A stretch of 62,836 nt of DNA, the filler included, from Choristocarpus tenellus KU-1152 (taxonomy: Eukaryota; Protista; Phaeophyceae): the NCBI GenBank assembly GCA_964200185.2. It is 12 parts of 12 records of this genome, joined end to end, with 100 filler letters (N's around TTAATTAATTAA, not from the genome) between each part and the next. Parts side by side here need not be neighbours in the genome. Positions count along the whole stretch, not along the records: positions 32,173 to 40,079 come from CAXNAD020005413.1; 11 more parts are not named here. One strand, 5' to 3'. The notes beneath the pieces were generated by a model. That model did not search any database. It saw only the letters and a program-made list of their open reading frames with translations, and was not told the DNA's origin. Shown here piece by piece: positions 1 to 62,836 of this stretch. Position 1 is the first letter of the stretch. Every line of letters begins with the position of its first letter. The translations under genes and the position numbers were made by a program.

Positions 1-40
1 CTATCAGCTACCCTGGATCTGCTTGCTTGCCACATTCCTC

Positions 41-1285
41 TTATGCCCCCCCCCCAATTGCACCTGTTTCGACAATGTCCACGAAATTTAATGCGAAGCG
101 AACGGCATCTTTCTGCGCATTATAGAGGACTTCCTCACCATCCTTGGGTTTATATTTTGCTCCTGTTCTCGCCAATCGATCTAACTGTGTAACCGAAGCA
201 ATGAAGCTTTGGTACTCCTCTTCGGCCTGTTGAGGGAAAGTTGCAAGGATAGTAACGGGATCAATGTTCGAGATTCAATGCAAGCTCACAATGCCAATAC
301 CTAAACACAGTCACCTCTGAACGATCTATTCTGTCTGTCCAACAACAGCACCACGATGCCAATATCTACCGAGTCCGGAAAGTATCAACGCAATCCAACT
401 CGCAGACGTTTTCAAAAATCATCGTAAATGGTGGTAATGATCCAGTAGCAAGCAGTGCGCGTGGATGTGTCATCACAATCCGCCTGATCTCCTTACCTCC
501 TTGTGCTGCTCCCCTTCAAGATTGGCGATTATATTAGTGCCACTGGACCTCACGTTGCTGAAGGGAGTCTCGCGCATGACTCTCCTCAAGGTCATATAGT
601 CTTCCTCGGCGATGTAAAAGTCGAAAGACTTAAGTGCCTTGATGCCCTCTTCGAAGACCTTGACATTAGCATCAATCTTGCCGTTCACGGTATTAAGAGT
701 CACAGAAAGCAGATTTGGGGTACACAAGATGATACGGGTAGGGACGAAAGCAATAGATAGGAATGCCGATGTTCTGAAACCCACAGTCTGAAGACCCATC
801 ACAGTATCTCACTGAAGTACATCTGCCAACTGCAATCTCACAAGGTGCATCAGCCTGGATGTTGATAAATGATGAGTGTCTGAGAGAGGGCTTCACCCCG
901 TAACTACTTGAGGAAGATTAGACTAAAGTACAAGATGTAATAATCAATCACACATATACCTTTCTCTCACCACTTTTGAACGCTCCTTCGCCATCAACTC
1001 TCCCCTCAAGTCCTCGAATTTCTCATAAGCTGTACCTGGTTCTCGTCTGCCAGCAACAACCATACCCGCCCAGAGGGATGCTGCTCCGCGTCGTAGCACA
1101 TCCGTGCGGGTCATACCCTCTGATTCCATAGTCAACTGTGTTTGCGACCCACTCAGTAGGTGGGATGATCTATGAGGTGACCTAGCATGGAAAACAATCG
1201 TGAAGGCAAGCGCGCTTGGTAACATGGTGGCAAAGGCCATTATCAGCCTAATCGCTGAACGAGACAGAGACATCCTTTTCTTCAT
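41..1285 (-). CDS. Plastid thylakoid-lumen protein, PsbQ-like helical fold (3 exons: 1285-971, 676-497, 226-41)
   Basis: Signal peptide ending SALAF, Ser-rich transit peptide, then an RR-containing (TRTDVLRR) hydrophobic lumenal signal ending GTA-Y. Phase-0 GT-AG introns join ...KERSKV|IDANVK...DYMTLRRVMRETPFSNVRSSG...QHKE|AEEEYQSFIASVTQLDRLAR...GGGA*. The helical pattern resembles PsbQ-like proteins (inference). Confidence 0.6.
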
Positions 1286-1906
1286 CTTATCTCAGTTGCA
1301 GGTCGCCCAGCAGGCCCTAGAGTTAGTTCCTCGACCAACTGGTCTCCTTTAGAGAGGAGGGTGTAGCATGCAATTTTCCAACAACAATGTGCCCACGCAC
1401 AAACCATCACAAAAAAATTATTGTTAACAAAGATTTGCGCACCTCCAACCACGCGTAAACCAATAATCTACAATTTCAAATGAAACAAAACTTCAAACAA
1501 AAATGTTTGTCCCATTCTTACGTAGTGGGTACATCTCTATCCTCTAAAAAGGCATAAAATCAGACATCAAGACAAAAGAAGGCTATAAACAAGGGTGGGG
1601 GGTGGAGGCGCTAAAGGTGAAGGTTGAGGATTGGTTGATGTTGTGGTTGTGGCTTTGAATTTGTGGCGACGTGGGTGTTGAGTTGTCTCATAATATATCT
1701 ACTACATAGCATGCACCGTGTACCATTCTAACCTACTCCACTGACTAAATATAGTATGTGCTCTAAGAAGGTATAGGTACGTCCGTGTAGTATTAATCAA
1801 AATCTTAAATATTTGTGTTGACATGTAATCAATTTTGAGTTGGTGTACAGGTTAGATGTTTGTTTCTGAAATCAGGCTTCTACATAGTGGTACTATTATT
1901 TGTAAC

Positions 1907-2060
1907 AATTTTGTCCAAGGTTAGGGTTAGAAGTTCAGGTCAGGGTTAGAGTTATACTGCCACTAGTTTTGTTAGGGTAGAGTTGTGCTCCCTATGTTTT
2001 GGAAATACCATCCTTAACTCTTATCAATAACTCTGACCCTTACCCTAACTTCGACAAATT
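1907..2060. repeat. Imperfect inverted repeat containing TTAGGG-like units (MITE-like)
   Basis: aattttgtccaaggttagggttag at 1907 pairs with cccttaccctaacttcgacaaatt ending at 2060. Confidence 0.4.
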
Positions 2061-2988
2061 CGTTTTTGAAAATTCCCCCCAAAAAATGTGTGAACTGTTG
2101 CAGGAGCAATCTACAACTACAAGAAGAGTGGAACTTCCAAGTATATGTTTTGAGCAGGAATCTTATGTACTACTGTAGATGATAGATGCAGAGGTGATCC
2201 ATTTATCATTATTTCTTGAAGTAGTCACATCGATAGTGTATCACATATAATCTCTTCAACTCAAATCACTATTAAGCAGGTGCTACATGCGCAGACAGGC
2301 ATACCCAGAGGATAACATTCACGTGCACCACTACCCCCATTTCCTCTTTAGTTGAGAAGTCAATTGGTGTGTTTTGCAACACATAGATAGGTCATACCAC
2401 AGTATACACAGGATCTCCAGTCCTTCTGGCCTCCAACCCCATCCCCCTTCCCCATCTTCCCTATATGCATTGCCAAATATATTATATTATCTGGAGTGTT
2501 TTGTGTATGCTCCAGAGTATTTACGACTATTTCCCTTGTCAACTGGATATCTGGTCGTTGGCAACAACAATTTATGACTCCCAAAACTGTGCTCTCGATC
2601 CTTGCTGTAACCTTGCTGTGGTAGGCTCATAGATAAGTGCGAACCAAGGTCCCCTCAAAGCTCATTATTACTAGAGTTGGACGAGACCACGATATTATTT
2701 TATTTTCCATTACTATATGCTATATCTTTGGCACTGAGCTTTTCCTGATTAACCTCCGATGTCATTGAAAAATGACTCAAAACTTACTATATAACTCATA
2801 GGAGCCCAAGGGTTGGGTGGAGCGTGTGTGTGTGTCTGGTCTCGAAGGTTATGTGTCAAGACTACCATTCCGCACACGATGCTGTTCACCCAATTGCACA
2901 TACTGCCATGCTCGACTTGACCATGGGTCATAGTATCTGGGGGGGGTGGTGGTGGTTTATGAGGGGGCATCCGTTTCGGTCAAACAAC

Positions 2989-3088
2989 NNNNNNNNNNNN
3001 NNNNNNNNNNNNNNNNNNNNNNNNNNNNNNNNTTAATTAATTAANNNNNNNNNNNNNNNNNNNNNNNNNNNNNNNNNNNNNNNNNNNN
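2989..3088. other. Artificial contig linker (also at 6882, 9537, 17006, 20065, 25155, 27820, 32073, 40080, 48410 and 56443; each 100 nt)
   Basis: Identical N44-TTAATTAATTAA-N44 blocks; the 12-mer gives stop codons in all six frames. Confidence 0.98.
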
Positions 3089-3270
3089 CTCGGCAAGCAA
3101 GTGGAATGCTTCCTGGATGAGCTGGCTACTCACATGGTAGGAGGGAGAGGAGCGCGAGGATATGGCAGAAAAGGAGTAGTTAAATCCATGCTACGCCAAA
3201 TTGTTTCGGTGACTACTCAAGTGGCAAGTGGCATTGTCTCGACGTGTCATTCGTTTCAAACTAGAGTCAC
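3089..3270 (+). mobile_element. Degenerate 3' end of a non-LTR retrotransposon (restriction-like endonuclease type)
   Basis: GKQVECFLDELATHMVGG...KGVVKSMLRQIVSVTTQVA, then SRRVIRFKL after a frameshift. Resembles the C-terminus of RLE-type LINE ORFs. Confidence 0.45.
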
Positions 3271-3989
3271 CAGGGAGATCGGCACGGAGGGGACTGTTGG
3301 ATTCTTGGGATGCTCCCCTAGCTCCCCCCCTCGAGGCACAGGAGTAGGTAGATGGGAAGCAAAGGAAGACAGTAGTACAATATTTTATAATATGTGTGAA
3401 GTAACTAAGTAGTGGTTTCCACACTTACAATGTTTTACAGTGTTCTTACGTTTAGTATATTTTATTTCTTTAGGGCTAATAACGACACACATACAGTTTT
3501 CATTGGTTTACCCCCTGAGACATCTGCAAAATGTCAGAGGTCATAATAGTAATATAATATTATTAATAATTATATCTAAAATATTGTGTAGAAGAAAATA
3601 CTAGGTAACCATTAGTCGCCATAGTCCCTACATTCAAATTTGTCGTGTTACTTTAACAAAGGGTATATGATATTGAATTGACTTTTATCTTATATATGTG
3701 AAAAATGTTGTTGGATGTAATAATAGTATGTTAATAATTCGAATTCTAGAATCAAATCCTGAAAAATATAATATGTTTAGGAATTACTCTACAGCGCGCA
3801 GTTATAGTGGGAGTGGACGACGCGCGGTAAAATTTCACATAATCCCCACTGGCTCTTTGCCTTGAACAAAGATCTTAGTATGACGTCTACCATCATCATC
3901 TCTTTTTTCCTCAACAAAACCAACACCTAGATCCTCGCACTTATCAGATATATAACATTGATAGGTAGAACTTCCTGACCGAGATAGCC

Positions 3990-5391
3990 ATGAAGACTGC
4001 CTTTGTTGCGTCTGCTCTTGCCATGGCCGGTTGTGCCGATGCTTTTGTGTCGCCAACAACGCCGAGGGTGTCCCTTAGTCAGACCAAGACTTCCAGGTCG
4101 GCAGCCGTGAAGGCTGCACCGACAATGGAGTTTGCAGGTGGCCTCATGGGCAACAAGGGACCTGAACCGAACTCTATTGACTTTGATCCCCTTGGATTCT
4201 CTACTGCCAAGCCCGAAAATGTCCTATTCTACCGCGAAGCCGAGATTAAGGTGTGCCTTTTAGACAAAGTAAATGTATCTGCTTTCCTTGTGCTCGTACT
4301 TCCTTTCTTGCAAGCTGACTCGCCTCGATTGCTTCCGCCACCGATATTGTTCTGTAAAGTCTTGGATGTCTAAGTTGAGGTTTCTAGCTACAACATGTGC
4401 ATTTGAGTTTGTAGATTTCACGTATTGTTTCGCAGTACTCTAGTACCAAGAGACATGGTAGGTGTAGGTGTCTCGAAATGTCAAGGACAAAAAAAGTAGA
4501 ATGTGTGTAAGCTTTCTTCATGAGATTCGCTGGCATGGTAAATTTTTTATACTAGGTTATTTCTGTTGATTTTTTCTGTTGATAATGCATTATGCTCGAA
4601 GCAGGACTTTTCCTGTCGTAATTCTGAAAACATAACGTACCTATGATATACCTCACAACTTGTTCACTTCAATTTCTACGACATGTTACAGCACGGCCGC
4701 ATGGCTATGCTTGGTATCTGCGGTCTTATTGCACCGGAGTTCTACCGCATCCCTGGCGAGATATTCCAGGACGTGTCTGTGCTCGACGCGCACAACGCCA
4801 TGGTAAATGTACACACTACGGCAAAGTTTTTAGGATGTGAAACAAGCTAACCGCTGTACAGCGTGGATATGTGGACAGTGTCAATGCGGTATCGCGATAT
4901 ACGATGTCTGTTTAGGGTATTAAATGCTCAAATTTGGTGTGTGGTGTGTCTCGAACACTCGAAATGTGATTGTTTCAGGTTGAGAAGGGACCAATGTGGC
5001 AGCTGCTATTCTGGATCTCGCTTTGGGAAACCCTCACTGCGTCAACTGTGATTGACATGGACAAGAAGGAACGTGAACCTGGAAACTTTTCCCTTGACCC
5101 ACTCAACTTGTGCAAGGTATGGTAAAAAAAGCTACCTATAACTTACGTGTGATCTTGAGGAAAGAATCTGCTAAATGTTGAGTACAAATATTCAATGACT
5201 AGAAGGTGTTTTCAAATAGTTTCGATTTTCCTATGACCGATACATTTCTGGTGTTGATATTGCAGACCCCGGAGAAGTATGAGAGGTATCGCCTTGCAGA
5301 GCTCAAGCACGGGCGGTTGGCGATGTTCGGCTTCTCTGGTGCCATTACCCAGATGGCAATGACTGGCCACGGCTTCCCCTTCTACGCTTAA
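3990..5391 (+). CDS. Lhcr: Light-harvesting complex protein, Lhcr/PSI-antenna type (4 exons: 3990-4250, 4692-4802, 4979-5116, 5266-5391; 211 aa)
   Basis: Signal peptide ending ADAF; FDPLGF; EAEIK|HGRMAMLG; VEKGPMWQLLFWISLWE; PGNFSLDPL; ELKHGRLAMFGFSGAITQ. All introns are phase-0 GT-AG. Confidence 0.93.
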
Positions 5392-7110
5392 GCTACATGG
5401 ATCGATAGTCAAGCAGTTAGTGCTCGTCAAGGCCAGAAGCTCTCCTCTCATTGTGTGCTGGTCGTAGTAACATTTTACCAGGCTGCCTCTGTTCTGTGAT
5501 GCCACAGTGAGTACTGGATTTTTGTTGAAAAGCAGAGGCGTATTGATTGCCCCACCTGGTCCAATCTTGTTGGAATGAATCAACATGTACATGGACCCAT
5601 CCATTAATGGGACAAGAGTAGAAGCACTGTTCAATGTTGGATTTGGGATACAGGATATGAATGATGAACTCCGGGGGGTGGAGTGGTGGTTGGGTGTTAA
5701 TTTAAGGCATTGATCAAGATCGGTTGCAAACAGTAGTTGACATCCCCTGTTAAATAGGCCAATTAGAGGAGATAAGGTAGTGTGTACAAGGCGAAATACT
5801 CGCGCCAATGGTGTTTTTTCTCCCAGGCTGTTGCCTATTTCTGTATTGAATATATGGTGGTGTTGCAGCTTGGGCTTATGATATGATCTGGAGTTTAAGG
5901 AAGATTTGTTGCATACAGAAAGGGAGTTGGATAATATAGTGGAGTTTAGCCAGGACTCCACCAGACAAATTGTTTCTTAATCATTTTCGGGCAATATACA
6001 CAAAAAGATGTTCCAATTTGTACAATCCTGCAAATGCAATCATGCTCCCCTCCATATATAATGAACGGATTTTTTTGGGGCACTCATTTTGCTATTAAAA
6101 AAAACTTTATTCTGAACAGTGATGGTGTGTGTATAAGGAGCTGGAAGGGGTAGGTGGTACTTACCTTCTGATTAGTACCTTTGCATATGGAAACCCTGTC
6201 ATACTAATGGCAATGTGCACTCTTATACTTGTTTTTTGAGGTGCCGTGATACATTTAAAAGAAGTCTTAATTAATAGTAGGGCCTTCGACACTGTACAAC
6301 TGGACTCGGTTGAATCCTAGGTAATGTCAGAATGAAGTTTCATAATGCACTTTTGAATAGACCTGATTTACAGTAGGTCAGAGAAGAAGCTGATGTGGTC
6401 AACAGTTGCTTGATAGGCGACTGTAGTGAAATTCACCTTACCTGTGTAGTGGATGGCATTAGTTTTGGGTGCCCTCTTCCATCAAACATTTGTCATGTCA
6501 GTGGAACCCAACAAGCAGCAGGAGATCCAACAGCTTTACACATACGCATTCAATACTGCCACATTTGAGGGGGCTTTGAATCGCTCAGCCCTTTACAGGT
6601 AGCTCTTCTATGCACCAGCTGAGACTAATGGTCAGGAATGCTCACCCTCAGCTGGATTAATATACCAGGGCAGCTGTTACACTGTGCAAGGTGTCATGCA
6701 CAGTGGTATATGGCAGTCGATATCTCCCCCAATAAGTTGCAGGTTCATGTTAATGTTATCGTTGAGAAGTTCTCAATCCGAAAATGTAGGTGGGGTGCTC
6801 AACCAACAGCCGATTTCAAAAATTGAGGATGGGCTTGACCCCAAATTGACTGGGATAAATCACTTTATCCCAGTCAATTTGNNNNNNNNNNNNNNNNNNN
6901 NNNNNNNNNNNNNNNNNNNNNNNNNTTAATTAATTAANNNNNNNNNNNNNNNNNNNNNNNNNNNNNNNNNNNNNNNNNNNNATGGTGTGACATTCACTAC
7001 CCCCTTTCTCTCATCCTTTGTGCTCTGTGGTTTGCTCTTGTCATCACCTGTGGTTGGTCAATGGATGCTCATGTGGGTATGAAATGTGTTTATTTATTGG
7101 CATGCATCAG

Positions 7111-9297
7111 CTCAGTGAAGGAGGTCAAGCCCCTTGGGTGCCTGGCCATGATTGATGACGGAGAGCTGGACTGGAAGGTGTATCTCTTTTTGTCTTTTTT
7201 TCTGGTGAAATGTAGGATGGATAGTAGTGATGATAAAAAGCAGACACTTTTCCTCAACAAAAGAAAAAAGAACAGAGGTCTCATGGGTTGGTTCTGTTCC
7301 TCTTCAGGAACAGACAAACATCCAGTTGTTCCCAGGTTATTTACTTACTACTTTTCTGTTGGAAGCAAAACAAGAGCCTTTTTCGTGACCCTGAGAACAG
7401 ATGTCTTGGTGTATAACAGCTTGCCCCCGCTTGTGATTACATTTTTTAAAGAAAGGTTCGTAAGGTTCATTGAGAGTGTATAGTTTTTTTTTATGGTTCA
7501 TTGTACTCCTTTATAGGGGGAGGGGAGGGGCTCTGGCTGGATTTGCTCTGTGTGCACATTAGTTGTACGAGAGTGTAGTCTGATTATTCTTTTTTTGCGT
7601 GGGTTTGTTAGGGTTAGGGTTGTGTTGTTCTTTTCTCTTTGTATGCACAAGTGAGTGAGGTATTGCGTATGACAACATCTATTGATTTGTTTTTTATTTT
7701 ATTTTGATGGTGAGTATGACTGTTGCTTTATTGACCCCCCCCCCCCCTTCACATTAAAAGAAATATTTGCTTTGGTCTCCACTTTTTTTGCTGCTATTTT
7801 ATGTGTTCAAGTTTTAAGGTACTAAAGTATGGATCGTAGTTGCAATTACCTGATTTTTTTTGTACAATGTAAGAAGAGTTTAAAAAAAAAGAAGGTAATC
7901 TGTGATTGTTTATTTTCTTCTTTGTATTGTTGAGTCGAGTCCCAATTTGTATCCCTTTAGAATAATAATAATAATAATAAGTTGTTGTAATATTACCGTG
8001 TGACCAGGTGATTGCTATCGATGTGGAGGATCCCCTTGCCTCTGAGCTTAACGATGTTGGGGACCTAGACAGCGTTTTGCCTGGTACCATCTCGGGTATC
8101 AGAGAGTGGTTCCGGTGGTACAAGACCCCTGATGACAAACCTCTGAATGGGTTTGGGTTTGATGAGCGCTGCCTTGGAAAGGTGATGCGTGTGTGGTTTT
8201 GTATTGGGTGGGGGGTCGAGGTAGTATAATAGGGTTGCAAGTTGGTTTTGGGTTTTTTTGAGTGGTTGGGAGGGGGGGGGGGGGGTGTTGATTTGAGTCT
8301 TGCTTGGTGAAGTTAAAGATTCAATGGGTTTATTGTTTTTATTTGTTGTGGTGGTGGAGAGGTGTTTTTGCGTATTTTTATGGGATGTGGTGTGTGTGAT
8401 GTGTTGTTTGTTTGTGGGTTTGTTTGGTGCAGAAGGCGTTTGTAGAGATTTGCTGTGGTTGGATTAAATTCTCTCTTTTATTTTGTAAATTTTTTTTTTA
8501 TTGTGTGGAGTGCCAATGCCCTCTGCTCTTGGATGTACTATAGTGAGGAAAATAATACTTAATAGGCCCAAATGGCTCTGTGGCGGTGTTTGTGTACTAC
8601 GAAGTGTTTATTTTTTGTGAACCGAGTGAATTGCAATTGTGAATCAAATCGTAAACTTCTGATTGGTTGTTGTCTCGTGTGTGTGTGTGTGTGTGCAGCT
8701 AGTTCACTTGGCCCAGTGGTACTTGACTATTTGGTTGCAATTGAGTGTGTTGTTTCCATTCACAATTAAGTGTTTTGTTTCACAAATAGTGTTAAGTATG
8801 TTTGGTGTTGTAGCAATTCCATGAATAGAGCTGAGTGTGAGAAGGCGGTGGTGACATTCATTGCACCACTTTCTTTTTTTTAAAGGAAATTTAGTTTGGA
8901 TCTCTCTATGTCGGCGTGATCTTTGTTTGGGTTAGGGTTAGAGTTGAAGGTGTTGATTGATATTCTTTGTTAATTGCACAGGAATGGAGCTTGAGAGGGG
9001 TCTTAGTCGTGGACAATGTTTTACGATATTGGAGGGGTAGAAAAGAGGTATAGTTGCAGTGTACTTTGTGTGGGGAGAGTGTCTGAGGCTGGTTCAAGCA
9101 TACAGATAATTAATGCTACCCTTCTCTTCTTTCTCACCCCCCCGTCCCCATTCCCCCGTCCCCCATCCTCTCCAATGTTGTGCTTTTGTGGTGGCACATA
9201 GGCTGAGACCATCTCAGTCATCGAAGAGTGCAATGTACACTGGAAGAGTCTGGTAGAGGGTAAGACAGATGCTGGCAAGATGTGGTTTAAGAAGTGA
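7111..9297 (+). CDS. ppa: Soluble inorganic pyrophosphatase (family I), 3' exons 7111-7177, 8008-8181, 9202-9297; 5' part off-contig
   Basis: VKPLGCLAMIDDGELDWK|VIAID...IREWFRWYKTPDDKPLN...|AETISVIEECNVHWKSLV...* contains the family I DxGExDxK motif. Confidence 0.92.
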
Positions 9298-9455
9298 CAC
9301 ACTGCTGTCAACGTGTTAGATGGCTAGGTGTTTTGAGAACTGCTTTATGGGGTATGGTTTGTGTACTTGCTTGAATGCCGAGGCTGGCTATCACCTCCCT
9401 GGGCAACTTATTCTACTGCTTCTGGGAACAGACTCACTGCCCAAATGGAGCTGCA

Positions 9456-9488
<33 letters not shown>

Positions 9489-9636
9489 CCCCTCCTTGGG
9501 GGGGAAAAGAGGGGGGGGGGCTGCTCCGCCCCGGGGNNNNNNNNNNNNNNNNNNNNNNNNNNNNNNNNNNNNNNNNNNNNTTAATTAATTAANNNNNNNN
9601 NNNNNNNNNNNNNNNNNNNNNNNNNNNNNNNNNNNN

Positions 9637-12576
9637 GTGCTGGGCCAGTCTCCACCATGTGCACAAGACGCTCTGTCACACCCTCCTCTACAATGGCTGC
9701 CAGTGGAGTATCATCATAGGAGAGTGCGAGCAGCGCACGAAGGAGGCAAGGCAGGGCATCTTCTGCCCCACCAAAAGCTGGGCCCCAACCCCCACAACCG
9801 ACAAAATCTCCCGCAGCAGTACAGCTTCCGTTCATACTTACATGATAATTCCCACCCTCTTCATCATCGCTTTCGTCATCCGAGTCTGGTGGCTGATCAT
9901 GTTCAGAGGAGAAGACGGGGACATGTCCACACTTGTGTTAGTATTAATAGTACTAATGTTAGTGCTGGAGTTGGTTGGGGTGATCTCAAGGCTTGGAGGG
10001 GATATGGGAGGAGGGGCGTTGACAACTAGACATACTGAATGCAGATCATGCATAGTGGAGTCGAGGAGCACATAGAGCTGGGGGTGGAAAGGATAGTAAA
10101 GTGCACAAGCCTTCTGAGAGAGCAGGGCTGTAATAGGGCAGGGATTGAGAACTAAAAAAAAAAGGGCGGCACCCACCACTTTTAATCGTGTCATGAATGC
10201 ATTGCACTCCCTAGATATTCTTTTTATTCATCTCTCTATTAAGCAATTTGAAATTTTCAAGTAGCTCACCTCCTCCCGTGCTCGAAGGGCGAGCAGGACT
10301 GGCAGTGCTGCCAGAAACTCTGAGCGGAGTGAATCTGGGTCCTCTGCTGCCCAGGCTCCAATTGCGCGAGCACAGTGAAGCCCAAGACGCTGTAGGGCCC
10401 ATATATCAGCCCCAAATATCTCAGGGGTACCCATGGGACGACAGTTTAGGATCCATGGTCGGATCTCTGATAAAAATTCCAGCACTGATCCGAAGAGACC
10501 ACTGAGGGTCTGGGGGTGGGCAAGCAGAGTTTGGTGAGATTGGTGGCAAGAAAGTATTTTATCAAGAAACAGTATTTATGTCGAATGCATCAAGGAATAG
10601 GTTGTGAGCAAGGAGGATCAAGAGATGGAAAGGAAGTATTAACGAAGGTAGATTCTAGATAGTGACCATGCCAACAGTATCACACTACTCTCATGAGGTC
10701 TGTGTGGATGTGTGTTAGAGGAACTTGCCTGCTGGAGGTCTTGCAGGGCCTGTACCGGCAAGGTGTCCCATTGTCCAGACAAGTCACTATTCTCCTTCAC
10801 CTCTCCATCCTCATCATCTCCACTCCCACACAGGAACACTATTGCGGACTCGACTGCCCCTAATGCCACAGGCACCATGCGAAGCAGCCTAGCCACCCTT
10901 CTTTCTTTGACACTGTGTTTCTCCTCTGCTGATTGAGGTGGTCTCGGGAGATCTTCATCAACATCATGTCTCTCTTCTTCTTTTGCTTCCTCTCCCCCTT
11001 CCTGCTCTGATCCTCCTCCATTCATGGGATTCATGGGTCCCTGAGCCTTCTCTACAAGTTCTTCAGCTTCCCCCTCAGAGGGTAGCAGGAGGGACAAGCT
11101 TTCATCAAGCAGGATGCGGACCTCACCCCCAGCTCCCCGCATTGCAAATGACACAAAAGTTCCCCTCTTCCTTCCAACGCCTGTCTCGAACTTCGTTGCT
11201 GCCATTCCTGGGCCTTTCCCTTCACCTGCAGCCCACTTTCTCTCCTTTACAATCTCCTCCTCGACAGCCCATTCCTGCCCCAGTACACGCAGCATGACAG
11301 CAAAAAGTGTCATTGCTAGATCCCGGTGATTGTCTCCTGCTGCCCCATGGAAAGCCTGAACCAGTCCTTCACGCACAGCACTCGGGAAAGCTCCATGCTT
11401 CAACCATGCAAGCTCCTCATCTTTCAGAGGGAGGTTGCTGGCTCCACTTTGAATTATTTTGTTGGATCTTCTCCCATAAGATGTTGCGGATGTTGTGCTG
11501 GTGTCCTGATATGAGAACCAGCGCAGGAGAATCTCCATGAAGTCAAACTTCCTCGATGAGGGGTCGTCGCGGAATGTCTCTGCGAGTGCTAACAGCTCAA
11601 GTGTTCCCAGGCACTGACCCTCTGTGGCTACTATAGCACTGTTAAGGAAGATAAAGCCTAGTTGCTCTGCTTGGTGTCCGATGCCCCCCTCCTTACCTAT
11701 CCCCTCGACTCTGTTGGTCTTTTCTTGCCCCACTCTCCCCTGCTCCCCTGAGTCTATCCCTATTGATTCTTGCTGCCTTGCTACCCCTTTCACTCTGCAG
11801 CTACTCCTATTTACAAGGTAGGAAGAAACAGCTGCAGCAACCCCCGCTCGGAGCAAGCGTGACATGCCCTCTGGGAGAGCAGAGAGAGCTTGTACACATG
11901 TTACGGCATCAAGGAGTGAGTCCATTTCCTGAACACTGGCACGTCGCAAGGCCCGCACAAGTGCTGGTGCAAAGGGGACAAGATCCGGCGCCTGAAAATC
12001 AGCAGGGAAAGTAGGATGAGGCTCACTTCTGTTGGCGCCCAAGCTTGTATGGAGAAAGAAAGAAGTGACTTCGAAGGTCTAACATCTCTTCATTATGTAT
12101 TATGGGTTATGTGTGGGTTTTGTCGCGATTGGATGGGAGGTTGGGAAGGATCATAGCGAGAGCCATGGAAAAGGTTAGGAAAAAACCATAGATGCCGTAC
12201 ATGTTTCGGTGATCAAAGAACCTACCAGGGTTTTGTCTACGCAAAAGGCACCCAGCACTCCAAGCGCGACTTGTTGATATAACGAGAGGCCATCCCTCCC
12301 TTCTCGGGTTTCCTCCGTCCTCAGCAGACGGTGAAGGAAGGAAACACCAACAGAATTGAAGATGCGACGAAGGGTAACCGCCGTGGTCGCGTCGGCGCTG
12401 TCTCCTCGCAGATGTACGTGTTTCGTCACCATAACCAGTCCAGCAAACTTATGCTCGTCAGAGTCACCTTGCAACAGCTTCAGGCAGTGCTGGAGGGCCA
12501 ACTCCTGCGATCGTACGTCCTTCGCTGGGGAAGGGATGCTGCCTGCATCCTCGTGGGCAGTATCTTTACCCATCAT
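9637..12576 (-). CDS. NCDN: Neurochondrin-family ARM-repeat protein (exons 12576-12226, 11991-10729, 10509-10270, 9931-<9637; 3' end off-contig)
   Basis: N-terminal LQHCLKLLQGDSDEHKFAGLVMVTK and SVGVSFLHRLLRT; C-terminal ARAIGAWAAEDPDSL and DALPCLLRAL match neurochondrin conserved blocks. Intron 2 uses a GC donor. Confidence 0.85.
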
Positions 12577-12860
12577 TGGTAATCGACCACCCACACACTA
12601 ATTCTACGGTATTTGGGTGCAATCAATCCGGAGTTGCACGAGATAATTGGCATATTTTGTCAGGATTTTAGAGAGTTCCTCGCGCAATCTTGTCAAGTTA
12701 ACTGACGAGGAAGGGGAATTGTAGATAAGTAGATGCTCTTGTGAGTGTTCACCCTCGACTTCCTCGTTGCGTGGTGGCCGAGAAGGCGTATCTCTGATAG
12801 GTTTCTCCGGCTTGCTAATCCAGTTTTGTCAATTGCTAAAATTGTAAATCGATCAATACG
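12577..12860. promoter_or_regulatory. Short divergent (putative bidirectional) promoter region
   Basis: Only 284 nt separate the start codons of the oppositely oriented neurochondrin and dynamin genes on the same contig. Confidence 0.55.
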
Positions 12861-15800
12861 ATGTCATCCCCAGAGGCTCAGGATGAGGCGGATGGCGCGG
12901 GCCTTAAGAAACCCTTGTCGGACACGGAGGAGACTGAAGATGATTCTGGGAGCGCTATTAGTGAGGGGATTCGGCGTGACGTCCGGCCATGGCTCAATCT
13001 TGTCGATGACCTGTCCAACCTTACACACGATGCTGAGATAAGCATTCCACAGGTATGTATGTAGACACATTACCCTAGGCAGTTCTCGCGGTTCTTGAGG
13101 TTGCATTGCCATCTTTTCACCTAGGTACAAAAAAATAAATTACAGAAGATACGAGTATTTCACCGCTACTTTGATCTCCCGTTGGTGCTGGGGGGAGAAG
13201 AGTTCCTTCCGTCATGCGGTCATATGTAATTGATATTCCTTGTCGCACTGGGCCTACCTAGCCCACCAGCAATCTCCTATGCTTTGCTTGTTGACATCCA
13301 GTGTGTATTATCCTGTTGCGTTAATCTATCAACACATCTTCTCGGTCATTTAGTTGTGCCTTAATCAGGTGGTTGCGCCATAATAACTGCTGATGCTGGA
13401 ACCCGATTCGCCTTATATCAAGTGTAATTCAGTCAATTTGAAATGAGTCATTTCGAAATGTTACCCCCGCTCACTCTGTTACCTATAGATATGTGTGATG
13501 GGAGACCAGAGCAGCGGCAAGTCAAGTGTACTGGAAGCTTTGTCAGGAATACCCTTTCCCCGAGGCTCTGGGTTAGTAACCCGATGCCCGATTCGGTTGA
13601 GCATGAAACGCTCCTTGCCTGGCTCCAAGTGGAGTGCAGTGGCACACACGTCCGTTGATGCTTCCAACACGCAACAAGCCTTCAGTCCAGATGACCTTAC
13701 AAAGGTGAGAGAGTGTTGAATCTTTGCCTGCCAAGTCCATCAACACCCTGCCCGAGAGCCTCAAGACTTGGTCGGCGTGGGGTAGCCGAGAGGGGTGGCG
13801 GACTTCAGAAAGGAAGCTAGAGGGAGCTTTGGGTCATGGGTAAGAGAGAGGTATTAATCAGAACTTTGACTTGCAGAGCGGTGGAGTGTTCATGTTGCTA
13901 CCCAAAAGTTTGTTCTTGAAGCTGCACTAATCAGGGTATCCCAATCCCCCCTTCCCCCCCCCTGCTTCCACATCCCTTTTGGCATCTAGTTACTAGAACG
14001 CCTTACGGATGGATTGACAAAGTCTGTGTCCAACTTTTCAACAGATATCATCAGTGTACGTTTGTCCTCCCCTGAAGTGCCAGACTTGACTGTGGTGGAC
14101 CTGCCTGGTATTATCCGCACATCAACTGCAGGCCAAGACCCAAGGGTCATCTCGCAGGTGTGGCCAGTGGTTGAAGTGGCAATAGCTGTGGCACGAGTCA
14201 AAGAGCCTTATATGATGCAGGAGTTGATGTTGTGCTCTTCATCGGGCTTGGCATTATCTGTGTCCATGAACAACCATACCCACTCTTTGTCCTTCATATT
14301 ACTCTTTTTTTGTCTAGACTAGACCTGTTGCGCCTTTTAGCGACTCTTCTTTGTGTAGGTGATGCATAGCTTGTCCCGAAGTATATTTCAAGTGATACCT
14401 GTGTGTGGAGTTTTGTGTACTACGTAGTAAGTAGGTTTTTGATGTACAAACTTTTGTTCAGTAGGTTTGTAGTCTGACATCCGTGAACCAAGGCTTCAAG
14501 CAGCAGGTGTAGTATAACAGCGTTCTTACGTGCCACCAATGGAAAGTGCCAAATATATCATATTCTAAGCAAGATATTATTTCAAATTCCCAGCACAAGC
14601 ACCAACATCTCATGGAAAGGTCTTTCTGTGTGAGGCTACTAAGTACCTTCAACAACCATGCTAGGGGGTGCACCAATGCTTAAAAGATAAAAGACTGATT
14701 CCTTCAAGTGAAACCTAAAACTTCACACCTTTACTGCGAGCATTTTTGGGAGCGAATGTGGTGGCCTCTCTAATATTTGGATGGTGTCGCTATTTATATT
14801 GTCCAGTAGATGGTGTAAATGTCAACGCATCATAGCTTGCGTTGTTCTTCTGTGAAGCTATAGTGAACTGGCCTGGGTGGGGTGTAAGGCCCTGCACCAT
14901 TGCTTTGGTCTTGGAGAAGAATTCCCATGAAGTATGTGTATTGTGTCAACCCTCCACTGCACCATACAATAATGCACTAAGTCATACCCAATCAGGTGAA
15001 CAACATGATAGAGTCTTTCCTGGAGCAGGAGCGAACCATCATTCTTTGTGTCATACCAGCAAACCAGGTGTGAACATCTCCCTCTCCAGACCACATCCTC
15101 ACCCCCATGCACGACTCTATTTTTCCATCCCCTTTGTTACACTACTAGATATTTGCATCTGGGTGCTGCTTGTATATGCATTGGAGTTCTGCTCTGGGGG
15201 ATGGGAGTAGGATTAGCAGGTGTCAACAGTTGAGCTGTTCATTGCATCTGAAATATTGGAGGTGGTTCAGTTGTGGCTTACACTTGGACTGGATATGACT
15301 GAGTGATATGAAAAGGTCCATAGCTATTCAGTTAGGGTTAGTGTTGAGGGTTAGTGTTGAGATGGTGATGGTAATGCTACTCTGTGCTAGGTTGTACTCT
15401 ACCATTTCTTTTTTCACGTTGACCTGTGTTGGGTTGTTGCAGGATATTGCCACTGTGGATATCCTTGAGAGGGCACAGAAGGTAGACCCTGGAGGGGAGA
15501 GGACCATTGGTGTCCTCACCAAGCCAGACCTGATTGGACCAGGTAACGAAGATGAGGTGCTGGCAGTGTTACACAATGTGCGTAAGCCGCTGCAACTGGG
15601 CTATGTCATGGTCAAGAACAGGTTGGTTCTTGTTTTTGAAAAGGCATTGGTATGTTTGTTGTTTTTGTCCATCATGCACCTGTTGCATTCTTCTATGTTG
15701 GTATGCTTACTGCTTTTGTACATAGTGCATTTATTACCTCTTTTGTGTTAGGAGGTTTTTGAATATGTGTTCTTATTACAATTCTCTCTCTCTCTCTCTC

Positions 15801-16658
15801 TGCTATTTTTTAAATTTATTGTGGGGTTGATTATCTGTATCTGTGTTGGTTGTATTGTTACTGTTATTACTATTATTGACATGAAGTGTGCTGCTGAAGT
15901 GCATCACATGTCTCTGTGAAAATATATGGGGATGGAATTGTGTGAACCATGTCTTGTGTAGTGATGCCCTTCTGTTGCTGTATCTTAATTGGGCACAGAA
16001 GTCCTCTGGGTGGTTGATGTCCTGGCTTGTTGCGCTCTGTGCAAGCGCATATGATATCTACATGATGTCTACATGGTACAGCTGTTGCTCACCTAATGTA
16101 AGGGTTTTGAGTCTGTAATAGTCGTTGTTGGTATTCCTACAATGCACTAAATTCTTCAGATTCATCGTTCACACACCATCCTGTATCCCTTGTAGGATTC
16201 TCCTCCATAATTTTTCAAATTGAATCTACGTAAGTGCTGCCCCCCCCCCCTGCCCCACTGACTTCACACTAGTTTTTGCTGATATTCCCACCCCGACCCT
16301 TAACGTTTATTGCTCCACCTGCATCTGCTGGCATTCTCATACTCCCCCTTCTTTACAACCGACCCTTGCCTTGGCTCTAATCCTTTGCCACCCCACCCTA
16401 ACCCTATGACTGCGGTGACTGCCATTGATACCATGACTCTCCCTGTAGGACACAGGCGGAGCTGAAGTCTGGTATGAACAACCGGAAAGCGAGGGATGTT
16501 GAGGAGGCGTTTTTCCTCTTGCACCCGCACTTTAAGAACTGCGATCCGAATCTGTTTGGTGTGTCTAACCTCACCGAAAGACTCACACAACTTCTTGTAG
16601 CCAGGATACAACATGACTTGGTGCCTATGAAGGCTGATGTTGAGTCCGCCTTGGCAAG
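12861..16658 (+). CDS. Mx-like dynamin-superfamily GTPase (exons 12861-13052, 13489-13704, 13990-14157, 14996-15067, 15443-15621, 16449-16658; 3' end off-contig)
   Basis: G1 [21 protein letters not shown] (G2), DLTVVDLPG (G3), DIATVDIL...[16 protein letters not shown] (G4), GYVMVKNR. Splice phases are consistent. Confidence 0.92.
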
Positions 16659-17956
16659 GTGTGTATGTACATGGATGAATGTGATTTTGTTTGATTTTGT
16701 TTGATTTTGTTGATGTGACCAAAGATGGTTGTGCATTGTTTCATGGATGGATGTAGAGGTACTGTCTTACTGAGTAAATGTTCTTGGATTGTGTGCTTGT
16801 ATCATATGTTGAGGGATGTACTACTCACTCCAGAGTAGATTTTTGTTGGTGTAGTATTGATAGAAGGTAAGAATTTTATATTGAAGTATTGATAGAAGTT
16901 TTGAATGAGGAAGAGGTTGACTTGATAAAGGTAGTTGGGTCAGAGTATCTGGGGGGGGGTGTCGGCGTCCGTTTTTCACCCTTTTTTGGATTTTCACTTT
17001 TTTGGNNNNNNNNNNNNNNNNNNNNNNNNNNNNNNNNNNNNNNNNNNNNTTAATTAATTAANNNNNNNNNNNNNNNNNNNNNNNNNNNNNNNNNNNNNNN
17101 NNNNNTGATAATTATGGGGAATATTTTGCGTGTAGATTGTTGCATTTATAGGAAGATGGGGTGGGGGGGGGGGGGTGGGGGTACATAAAACCTATGTTAT
17201 ATGCTCGTATCGGCACAGATAACCTAAGGATAACACTAGGTTATTTGACTGGGGGGGGGGGTGATGTGTGTATTTCTGGTTTGGTTGGGATATTTCCTTC
17301 TGATTCTTTTCTCAGCATGTTCATTGTGGGACACATTCTATTTTCTTTGCCCTCCAGAATCACGTAACGTGCTTTACTCTGTTGCTCTTGAAAGTGTTGC
17401 TGAGATTGACACATTTTGATGGGAAGAGTCAGTCAGTGTTAACAATCGACAGCATGAGACTCTTAATGGAAACCATACGATTGGTGTGGTGAAGGAAGAG
17501 CAAATCGTCTCTTTTTTCCTGACCATTTCGAGTGGGGGATTGGAGAGTTGCCAACCAATAATATACAACCCGATTTGCTATCGATAGAGAGAGAGCAGTG
17601 TTCTACAGCAGATCGCTTCACTATCCAACCATGCACAAAGTGGTGACATCGGCATAACTGAGTCTACCCTCAGACTACTCCTCCTCCACCGTATGCATTT
17701 CCTCCTGCCCCTTTGAACCTCTCACCCAACTCTCCTTTCTGGGCGAGGATCATTCGATCTCATGCGCCGCCGACTCTTGCCCAGTTCAAAGCCGCGCCAG
17801 TTGTGATCGTTTGATTGGCCGACGTCTTGTCTCCTTATCCCCCAAGTTGCTTTTTCTGTCTGGTTGATATCTCAACTCTTATTATTTATTTATTTTTCCC
17901 CTCCCTGTTCAATGATGTTGCCGGTTTATTCTTCTCCTGGAACTCGATCTGATCAG

Positions 17957-18713
17957 ATCAGGGATCGTGAGGGTCAACTAGCATTTGGTGTACCCGAGGA
18001 GTTCCTGCCCGGTCACGCTTTCCATACATACAGCCTCAAGAGTGATGATGGAACGTAAGAACCTGTGTTGGTCATGGCGGGTGGAATTTCAAACTTTGAA
18101 TGCTTTTTTTTTTAATGTGAATGTACGTGAACAAGTAGGTAGATCAGACAGTGCTGTGGGTCTGAGGCATTGATTGTTGCAGTTGTGTTTCAACACAAAA
18201 AAGTGTTTTGGACCTTGCTCCGTGCCAACCAGTCCGTGCTTTGGTACTGAGCAAGGTGCATGGTGTTGAGAGGGTAGCCCTTGGCGTGGTGTCTTTGGCC
18301 AGTGTACAATCAAAGCAAGTGTTTTTTAGTGGCGTGGTACGCAGGCAAATTGTGTAATGCCTCGATATTTTTTGCTGTTGTTCCTATTCAACCAACATTA
18401 TGCTCGAGTACTTGAAGATGTGGCTTGGTCGTCTCCCTCGGTGGGACCTTACTTTTTCCCACTGGAAGGTACACTCTCTTACTGTTGATTGCCTCGCTGC
18501 ATCACGCCTTCCTGTAACGTTGCGACTTGGCGTCCCTTTCATCAATTCCGGGTGGGAAGTGCCGAGTTCCAGTTCCGTCACAATGTTGGAGGACGGCGGA
18601 TGTATGCAGAGGGAACTGCGGACGCAGTGAGGTTCCTGGCGGAAAAGGTCGCAGAGGGGGCTGAGAAGAAAATGTATACCATGATAGACGTGCTCAAGAT
18701 GGGCGGCATTTAG
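17957..18713 (+). CDS. dapB: 4-hydroxy-tetrahydrodipicolinate reductase (plant/algal type), last two exons 17957-18054 and 18560-18713
   Basis: IRDREGQLAFGVPEEFLPGHAFHTYSLKSDDGT|AEFQFRHNVGGRRMYAEGTADAVRFLAEK...MIDVLKMG* matches the plant-type DapB C-terminus; phase-2 intron. Confidence 0.88.
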
Positions 18714-20329
18714 CTGTCACAACTTGCTGTTGCTGAGTCGAATGACTGGACAAGTGGAGATGCCAGCCTCAAGAGTGTTTGCTCGTTTTCACTGATGATT
18801 CTTGGTGTTTTCGCCGTGCACTGAGGGTTGCTTCAAGGAGAGTGGTTTACGTTATTTGTGGCAATGACTTGGGATTGTTAGTGCAATTTCTTTTTTTAAT
18901 CTGATGCTGGGTACACAGTTGGAAGGACTTGATCCTTTGTTGCGTGTGTGGAGTCCCGGGTCTTTTGACCGTAGAACAGTATGTCACTGACTTATTTGAA
19001 AATCAACCTGTCGATAGGCAGGGGGATCCGTGCTAAGTATGTTTTGTCTATACTCGAGCTTTCTGTATTGCGACTTTGGTAATGTGTACTATGGAATGGG
19101 CAGGTCCTCAGTTGGTTTGTCTTAAGGTCTGTTGACACCTTTTTGTGGATAACCTTGCACCTTTCCCAAGCCGCCAGAATGCGAACAAGGCCTCGATTGT
19201 CTTAATTGCATTTTTTGCAGCAGTTACTACTTGCAACTAATAGTAGGGTTGAGGCTTGGTCATGGTGGTACTGGTTCTTGATTTACTGCCAAAGTGATGT
19301 GTCTTGTCTGCGAGTTTTATTCCACTTGAAACTAGAAATGGAAATTTGTGTAGAAATAAAACTCTAAATTTCCAGTACTACACAGAATCAGATGTAGAGT
19401 TTTCATGTAGCAGTCGATGGTTGAGTATTTATCTATGTTACAGTAAGAATTAGCTGGGGGAAGCACTTGTAGGGAGGGTGCTTGGTAGTTTGTATGTATT
19501 TTTCCAGTTAGTTCCATCCTCTTGAAAGTATTTTGGATCTACTTGATCCTATTTTAGTGTATGTGACTTACAGTAGTGTTGAAGAATGTAGGAATAGGCC
19601 TTTGATCTACTTAAGCTATAAAATTTGACAGGATCAAATATATATTATTGTGTGCTTATTATACAGGCATCAGCGCAACCTGTGTGATTGTTCTGATGTA
19701 GCGGTGAGGCGACAATTTGCACAAGACTGAAATTTTGAGTTATGAACTGCTACCCAACCACGTACTTGTGGAAGGAATTTATTTTGCTGGGATCCATTTG
19801 CTTCACTTTACTATTGTGCATGTTGTTATACTTCTCAGCTCAAGTCATGGTCAGTCGTGCAGATAATGAATTCTACCTAAGGAGGAGGTTTGTATTTCAA
19901 AATTGATACATACCCCCCGAGATGTAAACTACTGGAAGGAACCATGAAAGTTTATGAGGTTCGGTCCCCCCCCTAAAGGGTGGAGCGTTTACGGTGTGCC
20001 ATACTATGCTTGGAACATAGGCTAAGAGTGGGGGAGGGTGAAAACATGGGGAAAAAACAAATGGNNNNNNNNNNNNNNNNNNNNNNNNNNNNNNNNNNNN
20101 NNNNNNNNTTAATTAATTAANNNNNNNNNNNNNNNNNNNNNNNNNNNNNNNNNNNNNNNNNNNNAAAACGGACGCCGACCCCCCCCCCCAAGATACTTTG
20201 ACCCCATTTCCTAAAATATTTGTTCAACATCAGTATATTCCACTTTTCTGATCCATCACTAATCTACCGTATTCGTATTGCACACATTATCTTGCTATAT
20301 ATATATAATTCGTTCTTCATGTATGTGTA

Positions 20330-20900
20330 CTAATAACAAACAGTGTTTGGTGTGTACATTACTTCAAAGCACCTCCTTACGTGAACAAACGATGGATGCA
20401 TGTGAACAAAGTCTTGTAAACGCAAGTAGTCTAAGGTTTTCTTGTATGCTTCATGCTCTCGAACGGGTACTGACTCCGTCACCATCGCCAATTAACAAAT
20501 TCTTGTGTTGTATTCCGAGAATACTGATGGGTCCTGGGACGGCAACACATTGTCTACCATCTTTGTCCGACTCAAACGATTTGATCAATGTTAGATCTTT
20601 CACAGAGAGGGTGTTAAGGGTGTATGGGAGGTTTGTGAGTCGAGTATTGATAGAACTTATCCGTGTACCGCTCATGTTCTTGTTGGAAGATGCCTAAAGT
20701 GTCAAGACCACCAATGCATGATTGCGGAGCCATCTAGCGTTGAAGTAAAAAAAAATATTCTCCACCGCATCCTTCCTGAGGGACGTAAGTGGTGCTGGTT
20801 CATCGTACTTGCAGCTTTCCTCGAGAACTGTGAACCGGTTGGTAGATGGGGTTGCCATATTGTGAGGGGACCTGTCCCTGGGTTGAACCCCCGCCATCCC
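20330..20900 (-). mobile_element. Possible degenerate LINE relic
   Basis: STNRFTVLEE followed by IFFYFNARWLRN resembles a LINE ORF1 end plus the APE-endonuclease start; frames are interrupted. Confidence 0.25.
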
Positions 20901-22223
20901 ACCTTGCTCAATTGAGTAGCCTCCTAGGACACACCATAAACCACATTATTGGTTGGTCGAATATCGGTACTTGCCCCAGATTTCCTGTTTGGCTCTGGTT
21001 TGTTTGGGTAAGTAGCGCTACCTTTGCCCTTATTGGTCTTGTCTCTTGTTTTCTTGTCTTTGATCACTTCCTTGTTTGGTGGATCCATCCCTTAGACTGT
21101 TGGCATTGGTACCACTGTCGTGATGCAGGGTCCAATCAGTCGTTGGGGGCGTTCAGAATCACCAGTTAGTTGTGTCATGGTGGAGTGTTTTCAGCAAACC
21201 CAAGCCTCCCTCGGGCATCAAGTCTGAGGAGAAGTTTGAATGGAATCTCAGATCCGATGGGTGACGTCATATCTTTGTTACTCTCAACGACAAGTGTTTT
21301 GAGAATTATCAAGACTGTCAGGGACAGGTTCCTTTTTTGGGATCTCCGACACACACACTGTGCATAAGACGCGCGGTCATAACAAAATTGCGCGCGCCAA
21401 CCACGTCATTTTGAGCTCATCCATACCGACCAGTCCAATAAACCAATCACACCCATAAGATCCGGATTTGACCAAACATCCAAAATGGACTACCAGAACG
21501 AAGAACCATTCTGATTCTAATTAATCCATCGCTTTGCTGTGACGTTGCTGTCATTCGGGAACATCTGTTGTGTTTTAAGGTTTTGATCTGTGCTGGATTT
21601 CTTCATCTGTTCTGAGATGTTGAGCCAAGACCTTTGAAACTCGGTCTAACCCTCTGAAGTGAAGGAGTTTCAGTCCGGTGATTGTGATTGCCCCCTTGAG
21701 CAGAGAACTTGGCACCTTTGACACTTTCACAAGAATTTTTGTGTGTTTGATGTTGATGGGAACATCACCAATAAAAAATAAATGTGCGCGCAATGCACTT
21801 GTGTGTACGCACGGATATGGATTGGAGTGAGATCACTTCCCATATATGTCAGTAAAAGTGACAGACGTAAAATATTAATCTTTATCACTGTTGACATATT
21901 TCTATTATGTGCATCACCACAATCACACTATATTATTTTTTAGTCAAATGAAAATGATTGATATGGACAATAGATTATGATATTTCAAGAGAATTGATAG
22001 GGCAAAATTATAAAAATAGAGTGTTGTAATGGAACCAATCAATATGTATCTATGTATCCTTCCAATTTCAAGAGTGTTAAGGAACATGGGAGTGTATTGT
22101 TTCAGAGGTTTAAATAGGAAGTAGAGAGTAAGTGTAGGTGTAGGTCTAGGTGTTAGGCTACTGGGTCGTTGCACGTTTGAAGTGACCATACTGACTCAAA
22201 GTGATATTGGGATTTCTGTTGCT

Positions 22224-23720
22224 ATGAATTCAAGGCGGTTGGGTTATGGTTCCCTAGAGGTTGCTAATGAAAGAAAACGAGATAACGAATATGTCCTGGT
22301 CAACTCCAAGGAGTGGGAAAATAGTGAGGAGAACAAAGAGTGTCGGTTAGGTGGTGTAAGTCTGCCTGGACCGAGGCTGCGACAACGTCCATGGGCTGCA
22401 TCATTGACTGCTATAGCAATCGTGGCAGTGACAATAGGACTGGCGAACATAGCGACCTCCCCAAGGGGCGACAACCTATTACCCTTGGGTGGGGAAGAGG
22501 TGACCCTCAACGAGATCCCGAAGTCCGTTGGAGGTGGAGACAGGGTCACTGAAGTGAAGGAACAGGTGGACAATAGGTTGAAGTTCGGATCGGCTTATGA
22601 TACCCATCATAGCAATCCTTCCATGACTTTCTCGGTTTCTAATCGGTACAGCAGACGAGGGGACAAGATTGGGGAAGGTTACCCTTGGTTGTTGGACAAG
22701 AAGTTGGTGGAACCTTACCGAGACACCCGCTTTGAGGTATCCAACCCTCTGGAAGGGATGCAATACCGATGGACAACTACACCAGGAAAAGGAGATGGCG
22801 CTGAGAATGTGGTGACTGGCAATTCGGTTGAGATGCAGTTACGGATTATTGGTGAACATAATGTTACCTTGGAGGAGCTGAGCACTGGAAAAGATGGCCA
22901 GACTACCATTGTTCGGTCGTTGACTGAAACAGTGATCGTCAAGTACGTGAGGCGGGAGATCAGGTCGCTGTTTGATGACGATCGCAATGCAATGTTCGAT
23001 GCGATGAAGGTCTTGTGGGAAGTACCATACGAAGAGGGCAAGGAGATCTATGGAGAAGATTATGTGGATATTTGGACTGTTGATCATCTCCACCAGGTGG
23101 GTGGATGCGCCACCCCTCTTTCATTTGTTGGAGTAATAAGTAGGAAAGAGACTATGTTTCAGTACACGTTGGCGGATTTGTTTTAGAACGAAGCTAAATT
23201 GAGACCTGGTTCGTGGCATTGGATGTTAATATCACTACAGAAGTAAATATCCAGCTCGATACCAGAGAGGTTGCTTCTGTTTTTGCTCCCCACAAGGATC
23301 GACAGGCTAAATCCTCCGGAATGAGCTTGTAACACTTCGTTAACAGCATTTTTAGACACGAGATTGGCAGTGCTACAAGTTTTTGTGTAGGGGTAGAGCG
23401 AGGGGGGGAACATGGCGGACTTGGAAGTAAATACTGTCACTGGTGTGCCAGCTGTCCATCAACAAATTCGCTTGCGGTAATGAGATTTTGATTGTTAAGC
23501 AAGATTATCCCTTGTTACGATCTTGATGGGTGTTTTTATTGTATGGCCTCTTGCTTGTGTCCAGAAAGTATGAAGGACTTCTCTGATTTGCCCCACCCTC
23601 TCCCACGCTGTCTTCAAACTTGATTTCTGATGCACTCAACCCCCTCTTCCTTCCCCCCATGCGAATCCTATTCATCTCCTGGTCCTCACTGTTCCACAGG
23701 TTGGGGCATCAGACGTTCAG
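22224..23720 (+). CDS. Type II membrane-anchored tyrosinase-like (di-copper centre) protein, 5' part (exon 22224-23096; probable 21-nt exon 23700-23720)
   Basis: TM segment WAASLTAIAIVAVTIGLANIA, a beta-rich spacer, then KYVRREIRSLFDDDRNAMFDAMKVLW...YGEDY...DHLHQ. This is the RRE(I)RxL start of tyrosinase domains leading to the first CuA His. Confidence 0.7.
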
Positions 23721-24189
23721 GTATGATCAAGAGCTATGTTTCGAGGAGAGGTTATCTTCTTTCAACAGGGGACTTGTATCTTTGAACATGAATATCCTTC
23801 TTTACAATTGATGAATGCAAACGTATGTCTGATACGGGTCAAAGACCAACAAGATCCCAAGTATGAAGGGGCATTGCACAATGAAAAACATTTTGACAAG
23901 AGGAAGTATATTTATCGCTGCAAACGTCTATAGGCCCTCACCGTTGTTATCCAACACATCTCATCCATCTGCCCCAAGAATACTGTTCTCGTGGTTTCCC
24001 CCTCCCTCTCCTCTCTTTCCAGTGTGATCATTCACTCGCACGCCCTGCACACAAACACTGCATTTCTGCTCTATAACACACGTTTTGAGTTTTTTTTTTG
24101 AGGAAAGGGTGTGTACTTTATTGGATTTTTTTTGTTTTTTTTGTTTGTGACCTGTTTTTGAACGTTTTAAAACCGCTTAAAAAAAAAAA

Positions 24190-24645
24190 ATCTTTCACAG
24201 ACTCTCATCCATATTCTTATTTTATGCGGATGAAGTGTTTGAGTTAAAATAAAAAAAGTTCGACATGGTTCAGAAAATATCCTACGCGCACTTGTAAAAT
24301 AGACCCCAATTTCTCATGTTACTTCTCAGCATCCTTCAAAAGACAACTCCGGACCCTTCTCACTAACTTTTGAAAATTGCAAGCCCAATCTAACTCTGGA
24401 GTTCATTGATGGTGAAGGGTATCTTAGAGGGTATGAGTTTTGCCCTGTTTGTCCGTCCAATGGGTTTTAAATTACATTTTCCTACTCCAAAATGTTTCGG
24501 AGTAGGTAAAGTGTGTATGTTATGAAAAGCTGTGTCCGGAACAAGGATATTGACACTTCCTGACAAACACGATAGCCAAAATTACATCAAAACTGCAACA
24601 TTGGATTTTGACCCTCAAAATGGACACGGCTCTACCCTCCAAGAA
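24190..24645. mobile_element. Non-autonomous long-TIR element (end segment)
   Basis: 24420-24640 is the reverse complement of 49290-49540 and collinear with 47680-48409; 24200-24300 resembles 49680-49800. Confidence 0.7.
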
Positions 24646-25303
24646 AATTTTGCTCTGAGGGAGATGTGATGCAGGGGATTCTCAGGTGGTCGAGGAAGTT
24701 GCCGTTGTGTGTAGGTGAAAGGGGGTATTTTGGTGTTGGAAGGAGATGATTGATCCTCTTTTGCAACGATATTTTTTTTGGCAGCATGCCCACTGTGGCG
24801 TGTTTTCCCCCCTTCACCTTGTTCTCGTTGCTCTTAATTTTTTTTTTCATGTCCTTTCTTAAAAAAAATATTGTTCTTTTTTCGTATCTTCAAAAAAAAT
24901 TCTTGTCTTTTTAAAAGAAAATTTCATCTTTTTAATAATTTCATGTCTTTTTTATTTTTTTTCTGACGGTTACACTTCAGTCGGTATGTTCAAAAGGACG
25001 TGTTGCCTGTCCAATACCTTACGCAGTTTATTGGGTGTTTTCTCAAACACTTGGATAGTTACTAATATCTTCCTATCTCTCTCCTCCCCCCCCCCCCCCC
25101 CCCCCCCCCCTCCCTCCTTTTTTTTTTTCTCCCTCCCTCCCCCCTCCCTTGTTTNNNNNNNNNNNNNNNNNNNNNNNNNNNNNNNNNNNNNNNNNNNNTT
25201 AATTAATTAANNNNNNNNNNNNNNNNNNNNNNNNNNNNNNNNNNNNNNNNNNNNCACCCCCCCCACCCCCCTTCGCTTCCCCCCTCTTGGTTCCTGTTCC
25301 CAG

Positions 25304-27207
25304 CTGTCAAGGAACAGATTCAATGTCGCCAACTCGTCCACCAGCATCGAGTTCCCTGATGGCAGCAGGAATCTTCTAAGACTCAAGGTGCTCACCACGG
25401 TTGTCCTCGTTACGTGCTCCACATATTTCTGTGTGGCCTTGATGTATTCCAGCTATCTTTGTACGCGGTCAAGATGTGTCTATGTTTATGTGCGTGTTTG
25501 TACATGCCTTAAGTAGTGTACCGTCGTGGTGCATCATCACTTAAGTGTCTCATCACGTTAGACACCAACGACATCCTTCAATCTGAAGCAGATTTTACCT
25601 TGTACAAACACCCAAAAGTCATTGTTTCTCCAGCCAGCATTAAAGAGCAATTAACTTCATTTTGTGAATGAGAGTCTCTGTTGAATGAAAATTTTCAGTT
25701 CCAAGGTTGGATGTAGTACTCTTCAACAACACCCCAGTGCACCTTCTCTCCAGTCCCTTTTATTATAGCCATGAATGTGCGCCTTGCTACGTATTTCTCC
25801 AGCCACAACTTTGGAGGTCAGGGTAATTCAGTCATTGTTACTATGATCAACGACTTATTGACCTCACGCTCCAGATGCAGACCCCTCAACCATTTTCTCA
25901 CTCGAGTCCTTCCTCTCTAGTGGTGTACACATCAAATCAGTTCGATTTTTTTCATGTGATAATCAAAGCTATACGTGAAACAGTTACAGCCGCCCTCGCC
26001 AGCCGCCCTCACACGTCGTTTGGTGCATCCGTCGAGAGAGCTTGCGCTGTTTTATCAATCCACATTTTAGCTGCTTTTTTTTTTTTCATAGCACGCTTGT
26101 ATCTAGTCACCCATCTCGCTCTGAACCTGTCCCAACGATGGTATCCCTTCCCTTCCCCTCAAGGTTGTGGTTACGATGTCAGGAGGCGTCTATGAGGGCG
26201 GAACGTTCCTCTTTGTCGTGGAGATACCTCCCAACTATCCGTTCCATGGTTAGTCTTGTTGCGCTGACGCTGGCTTGTGATCGCTGTTAGGTTATCGAAT
26301 AGCAGCCCTTCCGATGATAATGAGTTTCCGACGATGATGAGTTCTGTTGACACGTTGAACTTGTCGCGGTGTTTGTACGTTTGGAATTACGTTCCTTGAT
26401 CGTGCCCTTTCATTTCGTCTGAAAGTGATCGGCAGTGTGCATCAACGCGGTATTATTCTCTGGCTGCGTTGCATATTTTAATAATAAAATAAAATCTAAT
26501 GTTGTTTTTTTATTTTGTGTGTGTGTGTGTGTTATCTGTTGTACTCGTTGTGCTTTTGAAAGTTACTCTCAGTTTTTAGTATTTATTTTGTGTGTGTGTG
26601 TGTGTGTGTTATCTGTTGTGCTCGTTGTGCTTTTGAAAGTTACTCTCAGTTTTAAGTATTTATGTTGTGTACATCATCGAAGGAGAGGTGCTGGTACTCC
26701 ACAATGCAACAAACTTGGCCTTTGCTGACCTTTGACAGTCGATCTGTGTTGCAAAAAGGCATTCGTCGAAAAAGATACCCTCCCCTGCCGCATGCCTAAA
26801 CAGCAAAGAAAAATGTTCCTCTCTGGTGGTGTAAATTGCAGTTGTTCTACTAGTGCCCCATAGTGTACTCACTTCCTATGAAGGAGTAAATGAAAGGGCA
26901 CAAAGTTTTTTTTTGCATGGAAAGCTCTTCATGCCTTGTCTTACCGCGCTGTGGATACGTTGTTTCACTGATCCATGTTCACTGCAGAAAATTGAAAATC
27001 CCCCTCCCCCTGCCCCTTTTGTCCCCGCTTGCCCCACTACCTCAACACCACTTTGTTTTGTTCTTTCATGCAGCTCCATCTGTATTCTGCAGTACGAGGA
27101 CTTGGCATCCCAGCATAAACATTCATACGGGGGAGGTCCGTCTCCCGATCTTGACCAAGGATTGGCGACCCGTCCTGAGCATCAACACTGTTGTGTTTGC
27201 CCTTCAG
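25304..27207 (+). CDS. Ubc12/UBE2M-like E2-fold protein lacking the catalytic Cys (internal exons 25304-25387, 26164-26248, 27074-27207)
   Basis: IEFPDGSRNLLRLK|VVVTMSGGVYEGGTFLFVVEIPPNYPFH|APSVFCSTRTWHPSINIHTGEVRLPILTKDWRPVLSINTVVFALQ; UBC fold with a DWxPVLxINT Ubc12-like segment. Confidence 0.85.
26509..26670. repeat. Intronic tandem duplication (~78 bp x2) containing (GT)n
   Basis: gtgtgttatctgttgt(a/g)ctcgttgtgcttttgaaagttactctcagtttt occurs twice in tandem. Confidence 0.85.
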
Positions 27208-27210
27208 GTG

Positions 27211-27252
<42 letters not shown>

Positions 27253-27949
27253 TGTGTTTACTGAGGAAGATGAGGGGAGGTGGACTGGTGTTCCACTTGC
27301 TCTGGGTGTATCTGTTGCCTAGACGCAGTAGTGTTTTGAGTAATGTCAGACTTTAGCACATATTGTTTTCGATGAAAGGGCTCGATCTTTGTGTCTTTCA
27401 ATTGGTGTGTGACATGTGTGTGTGTGTGTGTGTGTGTGTGCAAGTTTCTGCCCTGTGGAGTCAAATGAGGTGGTTGGGTAGGTAGTTGGGTTAGTTACAC
27501 CTCACTCCATGCCTGCCTTCACAAACTGCCCCGTGCTTCCATCTTGTAGAAACCGACAAGCCTGCTTCATGTGTCTAGATTTGAAGATCTCATAGAAACA
27601 CAAGGGGACTAGATAAGAAGATACCCCCCCCCCTTTGGTTTCTGTTGATTCTACCGGTAGACTGTTGTACTACTCTCCACGAAGGGCGTGATGTCTAGTC
27701 AATAGAGGTTTGACACCACTCTCTTGTCTTTCATTCCTGTTTTGAGGGGAGAGAGCCAAGTAGGGGATGGGTGGATGATGCATTGACCGCTGACTTGTTG
27801 CTGGTGTGGTGTTCCCCCCNNNNNNNNNNNNNNNNNNNNNNNNNNNNNNNNNNNNNNNNNNNNTTAATTAATTAANNNNNNNNNNNNNNNNNNNNNNNNN
27901 NNNNNNNNNNNNNNNNNNNCTGGAGCTGTTGGTCAAGCCCAGAGAGAGT

Positions 27950-28470
27950 TCCAATTTTTGGGCGTCTAACCAAGGATGGCAATTTCGATGTCCCTCTGCA
28001 CAGCACTTTTTTCGCATCATATTCTCCACGTTGCAGATTGCCCCCCCTGGCCTATTGTATCCTAGAGGGAGGGTCAGGTGTATATTCAGGCCTTTGTGAC
28101 TCTGTAGTGATTCTCTTCTTGTCATTTGATTGAATGTGTACAATGTAAGGATATTTTCCTTCATCTGAACTCATCTTTATTTTCCATCCCCCTGTCTGGA
28201 TCAAATTCGAACAACAATCACCCGCAAAAAGGGCATCAAACTAAGGTGATTTTCAATGCACCATCAAGTGTCGAATGGAGGACCTGAGCTAAACACCTCC
28301 GCTGCGATACCTGTGGTAGACACGACCATCAGGATCATCTGGTACAAATATATATAGGTGTTTGCAGGGCCATATATACCCTCTGCCATCCTGTGAAAAT
28401 CATCTTTGGTGTGCTGTATTGACCTAATATTGCCTTGTTCTTCCTCCACTTTGTTCTGTAACAGGTTCAC
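27950..28470 (-). mobile_element. Possible Helitron/PIF1 helicase relic
   Basis: Degenerate motifs in the expected order: IYGPA..YLYQMIL, VVSTTGIAA, HLTLPLG..AICNVE, RDIEIAILG*TP. Confidence 0.3.
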
Positions 28471-30178
28471 ACAGAACTGTTACCTATTTCACGCATCAGC
28501 TCTTTCGCGATATTATTTTTTCAGTATAGTCTATCATACTCTACCACTACTGCTGACACTCTATCACTCACATTATATAACCCACTTTCTTTATTGCCTA
28601 CTTATGGCACACACTTCAATAATACTACTGCTTCTAGTAGTACTACTCCAGATCACAATAATTTCCACGTCTAGTCTGGAATATTGATGACCTCTGCTTC
28701 TTACTAGCGACATCACATGTGTATGAAGTATGTATCTATATATGAAAGTAATATGAATCTTCATCCTGGTCTGCCACTGTGACCCACAAGTTTACAAGTA
28801 CATGCGCCTTTACCACACAATACAACTCATGCGTACTGATCCTATATACTCTGGGGGACAACACCCAACATGCTTCTTTGTAGCCATCACCTACATCTCC
28901 ATCCCCGAAATTTCTAGTAAGAGACTCAGGAGTTTCTCCCATGCAATATGCCATGGAGGACCAAGCATATCAACTTGAAGGCAACGTGGTCAAATTCAAC
29001 CATGATACCAGACTCTGCTGGGAAGATGCATCGTTTCCTGTCTGTATTGATGACATGGGCTTGGGATCATACCCAAATCATCTCCTAGATGACGATGCCT
29101 TCTACAGGGACTACAACAACAATGATGATGCCGAGATCATTGTGTATACCGTGGGAATATGCCCCCATAAAGCCACACGTGCTCAGAGAGTAAGAGGATG
29201 AGAAAAAAGTGAAGTGTTGGATACGCAAAGTGCAAGAGCAATGGAAAATATGTAAGCAGTGTCCAAGACCCTTGGTACCTCTCGCCTTTCTCCAATCCCA
29301 CCACAATAAAAATAGACATTAAAAAACGTCTTAAAGGTTCGTCTAAGTCGACACGGTCTTGGTCAACACAGCAATTTGCAAGAATTTACTTGCATCTTGA
29401 ATCTCAGTCTTGAAACACAATGTGTGTACAAATTGATTTTTGGTAAATTAAATTCACACTTCCACGCACTTGAGAGAATTCTCACAGACAATCAGCAAGT
29501 TCGACAAAAAAAATTATTCAACTATATAAGTGGCACGGTAAGGACAACTCCATCCACCACATAATACGTATCTGGAGATATGCCTTTGACGATCAGACCT
29601 TAAGATGCCATGCAGCTCCACACGCTTTAAACCTAGAAACGCCAAATAAGCTGCTGCACACCAAAGCAGGTACCTCAACCCCAAACACCTTAACAAAACC
29701 TAAACATTGTAAAGGAGAGTGAACCAAGAGCAGTCTGTTTGAAACCCAAACTACTGGTTCAACCCAAGCCCCTACATCCACTCAATCAAAATATCAAAAA
29801 TGCCAAGTAAAAACAGCAACGAGCCTCTAATGAGGCCAATTACGAAGATCTCTCCTCTTACCCTCCTACCATCCTCTTACCTCCTTCCTACAAACTATGA
29901 AATGACACTTGTGGGATCCCTTTCACAATTCCAAAAGCAACATCTCCTACCAATACAGCTACGAATACTGGCACCTCCCACTGCAGGACTAGGAAAGAAA
30001 TAACTCTAGATCTCTCTCTCATCCCCAGAGGCATCTTTAGGATAAGTCACATGGTAAGAAAGAAAAATCTACACCAGCCATCAATCAACATGTACTTCAC
30101 ATTCAGTCAATAGGATCTGTTCGTCATGTAGTCAGCTCTACCCCCACAAAGTATCAGGCCTAAACTTCAACCTCTCCA

Positions 30179-30373
30179 TCACTCAATGAGGTCAAGCAGA
30201 GTACAAAGGAGCATGGGAACAAGGCTTGTTGAGTCCATCATCGAAATGTGTGCAGCACGGCCAATGAGCTCATCTACACCCCCTCCCTGCGATGCTGGTC
30301 CCCAGAGGTGCAGCCGGTACAGTCGATCTTCAGACAGAGGGCTAAGTAAATTCTCAGCCATTTGTCGTACCAC
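30179..30373 (-). CDS. Terminal exon of a FAM135/DUF676 lipase-like protein
   Basis: TAG acceptor, then VVRQMAENLLSPL...DELIGRAAHISMMDS...*; LIGRAAHI is the conserved FAM135 C-terminal motif. Confidence 0.72.
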   Translation of the reverse strand: MVRQMAENLLSPLSEDRLYRLHLWGPASQGGGVDELIGRAAHISMMDSTSLVPMLLCTLLDLIE

Positions 30374-32267
30374 CTAGTGTATCGTATCACCAACACAACA
30401 TGGATGGTGTCAGACCAAAACACAAAAATGGATGTGTGTTCATTGAGAAAGGGTGCATGCCACACAGAAACGATTGTGATACCAATACTTCAGAAAACAT
30501 AATAGTACTAATCTTATGTATTACAACATACAATTCACCTTATTGGTGACAATATTTCTTTCCAAATCTGAAATAGTTGTGCTCCCATTCCCCTCGCTGA
30601 ATCTCTTTTGGTTATTATTGTGAAAGCAAGGTGAGGCTTCTAAAATGACTCAAGCGATAGATTTTGCAGCAGCTGAGTACCGTTTTATTCATTAGCCGAT
30701 CTTTTCCTGACACGTGAGACCCAAAAAAATTTCCCTCTGCGCCTGTGTAAGTAAGTATATTCAGTTCAACACCAATAGCAATAATACAACTGTGGTGGAA
30801 TATACAAGCTAGACAAAATTTGGCCAATTAAAAACAAGAAGAATTTCGAATCACTGCCAGGTGTCGTAATTCAACTTGTGCCTCTAAACCCACTTGTTAT
30901 TTATTTTATGTTATTTATTTCGGCAACAGTTTCAACCATCAAACGCCTGGTACACCCATCTCTTATCAATCTTGGCAGTGTGAGAAACAAAAAAATATTG
31001 ACAATACAAGGTGAAACGGAAATTCGACAAATTTATATCGCGGAATTCGCCAATAAAAATATTTAAAATATTGGGGACTCTTTTGCGTGAAAGAAGGTAA
31101 TGTAAGAGACCGTCGACTGAGAGAAGCAAATGCAATCAAATCGGTCCCATAGAACGGTTCAAGACCGGTCACCGGCTCTACAGTGATGTGTTCTCAACAT
31201 CGTATGGAACGGCTCTACAGGGAGATGAGTTTTGCAAATAGGGACAAGGTAACTCGGGTCCAACTGGCGACAGATAACGTTGAAAATGTGTCAACGGGTT
31301 GGACAGTTTGCAGTTTGGGTTGGACAGTTTGCATAGAACAGCAACACTTGTTTGTTGCTGAGGGTGAACCTCCCCGGTGGATCAGCTCACTCATCTTGTT
31401 CCTTCTTTCCACTCTACCAAGTACACGAAATCAATAGTACCAAGTACGGCGTAAAGCCTGGCACACACAAATCATGGATACGACAGTTTCTTTTGCAGAC
31501 AAAGCAGCAATCAAAATAACGCAATTCATCCAAGTGGGGGTACACACAGCCCATCCAACTTGAGATATCAACGATTTAGGTGCTGAACACCAAGGAGACT
31601 GGAAGTAGGGTTAAGGAGACACATCACATGCATCATATACATTATATATACCGTAACACACACATGCAGCATATGAGGGCTCATCAACTCAAGTAGTATA
31701 GACTGGACCATCCAATGAGACCATCAAATCTTCGTGCATGATCAAAAATCATCAAAGCACACAAATGCTGGCGAGCAAAACAATCGTGAAACAAGAAAGA
31801 GCACTCAAACTGAAAATCGATTGCTCCAAACAAGGACCAACTGCATCAAGAGCTCACAGAAACCTCTCCCAAGAAGTCGATGGTATCACTGTACCATTGA
31901 AAAAATATACGGTGTGGGGGTGCTTCCTGGAAATAAAAAAGTATCATACCTGCAAATATAAAAATTCTCCAGGAGTCAGAGGTCTACTTTTCTTCTGTCT
32001 CCAACTCTACCCCCCCCCCCCACACACACAAAACAAAAAGCTAAAAGACCCCTATAAACATACAAGTATGAANNNNNNNNNNNNNNNNNNNNNNNNNNNN
32101 NNNNNNNNNNNNNNNNTTAATTAATTAANNNNNNNNNNNNNNNNNNNNNNNNNNNNNNNNNNNNNNNNNNNNTTTCCTAGTTTTGGTCCAAATGGACACC
32201 TTGGTGTAGACCACCCCCGCCCCCCCAGATATTTTGAGTCCTTAACAGCACATATATATCTGAACAG

Positions 32268-35200
32268 AGTATGCTTAGCATTACACTATCCCGAGGCCTC
32301 AGGTGTACTTGATCCAGACTACCCTGCTTTCTGTCAAGGTCCTTCTACTGCTGTGACTGCAGTGCACTTTTACCATGGAGGACAACTGCCAAACCGCTAT
32401 GAAAACCGCCTCTTTGCTGCTGACTTTGTCAAGGTACTATTTCAGCTTACCTGACCAAACCAGTACTAGGGCGGTTCCTAAAATTAAGAATAGGGCAAAG
32501 GTACTTCTTGCGTGTCTCATTTAAATGCTGAAGATGTACACCTTTAAAAGCAAAAGATTCGGTATCGCAGTTTTGCTTAAGGGTATGGTTAGATGTGGAT
32601 TTTGAAGAGTTCAGCACAGAGACGAGTCCTAGTTACATTGTCGTAAAGTCTTGACATTGTCATTGTCATGTTGGAACTGCTTCCAGAAAAAAAATCGTGA
32701 GTTCGATTTTTGGTTAGCTAAGCTTGTTCACCATCTGCTCCATTCTATAACTTTGTATATGAGGAAAGTCAATTCTGCTGCACAGATCATATTTTTCCGG
32801 GGCGATCCTGTAGTATTTATAGCAATATCACAACACACTACTACTGCAAAAAAAACACTGGTGAGTCATCCATTAAGAGACCAACTTGCATCAACTCCAG
32901 AGTAGTACATTATGTTGCAGTGCTTCACCCTGAACATTGTAGTCAATTTATGTTGCCTAGTAGGGAATAGCAAAAAATTGAGCCTTGCCTTATGAAACTG
33001 GCCCAAAATATGTCAATGGGACCGAGGACTCTCTTCTGGTTCATAACATGCATCTTACACATCACATCTTCCTCTCAATGGTTCTCTGTGACAGAGCTGT
33101 GTGTTTTATTTTAATGGTGACCCAACCAGTGGTGAGGTGGACTTCAGTCAGGCCCATGTATTGTTTGAAGGACGTTCTGTGGTCGACTTTGCCGAAGATC
33201 CGCACACTGGTAATTGAGAAAATAACACCTGTGATCAGGGTCTTGACTGTCAAAGAGTTTTGTCCATGTTTCCCCTATGGTTGAGGATCTTGATTGCCAA
33301 GTAGATCTCGATGACAAGAAGTGTGTCCTATGTACATTGTTGATGTGTCAATTTGTTGCCTCTTGTGTGCAATTTGCTCTATCTCCAGAAGGGGTATTGT
33401 GTATAGAGCTGGGTACTCCAAACTAAATTACATTTGAACACATGGTTGTGGAAAAGAAGAGCGAAAACCCGACACATTATCCCCTGTCCTAGCTGAAACT
33501 GCATGGATCACTACAATGACTTATTCTTGTCACATCTTAGCACCCTAAATATCTGATATGCCATTCACCACAACACTATGTTCATGTTATGGAGAGGTAT
33601 TCGCCTTTCATCGCCCCCTATTGATACAAAGGTGTCCTCTACGGTGTTGATGCAAAGTACCACATTCTTCTGAGGATTGGAGCTGAAGTGGATCCTAATG
33701 AAGTGCCTTATGAAGGTGATGATGACAAAGATACACCCACCCCAGCACCTTATCAAGACTATTCAACCCCAGGACCATATACTACCCCTGTAGGAGGCAT
33801 ATTGTCCTCTCCTCCTACTTTGAAGTGGGAGGTAGATGCAGTCAGTGGCATATCTGAGGGGCTTTTGGTGTTCGGTCCAATTGTTGTGAACAATTTCTGG
33901 GGGAAGACTGTCACCAGAGGCTACAATAATCAGGTCAGCTGCCATGTAACCCCTTTGTGTGTACTGAACCAAGTCATGTCCACCTGCTGATGTTGAACTC
34001 ATGAACAAACCTCCGATCCATTATCTGTACTGTCCTCACTCCCTTCTGCAATTCCATTAAATGCCCAATCCACCTAGGTCGCACTCTTGAGATGTTAATG
34101 AGTGGAATACATCAGTTGTGAAGAGCATGATATATCGAAACCTCTCTCTCTCTTAGGTCATCTCATGTCGTACTTCCAAACCCCCCTGTACCTACTTGCC
34201 TTCAGCAGTTGTCGGAAGTCTGATTAGATTCTGGTTCACTCCTCACGTGCACTTGCACTGATCTCCAAGTTTGCAGTACATAAAAGAAAACCCTTTGTTA
34301 TTCATCTATTCCACCAGATACCAGGACCAACTATTCACATGGAGGCCTGCAAGACATACCACCTTAGGGTCATCAACGACCTCAGCTATCCCAATCCTTC
34401 AGGCAGGCACAACTCCATGACACGGCCCAACACAACAAATCTTCATACACATGGTCTGCATATATCTGGAGAGCCTCCAAGCGATGATGTACTCTTCACA
34501 GCAATCGAACCAGGAGAAGAGCACACATGTGAGACTTTTCAGCTGCCATAGCTTGGAAAGTTGGGCAGAGGAGATCTTGCTACGGTTTAGGGAGTGATGT
34601 GTAGCGTTTTCTGGTTGGGTTGCCTTGAATCTGAAGGATGGAATGTTATTCAGAGAGTAGCCAAAGCGAAAACACAACATAAACAAACAAAAACCTAACA
34701 CTGTACTTCATACTCTCTTGTGAACCTCATACTGCACAAAACACTCTACATGCACTAGGTTGGATTGTGTTGAATGTGATCATTTGTATATCATTAGTCT
34801 TCCCCTACCTAGGTGATCCTTAGCATTAGTGATGTGCAATTAGGTCGATCCCAGTCAGCCAGCCAGCAGCTCTCCCACCCTACACGACTGTTTGCAATGG
34901 TCTTTGTCCTATTGACCTGGTTGAGAGCGTACAGACATGTACACAGTGCCATGTGACCACTCTGGCGGCACTTTCTGGTACCATCCACATCACCATTCGT
35001 CCACCACCCTTCAGCTGGGTGGGGGTGCCATGGGAGCTCTGGTGATTGAAGACCGTAAGGAAGTTCACCGTGTGCCGCAACAGATATTTGATATGCCAGA
35101 TACTGTCATTGTCATTCAGGTGAGAGAGAACTGGCTGTTCATTTGCCTCTGCTAGTGTTATTCTAGTAATGGACAGGTATGTTATATTGACAACTCTTTC

Positions 35201-38200
35201 ATGTCTACATTGACCTCTTCTGACCGCATAGAGCATGTGCTCTGAAATATTGTGATAGATAGATAGTGTTGAAGTAATATATACAATTATTTCCTATATT
35301 TTATAGAAGCGGTATGGTGCTAGCATCATGGTAATAACCCTAACCCTAATGACTACAAGAATATAATCCCAGAATTGCAAGAAATACATCAAAAGAGGGT
35401 ATGGCTATTGCTGATGTAATGGCAGTGTGAGTACCATTGTGTAATGCTTTATCAAGTATTCAGAACAGAACAAGTGCAATTCGCTTGATAAGAAGAACAA
35501 TGTAGGCTACACAATAAACCAGATTTTTTGAAGACATAATTCGCCCATGTTACCCTATCCTGTCACACAGCGCCCCAATTTCTCTCTGCTCCTGGGTGCG
35601 TTTTTTTTTGTACACACACCTGCAGGAGATGGACATTGACAGCACCAAACAAGCAAAAATAGCCAGTGGTGACCAGCTCTGGTCAACCACTGCCACCACC
35701 AGTCACTACCTCATCAATGGCGAGGTCAGGCCCACTCTAGTACTAGAGGTAGGCAAGTGGGCGCGCTGGCGGCTGGCCTTTTCTGGTCACAAACACAACC
35801 ATGCCCTTAGCCTTGTGCCACGTACAATTGACTGTGAGTTGAATGTCCTAGCTATGGATGGTGTATATCTGGAGAAGGTCCCACGTCCCGTCACAGAGCT
35901 GTTTTTTACACCAGCGTCAAGGTGGGTAAGAACCTACTGCCCAATTTCTGAAGTTACCGTTGTGGGCATGGAATATAGCGTAATACTCCAGCACATGATA
36001 ATGTCATCCTTTGGTACATATGCAAATGGTGGAGTTCATTATGCTTGATCTTCTGCGGCTTTGACTCTCTTTCATAACGTATTGTTTGTGCCTCAAGTGT
36101 AAAAGCAACCACCTGTATCCTGGAAGCAGTTGATGTATGTTGTACTGGAGAAATATGGCAGGAGGTCAATGTGATATACATTATTTTCTTCAAAAGAGTG
36201 CAACCTTGTAGATACCTGAACTTTCCAGTCTCACTCCAATAACACTGCTGGACTTGACTTCACATGACCTACGTCAAGAAAATTTGGGACCAATCTCAGC
36301 ACATCTATACTCATGAGGGATCTTGCAATTAATACCTATCCATTCTGATTGTATCCCCTATCAACCTCTTCCCTCAGAGTTGATGTGGCAATCCGCTGTC
36401 TTGGCCGAGGCAGCAAGCTTCTCGCTGTTCAGTCAGCAAACGATCCTGGGGATTTTCTAGAAGTTGCTAATATTGAGGTGCAGTCACCAACTTCTGCAGG
36501 AGAACCAGCTGATCCTGACTTGGAAGATTGGGTACCTTGCAGGTGCACTGCAAGAATCAAGTGTTAGGCATTCACTTCTGAACGCTGGAACAATAACATA
36601 TATATAAGCCTAATCCCAACCTGCACAACAACACTCAAAAGTAAGCGCAAGTGTGAAGCAGTACCTGCTGATATGCTTGCAACTTGAAAATGCTAAATAG
36701 GTTCTTACGCATGCTTCATTTGTTTCAATCAATAGGCCGTATTATCTGGAGGACCTCACGGGCTCAAACATCTCCACCGCTGCAGTCCAGTCTTTGGTGG
36801 TAAGCATGTACCTTTTTACTTCGCATAGATTTACAGAATATTCAGAGCTCACTAAGAACCCAGCGCTTGACCTTTCTGCTTCAAAAAGAGGACTTAGTCA
36901 CCCAGTGTGTTAGAATCCAATCCTCTAAGTGATGTATCCTTAGGGAGAAATGAAAATGTGATCATGGCAGGGGAAGAATTATTGTAACAATTTGTTAGAG
37001 ATTTTGCATGACCCGAGACAAGGGTTAGGGACTTTGGCGCAACTTTTGGCAGTAGGTCACACTGGGTAGGGAATCATTTCTCGTGTTCTTGTGCTGCATT
37101 ACCCCTCAGTGGATGCAACAATGACACCCTGTCACAAAGACTACATCTCAGTATTGTGTCGGATATTTCTGATTGTGCTAAACTTGACCAAAGTTGTCGA
37201 TACCTTCTATCGTTTGTCTTGCCCTCATTACAGGTCCGTGAAACTATTGGGGGAAAACCGTTTACAGGCCCTGATGACTTCTTGATGAGCATTCCCTTGG
37301 GAGAGGTTCAAGAATGGAATCTCATTGGTTCAGCATCACACCCATTCCACATCCACATTAACCACATGCAGTTAGTTGATGTTGGGGGGCCTGACCTCGT
37401 GCCTGGATGGTACAGGAAAGGCGACTGGGTGGACACAGTTTCGAGTGAGTCAGACTGGAAGTATGGATGAAAAATAATCTTAGGACCTCTTGTTGAGACT
37501 GTTAATTTTGACCGGTAAGGTGATCAATATCGTTGCACTATTGCTTCAACCGTTCCTATAGGTAGCAGTTGAGGCTCTTGTTGTAACAGCACTAACCTCA
37601 CCTTCCTCTGTGCGCCATAAATATACTGCCCTCAGCTGATCTGGCAGTGGTGCGATATAATCCTGTGCGCTTTGTGGGACATGTGGTCATGCACTGCCAC
37701 ATTTCTGAACACTCTGACCAAGGTGTGATGGCCGTGGCTAACATCTTTGGGGACAGTGATATGTCTAGCAATGACCCCACTGCACTTGAACCAGGGACAT
37801 GCGGGTGAGGAAGGGTTAGCGCCAAGTTTGGGACAACAATGCGTTCTCTCATTTCTACAGTGATGCTTCTGTAAAAATATTGTCTATCAAAGAGCGCAGG
37901 GGTCATGTTTCTTTCCACCAATTTACGTAGGTTTACTTGATAAAAACGTTCTCTTCACAGAGCTAGACAAGGCGGCCTTGCACCTTTAGGTGTGAGTTGT
38001 TCTCATCCCATCTCACATATCATCATTTCTGAACTTAAAGTAGTTTAATTCAATTTACTTGACATATCTACTATTTCTGACTACCCTTGTTTCAGGACCA
38101 AAAGCCTTCCAGGATTTGGGTACAATCGGGATGATGAGGTCCTTGAACCGGGGCCTTCCCTGTCACCCTTCCCTCCAGAGGCACCAAATGATACCCCAGG

Positions 38201-38483
38201 TCCAATTGTCCCTGTCATTGACAACAGCAACGCCAGCATAGAGTCTCAAGAATACAAGAGTAGTGAATGGTTCAGTGCTGCAGCCATAGGGGGAGGGGCA
38301 GGTTTACTTTTGGTGGGTATCGGAGGAGTGGTGTACAGTTTACGACGAAGGAGGAGAATATCTGCTGCTGAAACAACCCAAGTAAATTCCCCAATTTCCA
38401 CAAGTGACTCCTTGAAGGGAACAGAGGTTGAAACTAACATGGGTATTGGGTCATCGTATAAACTTAGACCCATGGTCTGCTGA
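32268..38483 (+). CDS. Fusion protein: glucose/sorbosone-dehydrogenase-like beta-propeller + multicopper oxidase + C-terminal TM helix (exons 32268 or 32303-32433, 33095-33209, 33632-33933, 34318-34528, 34935-35119, 35626-35921, 36378-36542, 36736-36799, 37234-37444, 37636-37804, 38096-38483; 5' end off-contig)
   Basis: Propeller blades: STAVTAVHFYHGGQLPNRYENRLFAADF and VVDFAEDPHTGVLYGVD. MCO motifs: YNNQIPGPT, NLHTHGLH, GTFWYHPHHH, HPFHIHINH, HCHISEHSDQGVM. TM AAAIGGGAGLLLVGIGGVVYSL followed by RRRRR. All ten introns are GT-AG and phase-compatible. Confidence 0.88.
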
Positions 38484-39872
38484 CTGCAATGTTTATTCTC
38501 CTTTGACAGTCAGTTACGTTTTATGTTTTCGCTGACGTGAGTAGAGGATAAAGCGGATACTTTCGCAAGTATTGTTACCTTTGTGATGGTGATATCAATT
38601 GCTTTGGTGCTTGGCACCACAAGGTTTTGATAGGGTGGGGGAATAAGGAAGGGCTGGATGATTGTGGCAGAATATTAACGTACTTCTGGTGTGAAAGTAT
38701 GACTTGAGAAATTGTTTACTGTACTGTACTTGGTATTGTTGATTTATACTCACGAGTACAAGGTAGTACTCGTGTGCGCACTTGACTCAAATTGTCTCCT
38801 TGTTTCCTGTACCTGAATTGTGATATATTGAATATTTAGTGAACTATGCTATGAAGAGACTTTGTGCACTTATTATCATTCAACATTTTGGAGATGTTGA
38901 CACAGGTGAGAAAGAAGTACGTACTTCCTATTACCAAGAAACAGAAAAAAGACGATGCCCTTAGACCAGCCCCTTTCATGGCCAAGGTGCCGTATCTGCT
39001 TCCTACTGAACTGTAGGTTGTGGTAGCTCGAGAATGGCCATAGTCATTTAGTGAATAGGGATTGTTTGTCCAGTACCAGATAGTAGTAGTATATGATGCC
39101 ACAGAATGTATTATTGACTTGTACAATGACACGAAAGGACCTCTTTATTGTACCATATCATCTTGAAGATTCCGAGATGTAAGTGGTTTGATAGGCGACT
39201 TAGTCCTAACTTCTGACCCAGTCCATAGTGAGAGTGTGCCGCTTTACCTGTATTATGGTACAAGCACAAAAAAACTATGAAATCAAACCTTTCTCCTTTT
39301 CCACAAAATAAATGTATTTTGAAATTCGTCATGAGGCACTTGTGGTAGTGCTACTATCATATTCTACACAAGAAGTGTGCAACAGACAATAATAGCACAG
39401 AATTTAGTTAGGGAGGATATCATCATTTTTGTTACAGTCGTTTTCCTCTATGAAGGTATGGCTTTAGTCAATCGGAATTGTATCCCCCCTTGCCACAAGT
39501 GTGTAAGTAGCAGTTGCGTTATTGATCGTTCTTTTATTAAAGTCAAATACCAATATTTTTTTGAGGCATAAGCTCAAATAGTACCATTAGACTGGTGCTG
39601 CTGAAAGTCAAATCATTCCAAAAATGCATCAGAGTAGATACATGTGAAATTATCAGACTGTGCTCGAATGACAACCCCTCAGACCAAAGGAATCAGTAGT
39701 GACCATAGGTGGAAGAAGCAAGAGACAGGCACCAGTGGGACCACACGAACCCGACCAACTAATCTTACAGGATGCCTATATTCTTATTTGTACTTCCTAC
39801 ATTCGGAATTAAATGTAACATGACTTTCGCAAGCCCCAATGAAGAAGCAAGGTTTTTTTCACATGTTAAAAT

Positions 39873-40045
39873 GACTCAAAGTATCTAGGAGGGGTGGCGG
39901 CTGTCTGTTTGGGGTCAATTTTTTCATGTCGCGATTTTTGAGTGATTTGGTTGCATAAGTCGGACGGATAATGTAAGTGCACTTTTCCTGATTTTGTCCT
40001 CAAATGGATACACTGGTTTAGCCCCCACCCCCCACCCCCCCCCCC
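39873..40045. mobile_element. ~170-bp MITE-like element of the TCAAAGTATCT(G)n family
   Basis: Reverse-complement match to 56958-57121 and 61585-61713; shared terminus gactcaaagtatct. Confidence 0.7.
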
Positions 40046-40491
40046 ACATGTCTGATATTTGTGATGGTTGGGATTGTGGNNNNNNNNNNNNNNNNNNNNN
40101 NNNNNNNNNNNNNNNNNNNNNNNTTAATTAATTAANNNNNNNNNNNNNNNNNNNNNNNNNNNNNNNNNNNNNNNNNNNNATAACAGGGAAACCCAAAGAG
40201 GGGGAAAAAGTGGGGTGTCTTTTTTTTGGTGGGGGGGGGGGGGGTTACTACAAAAAAAGCTCCAAGTGATTGCAACAACAAATCCCATCTGCCTTGTGAA
40301 AAATCGTGATAAAATCGTGACAAAAACGCCTTCCAACTGCACCAACATCATACCGTGGGTATGATCTCTCACCCCCAAAACGCTGTTGCCCTTATGGCCA
40401 GATTCTCCTGTGCGCCCTTGACCTTTTCAGACAGTGACGTGAACAGTCCCCGCACCAATGCACTCTGGTCATAGTGATACACACATGGGGG

Positions 40492-40521
40492 TTAGGGTTA
40501 GGGTTAGGGTTAGGGTTAGGG
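40492..40521 (+). repeat. Interstitial telomere-like repeat (TTAGGG)5
   Basis: Five perfect TTAGGG units; an inverted ccctaaccctaa lies at ~40634. Confidence 0.9.
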
Positions 40522-41261
40522 CATACAAGTACGTCATTACCGGTGTCCCATGTACTCAGTGTATATATACACATAGTATGTGATCGTGTGTGTTTTATGT
40601 TGGTACTAAAGGTACTTGGGGGTATGCTAAACCCCCTAACCCTAATCCAGTGTGGTGCTGAAGGGGACGAATGAATCCTATTGGTTGAGTGTATTCATAT
40701 TGGTTCTAAACTGTGTTAACATGACGCACGCAGCAGTATCATTGGTTCTGATTACTTTATTTTCTGGTACCAAGTTCCCTTCCCCCTCAAGGTTGTTATT
40801 GCTTCACCGTCATCCTTATTCTTGAAAGGCGTTTTTATTGGTTCATGTCAAAAGTAAAGGAGTTACAAAGTATTGCAAGGCGTTGGGTGTTACTGAAAAG
40901 AGAATTGAATAGTAATACGGGGTTATAGTACTAAAAATCTAAATAGTAGTAAGATAGTTCACACTAGTTTGATGCACAATGCAATCACACCGATGCCCTT
41001 GGCAGGCATTCTTGTGGAGAAAAAAATAATTTATACACAGTACGACACAAGGTCCAAATGGCAGCACAAAAAGAGAACAGAAAAGACAGGAATATTCTTT
41101 AATATTTATATGTATGTATATATATATATATATGTCTTCCCATGTTCCTATTTGGTTTCTAAGATGCAAGTTCTCAAAACATCACGTTCTGACACAAGCA
41201 AGCAATCGCCATTGCATGTAATACAAAAACCGTGAACTGTAGGCAGTCTCCATTTGGGTTT

Positions 41262-41450
41262 TATGTACCATGTATCATGTATTATGTGTCATGTATTATG
41301 TACCATGTATCATGTGTCATGTATTATGTACCATGTATCATGTGTCATGTATTATGTACCATGTATCATGTGTCATGTATTATGTACCATGTATTATGTG
41401 TCTTGTATTATGTACCATGTATCATGTGTCATGTATTATGTATCACGTAC
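41262..41450. repeat. Minisatellite, 28-bp unit built from 7-bp subunits
   Basis: tatgtac-catgtat-catgtgt-catgtat repeated about 6-7 times. Confidence 0.9.
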
Positions 41451-42625
41451 TGGGTATAGTCCCCTTGGGGGTCTTGCATCCATTAGATGATGCAGCACTG
41501 TAGTGTCTAAACAGTATCAGACAGTCCCAATGAAAACAATATTGATGTGATTAGGGTTATGGCAATCTGTCACAGCTCTCTTCTTGTCTTCGAAGTTAAC
41601 GTGATGAGAGATTTGGACACCAGGAACCAAAACAAAGAAAAAAAATGATGTGTCTGAACATTTAAATACTGCATGTTAATTGGTGTGTTGGTATGATACC
41701 TCTATAGCGTACGGTAATAATTGTAATTTAGTATTAGTTTAATGTAGAAAGTCTAAGAATAAAAAAAACTAAACAAAAAATATATAATTTATTGGGCAAA
41801 GAGAGGATGATGCCGTCCCAGTACATCTCAAGTGACTGTAGGAATGTAAGCGGAACATGACATCCTTCCCATGTACTAGGAAACCCTTATTCCCACCCAA
41901 CTCTTAAAACAAGAAAATAAACACACACACACACACACACTGGGAGAAGAGCACAAGGAATGTGCTCAACACATGTATGCCATGAGCAGAGTTCAAATAC
42001 ATTGTACCCCTCCTAAGTCATTCTCAATCCACTATCACCATCCACACTACGCACTTGATAAAGAATAAAAAACACTACACTCCTCCAAGACACGCCTTCT
42101 TTTTCTTTTTTTTAAGTCCATACCCTGTTGCATGTAGGAGGTACATACCCCTGCCCCAATCATACCCATGCCCTCATTCCTTTGTTCATAAGCTTCCAAT
42201 GCTTCATGTAACCATGTGCAGTTACTCAAAGTCTACTATGCTGTGCACACAATCCATGCTTGTGACACATTTGAACAGATTTTATATTGGACTTGTACAA
42301 TTGAGCATGCCTCTCCAAGTAAAAATTGAACACGAAAATAGGTACCATGTGTGGCTGTTGTAGCCTATGAAAATACTCAAAACAAAACTCAGCAAAAAAA
42401 AACAAATGTCTCCGTTTTGTATCGGTTTGGGGATGGAATATTTTTCTTCTATTTATGCTCTGTAACTGCCAGTTGATCAAACTGAAATAACAAATACTTG
42501 CAGAATGAATTTGAAATATTTACAATTGTCCGTGATTTCAATGCAAGTTCATCACTTTGACTATCACGACACCTCTAATCAAGGGGAATGTATATATACA
42601 TATGCATATATTATATGTAGCATAC

Positions 42626-44135
42626 CTGCAAGTAGTCCAGTTTCTGTAAAAGCAGTCTTCCCTGCACCTCATCCACCCCATGCCCTCTCTTGAAGACCAG
42701 AATTCGCCCATCAAACGGACTCAAATTGCTGCTTTCACTGTTACCATCAGTTACACCCATGACTGCTTCATCCTTTATCACATCAGGGGCGGGTGCATTG
42801 CCAGTAGCAGCAGATGTCTGGTGCAAGACTTTAAATATTTGCTCGAGATTGTCAAGGGTGGGCCTAACTCTTCCTCCAGTGGGAGCCTCTGCAATGAGTG
42901 CCTGTTGGCAAAGAGAGGTAAACAAGATAGTGTTGTGGAGGGGGGGGAGTTAAAGCAGGAGACTGTGAGAGTCGGCACAGACTTGGTATCACAGGCATTC
43001 CAGTAGTGAGTCACACTGTGTGACATTAGATCATCATGCTCATATGGACACCAGAGCGGTCAAGAGCTGCTAATGCCTATGGAGACAGCGAACCTGGGAC
43101 ATCATGACATCGCGAGCGCTGACCGGGCTGAATTCGGCATCGTGAAGGAGCTCCTCCATCAGTTGCAGCACAGGGACACACTCCTGTAATGCAGCGTCCA
43201 GCCCGAAACGTTCGTCCTTCGTATCGTTGCGGTCGGACTCGGCTTCCGAACTGTCCTGGTTCCTACCATTTCGGCTGTCTCTCTTCTGATTCGTCGCCTC
43301 CCTTCTAATACTCCGCCACCTAGGGCCGAGAATACGACTCCATTTCCTCTTACGACTATCGGAGGTGCTAGTGCTTCGACCACTTGAGCCAATTCTATTG
43401 TGGCTACTGTTCAACAGGCTGTTGGTGATGGCAGGACTGGGAATATTCAAGTTGTCCTTCCGACCCTTTACTCTACTGGTTCGACCATTGCGCAGTTTAT
43501 CCATGCTGTTTAGACCAACGTCTAGTACTGTCCCCGCATTCGCATCATCAACTCTCGCACAGTACTCTGCACGGTAAACGCCCTCTAGGGTCCTGGAGAA
43601 GCGCTCAATTGCCACCTGCACACCACTACTCCCTCCAAATGACGATGAAGCCACCTCCGTCAGCAGTGACAGAGGCATCTCCAGGACATCCTCGACAGGT
43701 ACTAAGATACGACCAAAGTCCTCCCTGTCACCGATGTTCATAGCTGCAGCGATATAACTGCAGCCCTTCCTGGCCATGTGTCTAGATGGCACCCACAGTG
43801 TTGACTGAAGTTTGCCATTAAGAGCAAGGACTTGGTTCGAGTGTGACTGCTCCTTCAGTCCACTGCGTGGGGCATTTGAGAATGGGGTAGGTAACAACTA
43901 TGTTGGGGAAATCTGGAGCCTGGCACTGCTTTGATCATCAGCACAAAGAAGAAAGGGGCGAGAAGTGCTGGTTGCAGAACGATAATCCGATCCCATCAAT
44001 GAAATGATCACCATGGTAATATTCATCTTGTACTTACATGTGCCAACTGAAACCTGCGGTACAAAATGAACTTGCTGTGTGGATAACAGAACCAGCAGCA
44101 AAGATACCACTGAGGGCCTTCATGGCCAGCAGCAT
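42626..44135 (-). CDS. Plastid-targeted DUF3754/TMEM143-like protein, 5' exons 44135-44038, 43862-43094, 42901-42626
   Basis: Signal peptide ending TASSF; phase-2 then phase-0 introns; FDGRILVFKRGHGVDEVQGRLLLQKLDYLQ resembles the conserved DUF3754-family block (F.RG.G.D......EK.D). Confidence 0.65.
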
Positions 44136-44698
44136 TTGCGAGTAGGGCGCAACTTCCAGGCGTTGGTTTGTTGGGACATGAAGGCGGGTATTGCTGGTAT
44201 TGTGTACTACTACATAGTACTTCGTAGCTAGCATATATATACATCAATCGAACCTGTATCATATATATTTTACAGGTTCAAACCCCTTCAAGGTCATGGT
44301 TCGTTTCAAGGAAATATGGTTCCATGAAGCTGTTCCACGTGGCAAGCTTCAACGGATTGTATGTCTACTACCACCAACCTTCTTCTATGTATCATCTTTG
44401 TCCGTACCACAAGAACGCCGAACCGAGATCGAGGTGGATACTTCGGGTTGAGTCTAGGAGAAAATTGGAGGGAGGAGAGGGAACGACCACTACTAGGAGC
44501 GTTGAACCCAATGAGCGAGAAGGAAGGTAAGAACGAAGGTAGTACAATAATGTATCATTACATTATTGTTTTTGGTTTGAGGGATCTTAGATCTGGTCGT
44601 AAAAGTGTTAGAAAGAAGCTAATAATGGACACTAACGGTTGAGAAGAGACAACAACAACAACATCAAGGTCAAACAAACTAGTGGAAGGAAAAGAAAA

Positions 44699-44948
44699 GA
44701 GTCAAGCCAATTGAGAGATAGGCACTTTTGGGCCCTTTTCATAATCTAACCATATTTCTTACCTGCGCAATACACTATTTCAATCGCTTTATATATAATA
44801 TGCACAATACACAAAATTGCTGTTCCTCCTTCCCACACACAAACTGATCCAGGTCAGCAAATGCTCGTTCTCCAGTTGCACAAAATGACTTCTATTTTCT
44901 CGGGATCCTTAAAATACAACCCTGTCCACCTCCCATTTGGTTTGACTC
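44699..44948. mobile_element. 250-bp MITE with GAG...CTC termini and AAAA target duplication
   Basis: Left end gagtcaagccaattgaga; right end ccatttggtttgactc; flanked by aaaa on both sides; second copy at 45875-46129. Confidence 0.65.
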
Positions 44949-45129
44949 AAAATAACAAACAAAAATATTAAAGCGAAGAAATAGAACCCCCACGAGAACA
45001 ACTCTACTCACATTCTCACTCCACATACATAGTACATGTTCTTCATGATTTCAAACCAACAATATCCAGAGATAATTTGAAAGAGTACCATAATATTTGA
45101 ATTTACAACGGTGGAGCATATGAACCTTT

Positions 45130-45860
45130 TGGTACGTACGCATTTTTCACGGTGAAGTAGTAAAACACGTAGTGGACATGCTCCAGACATGCCTTTAAAA
45201 AAAAGACTGGCAAACAGTCATGGTCCCGACATGCAAGAAGAATGTTAGGCCGACTGACTGGCGGACATGGACTGTAACAATTACCCAGTGGATATAGTTG
45301 GAAATGTTAGAGAATGCTAGAACCCATCCAGCAGGCAGGCATGGAGCGGTACAATAATACCCAATGGCCATGGTTCAGATATGTCAGAGAAATATTTGAC
45401 CAGGTCTCGCCAGCAGACATGGACCTGTCCAACTTCTAGTGGACATGGACCAGGGCATGTCAAAAAATTGTGGGACCAGTCTAGCAAGAGGACAGCATAA
45501 TATTAATTTAACAGGTCAGAGAAACGTCCTGGAAAAAACCACGTTGCTAAAGCTCTTGTCGACCGCCTTTTTTTCCGTTTTTTCATCCCCTCTGAAACAC
45601 TCGACACTGATCAAGGTAAAGAACATGAGAATAACTCCTGGCAGAGTTACGGAAAGTGTACGGTTGCAACAAAACCAAGACTGCAGCACTTCAACCCAGG
45701 TAATCGCGTATGCGATAGATTTCATTCCACAATGCATGGTATACTGCCCATGTTATCTAATCTGGACAAATCTGACTAAGCATCCGTGTTGCCTTTGAAC
45801 AGCCAGCATATAACAGCCTACGATATCACTGTTCCATGTTCTCTCGTGCTTGAAAGGTGC
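45130..45860 (+). mobile_element. Degenerate Ty3/gypsy integrase fragment
   Basis: HVAKALVDRLFFRFFIPSETLDTDQGKEHEN...FNPGNRVCDRFHSTMHGIL..LSNLDKSD*ASVLPL matches an rve core with stops and frameshifts. Confidence 0.7.
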
Positions 45861-45874
45861 CCAATTTTATCAGA

Positions 45875-46129
45875 GAGCCAACCAAATGATAGAACGGCAG
45901 GTTTGGGCCCTTTTGCATTCTAGGTAATATTTGATACCCTGTGCATTATCACTCTATTGTTTGTGTGCGCAACAGTGCACACAAAATTGATGTTCCCTCT
46001 TTCCACACACAAGTGACACCATCAATTCAGCAAAGACCTTTTTTACAATCGCACAAAGTGGCATGTTTTTGCCCTTTCTCGGGATCATTAAAATATAACC
46101 CCGCCTAACTCTCTTAATTGGTTTGACTC
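45875..46129. mobile_element. Second copy of the GAG-ended MITE
   Basis: Collinear similarity to 44699-44948 (tttgggccctttt, cacaaaattg, ttctcgggatc.ttaaaata, ttggtttgactc). Confidence 0.65.
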
Positions 46130-46487
46130 AGAGCCAAATCAATTGAGGGGTAGGCAAATATCCCTAACGTAAGAGTCACAGAACAAACGACTAGTCCTAA
46201 AAGAAAACCCTTGCCCTTGAAACAGCCAAAGGAGTTGATTCAACGTCGACCAGTCGCCCACCAACAAGCAACTCCACCTCGTCCGATGTTTGTCGTAACA
46301 CTACTTGTGGATCGGCATTTGCGATGAAATCCTCTTCACTTGTGGGTTGCCGGCCCGATATATTGCTATCAGAGTCCATAAATAGCCATCAGAGAAAATA
46401 TTTCGGTTTTTCATTACAACGTGGCAGACTCTTGCAGAAATAGTATCCGTGAGGGCGTATGAGATATTCAAATTAGTAAAAGTTACA

Positions 46488-47620
46488 CTACCTCCGTGCC
46501 ATAAGTCTGTGCCACGTTGTCCATAACTTTTGCAAATGACGATGGAATTAATTTCTGAAAGAAGATTTGGAATCATTGACGAATTTCTGGTTAGGGTCAG
46601 CTCTTTTTAGTTTTTTAATCCCCATCCATCACATTTTATCAGCCAAAGAAAAAGTCTCCATGTCTACCTTCAGCATGTTTCAAGCTCACCAGACAACTGC
46701 CTCTTACTTACCCTGTGCGCTCCACACTGAAGTCATTCCCCCCTTTGTATCTAACTACTTGATTGTACACCACAAAAAGGAGCTGCCAAGCCCTCTCATG
46801 TGTGGTTTTATCATACTCCTCGTACAATTTCATATTGACCTTCACCATCTCCTCGACGGACCCAAACCGCTCCGCCATCACACGGCATTTCAAAGACCTG
46901 AAGAAGCATAGGTCCATGATATTGAGTTCAGGGGAGTTAGATGGCTGCGTCACCTAATCGACCATCCCTCAGTCTTCCCTACCCCTGACAAGATTTCTGA
47001 GTTGCTAAGTTGCCCTTGCCCGTGTGGGGGGTGGCACGGTCTTGCTGAATGACAACGTGCTTCCCCTGCAACCACGGCATCTTGGTCTTGATTGCAGGCA
47101 GTAACTCCTCCGTGTACCAATTCCTGTACCACAAATGGTCTAAAGTACAGTCCTGCTCATACACGTCCCCCATTTTATAGTTCTTGCTTCTCCTGTCTGC
47201 TGTTTTTAGCGCACACACACGCCAAACACCAAGCTTTCCATCAAAGCTGTGAGCCGATTCTGGGCGGGCGTTGGCTGCAATGATAATGGTTGTGGGGACA
47301 TGACTCTTGTACTGCACAGTAGGGGACCCTGGAAGGTCACTATCATCCTCATGCGGAAATACTCTAACCCTTCTCCCATCAGTCATGACGTAAAACCAGG
47401 TTTCATCCACATGGATCGTGTTCGCCATGGAGGCGTACACACCACGTTTCCGGTCCACTTGATCGCAAACAAAGTCCATTCTCCATACCTTTTGCCACGA
47501 ATTAAGCTTGGTTTTGATCCAGTGGCAATTCGGCATGGCCCCCATATCACTCCTTATGGTCCTCGTGCTATTATTTAGCCCCTTGGCGTCCATCATCATT
47601 TTCACCTGACACACGGTGGA
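46488..47620 (-). mobile_element. Plant-type (DD39D-like) Tc1/mariner transposon, frameshifted and 5'-truncated
   Basis: HVDETWFY, FDGKLGVW, VIQQDRATPH, then QPSNSPELNIMDLCFFRSL after a frameshift; Stowaway-like TIR ctacctccgtgccataa at 46488. Confidence 0.88.
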
Positions 47621-47659
47621 TGGCCAATTATCGGAGTTGATACAATGTATTGCGGTCAT

Positions 47660-48409
47660 CTTGGTTGGTGTGAGAGTGAATTGAGGGTACAAGTTTTGCC
47701 CTGCTTGCCCGTTTGGGGCTTGGCTTTCCATGTTATTTTTTATGACATTTTTCTACTCCAAAATATTTCAGAGTAGGTAAAATGTTTATCTCATGAAAAG
47801 GTGTGCCCGGAACAAGGATATTTATTACAGGCGAAGAGCGCGAGCATTTCTTTCTGCGTGCCAAAATGCGCGAACAGTATACATAGGTAAGAATTCATGT
47901 AGGAGGGACTTTGAATTGATAGAAGATGCAGAGTAAGATTTGAAATGCAAACATAATCTTACAGAATAGATGTCAATTCCTGAAAGTTGCAGAATAAATA
48001 TTTATGATTGAAGTATCTACTTAGCAGTTTGCAGACTTCATTTAACTCTTTGACTGTAGAAAATTGGTGAATGATGTTAATAAAAGGCTGATGCGGATCA
48101 CCACGCCCTCAGTTCTTTTGATTATTACCTCTTTTGATAAAGTTGAAAGCGAGACATTGACTGAGCTAAGCATCAACTGACACCGTACGTAGTTATCATC
48201 TGTGGACCCCCGCGTAGCGTCGTTTTAAGGTTGTTGGATTTGAGTTGCATATCCTGTGGAGGTGAGTTCTGAGGGGCAAGCTGTAACATGGAGGTCCTAC
48301 CAAGACTTCCACGCTGTAACATATTGGCACTTCCTAACAAACACGAGAGCAAAAATTACGTCAAAATCGTAACATTGGATTGTGGCCCCCAAATGGACGC
48401 GGCTCTACC
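47660..48409. mobile_element. Long-TIR element segment abutting the mariner, interrupted by a nested insertion
   Basis: 47680-47822 plus 48326-48409 are collinear with 24420-24637. Confidence 0.72.
47823..48321 (+). mobile_element. 499-bp T(G)TTACAG...CTGTAACA element with TATT target duplication (solo LTR or Ginger-like)
   Basis: The empty site aaggatattgacac is seen at ~24543; here tatt is duplicated at 47819-47822 and 48322-48325. A homologous end occurs at 56543-56638. Confidence 0.7.
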
Positions 48410-49285
48410 NNNNNNNNNNNNNNNNNNNNNNNNNNNNNNNNNNNNNNNNNNNNTTAATTAATTAANNNNNNNNNNNNNNNNNNNNNNNNNNNNNNNNNNN
48501 NNNNNNNNNTCTGTGGGACGTATAAAGTTGATTAAGGCTTTCTCCCAGCCTGCATTCATTCGAGAAATCAACACAAATTTCTATCAACTCAAGCCTGTCC
48601 TCCCTCGCCCTTGCACCTTGATGATAAAATATTACCCGCCCAGGAAACACAGACAACACCCATTTCCAGCGCTCTACAATGAAATGTGATAGTAAGGGGC
48701 TCTAACACTGCGAATCCTGTACCTGTGTATGAACGATGGGAAAGATCGTCTAACGGCGCTCGAGATGGCAGCAGGATATGCAATGGTCAGGTCGGAAACT
48801 GCGAGTAAAAGGGAGAGAGACTTCCTAACTAAGGGTCACATCAAGGTGTTGGAGCAAGGGCGCTATGAGAGACGTTTCGTTCTGGGCGTCGGCGAGGACA
48901 TCCTTGCCGAGGTCAAAGAGTGGGTGCGCGTGGGTGCACGAACATACAGGAAGGGTGGGGAGGCTTTTTTCCCGCCTACACCCTATACTTCAATAAAGTA
49001 ATAGTGCATCTGTTGACACTCTTGGTGACCTAAAATCCAGGGTTCGAACCCCAATACGAGCGCTCTTTCTGGAAAAAAAGAACAGAAAAGGCGAAAAAAA
49101 TAAGAAGCCTGTACTCTGGAGGACCTTCCGACCGGCATCACGAATATGATTTTTTTTTAAATCCAACGTCTACATCAAAGGTTATGACGGGACAACTCCA
49201 GAGGGCGAACTTCCTGATACCACTTACATATATACAAATTACACTAAAAAGAAAATAACTTGTCGAACTGTTTATACTTAACCTG

Positions 49286-49810
49286 AGAGCCAAAGTATCT
49301 TAGAGGGAAGGACCGCGTCCATTTGGGGGCCAAAATCCGATGTTGCAATTTTGACGTAATTTTGGCTATCATGTTTGTTACGAAGTCAATATCCTTGTTC
49401 CAGACACATCTTGTCATAATTTGTGCATTTACCTACTCCGAAACATTTTAAAGTAGGAAAAATGTCATAATAGAACCCGTGAGAAGCCAAGTCCAAAATG
49501 AACAAACAGGGCAAAACTTGTACCCTCTAAGACACATTCACTCCTGATTCAACCAGAAACCCACCACAAACTTGAAAATTGATCAGATCTGACGATATGA
49601 TGGATTGGGTGCCAAAGTAAAAAGAGGTACTCAGGTTTCGGGCGTTTTGCATTTCATGACTCTTTTTCAATCTGGTGCAATTCACCCATATTTCTATGGA
49701 TGAAGTGACAAGCTTGACATACCAGAATCATTGATTTCTCCATTGTTCGACACTTTTTGACAGATTTAGAAAATATCCTACAAGCGTATCTTTGAAAACC
49801 GAATTTTGCA
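49286..49810. mobile_element. Long-TIR element of the CAAAGTATCT family
   Basis: Starts gagccaaagtatcttagaggg...gtccatttggggg; reverse complement of 24420-24640. Confidence 0.7.
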
Positions 49811-49914
49811 AATATTTGTCAGCATCCATAAAATGCGACTCTGAGTACCTCTCGTTTACTCTGACTGTGGGCAACATCACACAAAGTGTAATAAATTTAT
49901 CTCAATTCATAGAC

Positions 49915-50300
49915 ACCAGGAAATATGTCAAGCCTGGGATGTACAGCATATCATGCTTCACCCTGCCATTGCTGTGACATCGAGATTGATTGCACTCTCA
50001 ACAAGGTGCTTGCTGCCACCATCACACTTGTGGGGGGGGGGCTTAAATTACATTGCATGTTCCATAGGAGGAACTGAGCTCCTAAGAACAAAGACGACTT
50101 CAGTACCATCCCGACCCAAGGCTTTGCTGACATTAGAGCAGAAGGCAAGGGGATGGGTAGTGTCCAGGGATTCATCCACATCCACCACAGCATGTATGCT
50201 GTCATATCAGACCTGCTGGCTGGAACATACTAACTGGAAAAATAGTGACCATGTTGTTGTCCCTCAAGGCTGTGTAGTGAATAGTATATTAATGCGTTCA
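49915..50300 (-). mobile_element. Possible Helitron/PIF1 helicase C-terminal relic
   Basis: DSIHAVVDVD..HPLAF, LGAQFLLWNM..L.PP and MLYIP, spread across frames, weakly recall the KVGAP..LLRNL.P and .LIPRI motifs. Confidence 0.25.
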
Positions 50301-53300
50301 AGGTGGAAGAGGTCATGTGGCAACGTTTTCCTCTGTACCGCTTCCTGGCCGTATCTGAGGTCAGGTGCCCTTCTTTCCTCATCATCTCTTCCTCTAGGCA
50401 CCGATTAGATTTGGCATTTAAAATAGGATATATTTTGGTGGATATATCAAACTTCTACTGTGATGGTACTATAATATATTGTAGTATAAATATTTGGAAG
50501 GGAGAAGGAAGTGGATGCACCGATAAAGTGGACTTTGAAGGTTCACTGTGTCTGTCATCTGCATATAGGTAGTAGGTGGTCTATCAATATGAGCCTCAAA
50601 GCAAGCTAGTTGTCTTCGTTTTACTTCGAGAAAGCATGTTATATATATATATGTATATGTATAGAGGGGTACTGACTTGACTCTTCTGTGTATCGAGAGC
50701 AGTGTTAGTTGATGTAACAAGTATTTCTGAGGAGAGGGTCAATAAACCACCTTTCCTTGGGAAACCGATAATGTTGAGCTTTTCTGGGTTGTTCTGTTGA
50801 TTTTCTGGTGCCCTGTTCCTTGTTGCCTCTGCGATCAATTTTCTACTCCAGAGTAGCAAAAATCTGCTCACGATGCTTTATCAATTTATAACTTGCTATT
50901 CTTCGGCTGAGCTCTCTACAGCATTTGATGTTCAAAATCCGCATGCGTTGCACTCAAGTACATTGCATCCAACACTCACAAAGACCTATCTCACCTTCAC
51001 TAGTCGCGTGAAAGACCTTGTTATGCTATCAATCAGTGGGTATGCTGCAAATCAGTGCCTGAACGGCACCCATCATTATCTCTCTTTATGTATATCAATA
51101 TAACTCTACCCTACTCATAATAGTAAGTATCAGCGATTACTAATCTTGAATGTTTGAAGCCACGACCTGTGATAGCCATGGTAGCAGTAGCTCCACGTTC
51201 CATTAGAGAAGGCTAGACTTAGGAGAATGTTGGTGATATGGATGGTATCAGCTTCCTTCGATATTTCTACACACTTGCGGAAAATTCCAGTGCTTTTGTC
51301 GCTAAAATCATGCGTACATAATGTACACTTCTAACTAATCTGCAAGCTTTTGACTCCCCTGTGTACTTCAGGAATATCATCTAGTCTATTTGTCGCTTAT
51401 CCCAACCTACTTGCACCCTGCACGAATATGTGCTTTCAAAGTCCTTAAGGCACATACATCCCCGCCATGGTACTCTGCCACGATTAACTATGAATAGACC
51501 AGCTCCGTACCATTAATGTTTCATTGGGCTGCAGGCCGGCATACAGCCTGGTCTGGTCACATTCTTTGATGGCCCTAGACTGATCATTTTAAAATCAGAC
51601 TTCACCGTGGATACCCTGTGGTGCAGTGTGGTCAAAGACTCTAACTGTCCTGGAGCGACCCTGTTCAAAACTTGTGTCCCTGGGGATAGTCTGCCACCTA
51701 GTCCAGTCGAAATTTTGACAGCTTTTGGACCGTTCCCACATCTATAGAAAATACGCCATTGGTAATGACCCACAGCCCAGTCTTACCATATTTTACCAGT
51801 CTGGTGAAAACCCCTAACAGATATTGGACTAAAGTGGGTCATAGCATCCTAGAAGGGGTCTGTTTAAGTCATTCTGACTGTGAGGGATTATTGAAATCCT
51901 CCACCTGAAAACCCAACTCCAACGTTCTGAATGTAGCTAACACTCATAAATACATAACTACTGTTACTGAAAAACTGGACACGGACATTCTTCCTGCAAG
52001 TGCGATAACCATCTCTATCCGGGATATTATGATGACATAAGTACAGGGCGTACAATGGAAAGCCGGTTTGACCAGCGCATGACACAGACAAAGAAAAAAA
52101 CTTCAAGTGAGAGTCGCTAACGGTTGTGGTGACAACACACTCGCAAGGTCAAGAACCGATATACAACAATAAGTTGTAACGGTGACGAGTTAGTCCCTGC
52201 TCAGTCCATACTTACGTGGTTCACAACGAAACATGATCAACCCACGATCAACCTCACCTAGTTATTATACATGCATTTCTCAAGAATGAGTCATTATTTC
52301 TACATGAGTATGCGAACATAACATGAACTGTTAACGCACAGACCGACAAAAGCACAGAATTACTGATCATGTACGTGAGCAGTAGAATCGAACCAGATAT
52401 TCATATTTCAGAATCGTCGCATGACATGGAGGAACTGCTGCTTTGAGCAATATTCAACATACTATCATACTACTAATAGAAAAAAAAAGTACTTTGGTTG
52501 TCTTACCACTCTGTTGTCAACATTGTGTGTGGTTTGAAGCTGGATGGTGTTCAGAGAATTTATTACCAATACTAGCGAGAAAATGGCGTTTTGAGCCACT
52601 CTCTCTCTTGTTCAGGCTTGAAGGATATTCAGCCAGAGTTCTACCATTTATCTTCCCCTCTGAGGGCACATCTCTTTGTTGTATATAGTAGTATATATCG
52701 CTTGAGCAACACTCCCTCCAGTGGTGAACATACATATGGACATGCCAACACAAGAGAAAACATTCTCTTGCGATGTGCATGGAAACAGCACAGACAAAAC
52801 CCTTTACCACCTGTACCATCAGCAACCAACACACAAAAAACGTACATTATCTAAGCCAACCCCACCCCAAGTAGAGAGCAAAATCAATTCCGTCCCCAAC
52901 CTCAAATGGACCGACCGATGACCTCATGCACCCAATACCTCCATCAGAATAACGTTATTCTCCCAGTGAATGACAAAACAAATGCACACATGGCTCAGAA
53001 TGTTCGTAGGGGATGGGGGGGGGGGCAGGTTTGCTGAAAAAAATAGTATACAATTCCAACAAAATCAATAGTGGTGATCAAGCAACCCCTTCATGCAGAG
53101 ACAAAGACAAAACTTTCCCCCAGCTACAGTGCAACCAAGCATATGTAGGCGTCAGCACCTCCCACAGGGTTGGCTCTTCCCTCTACCGTGATGATGAGGT
53201 TTGCATATCTACCTTGCCAGAGAAGGGTGGTCCTCTGCCTTGCCCCCTCATACAATCCATCAAACAGCAGTTGTTGCTATCCTGGGTCAGCCTTTAACCT

Positions 53301-54668
53301 CTCCGTTGAAACTCTCCACACAATCACAAATCACAAACGAAAACAATCATGCAAACACAAAGTTCTCAAACAAACACACGCCTGCACACATACACAATAT
53401 AAAATGGTGCACAGCCATAACCCGAGAGTGAACTCTTCAGTCCAGACCCTGTTGCCAGTAATTGCCCCGACACCATTGGGAAAGGATACAAAAGGAAACA
53501 GAAGCCTTGTTGCTAGTTTAAACAACCCTTGCAGCCAGTCACTAAACCCTATATCAGGGTCTTGGGGCCACTGGACCAGCCCCACAACAACCAAGGACCC
53601 TTACCATACACAGCGTTGGTGTGAGCATGGTACAGACCTTGAAATCCTCCCCAATCATCAATTAGACACATGCATATCTATGTACATCGTCCAATGGACC
53701 CATGATTCCCTCCCCCTACCCCCCTTCTTCACACACCCCACCAAACCAAGTCCCCTGCCTGACAAATAGTCCCTGACCCTGGAAAGTGGCAAACATGCTT
53801 ACAGATTGCCTCTACCCAAAACACCCACCACAGTCAACAGCAAGAATGTGTGCCTTCACCTTTGCCCCAAAAAACAAATAGAGCCAATGTAGAGGGCATA
53901 AGGTATCCAATACACAAATAAACCACACCATAGAAAGAGTGGAAGAGGGTCAACACCTCAAGAAACAATGCACCCATCTAGGCACAAAATTTCCCTTTCC
54001 TCAATAAGTTGTATCCTGTCCATCCCATCAGGCGTTGTGGATACACCTTTCAGTCTTGGTCCCCTTGCTCTCTCTCTCTCTCTCCCTGACATAGCCATCG
54101 GCGATGCCACTTGGAGTTATCCAAGATCACCCATGAAGTTCACCACTATGACTGAGTGACACATTGAGTTATCATGGGGTGAAAGTTAAAACAGCGGTTG
54201 GGGGGCAATAAGGGGATGGGGAGATGTATCTTAAATCGTTGTTAAAACATTGATATCCAGAAGGACTTGAATCTCTTGAGGCATAGGCCAAGTATGGAGG
54301 ATGGTAAGTGAAGAAAGGTCACTAACCGTACGCCCAAACTGCATAGAGGACGAGAAAAATCAACAACGCCGCATTATTACATGGAAACCCAGAAAATCCC
54401 AAACCCAGCTCAATGCGTCATCATTGTTCTCCAACCCCAGTTGAAGGGGCAAAGTCAAAACACACCTATTGCATCGAACACAATTCCCGTACCCCCCTTT
54501 GAAACCACCCTACTCTGTCTGAAGCATAGCAAGAGCACAAAGTAAACGGACCTTCTTCATTCCAAAACAGCCAAGAGCACAAACTAAATGGATCAATACG
54601 CAGAGCACCTACCAAGGCCAAATATCAATACGCAGATACCTTTTCCCTCCCTATCCATTGCCACCCAT

Positions 54669-54672
<4 letters not shown>

Positions 54673-54711
<39 letters not shown>
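54673..54711. repeat. (GA)n microsatellite
   Basis: Perfect AG run; further (TC)n/(TG)n tracts at ~27210-27257 and ~27415-27440. Confidence 0.95.
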
Positions 54712-54712
<1 letters not shown>

Positions 54713-54868
54713 GTGAGACTAAACCGGCGCAACCCTCGCCAAACCTCACTCAGAGCATGAGAATCACAGCAACCAAAAACAGACAAAGCATCAAAAGTGT
54801 AACAAACACAAAAAATATAACCAAAATACAGAAACAGCCAAAGACTCAAGTTCCCGCCAGCGAATCAC

Positions 54869-56040
54869 CTCACTCCCTTCCTCATCAGCCGACACAAGAC
54901 CCGGCGAGTGCGCCCGTCCAACAAAGTGCTCGACGAAGTGTTGCTATTCAATGAGCTAGTGTGATCATCTGATGACGTGCTGGTATCCGACAAAATACTG
55001 CCTTCTGACAACGTGTCTCCTGCAACCTGACCCTCACATGCCACCGCAGCTACACCCTCCTCCCGAGAGACTGAATCAGAAGGCATTGCACGTCCCGCCT
55101 CGAACAGGACAGACCCCTCAGTACCATGTGGGACAAAGATCTCCCTAATTCGGGGCGGGAGAACCCCAGCGTATGCATCCTCACCATCCTGTACCTCATC
55201 TCGCTTCTCCTCCTCATCAACATCCTCAGTTTCATTTCCACCCTCACCCTCCTGCGATCCTTCCCTTTCCAGCAATGTTTCATTTCCACCCTCACCCTCC
55301 TGCGATCCTCCCCTTTCCAGCAATGCTTCATTTCCACCCTCACCCTCCTGCGATCCTCCCCTTTCCAGCAATGTTCCATCCCCACCCCCTCCACTATGTA
55401 CACCCTTACCCACTTCAATACCACCCATCACTAATGGTAGTTCATCAACAGTACCATCATCATCACCCGCAGGAGCAACTTCGTCAGTACCCATTTTCCA
55501 TGCACCTCCAGATTCTTCTTCCCCCTCCCCCTGACCCACATCAGACAGCGTCGCATCCCTTCCCATCACACCCACTGACTTCGCCCAATCTTCCTCACCA
55601 GATGCCCAATTGCCAGGCATCTTCTTGCCCACCAAAATATCTTCACCATTCAAGCCCTTCTCAATCCCCTTCGCTCCCCCCCCCCTCCCACTAACACCAC
55701 CTTCCAAACCACCTATACCCTCAGCCACTGCATCTGACCAACTAGCCCCACCAGTCGCATTCTTAGAGTCCACAATACCCCGAGAACTTCCCTCAAAAGT
55801 AACGCCCAAACTGCTGGGGGGGGGGGCACCAGCAGTCTCTGAAATAGAACGTGGGAATGGAGAGTGTGAAATAGATGAATCCGACGAAAAAGGACTCAAC
55901 TTACATTCATCCCCATCAGAGCTTAGTGCTTCAGACGGGCCAAGAGCAGGGACTAGGTCCTGTACAGGGGTTGGGCGGGCCAGTGGGTTTATCGGTGGCT
56001 GTCCCTGTGCGCTAGGGTTAGGGAGTAGTGACTTGGCTAT
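54869..56040 (-). CDS. Large internal exon of an uncharacterised Gly/Glu/Ser-rich, probably disordered protein
   Basis: Pyrimidine-rich CAG acceptor at 56041; ~390 open codons from IAKSLLPNP to RRVLCRLMRKG; GT donor at 54873 or 54868. Confidence 0.65.
55230..55374 (-). repeat. Coding tandem repeat, 48 bp x3 (LLERGGSQEGEGGNE[A/T])
   Basis: Three near-identical 16-aa units. Confidence 0.9.
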
Positions 56041-56542
56041 CTGAAGGGGGTGTGATAGAAAGGAGAGAGATGCGGGCAGTGGGGGGGGGGGTTCATGTAG
56101 TTAAAAGAAAAATTCATTGATTCTGGGTATGCCGAAAGAGATGCAAGGGTCTTATCTACAATAGGAAACACCAACCCAATAGTCCAGCATGCTTGGTCCC
56201 TCTCTGCCTATTGGTGTCTCTGCAAGCGAGAAAGTATGGCCGACAGATAGCACTACTGGCATATAATGTATTCGTTACTGATTAAGAAACGCACATCATC
56301 TTCCAGTGTGTCCTACTCTCTGCATACAAACCAGAAAAAAAATACTTAGGACAGCACTTACACAACTCACCTTTAAAAAAAACGAAACACACACAAGTGA
56401 AAACAATACCAGGGTCAAAGTATCTGGGGGGGGGGGGGGGGGNNNNNNNNNNNNNNNNNNNNNNNNNNNNNNNNNNNNNNNNNNNNTTAATTAATTAANN
56501 NNNNNNNNNNNNNNNNNNNNNNNNNNNNNNNNNNNNNNNNNN

Positions 56543-56638
56543 AAATCGGAGTTCCCCCTTTTGGGATTCCCCATGCGCGTATACTGCTCGCGCCGGTTAA
56601 AGCGCGGGAATGAATACTCGCGCTATTCGCCTGTAACA
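56543..56638 (-). mobile_element. Terminus of a second copy of the TGTTACAG element
   Basis: Reverse complement tgttacaggcgaatagcgcgag...gcgcgagcagtatac aligns to 47823-47915. Confidence 0.7.
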
Positions 56639-56957
56639 CTTATGTGTCGATTGGTTTGGCTCAATATAAGAATGGGGATACCTCTTTACATAAAGTCACC
56701 TTAAACCCACAGAGCCTCCCTTGTACAAAACTTGATTACTAATTAGCGTATCCAAAGGACATCCCTGTAAGTTACAGACCTCGTTGTTGTCATGTTTGTC
56801 ATTAACCTAATACTATGTATTATGTTTCTTCTTGATCCCTACATTCCTCCATGATAAACACCTGCAAGATGTCAGCAGGGAGACAAACATAAAAATACAA
56901 TTACTACTTTGAGTAAGTTATAATCTCCACATTAGTCTGGAGATTATTTTAGGCCAT

Positions 56958-57121
56958 GACCCAAAGTATCTGGGGGGGGGGGGGGGGTCTGAACCAGGGT
57001 GTCCATTTGATCCATAACCAGGAAACGTGCACTTACGTTATCCACCCAACGAATGCAACCAAATCACCGAAAAATCGCAAGATGAAAGAAATGGTCCAAA
57101 TGGACAGCCGCAACCCCCTCC
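56958..57121. mobile_element. MITE-like element, CAAAGTATCT(G)n family
   Basis: gacccaaagtatct(g)n...tgcacttacgttatcc...aaatggacagccg; matches 39873-40045 (reverse) and 61585-61713. Confidence 0.7.
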
Positions 57122-58134
57122 TATATAATGTCCATATCTTGTCTCTTGATGCTCTCTACAGTTTGTAGTGCACCAACTATTTTGTTGCCAGTTCTGCAGA
57201 TACAGAACAAAGACCAGGTCTGCACCTTTCAGTAGATTTTTCCCCTGCATATAATACCTGCTGTTAGTACCTTTTTTGGTGCTTCTTCACAGAGACGAAA
57301 TATTATGTTCTTGATCTGTCGATATTGAGTGGAGACATTGTCACATATGATTGACTAAGATTCAAGTTACTGTGGGGACAACAGGCTCATCTTCATCAAG
57401 AGTTCACATTGATGGGGAGGTGTGGCACCTCCTCAATGTCAACTTATCAGATGCTGGGGCAGAGCATTATGTAGCAAAGATGCAAAAGTGTCTTTTAATC
57501 CCGATCAGTCACACAATCTTAAGCAGTCATTTGTTTTGGACAAAGAGTAACATACATAATTCCCTTCCTGAGTACAAGGACAGATGGAATAAATGCTCAA
57601 AGAACTCTAGCGTATACAAAACTTCGTCACCAACTCCTGTGCCTGACCTATGCTTGACATTTTTAGGTCATGTGTGAGAGCATTTTTCCTGCCTTTGACA
57701 CGCTGTTGATTGGAAGAGTGATTTTATTGCAAGGATTTTTCCCTCCTGGGCAAGAGATCACATTGCAGGACAAATTGCTCGATGCGGGGTTATTGTAACA
57801 CATAAGGCCCTTCATACCAGCAGTTGCCCTTTCAGTAACTGACAATATGTGAGGTATGAAGAGGTTTAGGAACGAAGCTTTTCAGGGAAATGCCCCTCTA
57901 TCTACATTATGGAGTACATTTCTAATAGCAACGCCGCCTCTCCATCTTCCCTTCCTGCTGTGCAGTGTATGTCACTGTCATTTCCATTTCTGCACGCATC
58001 TAAGACTCCTTGAGTGTACTGCATAGCCTTCATAGTTCTCTACAATCAAGCATTATTTTCCTCGACTAGGTGTCTGGTGAGAAAAAGTAGCCTAGGTATG
58101 GTGGATTCCTTGTATCTACATCACGGTATACTTG

Positions 58135-60523
58135 TCACACCCCATCGTAGGTGTACATGTCCCAGTCTAGGGCTCTCCGAATGCCTGAGGAACAAGAGAG
58201 TAAGAACATGGGGAAAATGTGAGTACTTAACCTGACAGGTGAAGGAGGGGGGAGCTTTTCATCAACTTCCAGCATATGCTTCTTTATCTAATGATTTTGT
58301 AGTTGAAACCCATGTCTGAAAAGGGAGTGGGGATTTGGGTACAATTGATACCTGTTTACCTCTTGGTTTTATTACTGGTTGCAAGTGTGTACTCTTGTTC
58401 CTTTCATAACCCATTCAACCTTTATAAATTGAGGGAAGCAATGCCTAAGAACCGTTTCAGGTACTTTTGTGTGTTAAAATGATGCCGTCCGAATGTGAAA
58501 GCAATGGACACGGAGGGGGAAGGGCATGGTCATATTCCCCAACTAGATCAGTGCTACCTTGGCCATTTGTCTGAGATCTCAGCTAGGTTCCTGCTCAATA
58601 ATCCATGCTTGTGTACACAAACAACTTGTACAATTCTATACTACACAAGTATTGAAGCATCATTCCTGACAAGATCAAAGCACAACATTCGACTCAACGT
58701 TGAACCACAAAGGGCAGCACCACTCCCAGTAACAATTTGTGAGCACCATGAATGAAAAGGGGCTGTCTGATGCAATCAGGTAGATCTCTGATACAATAAA
58801 GTTAAGCTTTAGATTCCTGCAATGTGTGGTTGGCATGAAGTCATAGAAAGACATTTTCATTCAACGATTTTAAATGAGGGATATATATTCTAACTAGGAT
58901 GAAAGTCCTGATCAACCCAAGTGCCTTTGGGTTGGGAGTTGTTTCATCTACACTCATTGCCGACCACATTCAAGACTTGCCTTCCAAACGATCCTTGAGT
59001 CTTCCTTGGTCGGATAGAGGCTGCTGCATTGGGTACACAAATATAGTTGTTCGTGATGCAGCTCGGTAGACCACCATATTGTCCATCGGCTTAACAAGAA
59101 ACTCCACGTCATCCACACCGTCAGGTGGCACCTATGATCAAAGAATGTGACATAAGCAAGGGACACATTCCATTGAGGATATGTTAAGTGAAATGATGTG
59201 CTTACTCGTCTCTTTATTATCTGACTCTGGCCCCATATATATCACAGGTACAGGGCAGTGATAGGAAGGAAATCAAGATGATTAGGACAGAAAAAGCAAA
59301 AGGTAATGGGACAGGAGGAAACAACTCAGTTTACAAGGATCTCCACCTTACTGGGGAACTCCGCACGCAGGTATCGGGAATTGGTATTGATCTCTCTAAG
59401 GGTAACATCAGAGAGATCCTCAATTGTTGCCACGAGGGAAGAGAAAGCTTTGTCCGCGTCGGTCGTGGCCTTGCTGTAATCCCAAGGGCTCCCAAACTTG
59501 CTTGGTGTCTTGAGTGATGATGTGCTGATGCAGTTCTCGGAAGACCTTCAGAAATAGGGAGTGCCGAACAGTTCCTAAAATGTCAAGCACTTTATGGGTA
59601 CAACATTATAAGACAAGGGAGGTACGAGCAGGATGTATTTGTCTCGTTCCTATTGACATTGGATTACCTGAAACAACATTTGAGCAACTCTGCATGAGTG
59701 ATTAGAGCTCCTTCCCAAAAAAATTGATCCCTCAACGGATTCTGTCGCAACTCTCACAATCATCAAAGACCTCAGCGATCCTTAGGCGCTTTAGAGATTA
59801 CCCTTACGAGCGGGCAATGTGTGCTTCGGTTAAGGTCCACGTTGGGACTGCTCAACAGACTTTCGTTGTTAGTGAATGACTCCCTACCTTATCTTAGCTT
59901 CGATTTGCAGCAATGCTTAACTTCAATATTGCAACGGGCATCCATCATCCCAGTGACCAATAAGATTGCTGGGGTGGGCTGTACCACTTCGGAACAGGCA
60001 AGCACAAGGACATGGACCCCCACCTGCAGACGTACAGCCGACCGTTCCGGTCTAGCCCACGTGGTTCACAGGACACGGTCGTCACAGAAGGGTTGGATAT
60101 CGTACGGCACCCCTCCATCCCTGGTATACCATCTGCCCCAGCCAATAACGGTTCGCCAAGAAACAGCGCTGCAGCAACTATACCAGCAGTGAAAACACTA
60201 AGCGTAGTTCCAGACACACAGCCACCCCTCCTGTCCATCTTCAGAGTCACTTGTATTTTTCTCTGCGGTACTTTCAACTTCCTTCCGGCTGATAGGAAGC
60301 CAGTGGAGAAGGGCTGGCAAGCACAAATTATGGGAAAGAGCAATGGGAAGGAGATCTCTTGGTGCAAATGTAATGAAGGAGTCGCAGGAAGTATATGCTC
60401 GAAGGCAAGTTTCATGGTAGTACCAGGACACACGCTTGTGATTGAGAGCTATACCTGAGCTCCGAGTGGGCAGAAAGCGAGAGGAAGCAATGCCCACATC
60501 GCAACTACTTGGATGGATGGCAT
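58135..60523 (-). CDS. DUF1499-family thylakoid-lumen protein (5 exons: 60523-60455, 60313-60024, 59545-59347, 59131-58981, 58184-58135)
   Basis: Signal peptide GAQ|PF, transit peptide, lumenal signal ending AGA-D; GRLYVCR|SSENCISTS...SPWDY...RYLRAEF...VDDVEFL...VYRAASR...SDQGRLKDRLE|GIRRALDW...*. The last intron is GC-AG. Confidence 0.85.
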
Positions 60524-61584
60524 ATCGCTCGCAACTTCTTCGACTTTCCAAAATGTCAGTGTCACATGTTTACATCTTTGTATAAAAATCATTGTTTGGA
60601 TGTTTGGATTTGTGTGATCCCCAACCTCAATCTTTGTAATTACCGATACATTAATCAAGTCATCCCGTCTATCAATATTTGATATTTATACTATTTTTCT
60701 GTACTTCAAAAATAGAAGTAGAAATGGGTATACAAAAAGATGTCATGTGATGCGTAACTTCACTCTTGGTTGTTGGTAGGGGTTCTTGTCTTGTCTGTTA
60801 TCGTTGACTGCTATTTTCGATATATCGTAAATATCGATGAACAGTATTTGACTCCACCAACGACGATACTGTCTGGAAATGATATCCACTGTTTATCTGT
60901 CTCATAGATTCTGTTGTATTTGGTCAAGAATTCTGGATTGATTGTTTACAACATAACAAGTCAGGACAGATCAGCGTCACACACCCTCACCTGCCTCAAA
61001 CTAGAAGGACTGTGTCTTGTTGTCTTCAGGTTCTACCCACTCGTTTCAGCTTTTTGTGGGTCCACACTCCTGTCTGACAATACCACCACTCCACATGAAA
61101 AGGGAAGAAAAACTCAGCACGAAAAGAAACAACACGACAAAACAAAAACTTAGAACGGGAATTTTATCCCACTAACTCTTGAGCAACAGGGAAGGTGAGT
61201 GGAAAAGTTGATCAAAGAAGACCTTTGCCAATTAAGAATTTTCTCCCCCTTTCGATAAAGTGACCTACGAGTAGCCTGGGTACTGACATGACCTTTGTTG
61301 CGTGGTGATACACGATGGTTGTCAACACAATGACTGAGTATAGGTGGGGGTTCGGTGTGACATTGTGGATGCCTGAGTTGTGAGACTGAATGCCCTGTGG
61401 AACAAGAAGTCACGACGGGTGGTCTTGCCGATGAGCAGGCAGAAGAGCAAGGATATGGTTGGTTCTTCTGACCGGTAGTGATCCACCTCTATATGAAGAT
61501 GTTGGTTATCTCACTGCAATTGTACAACTTCAGAATGGGGAACTTGCACGATCAGATTCGTGTTGACGAGCTTGAAACTTGAGG

Positions 61585-61713
61585 CTCAAACTACCAGGAA
61601 AAATGCACTTACATTATCCATCCGACACATGCAACTAAATCACCCAAAAATCGCTACATATAAAAAATGGGCCCCAAATGGACAGCAGCGACCCCACTCA
61701 GATACTTTGAGCC
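61585..61713. mobile_element. Partial MITE copy, CAAAGTATCT family
   Basis: ccaggaaaaatgcacttacattatcc...aaatggacagc...agatactttgagcc. Confidence 0.65.
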
Positions 61714-61999
61714 TTGAAGAGGTCCTGAAGTCATGCAAGTGGTACAGATTTGGTCTTTGTGCAATCCAATTAATCTTGTGTGATAAACCCCGGTACAGCA
61801 TCACCAAACCATTCCTGGTGTTTGACCACCTCTCGATCTGTGGACCTCAACAAGGAAGGTGAGGTATCCTGAAGATTAACCTGGCACATAGCTCAATCAC
61901 ATGAGCTAACATGATGCTCCAGGGACCTGGAAAAAGTCCCTGGACAACCCCTGTGATCCACCCTAGGGGATGGGAAGACCTCTGTTTACAATCCGTGGA

Positions 62000-62460
62000 T
62001 TAGGAGTCCTTGGATGGCGAGGACACACTGGACGGCAAGACTGACTCTGACCTGTTGCTGGTGGGTGAATAACACATCTTGTCCTTGTCATTGTTGGCCT
62101 TTTGTTCTTGCCCATCTTCACCCTCAGCTAATGATTGTGTCTAGGTTGACGTTGTTGCTGCCAGCGGTGTCTTCTGGTCTTGGAATTGGGTATTCTGGCA
62201 AGTAGGTTGAGGTCTTGCCTCTCGCCCTCTATCTGAATTCACCAGACCACCAATGCGACTTGTGATTTTCTGTAGTGATGTAGTTCACTGAGACAAGGGT
62301 GATGAGGAGAATCACCGGGTAAAACGTGGACCAGATGAACCAAGATGAACCGTAACTGAAAGGATGAGTAAGGTTGGATGAAAACAAGTGTGGAGAGTGA
62401 AGTGAATGACGAGAGAGACAGGATGGGCTCCAAAGGAGATCTATCAGCACTTGGCACCTA
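62000..62460. mobile_element. Degenerate RTE-like LINE 3' fragments in both orientations
   Basis: + strand FTETRVMRRITG...TSVESEV; - strand NLDTIIS*G*RWA...DVLF. Both recall the RTE C-terminal 'R.lR.i.g ... RlRWaGH' region. Confidence 0.3.
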
Positions 62461-62836
62461 GGAACCAGTCTCTTAGATATTCTATGGAATCCAGTCTCAC
62501 CTAAGATCCTTGGCTGGGCTCAACTGGAATCCAGGATTCTTGACAAGGAACCCCAAACAGTATGATGACATATAGCACTTCAATAAACGATATGATAACG
62601 GATATAAATATTGATAGAAGGAGGAGGGGAGGGGATTGTGGAGGTGATGGAGGAAGGTGACGACGGTACACGAGACAGGCAAGGGCAAGGTCCAAATATA
62701 AGTGGAAGGATTAACCCGGCTCCAGGAATAGATACCCAGGTCTCGATTTCGCAGAATGGAGAAGGATGGACAGAGAACGAAATGGGCCCACATGGGGACG
62801 AGGTGGAGGCGATCGAGGATGGGAATGGAGTATCAC

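What the first reader, a model, noticed from the sequence alone, without database searches (positions are those of the whole stretch)
32268..38483. Membrane-anchored PQQ-dehydrogenase-like propeller fused to a complete multicopper oxidase
Seen: one spliced frame of 11 phase-compatible exons. It starts with the last blades of a glucose/sorbosone dehydrogenase-type six-bladed propeller (STAVTAVHFYHGGQLPNRYENRLFAADF; VVDFAEDPHTGVLYGVD..ILLRI). Within a single exon (33632-33933) it passes through an acidic Pro/Thr linker into a multicopper oxidase, so the linker-oxidase join does not depend on a splice choice. All four Cu-binding motifs are intact (HTHG, WYHPH, HPFHIH, HCHxxxHxxxxM with axial Met). 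A Pro-rich stalk, TM helix and cytosolic tail follow. Known: GSDH/AA12-type propellers oxidise sugars using PQQ; fungal AA12 enzymes are fused to an electron-acceptor cytochrome; MCOs reduce O2 to water. Inference: this could be a one-polypeptide cell-surface electron chain (sugar -> PQQ -> Cu -> O2) or a quinone/phenolic/metal redox-cycling enzyme at the algal wall. I do not recognise this architecture as a characterised family. Caveat: some eukaryotic GSDH-like domains (HHIP, HIPL1) are non-catalytic, and the N-terminal part is off-contig.
Basis: partly seen in the sequence, partly recalled or inferred. Interest (0 to 1): 0.88.

Follow-up and report, generated by a model that had tools for sequence, protein, structure and literature searches.

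The report
Algal sugar-dehydrogenase–multicopper-oxidase fusion protein
Brown algae and their yellow-green relatives carry a secreted or membrane-anchored protein that joins a bacterial-type sugar-dehydrogenase propeller to a copper oxidase, a pairing I found described nowhere and that may pass electrons from sugars to oxygen at the cell wall.

Summary
The fusion is real. The piece holds the last 11 exons of an intron-rich gene: end of a GSDH-type six-bladed propeller, an acidic Pro/Thr linker, a three-domain multicopper oxidase (MCO), stalk, TM helix and tail. About 400 N-terminal residues are off-piece. Full-length orthologues (signal peptide-GSDH-PKD-MCO-TM) exist in Undaria, Cladosiphon and Ectocarpus. 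Tribonema has the fusion without PKD or TM. This gene also lacks PKD. Brown-algal loci share its intron positions. The Ectocarpus orthologue (CBJ26284.1) is annotated only as an iron-transport MCO; no paper searched describes the fusion. Corrections: the T1 axial residue is Val, not Met; exon 1 most likely starts at 32303. The usual proton-donor Glu of the O2 site is Ser/Ala in every fusion. Orthologue propellers keep the catalytic His and the Arg-Asn PQQ motif that human HHIP has lost, but not the three basic PQQ-carboxylate clamps of bacterial sGDH. Best reading: a cell-surface dehydrogenase-oxidase couple (0.45). No activity, transcript or domain docking was shown.

The parts
32173..32241 (.). 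Copy of a dispersed repeat inside the upstream intron; the piece breaks here, so the 5' part of the gene (about 400 codons) is missing
   Evidence: many contigs of both runs match only 32202-32241; similar to 39984-40064
32303..32433 (+). Exon 1 (first exon in the piece, phase-1 acceptor): late blade of GSDH propeller, Undaria residues about 400-442.
33095..33209 (+). Exon 2: propeller, includes the R-x-x-V-D strand matching sGDH R406/R408 region
33632..33933 (+). Exon 3: last propeller strands (to about 33681), acidic Pro/Thr linker (about 33682-33801), start of MCO domain 1. In brown-algal loci this is two exons with a PKD exon between them
34318..34528 (+). Exon 4: MCO domain 1; Cu motif I HTHG at 34444-34455
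34935..35119 (+). Exon 5: MCO domain 1; Cu motif II WYHPH at 34976-34990
35626..35921 (+). Exon 6: MCO domain 2 (split by one more intron in brown-algal loci)
36378..36542 (+). Exon 7: MCO domain 2 end and linker
36736..36799 (+). Exon 8: start of MCO domain 3
37234..37444 (+). Exon 9: MCO domain 3; Cu motif III HPFHIH at 37339-37356
37636..37804 (+). Exon 10: MCO domain 3; Cu motif IV at 37692-37730, with Ser at the E506/E498 position (37713-37715) and Val at the T1 axial position (37725-37727)
38096..38483 (+). Exon 11: Pro/acidic stalk, TM helix (about 38277-38342), five-Arg stop-transfer, cytosolic tail, stop codon 38481-38483
   Evidence: TM conserved in L003 and L004

Best explanation
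A type I membrane protein whose outside part couples two redox enzymes. The propeller binds PQQ and Ca (PQQ taken from associated bacteria or seawater) and oxidises a sugar or uronic acid from the wall or exudate. The MCO, with a three-coordinate T1 copper (Val/Ile/Leu axial), re-oxidises the reduced PQQ and passes the electrons to O2. The hand-over is either by transient docking across the flexible linker or, more likely given the variable spacer, through a small mediator such as a phenolic quinone or a metal ion. Shown: the gene, its domain order, its conservation across brown and yellow-green algae, intact Cu ligands, GSDH fold in an orthologue. Inferred: splicing, secretion, PQQ binding, both activities, substrate, coupling.
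For: Same domain order in Undaria, Cladosiphon and three Ectocarpus proteins, in four more genomic loci and in Tribonema. The fused MCOs form one group (SH-aLRT 88, quick tree) and so do the fused propellers (96), which fits one old fusion kept since the brown/yellow-green split. The Undaria propeller model (pLDDT 84) is closest to PQQ sugar dehydrogenases: 3a9g Z 39.2, 2g8s 36.3, against HHIP 29.0 or less. His144 and R228-N229 equivalents are kept in all orthologues, Tribonema included, while human HHIP reads LHDP at the RNP motif. Fungal CcPDH binds PQQ without K377 and passes electrons to a fused acceptor domain (PMC6881789, PMC4133262), a precedent for both points.
Against: sGDH K377, R406 and R408 are not conserved in register in this gene or its orthologues. 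The His is also kept in HHIP (PMC4133262), so it is not diagnostic. I found no characterised member of this GSDH-PKD subtype. The proton-donor Glu (CotA E498, CueO E506; PMC2944330) is Ser or Ala in all fusions but Glu in 124 of 133 fetched MCOs, and the Fet3p E487 position is Ser/Asn/Ala, so O2 reduction may be slow or altered. The spacer differs between lineages, and the ectodomain model failed (pLDDT 31), so no interface is shown. The His and RNP exons of this very gene lie off the piece. A source of PQQ is unknown.
Confidence: 0.45

Rival explanations
1. The propeller is a non-catalytic binding module (as in HHIP) that holds the protein on wall polysaccharide or a partner protein; only the MCO is an enzyme, a laccase-like oxidase of wall phenolics.
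For: Three basic PQQ clamps of sGDH missing. The Phaeoexplorer preprint leaves a signalling role open for brown-algal PQQ-dependent sugar dehydrogenase homologues (10.1101/2024.02.19.579948). Non-coordinating axial residue as in fungal laccases (laccase link from own knowledge). PQQ synthesis is reported for prokaryotes only (PMC4133262).
Against: His and RNP are kept between Tribonema and kelp although the rest of the propeller is about 28% identical; HHIP has lost RNP; the fold is closer to the enzymes than to HHIP.
Confidence: 0.28
2. A Fet3-like ferroxidase for iron uptake, as the Ectocarpus annotation says; the propeller is either incidental or supplies electrons to reduce wall-bound Fe(III).
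For: CBJ26284.1 is annotated as an iron-transport MCO. Miller et al. propose reductase, then MCO, then permease for Ectocarpus (PMC3904714). Type I membrane topology like Fet3p.
Against: The Fet3p D409 position (four before the first His of motif III, by the numbering in PMC4460010) is Gly in the window, Undaria, Cladosiphon, Ectocarpus and Tribonema. The MCO belongs to a bacterial-like subfamily whose best solved relative is Thermus laccase. Tribonema's copy has no TM helix. The annotation is by similarity as far as I could see.
Confidence: 0.14
3. The propeller is the enzyme, and the MCO has become a slow or partial electron sink or relay (a built-in acceptor, like the cytochrome of AA12/CDH) that does not turn O2 to water efficiently, or releases peroxide.
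For: Loss of the proton-donor acid at both known positions in every fusion and in almost no unfused relative (PMC2944330).
Against: All T2/T3 His and the Asp after motif I are kept. The loss is probably one inherited event, not many. Another proton route may exist.
Confidence: 0.11
4. Two neighbouring genes, or an assembly or gene-model artefact.
For: No RNA evidence for this organism.
Against: Propeller end and MCO start lie in one exon; one contig spans the join and a second sample agrees; independent annotations of several genomes give one protein.
Confidence: 0.02

Closest known systems
Ectocarpus siliculosus CBJ26284.1 (UniProt D7FVB2) and its orthologues in Undaria, Cladosiphon, Laminaria and Tribonema (KAG5181816.1)
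   Same: Same protein family and domain order; 55-57% identity over eight exons to the brown algae, 40% to Tribonema; intron positions shared with brown-algal loci
   Different: These are database entries annotated as MCO or unnamed; no paper in the searched library cites the accessions. The window gene lacks the PKD domain of the brown-algal proteins; Tribonema lacks PKD and TM.
Soluble PQQ glucose/aldose dehydrogenases (A. calcoaceticus sGDH 1c9u; Asd 2g8s, 3a9g; Pfam GSDH PF07995)
   Same: Six-bladed propeller, His144, R228-N229, Ca-loop Gly
   Different: K377/R406/R408 not in register; eukaryotic; fused to an MCO and a TM anchor
Bacterial GSDH-PKD proteins (mostly Actinomycetota)
   Same: Nearest propeller subtype by sequence, tree and shape (TM 0.79-0.80), and the algal PKD best matches the PKD that follows GSDH in them
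   Different: None carried a Cu-oxidase domain in the hits seen; their own function is not established in anything I read
Fungal AA12 pyranose dehydrogenase CcPDH (AA8-AA12-CBM1) and cellobiose dehydrogenase
   Same: Secreted eukaryotic dehydrogenase fused to its own electron-acceptor domain (PMC6881789)
   Different: Acceptor is a cytochrome b, not an O2-reducing MCO; AA12 propeller is more distant (Z about 30, 11-12% identity)
Three-domain multicopper oxidases (Thermus laccase, CueO, CotA, Fet3p)
   Same: Four Cu motifs, three cupredoxin domains; Fet3p shares the single TM anchor
   Different: Axial Val instead of Met; no E506/E498 or E487 acid; no D409; N-terminal propeller
HHIP / HIPL-type propellers
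   Same: Same fold family, His kept, C-terminal Arg pair absent
   Different: HHIP has lost the RNP motif and has no MCO

Membership tests
Three-domain multicopper oxidase | T1 His/Cys/His and eight T2/T3 His in four motifs | tested here: met
   HTHG, WYHPH, HPFHIH, HCHxxxH read from exons 4, 5, 9, 10; Pfam hits
Three-domain multicopper oxidase | Three cupredoxin domains in order | tested here: met
   Cu-oxidase_3, Cu-oxidase (weak, E 0.0013), Cu-oxidase_2 in exon order
Three-domain multicopper oxidase | Proton-donor acid near the trinuclear site (CotA E498/CueO E506, or Fet3p E487); common, not strictly defining | tested here: not met
   Ser at both positions in the window; Ser/Ala and Asn/Ala in orthologues; Glu in 124 of 133 fetched MCOs (PMC2944330)
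Three-domain multicopper oxidase | Four-electron reduction of O2 to water | not testable with these tools
   needs an enzyme assay
Bacterial laccase/CueO type T1 site | Axial Met at Cys+10 | tested here: not met
   Val in window; Ile, Val, Leu in orthologues
Fet3-type ferroxidase | Fe(II)-binding acid D409 | tested here: not met
   Gly four residues before the first His of motif III (numbering from PMC4460010, assumes no gap)
Fet3-type ferroxidase | Fe(II)-binding acids E185 and D283 | not tested
   no reliable alignment to Fet3p was obtained
Fet3-type ferroxidase | Single C-terminal TM anchor | tested here: met
   absent in Tribonema
sGDH/Asd PQQ dehydrogenases (PF07995) | Six-bladed GSDH-type propeller | tested here: met
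   In the Undaria orthologue: Pfam 29.7 bits against cut-off 25, profile E 8e-43 to 1c9u, Z 39.2 to 3a9g. Window exons 1-3 match its last part
sGDH/Asd PQQ dehydrogenases (PF07995) | Catalytic His144 and PQQ-binding R228-N229 | tested here: inconclusive
   Present in all orthologues, but these exons of the window gene are off the piece
sGDH/Asd PQQ dehydrogenases (PF07995) | PQQ carboxylate clamps K377, R406, R408 | tested here: not met
   Not in register in window exons 1-2 or orthologues; a Lys and an Arg sit one residue off in most brown-algal copies
sGDH/Asd PQQ dehydrogenases (PF07995) | PQQ- and Ca-dependent sugar oxidation | not testable with these tools
   needs an enzyme assay
CAZy AA12 (CcPDH/TrAA12) | AA12-type propeller, often with AA8 cytochrome and CBM1 | tested here: not met
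   No TrAA12 Pfam hit on full-length orthologues; AA12 ranks below Asd by structure; no cytochrome domain
HHIP-like non-catalytic propellers | Loss of the Arg-Asn PQQ motif | tested here: not met
   HHIP reads LHDP; algal orthologues keep RNP

The most novel reading that the evidence does not exclude
A natural single-chain respiratory unit on the algal surface: sugar to PQQ to T1 copper to O2 by direct electron transfer inside one polypeptide, running on a cofactor supplied by bacteria, assembled from a horizontally acquired GSDH-PKD gene and an MCO before brown and yellow-green algae split.
Probability: 0.2. Interest if true: 0.9.

Novelty: new variant of a known kind. Interest (0 to 1): 0.72.

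Why it matters
It would be the first PQQ-type dehydrogenase fused to an O2-reducing copper oxidase that I could find, and a PQQ enzyme candidate in algae, where the tested eukaryotic examples I read of are fungal. It gives a concrete gene for three open points in brown-algal biology: what the predicted PQQ-dependent sugar dehydrogenase activity does, whether the MCO invoked for iron uptake in Ectocarpus is a ferroxidase at all, and whether seaweeds depend on bacteria for PQQ. Ectocarpus carries the orthologue, so these are testable. An MCO with all Cu ligands but no canonical proton-donor acid is also a natural test of MCO mechanism, and a dehydrogenase-laccase in one chain would interest bioelectrode work.

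Tried and rejected
Exons were searched one by one by reference, and natural full-length orthologues stood in for the whole protein. Window exons 1 and 2 were placed in alignment A5 only to read columns; searches and folding used A6, which holds none of them. The search of earlier findings was not open. Pfam and PDB sequence searches of exons 1-3 alone found nothing. Folding the Undaria ectodomain without an alignment failed (pLDDT 31), so no PQQ-to-T1 distance exists. No RNA run holds the gene. A bacterial GSDH-MCO fusion was looked for and not seen: 160 MCO loci from genomes and metagenomes had no GSDH motif within up to 6 kb; the top 120 MCO hits had no GSDH domain by Pfam; the non-algal long GSDH proteins had no Cu-oxidase. 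These searches were capped (8000 candidates, 80 loci), so absence is not shown. A PKD exon hidden in the window's introns was not found. A possible micro-exon at 37961-37989 was rejected: the direct exon 10-11 join gives the same five-residue spacing as the orthologues. The acceptor at 32268 was demoted in favour of 32303. Paper searches for the domain pair or the accessions found no description; Bottger et al. 2012 on Ectocarpus iron transport could not be read, so what it says of this gene is unchecked. Both trees are quick trees with long branches.

Full report
Observation. The piece 32173-40079 holds 11 GT-AG exons on the + strand that join in phase without a stop. Exon-by-exon Pfam gives Cu-oxidase_3 on exons 4-5, Cu-oxidase weakly on exon 6 and Cu-oxidase_2 on exons 9-10. 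The four copper motifs are complete. Exon 3 runs from the last propeller strands through an acidic Pro/Thr linker into the MCO. Exon 11 has a stalk, a hydrophobic helix, five Arg and a short tail. Two runs of one study hold the DNA; one 3386-base contig spans exons 1-5 without a differing letter, and pieces from the second sample agree. Neither is on record as RNA, so splicing is inferred. The piece begins in a dispersed repeat, which explains the lost 5' end.

Two corrections. The last copper motif reads HCHISEHSDQGVM. The axial position, Cys+10, is Val, and the Met aligns with the second Met of Thermus laccase. Orthologues have Ile, Val or Leu there. Four orthologous loci have a phase-1 acceptor at the position of the AG at 32301-32302, so exon 1 most likely starts at 32303.

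Relatives. A search with exon 3 found nine related exon fragments. Their loci show the same order: propeller exons, a PKD exon, linker, MCO exons and, where the contig reaches, a TM exon. A spliced eukaryotic MCO found in metagenome contigs led to a Laminaria digitata fragment and a Tribonema minus protein. Cluster look-ups then gave full-length proteins from Undaria pinnatifida (1207 aa), Cladosiphon okamuranus and several Ectocarpus, among them CBJ26284.1, annotated as an MCO in iron transport and copper resistance. Their layout is signal peptide, GSDH, PKD, Pro/Thr linker, MCO, stalk, TM, tail. The Tribonema model is cut short at the N-terminus, but its locus holds the upstream propeller exons with the His motif and a likely signal peptide; it has no PKD, and the frame ends right after the MCO, with no TM exon found. 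The window gene matches Undaria from residue about 400 on, shares the brown-algal intron positions, and joins in exon 3 two exons that flank the PKD exon elsewhere. It is 55-57% identical to crown brown algae, which are 76% identical to each other, and 40% to Tribonema. It is therefore from an early-branching brown alga or close sister, or is a divergent paralogue; I cannot tell which.

Origin. In quick trees the fused MCOs form one group (SH-aLRT 88), and the fused propellers form one group (96) beside bacterial GSDH-PKD proteins. Shape search agrees (TM 0.79-0.80 to Actinomycetota GSDH-PKD clusters), and the algal PKD best matches the PKD that follows GSDH in those proteins. The simplest history is transfer of a bacterial GSDH-PKD gene, fusion to an MCO before the brown/yellow-green split, and loss of PKD in Tribonema and in this gene. 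That is inference from unrooted quick trees with long branches. No bacterial GSDH-MCO fusion was seen in capped searches.

Is the propeller an enzyme? The Undaria domain folds with pLDDT 84 and matches PQQ sugar dehydrogenases best: 3a9g Z 39.2 (rmsd 2.1, 321 aligned), 2g8s 36.3, AA12 about 30, HHIP 29.0 or less. By profile alignment to sGDH and column reading, His144, R228-N229 and the Ca-loop Gly are kept in all orthologues. Tribonema keeps His and RNP at about 28% identity, while human HHIP keeps the His but reads LHDP. K377, R406 and R408 are not kept in register; a Lys and an Arg lie one residue away in the window gene and most brown-algal copies. Fungal CcPDH shows that PQQ can be held by other residues (PMC6881789, PMC4133262), so this weakens but does not exclude PQQ use. 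The His and RNP exons of the window gene itself are off the piece.

Is the MCO a normal oxidase? All ligands are present, and the Asp after motif I is kept. A non-coordinating axial residue usually goes with a higher T1 potential (own knowledge). The acid that delivers protons to the O2 site (CotA E498, CueO E506, or Fet3p E487; PMC2944330) is missing at both positions in every fusion, whereas 124 of 133 fetched MCOs have the Glu. This may be a single inherited change. The Fet3p D409 position is Gly (numbering from PMC4460010), which argues against the ferroxidase annotation, though E185 and D283 were not tested.

Mechanism. I favour a cell-surface dehydrogenase-oxidase couple (0.45): PQQ-dependent oxidation of a wall or exudate sugar, with the MCO returning the electrons to O2 directly or through a quinone or metal mediator. 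The variable spacer and the failed ectodomain model leave direct transfer unshown (about 0.2). Rivals are a binding propeller on a laccase-like enzyme (0.28), an iron-uptake ferroxidase as in the model of Miller et al. (PMC3904714; 0.14), an MCO reduced to an electron relay (0.11), and artefact (0.02).

Novelty. Both domains are known and the protein sits in public databases, but under MCO-only or empty names. The Phaeoexplorer preprint notes a brown-algal PQQ-dependent sugar dehydrogenase of unclear role and does not mention an MCO partner in its main text. No searched paper pairs the two domains in one protein or cites the accessions. The library misses most subscription journals, and Bottger et al. 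2012 could not be read. Verdict: a real, conserved and apparently undescribed domain fusion; new variant of known enzyme kinds; interest 0.72.

Noticed in passing
window 32173-32241 and 39984-40064: Two copies of a dispersed repeat lie at the two ends of the piece; many other contigs of both runs match the first, so the assembly breaks at this element.
   Followed up: partly
L001 and L007, 10613-20465 (ENA ERZ26962164): This orthologue looks broken: frameshift and His-to-Asp change in the motif I exon in both haplotypes, and in L001 reverse-transcriptase frames where the later MCO exons should be. Likely a pseudogene; its propeller and PKD exons still read open.
   Followed up: partly
L168 4300-6100 (Tribonema minus JAFCMP010000290.1): The annotated protein KAG5181816.1 starts mid-propeller; unannotated upstream exons supply a likely signal peptide and the His motif.
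   Followed up: yes
P0014-P0143 (MCO relatives): This MCO subfamily is patchy across foraminifera, euglenozoans, green algae, diatoms and marine bacteria, and mostly has Ala, Cys or Thr at the T1 axial position (75, 11 and 6 of 133).
   Followed up: no
L097 2695-5235 and L071 3594-5948: Bacterial MCOs fused to a C-terminal AhpC/TSA redoxin domain, another pairing of an MCO with a redox partner.
   Followed up: no
P0035, P0097, P0130: Related MCOs carrying a Hint domain (PF01079) by the precomputed Pfam column.
   Followed up: no
window 37961-37989: Short open stretch with AG and GT ends that could act as an alternative micro-exon with the acceptor at 38112; orthologue spacing does not support it.
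   Followed up: yes
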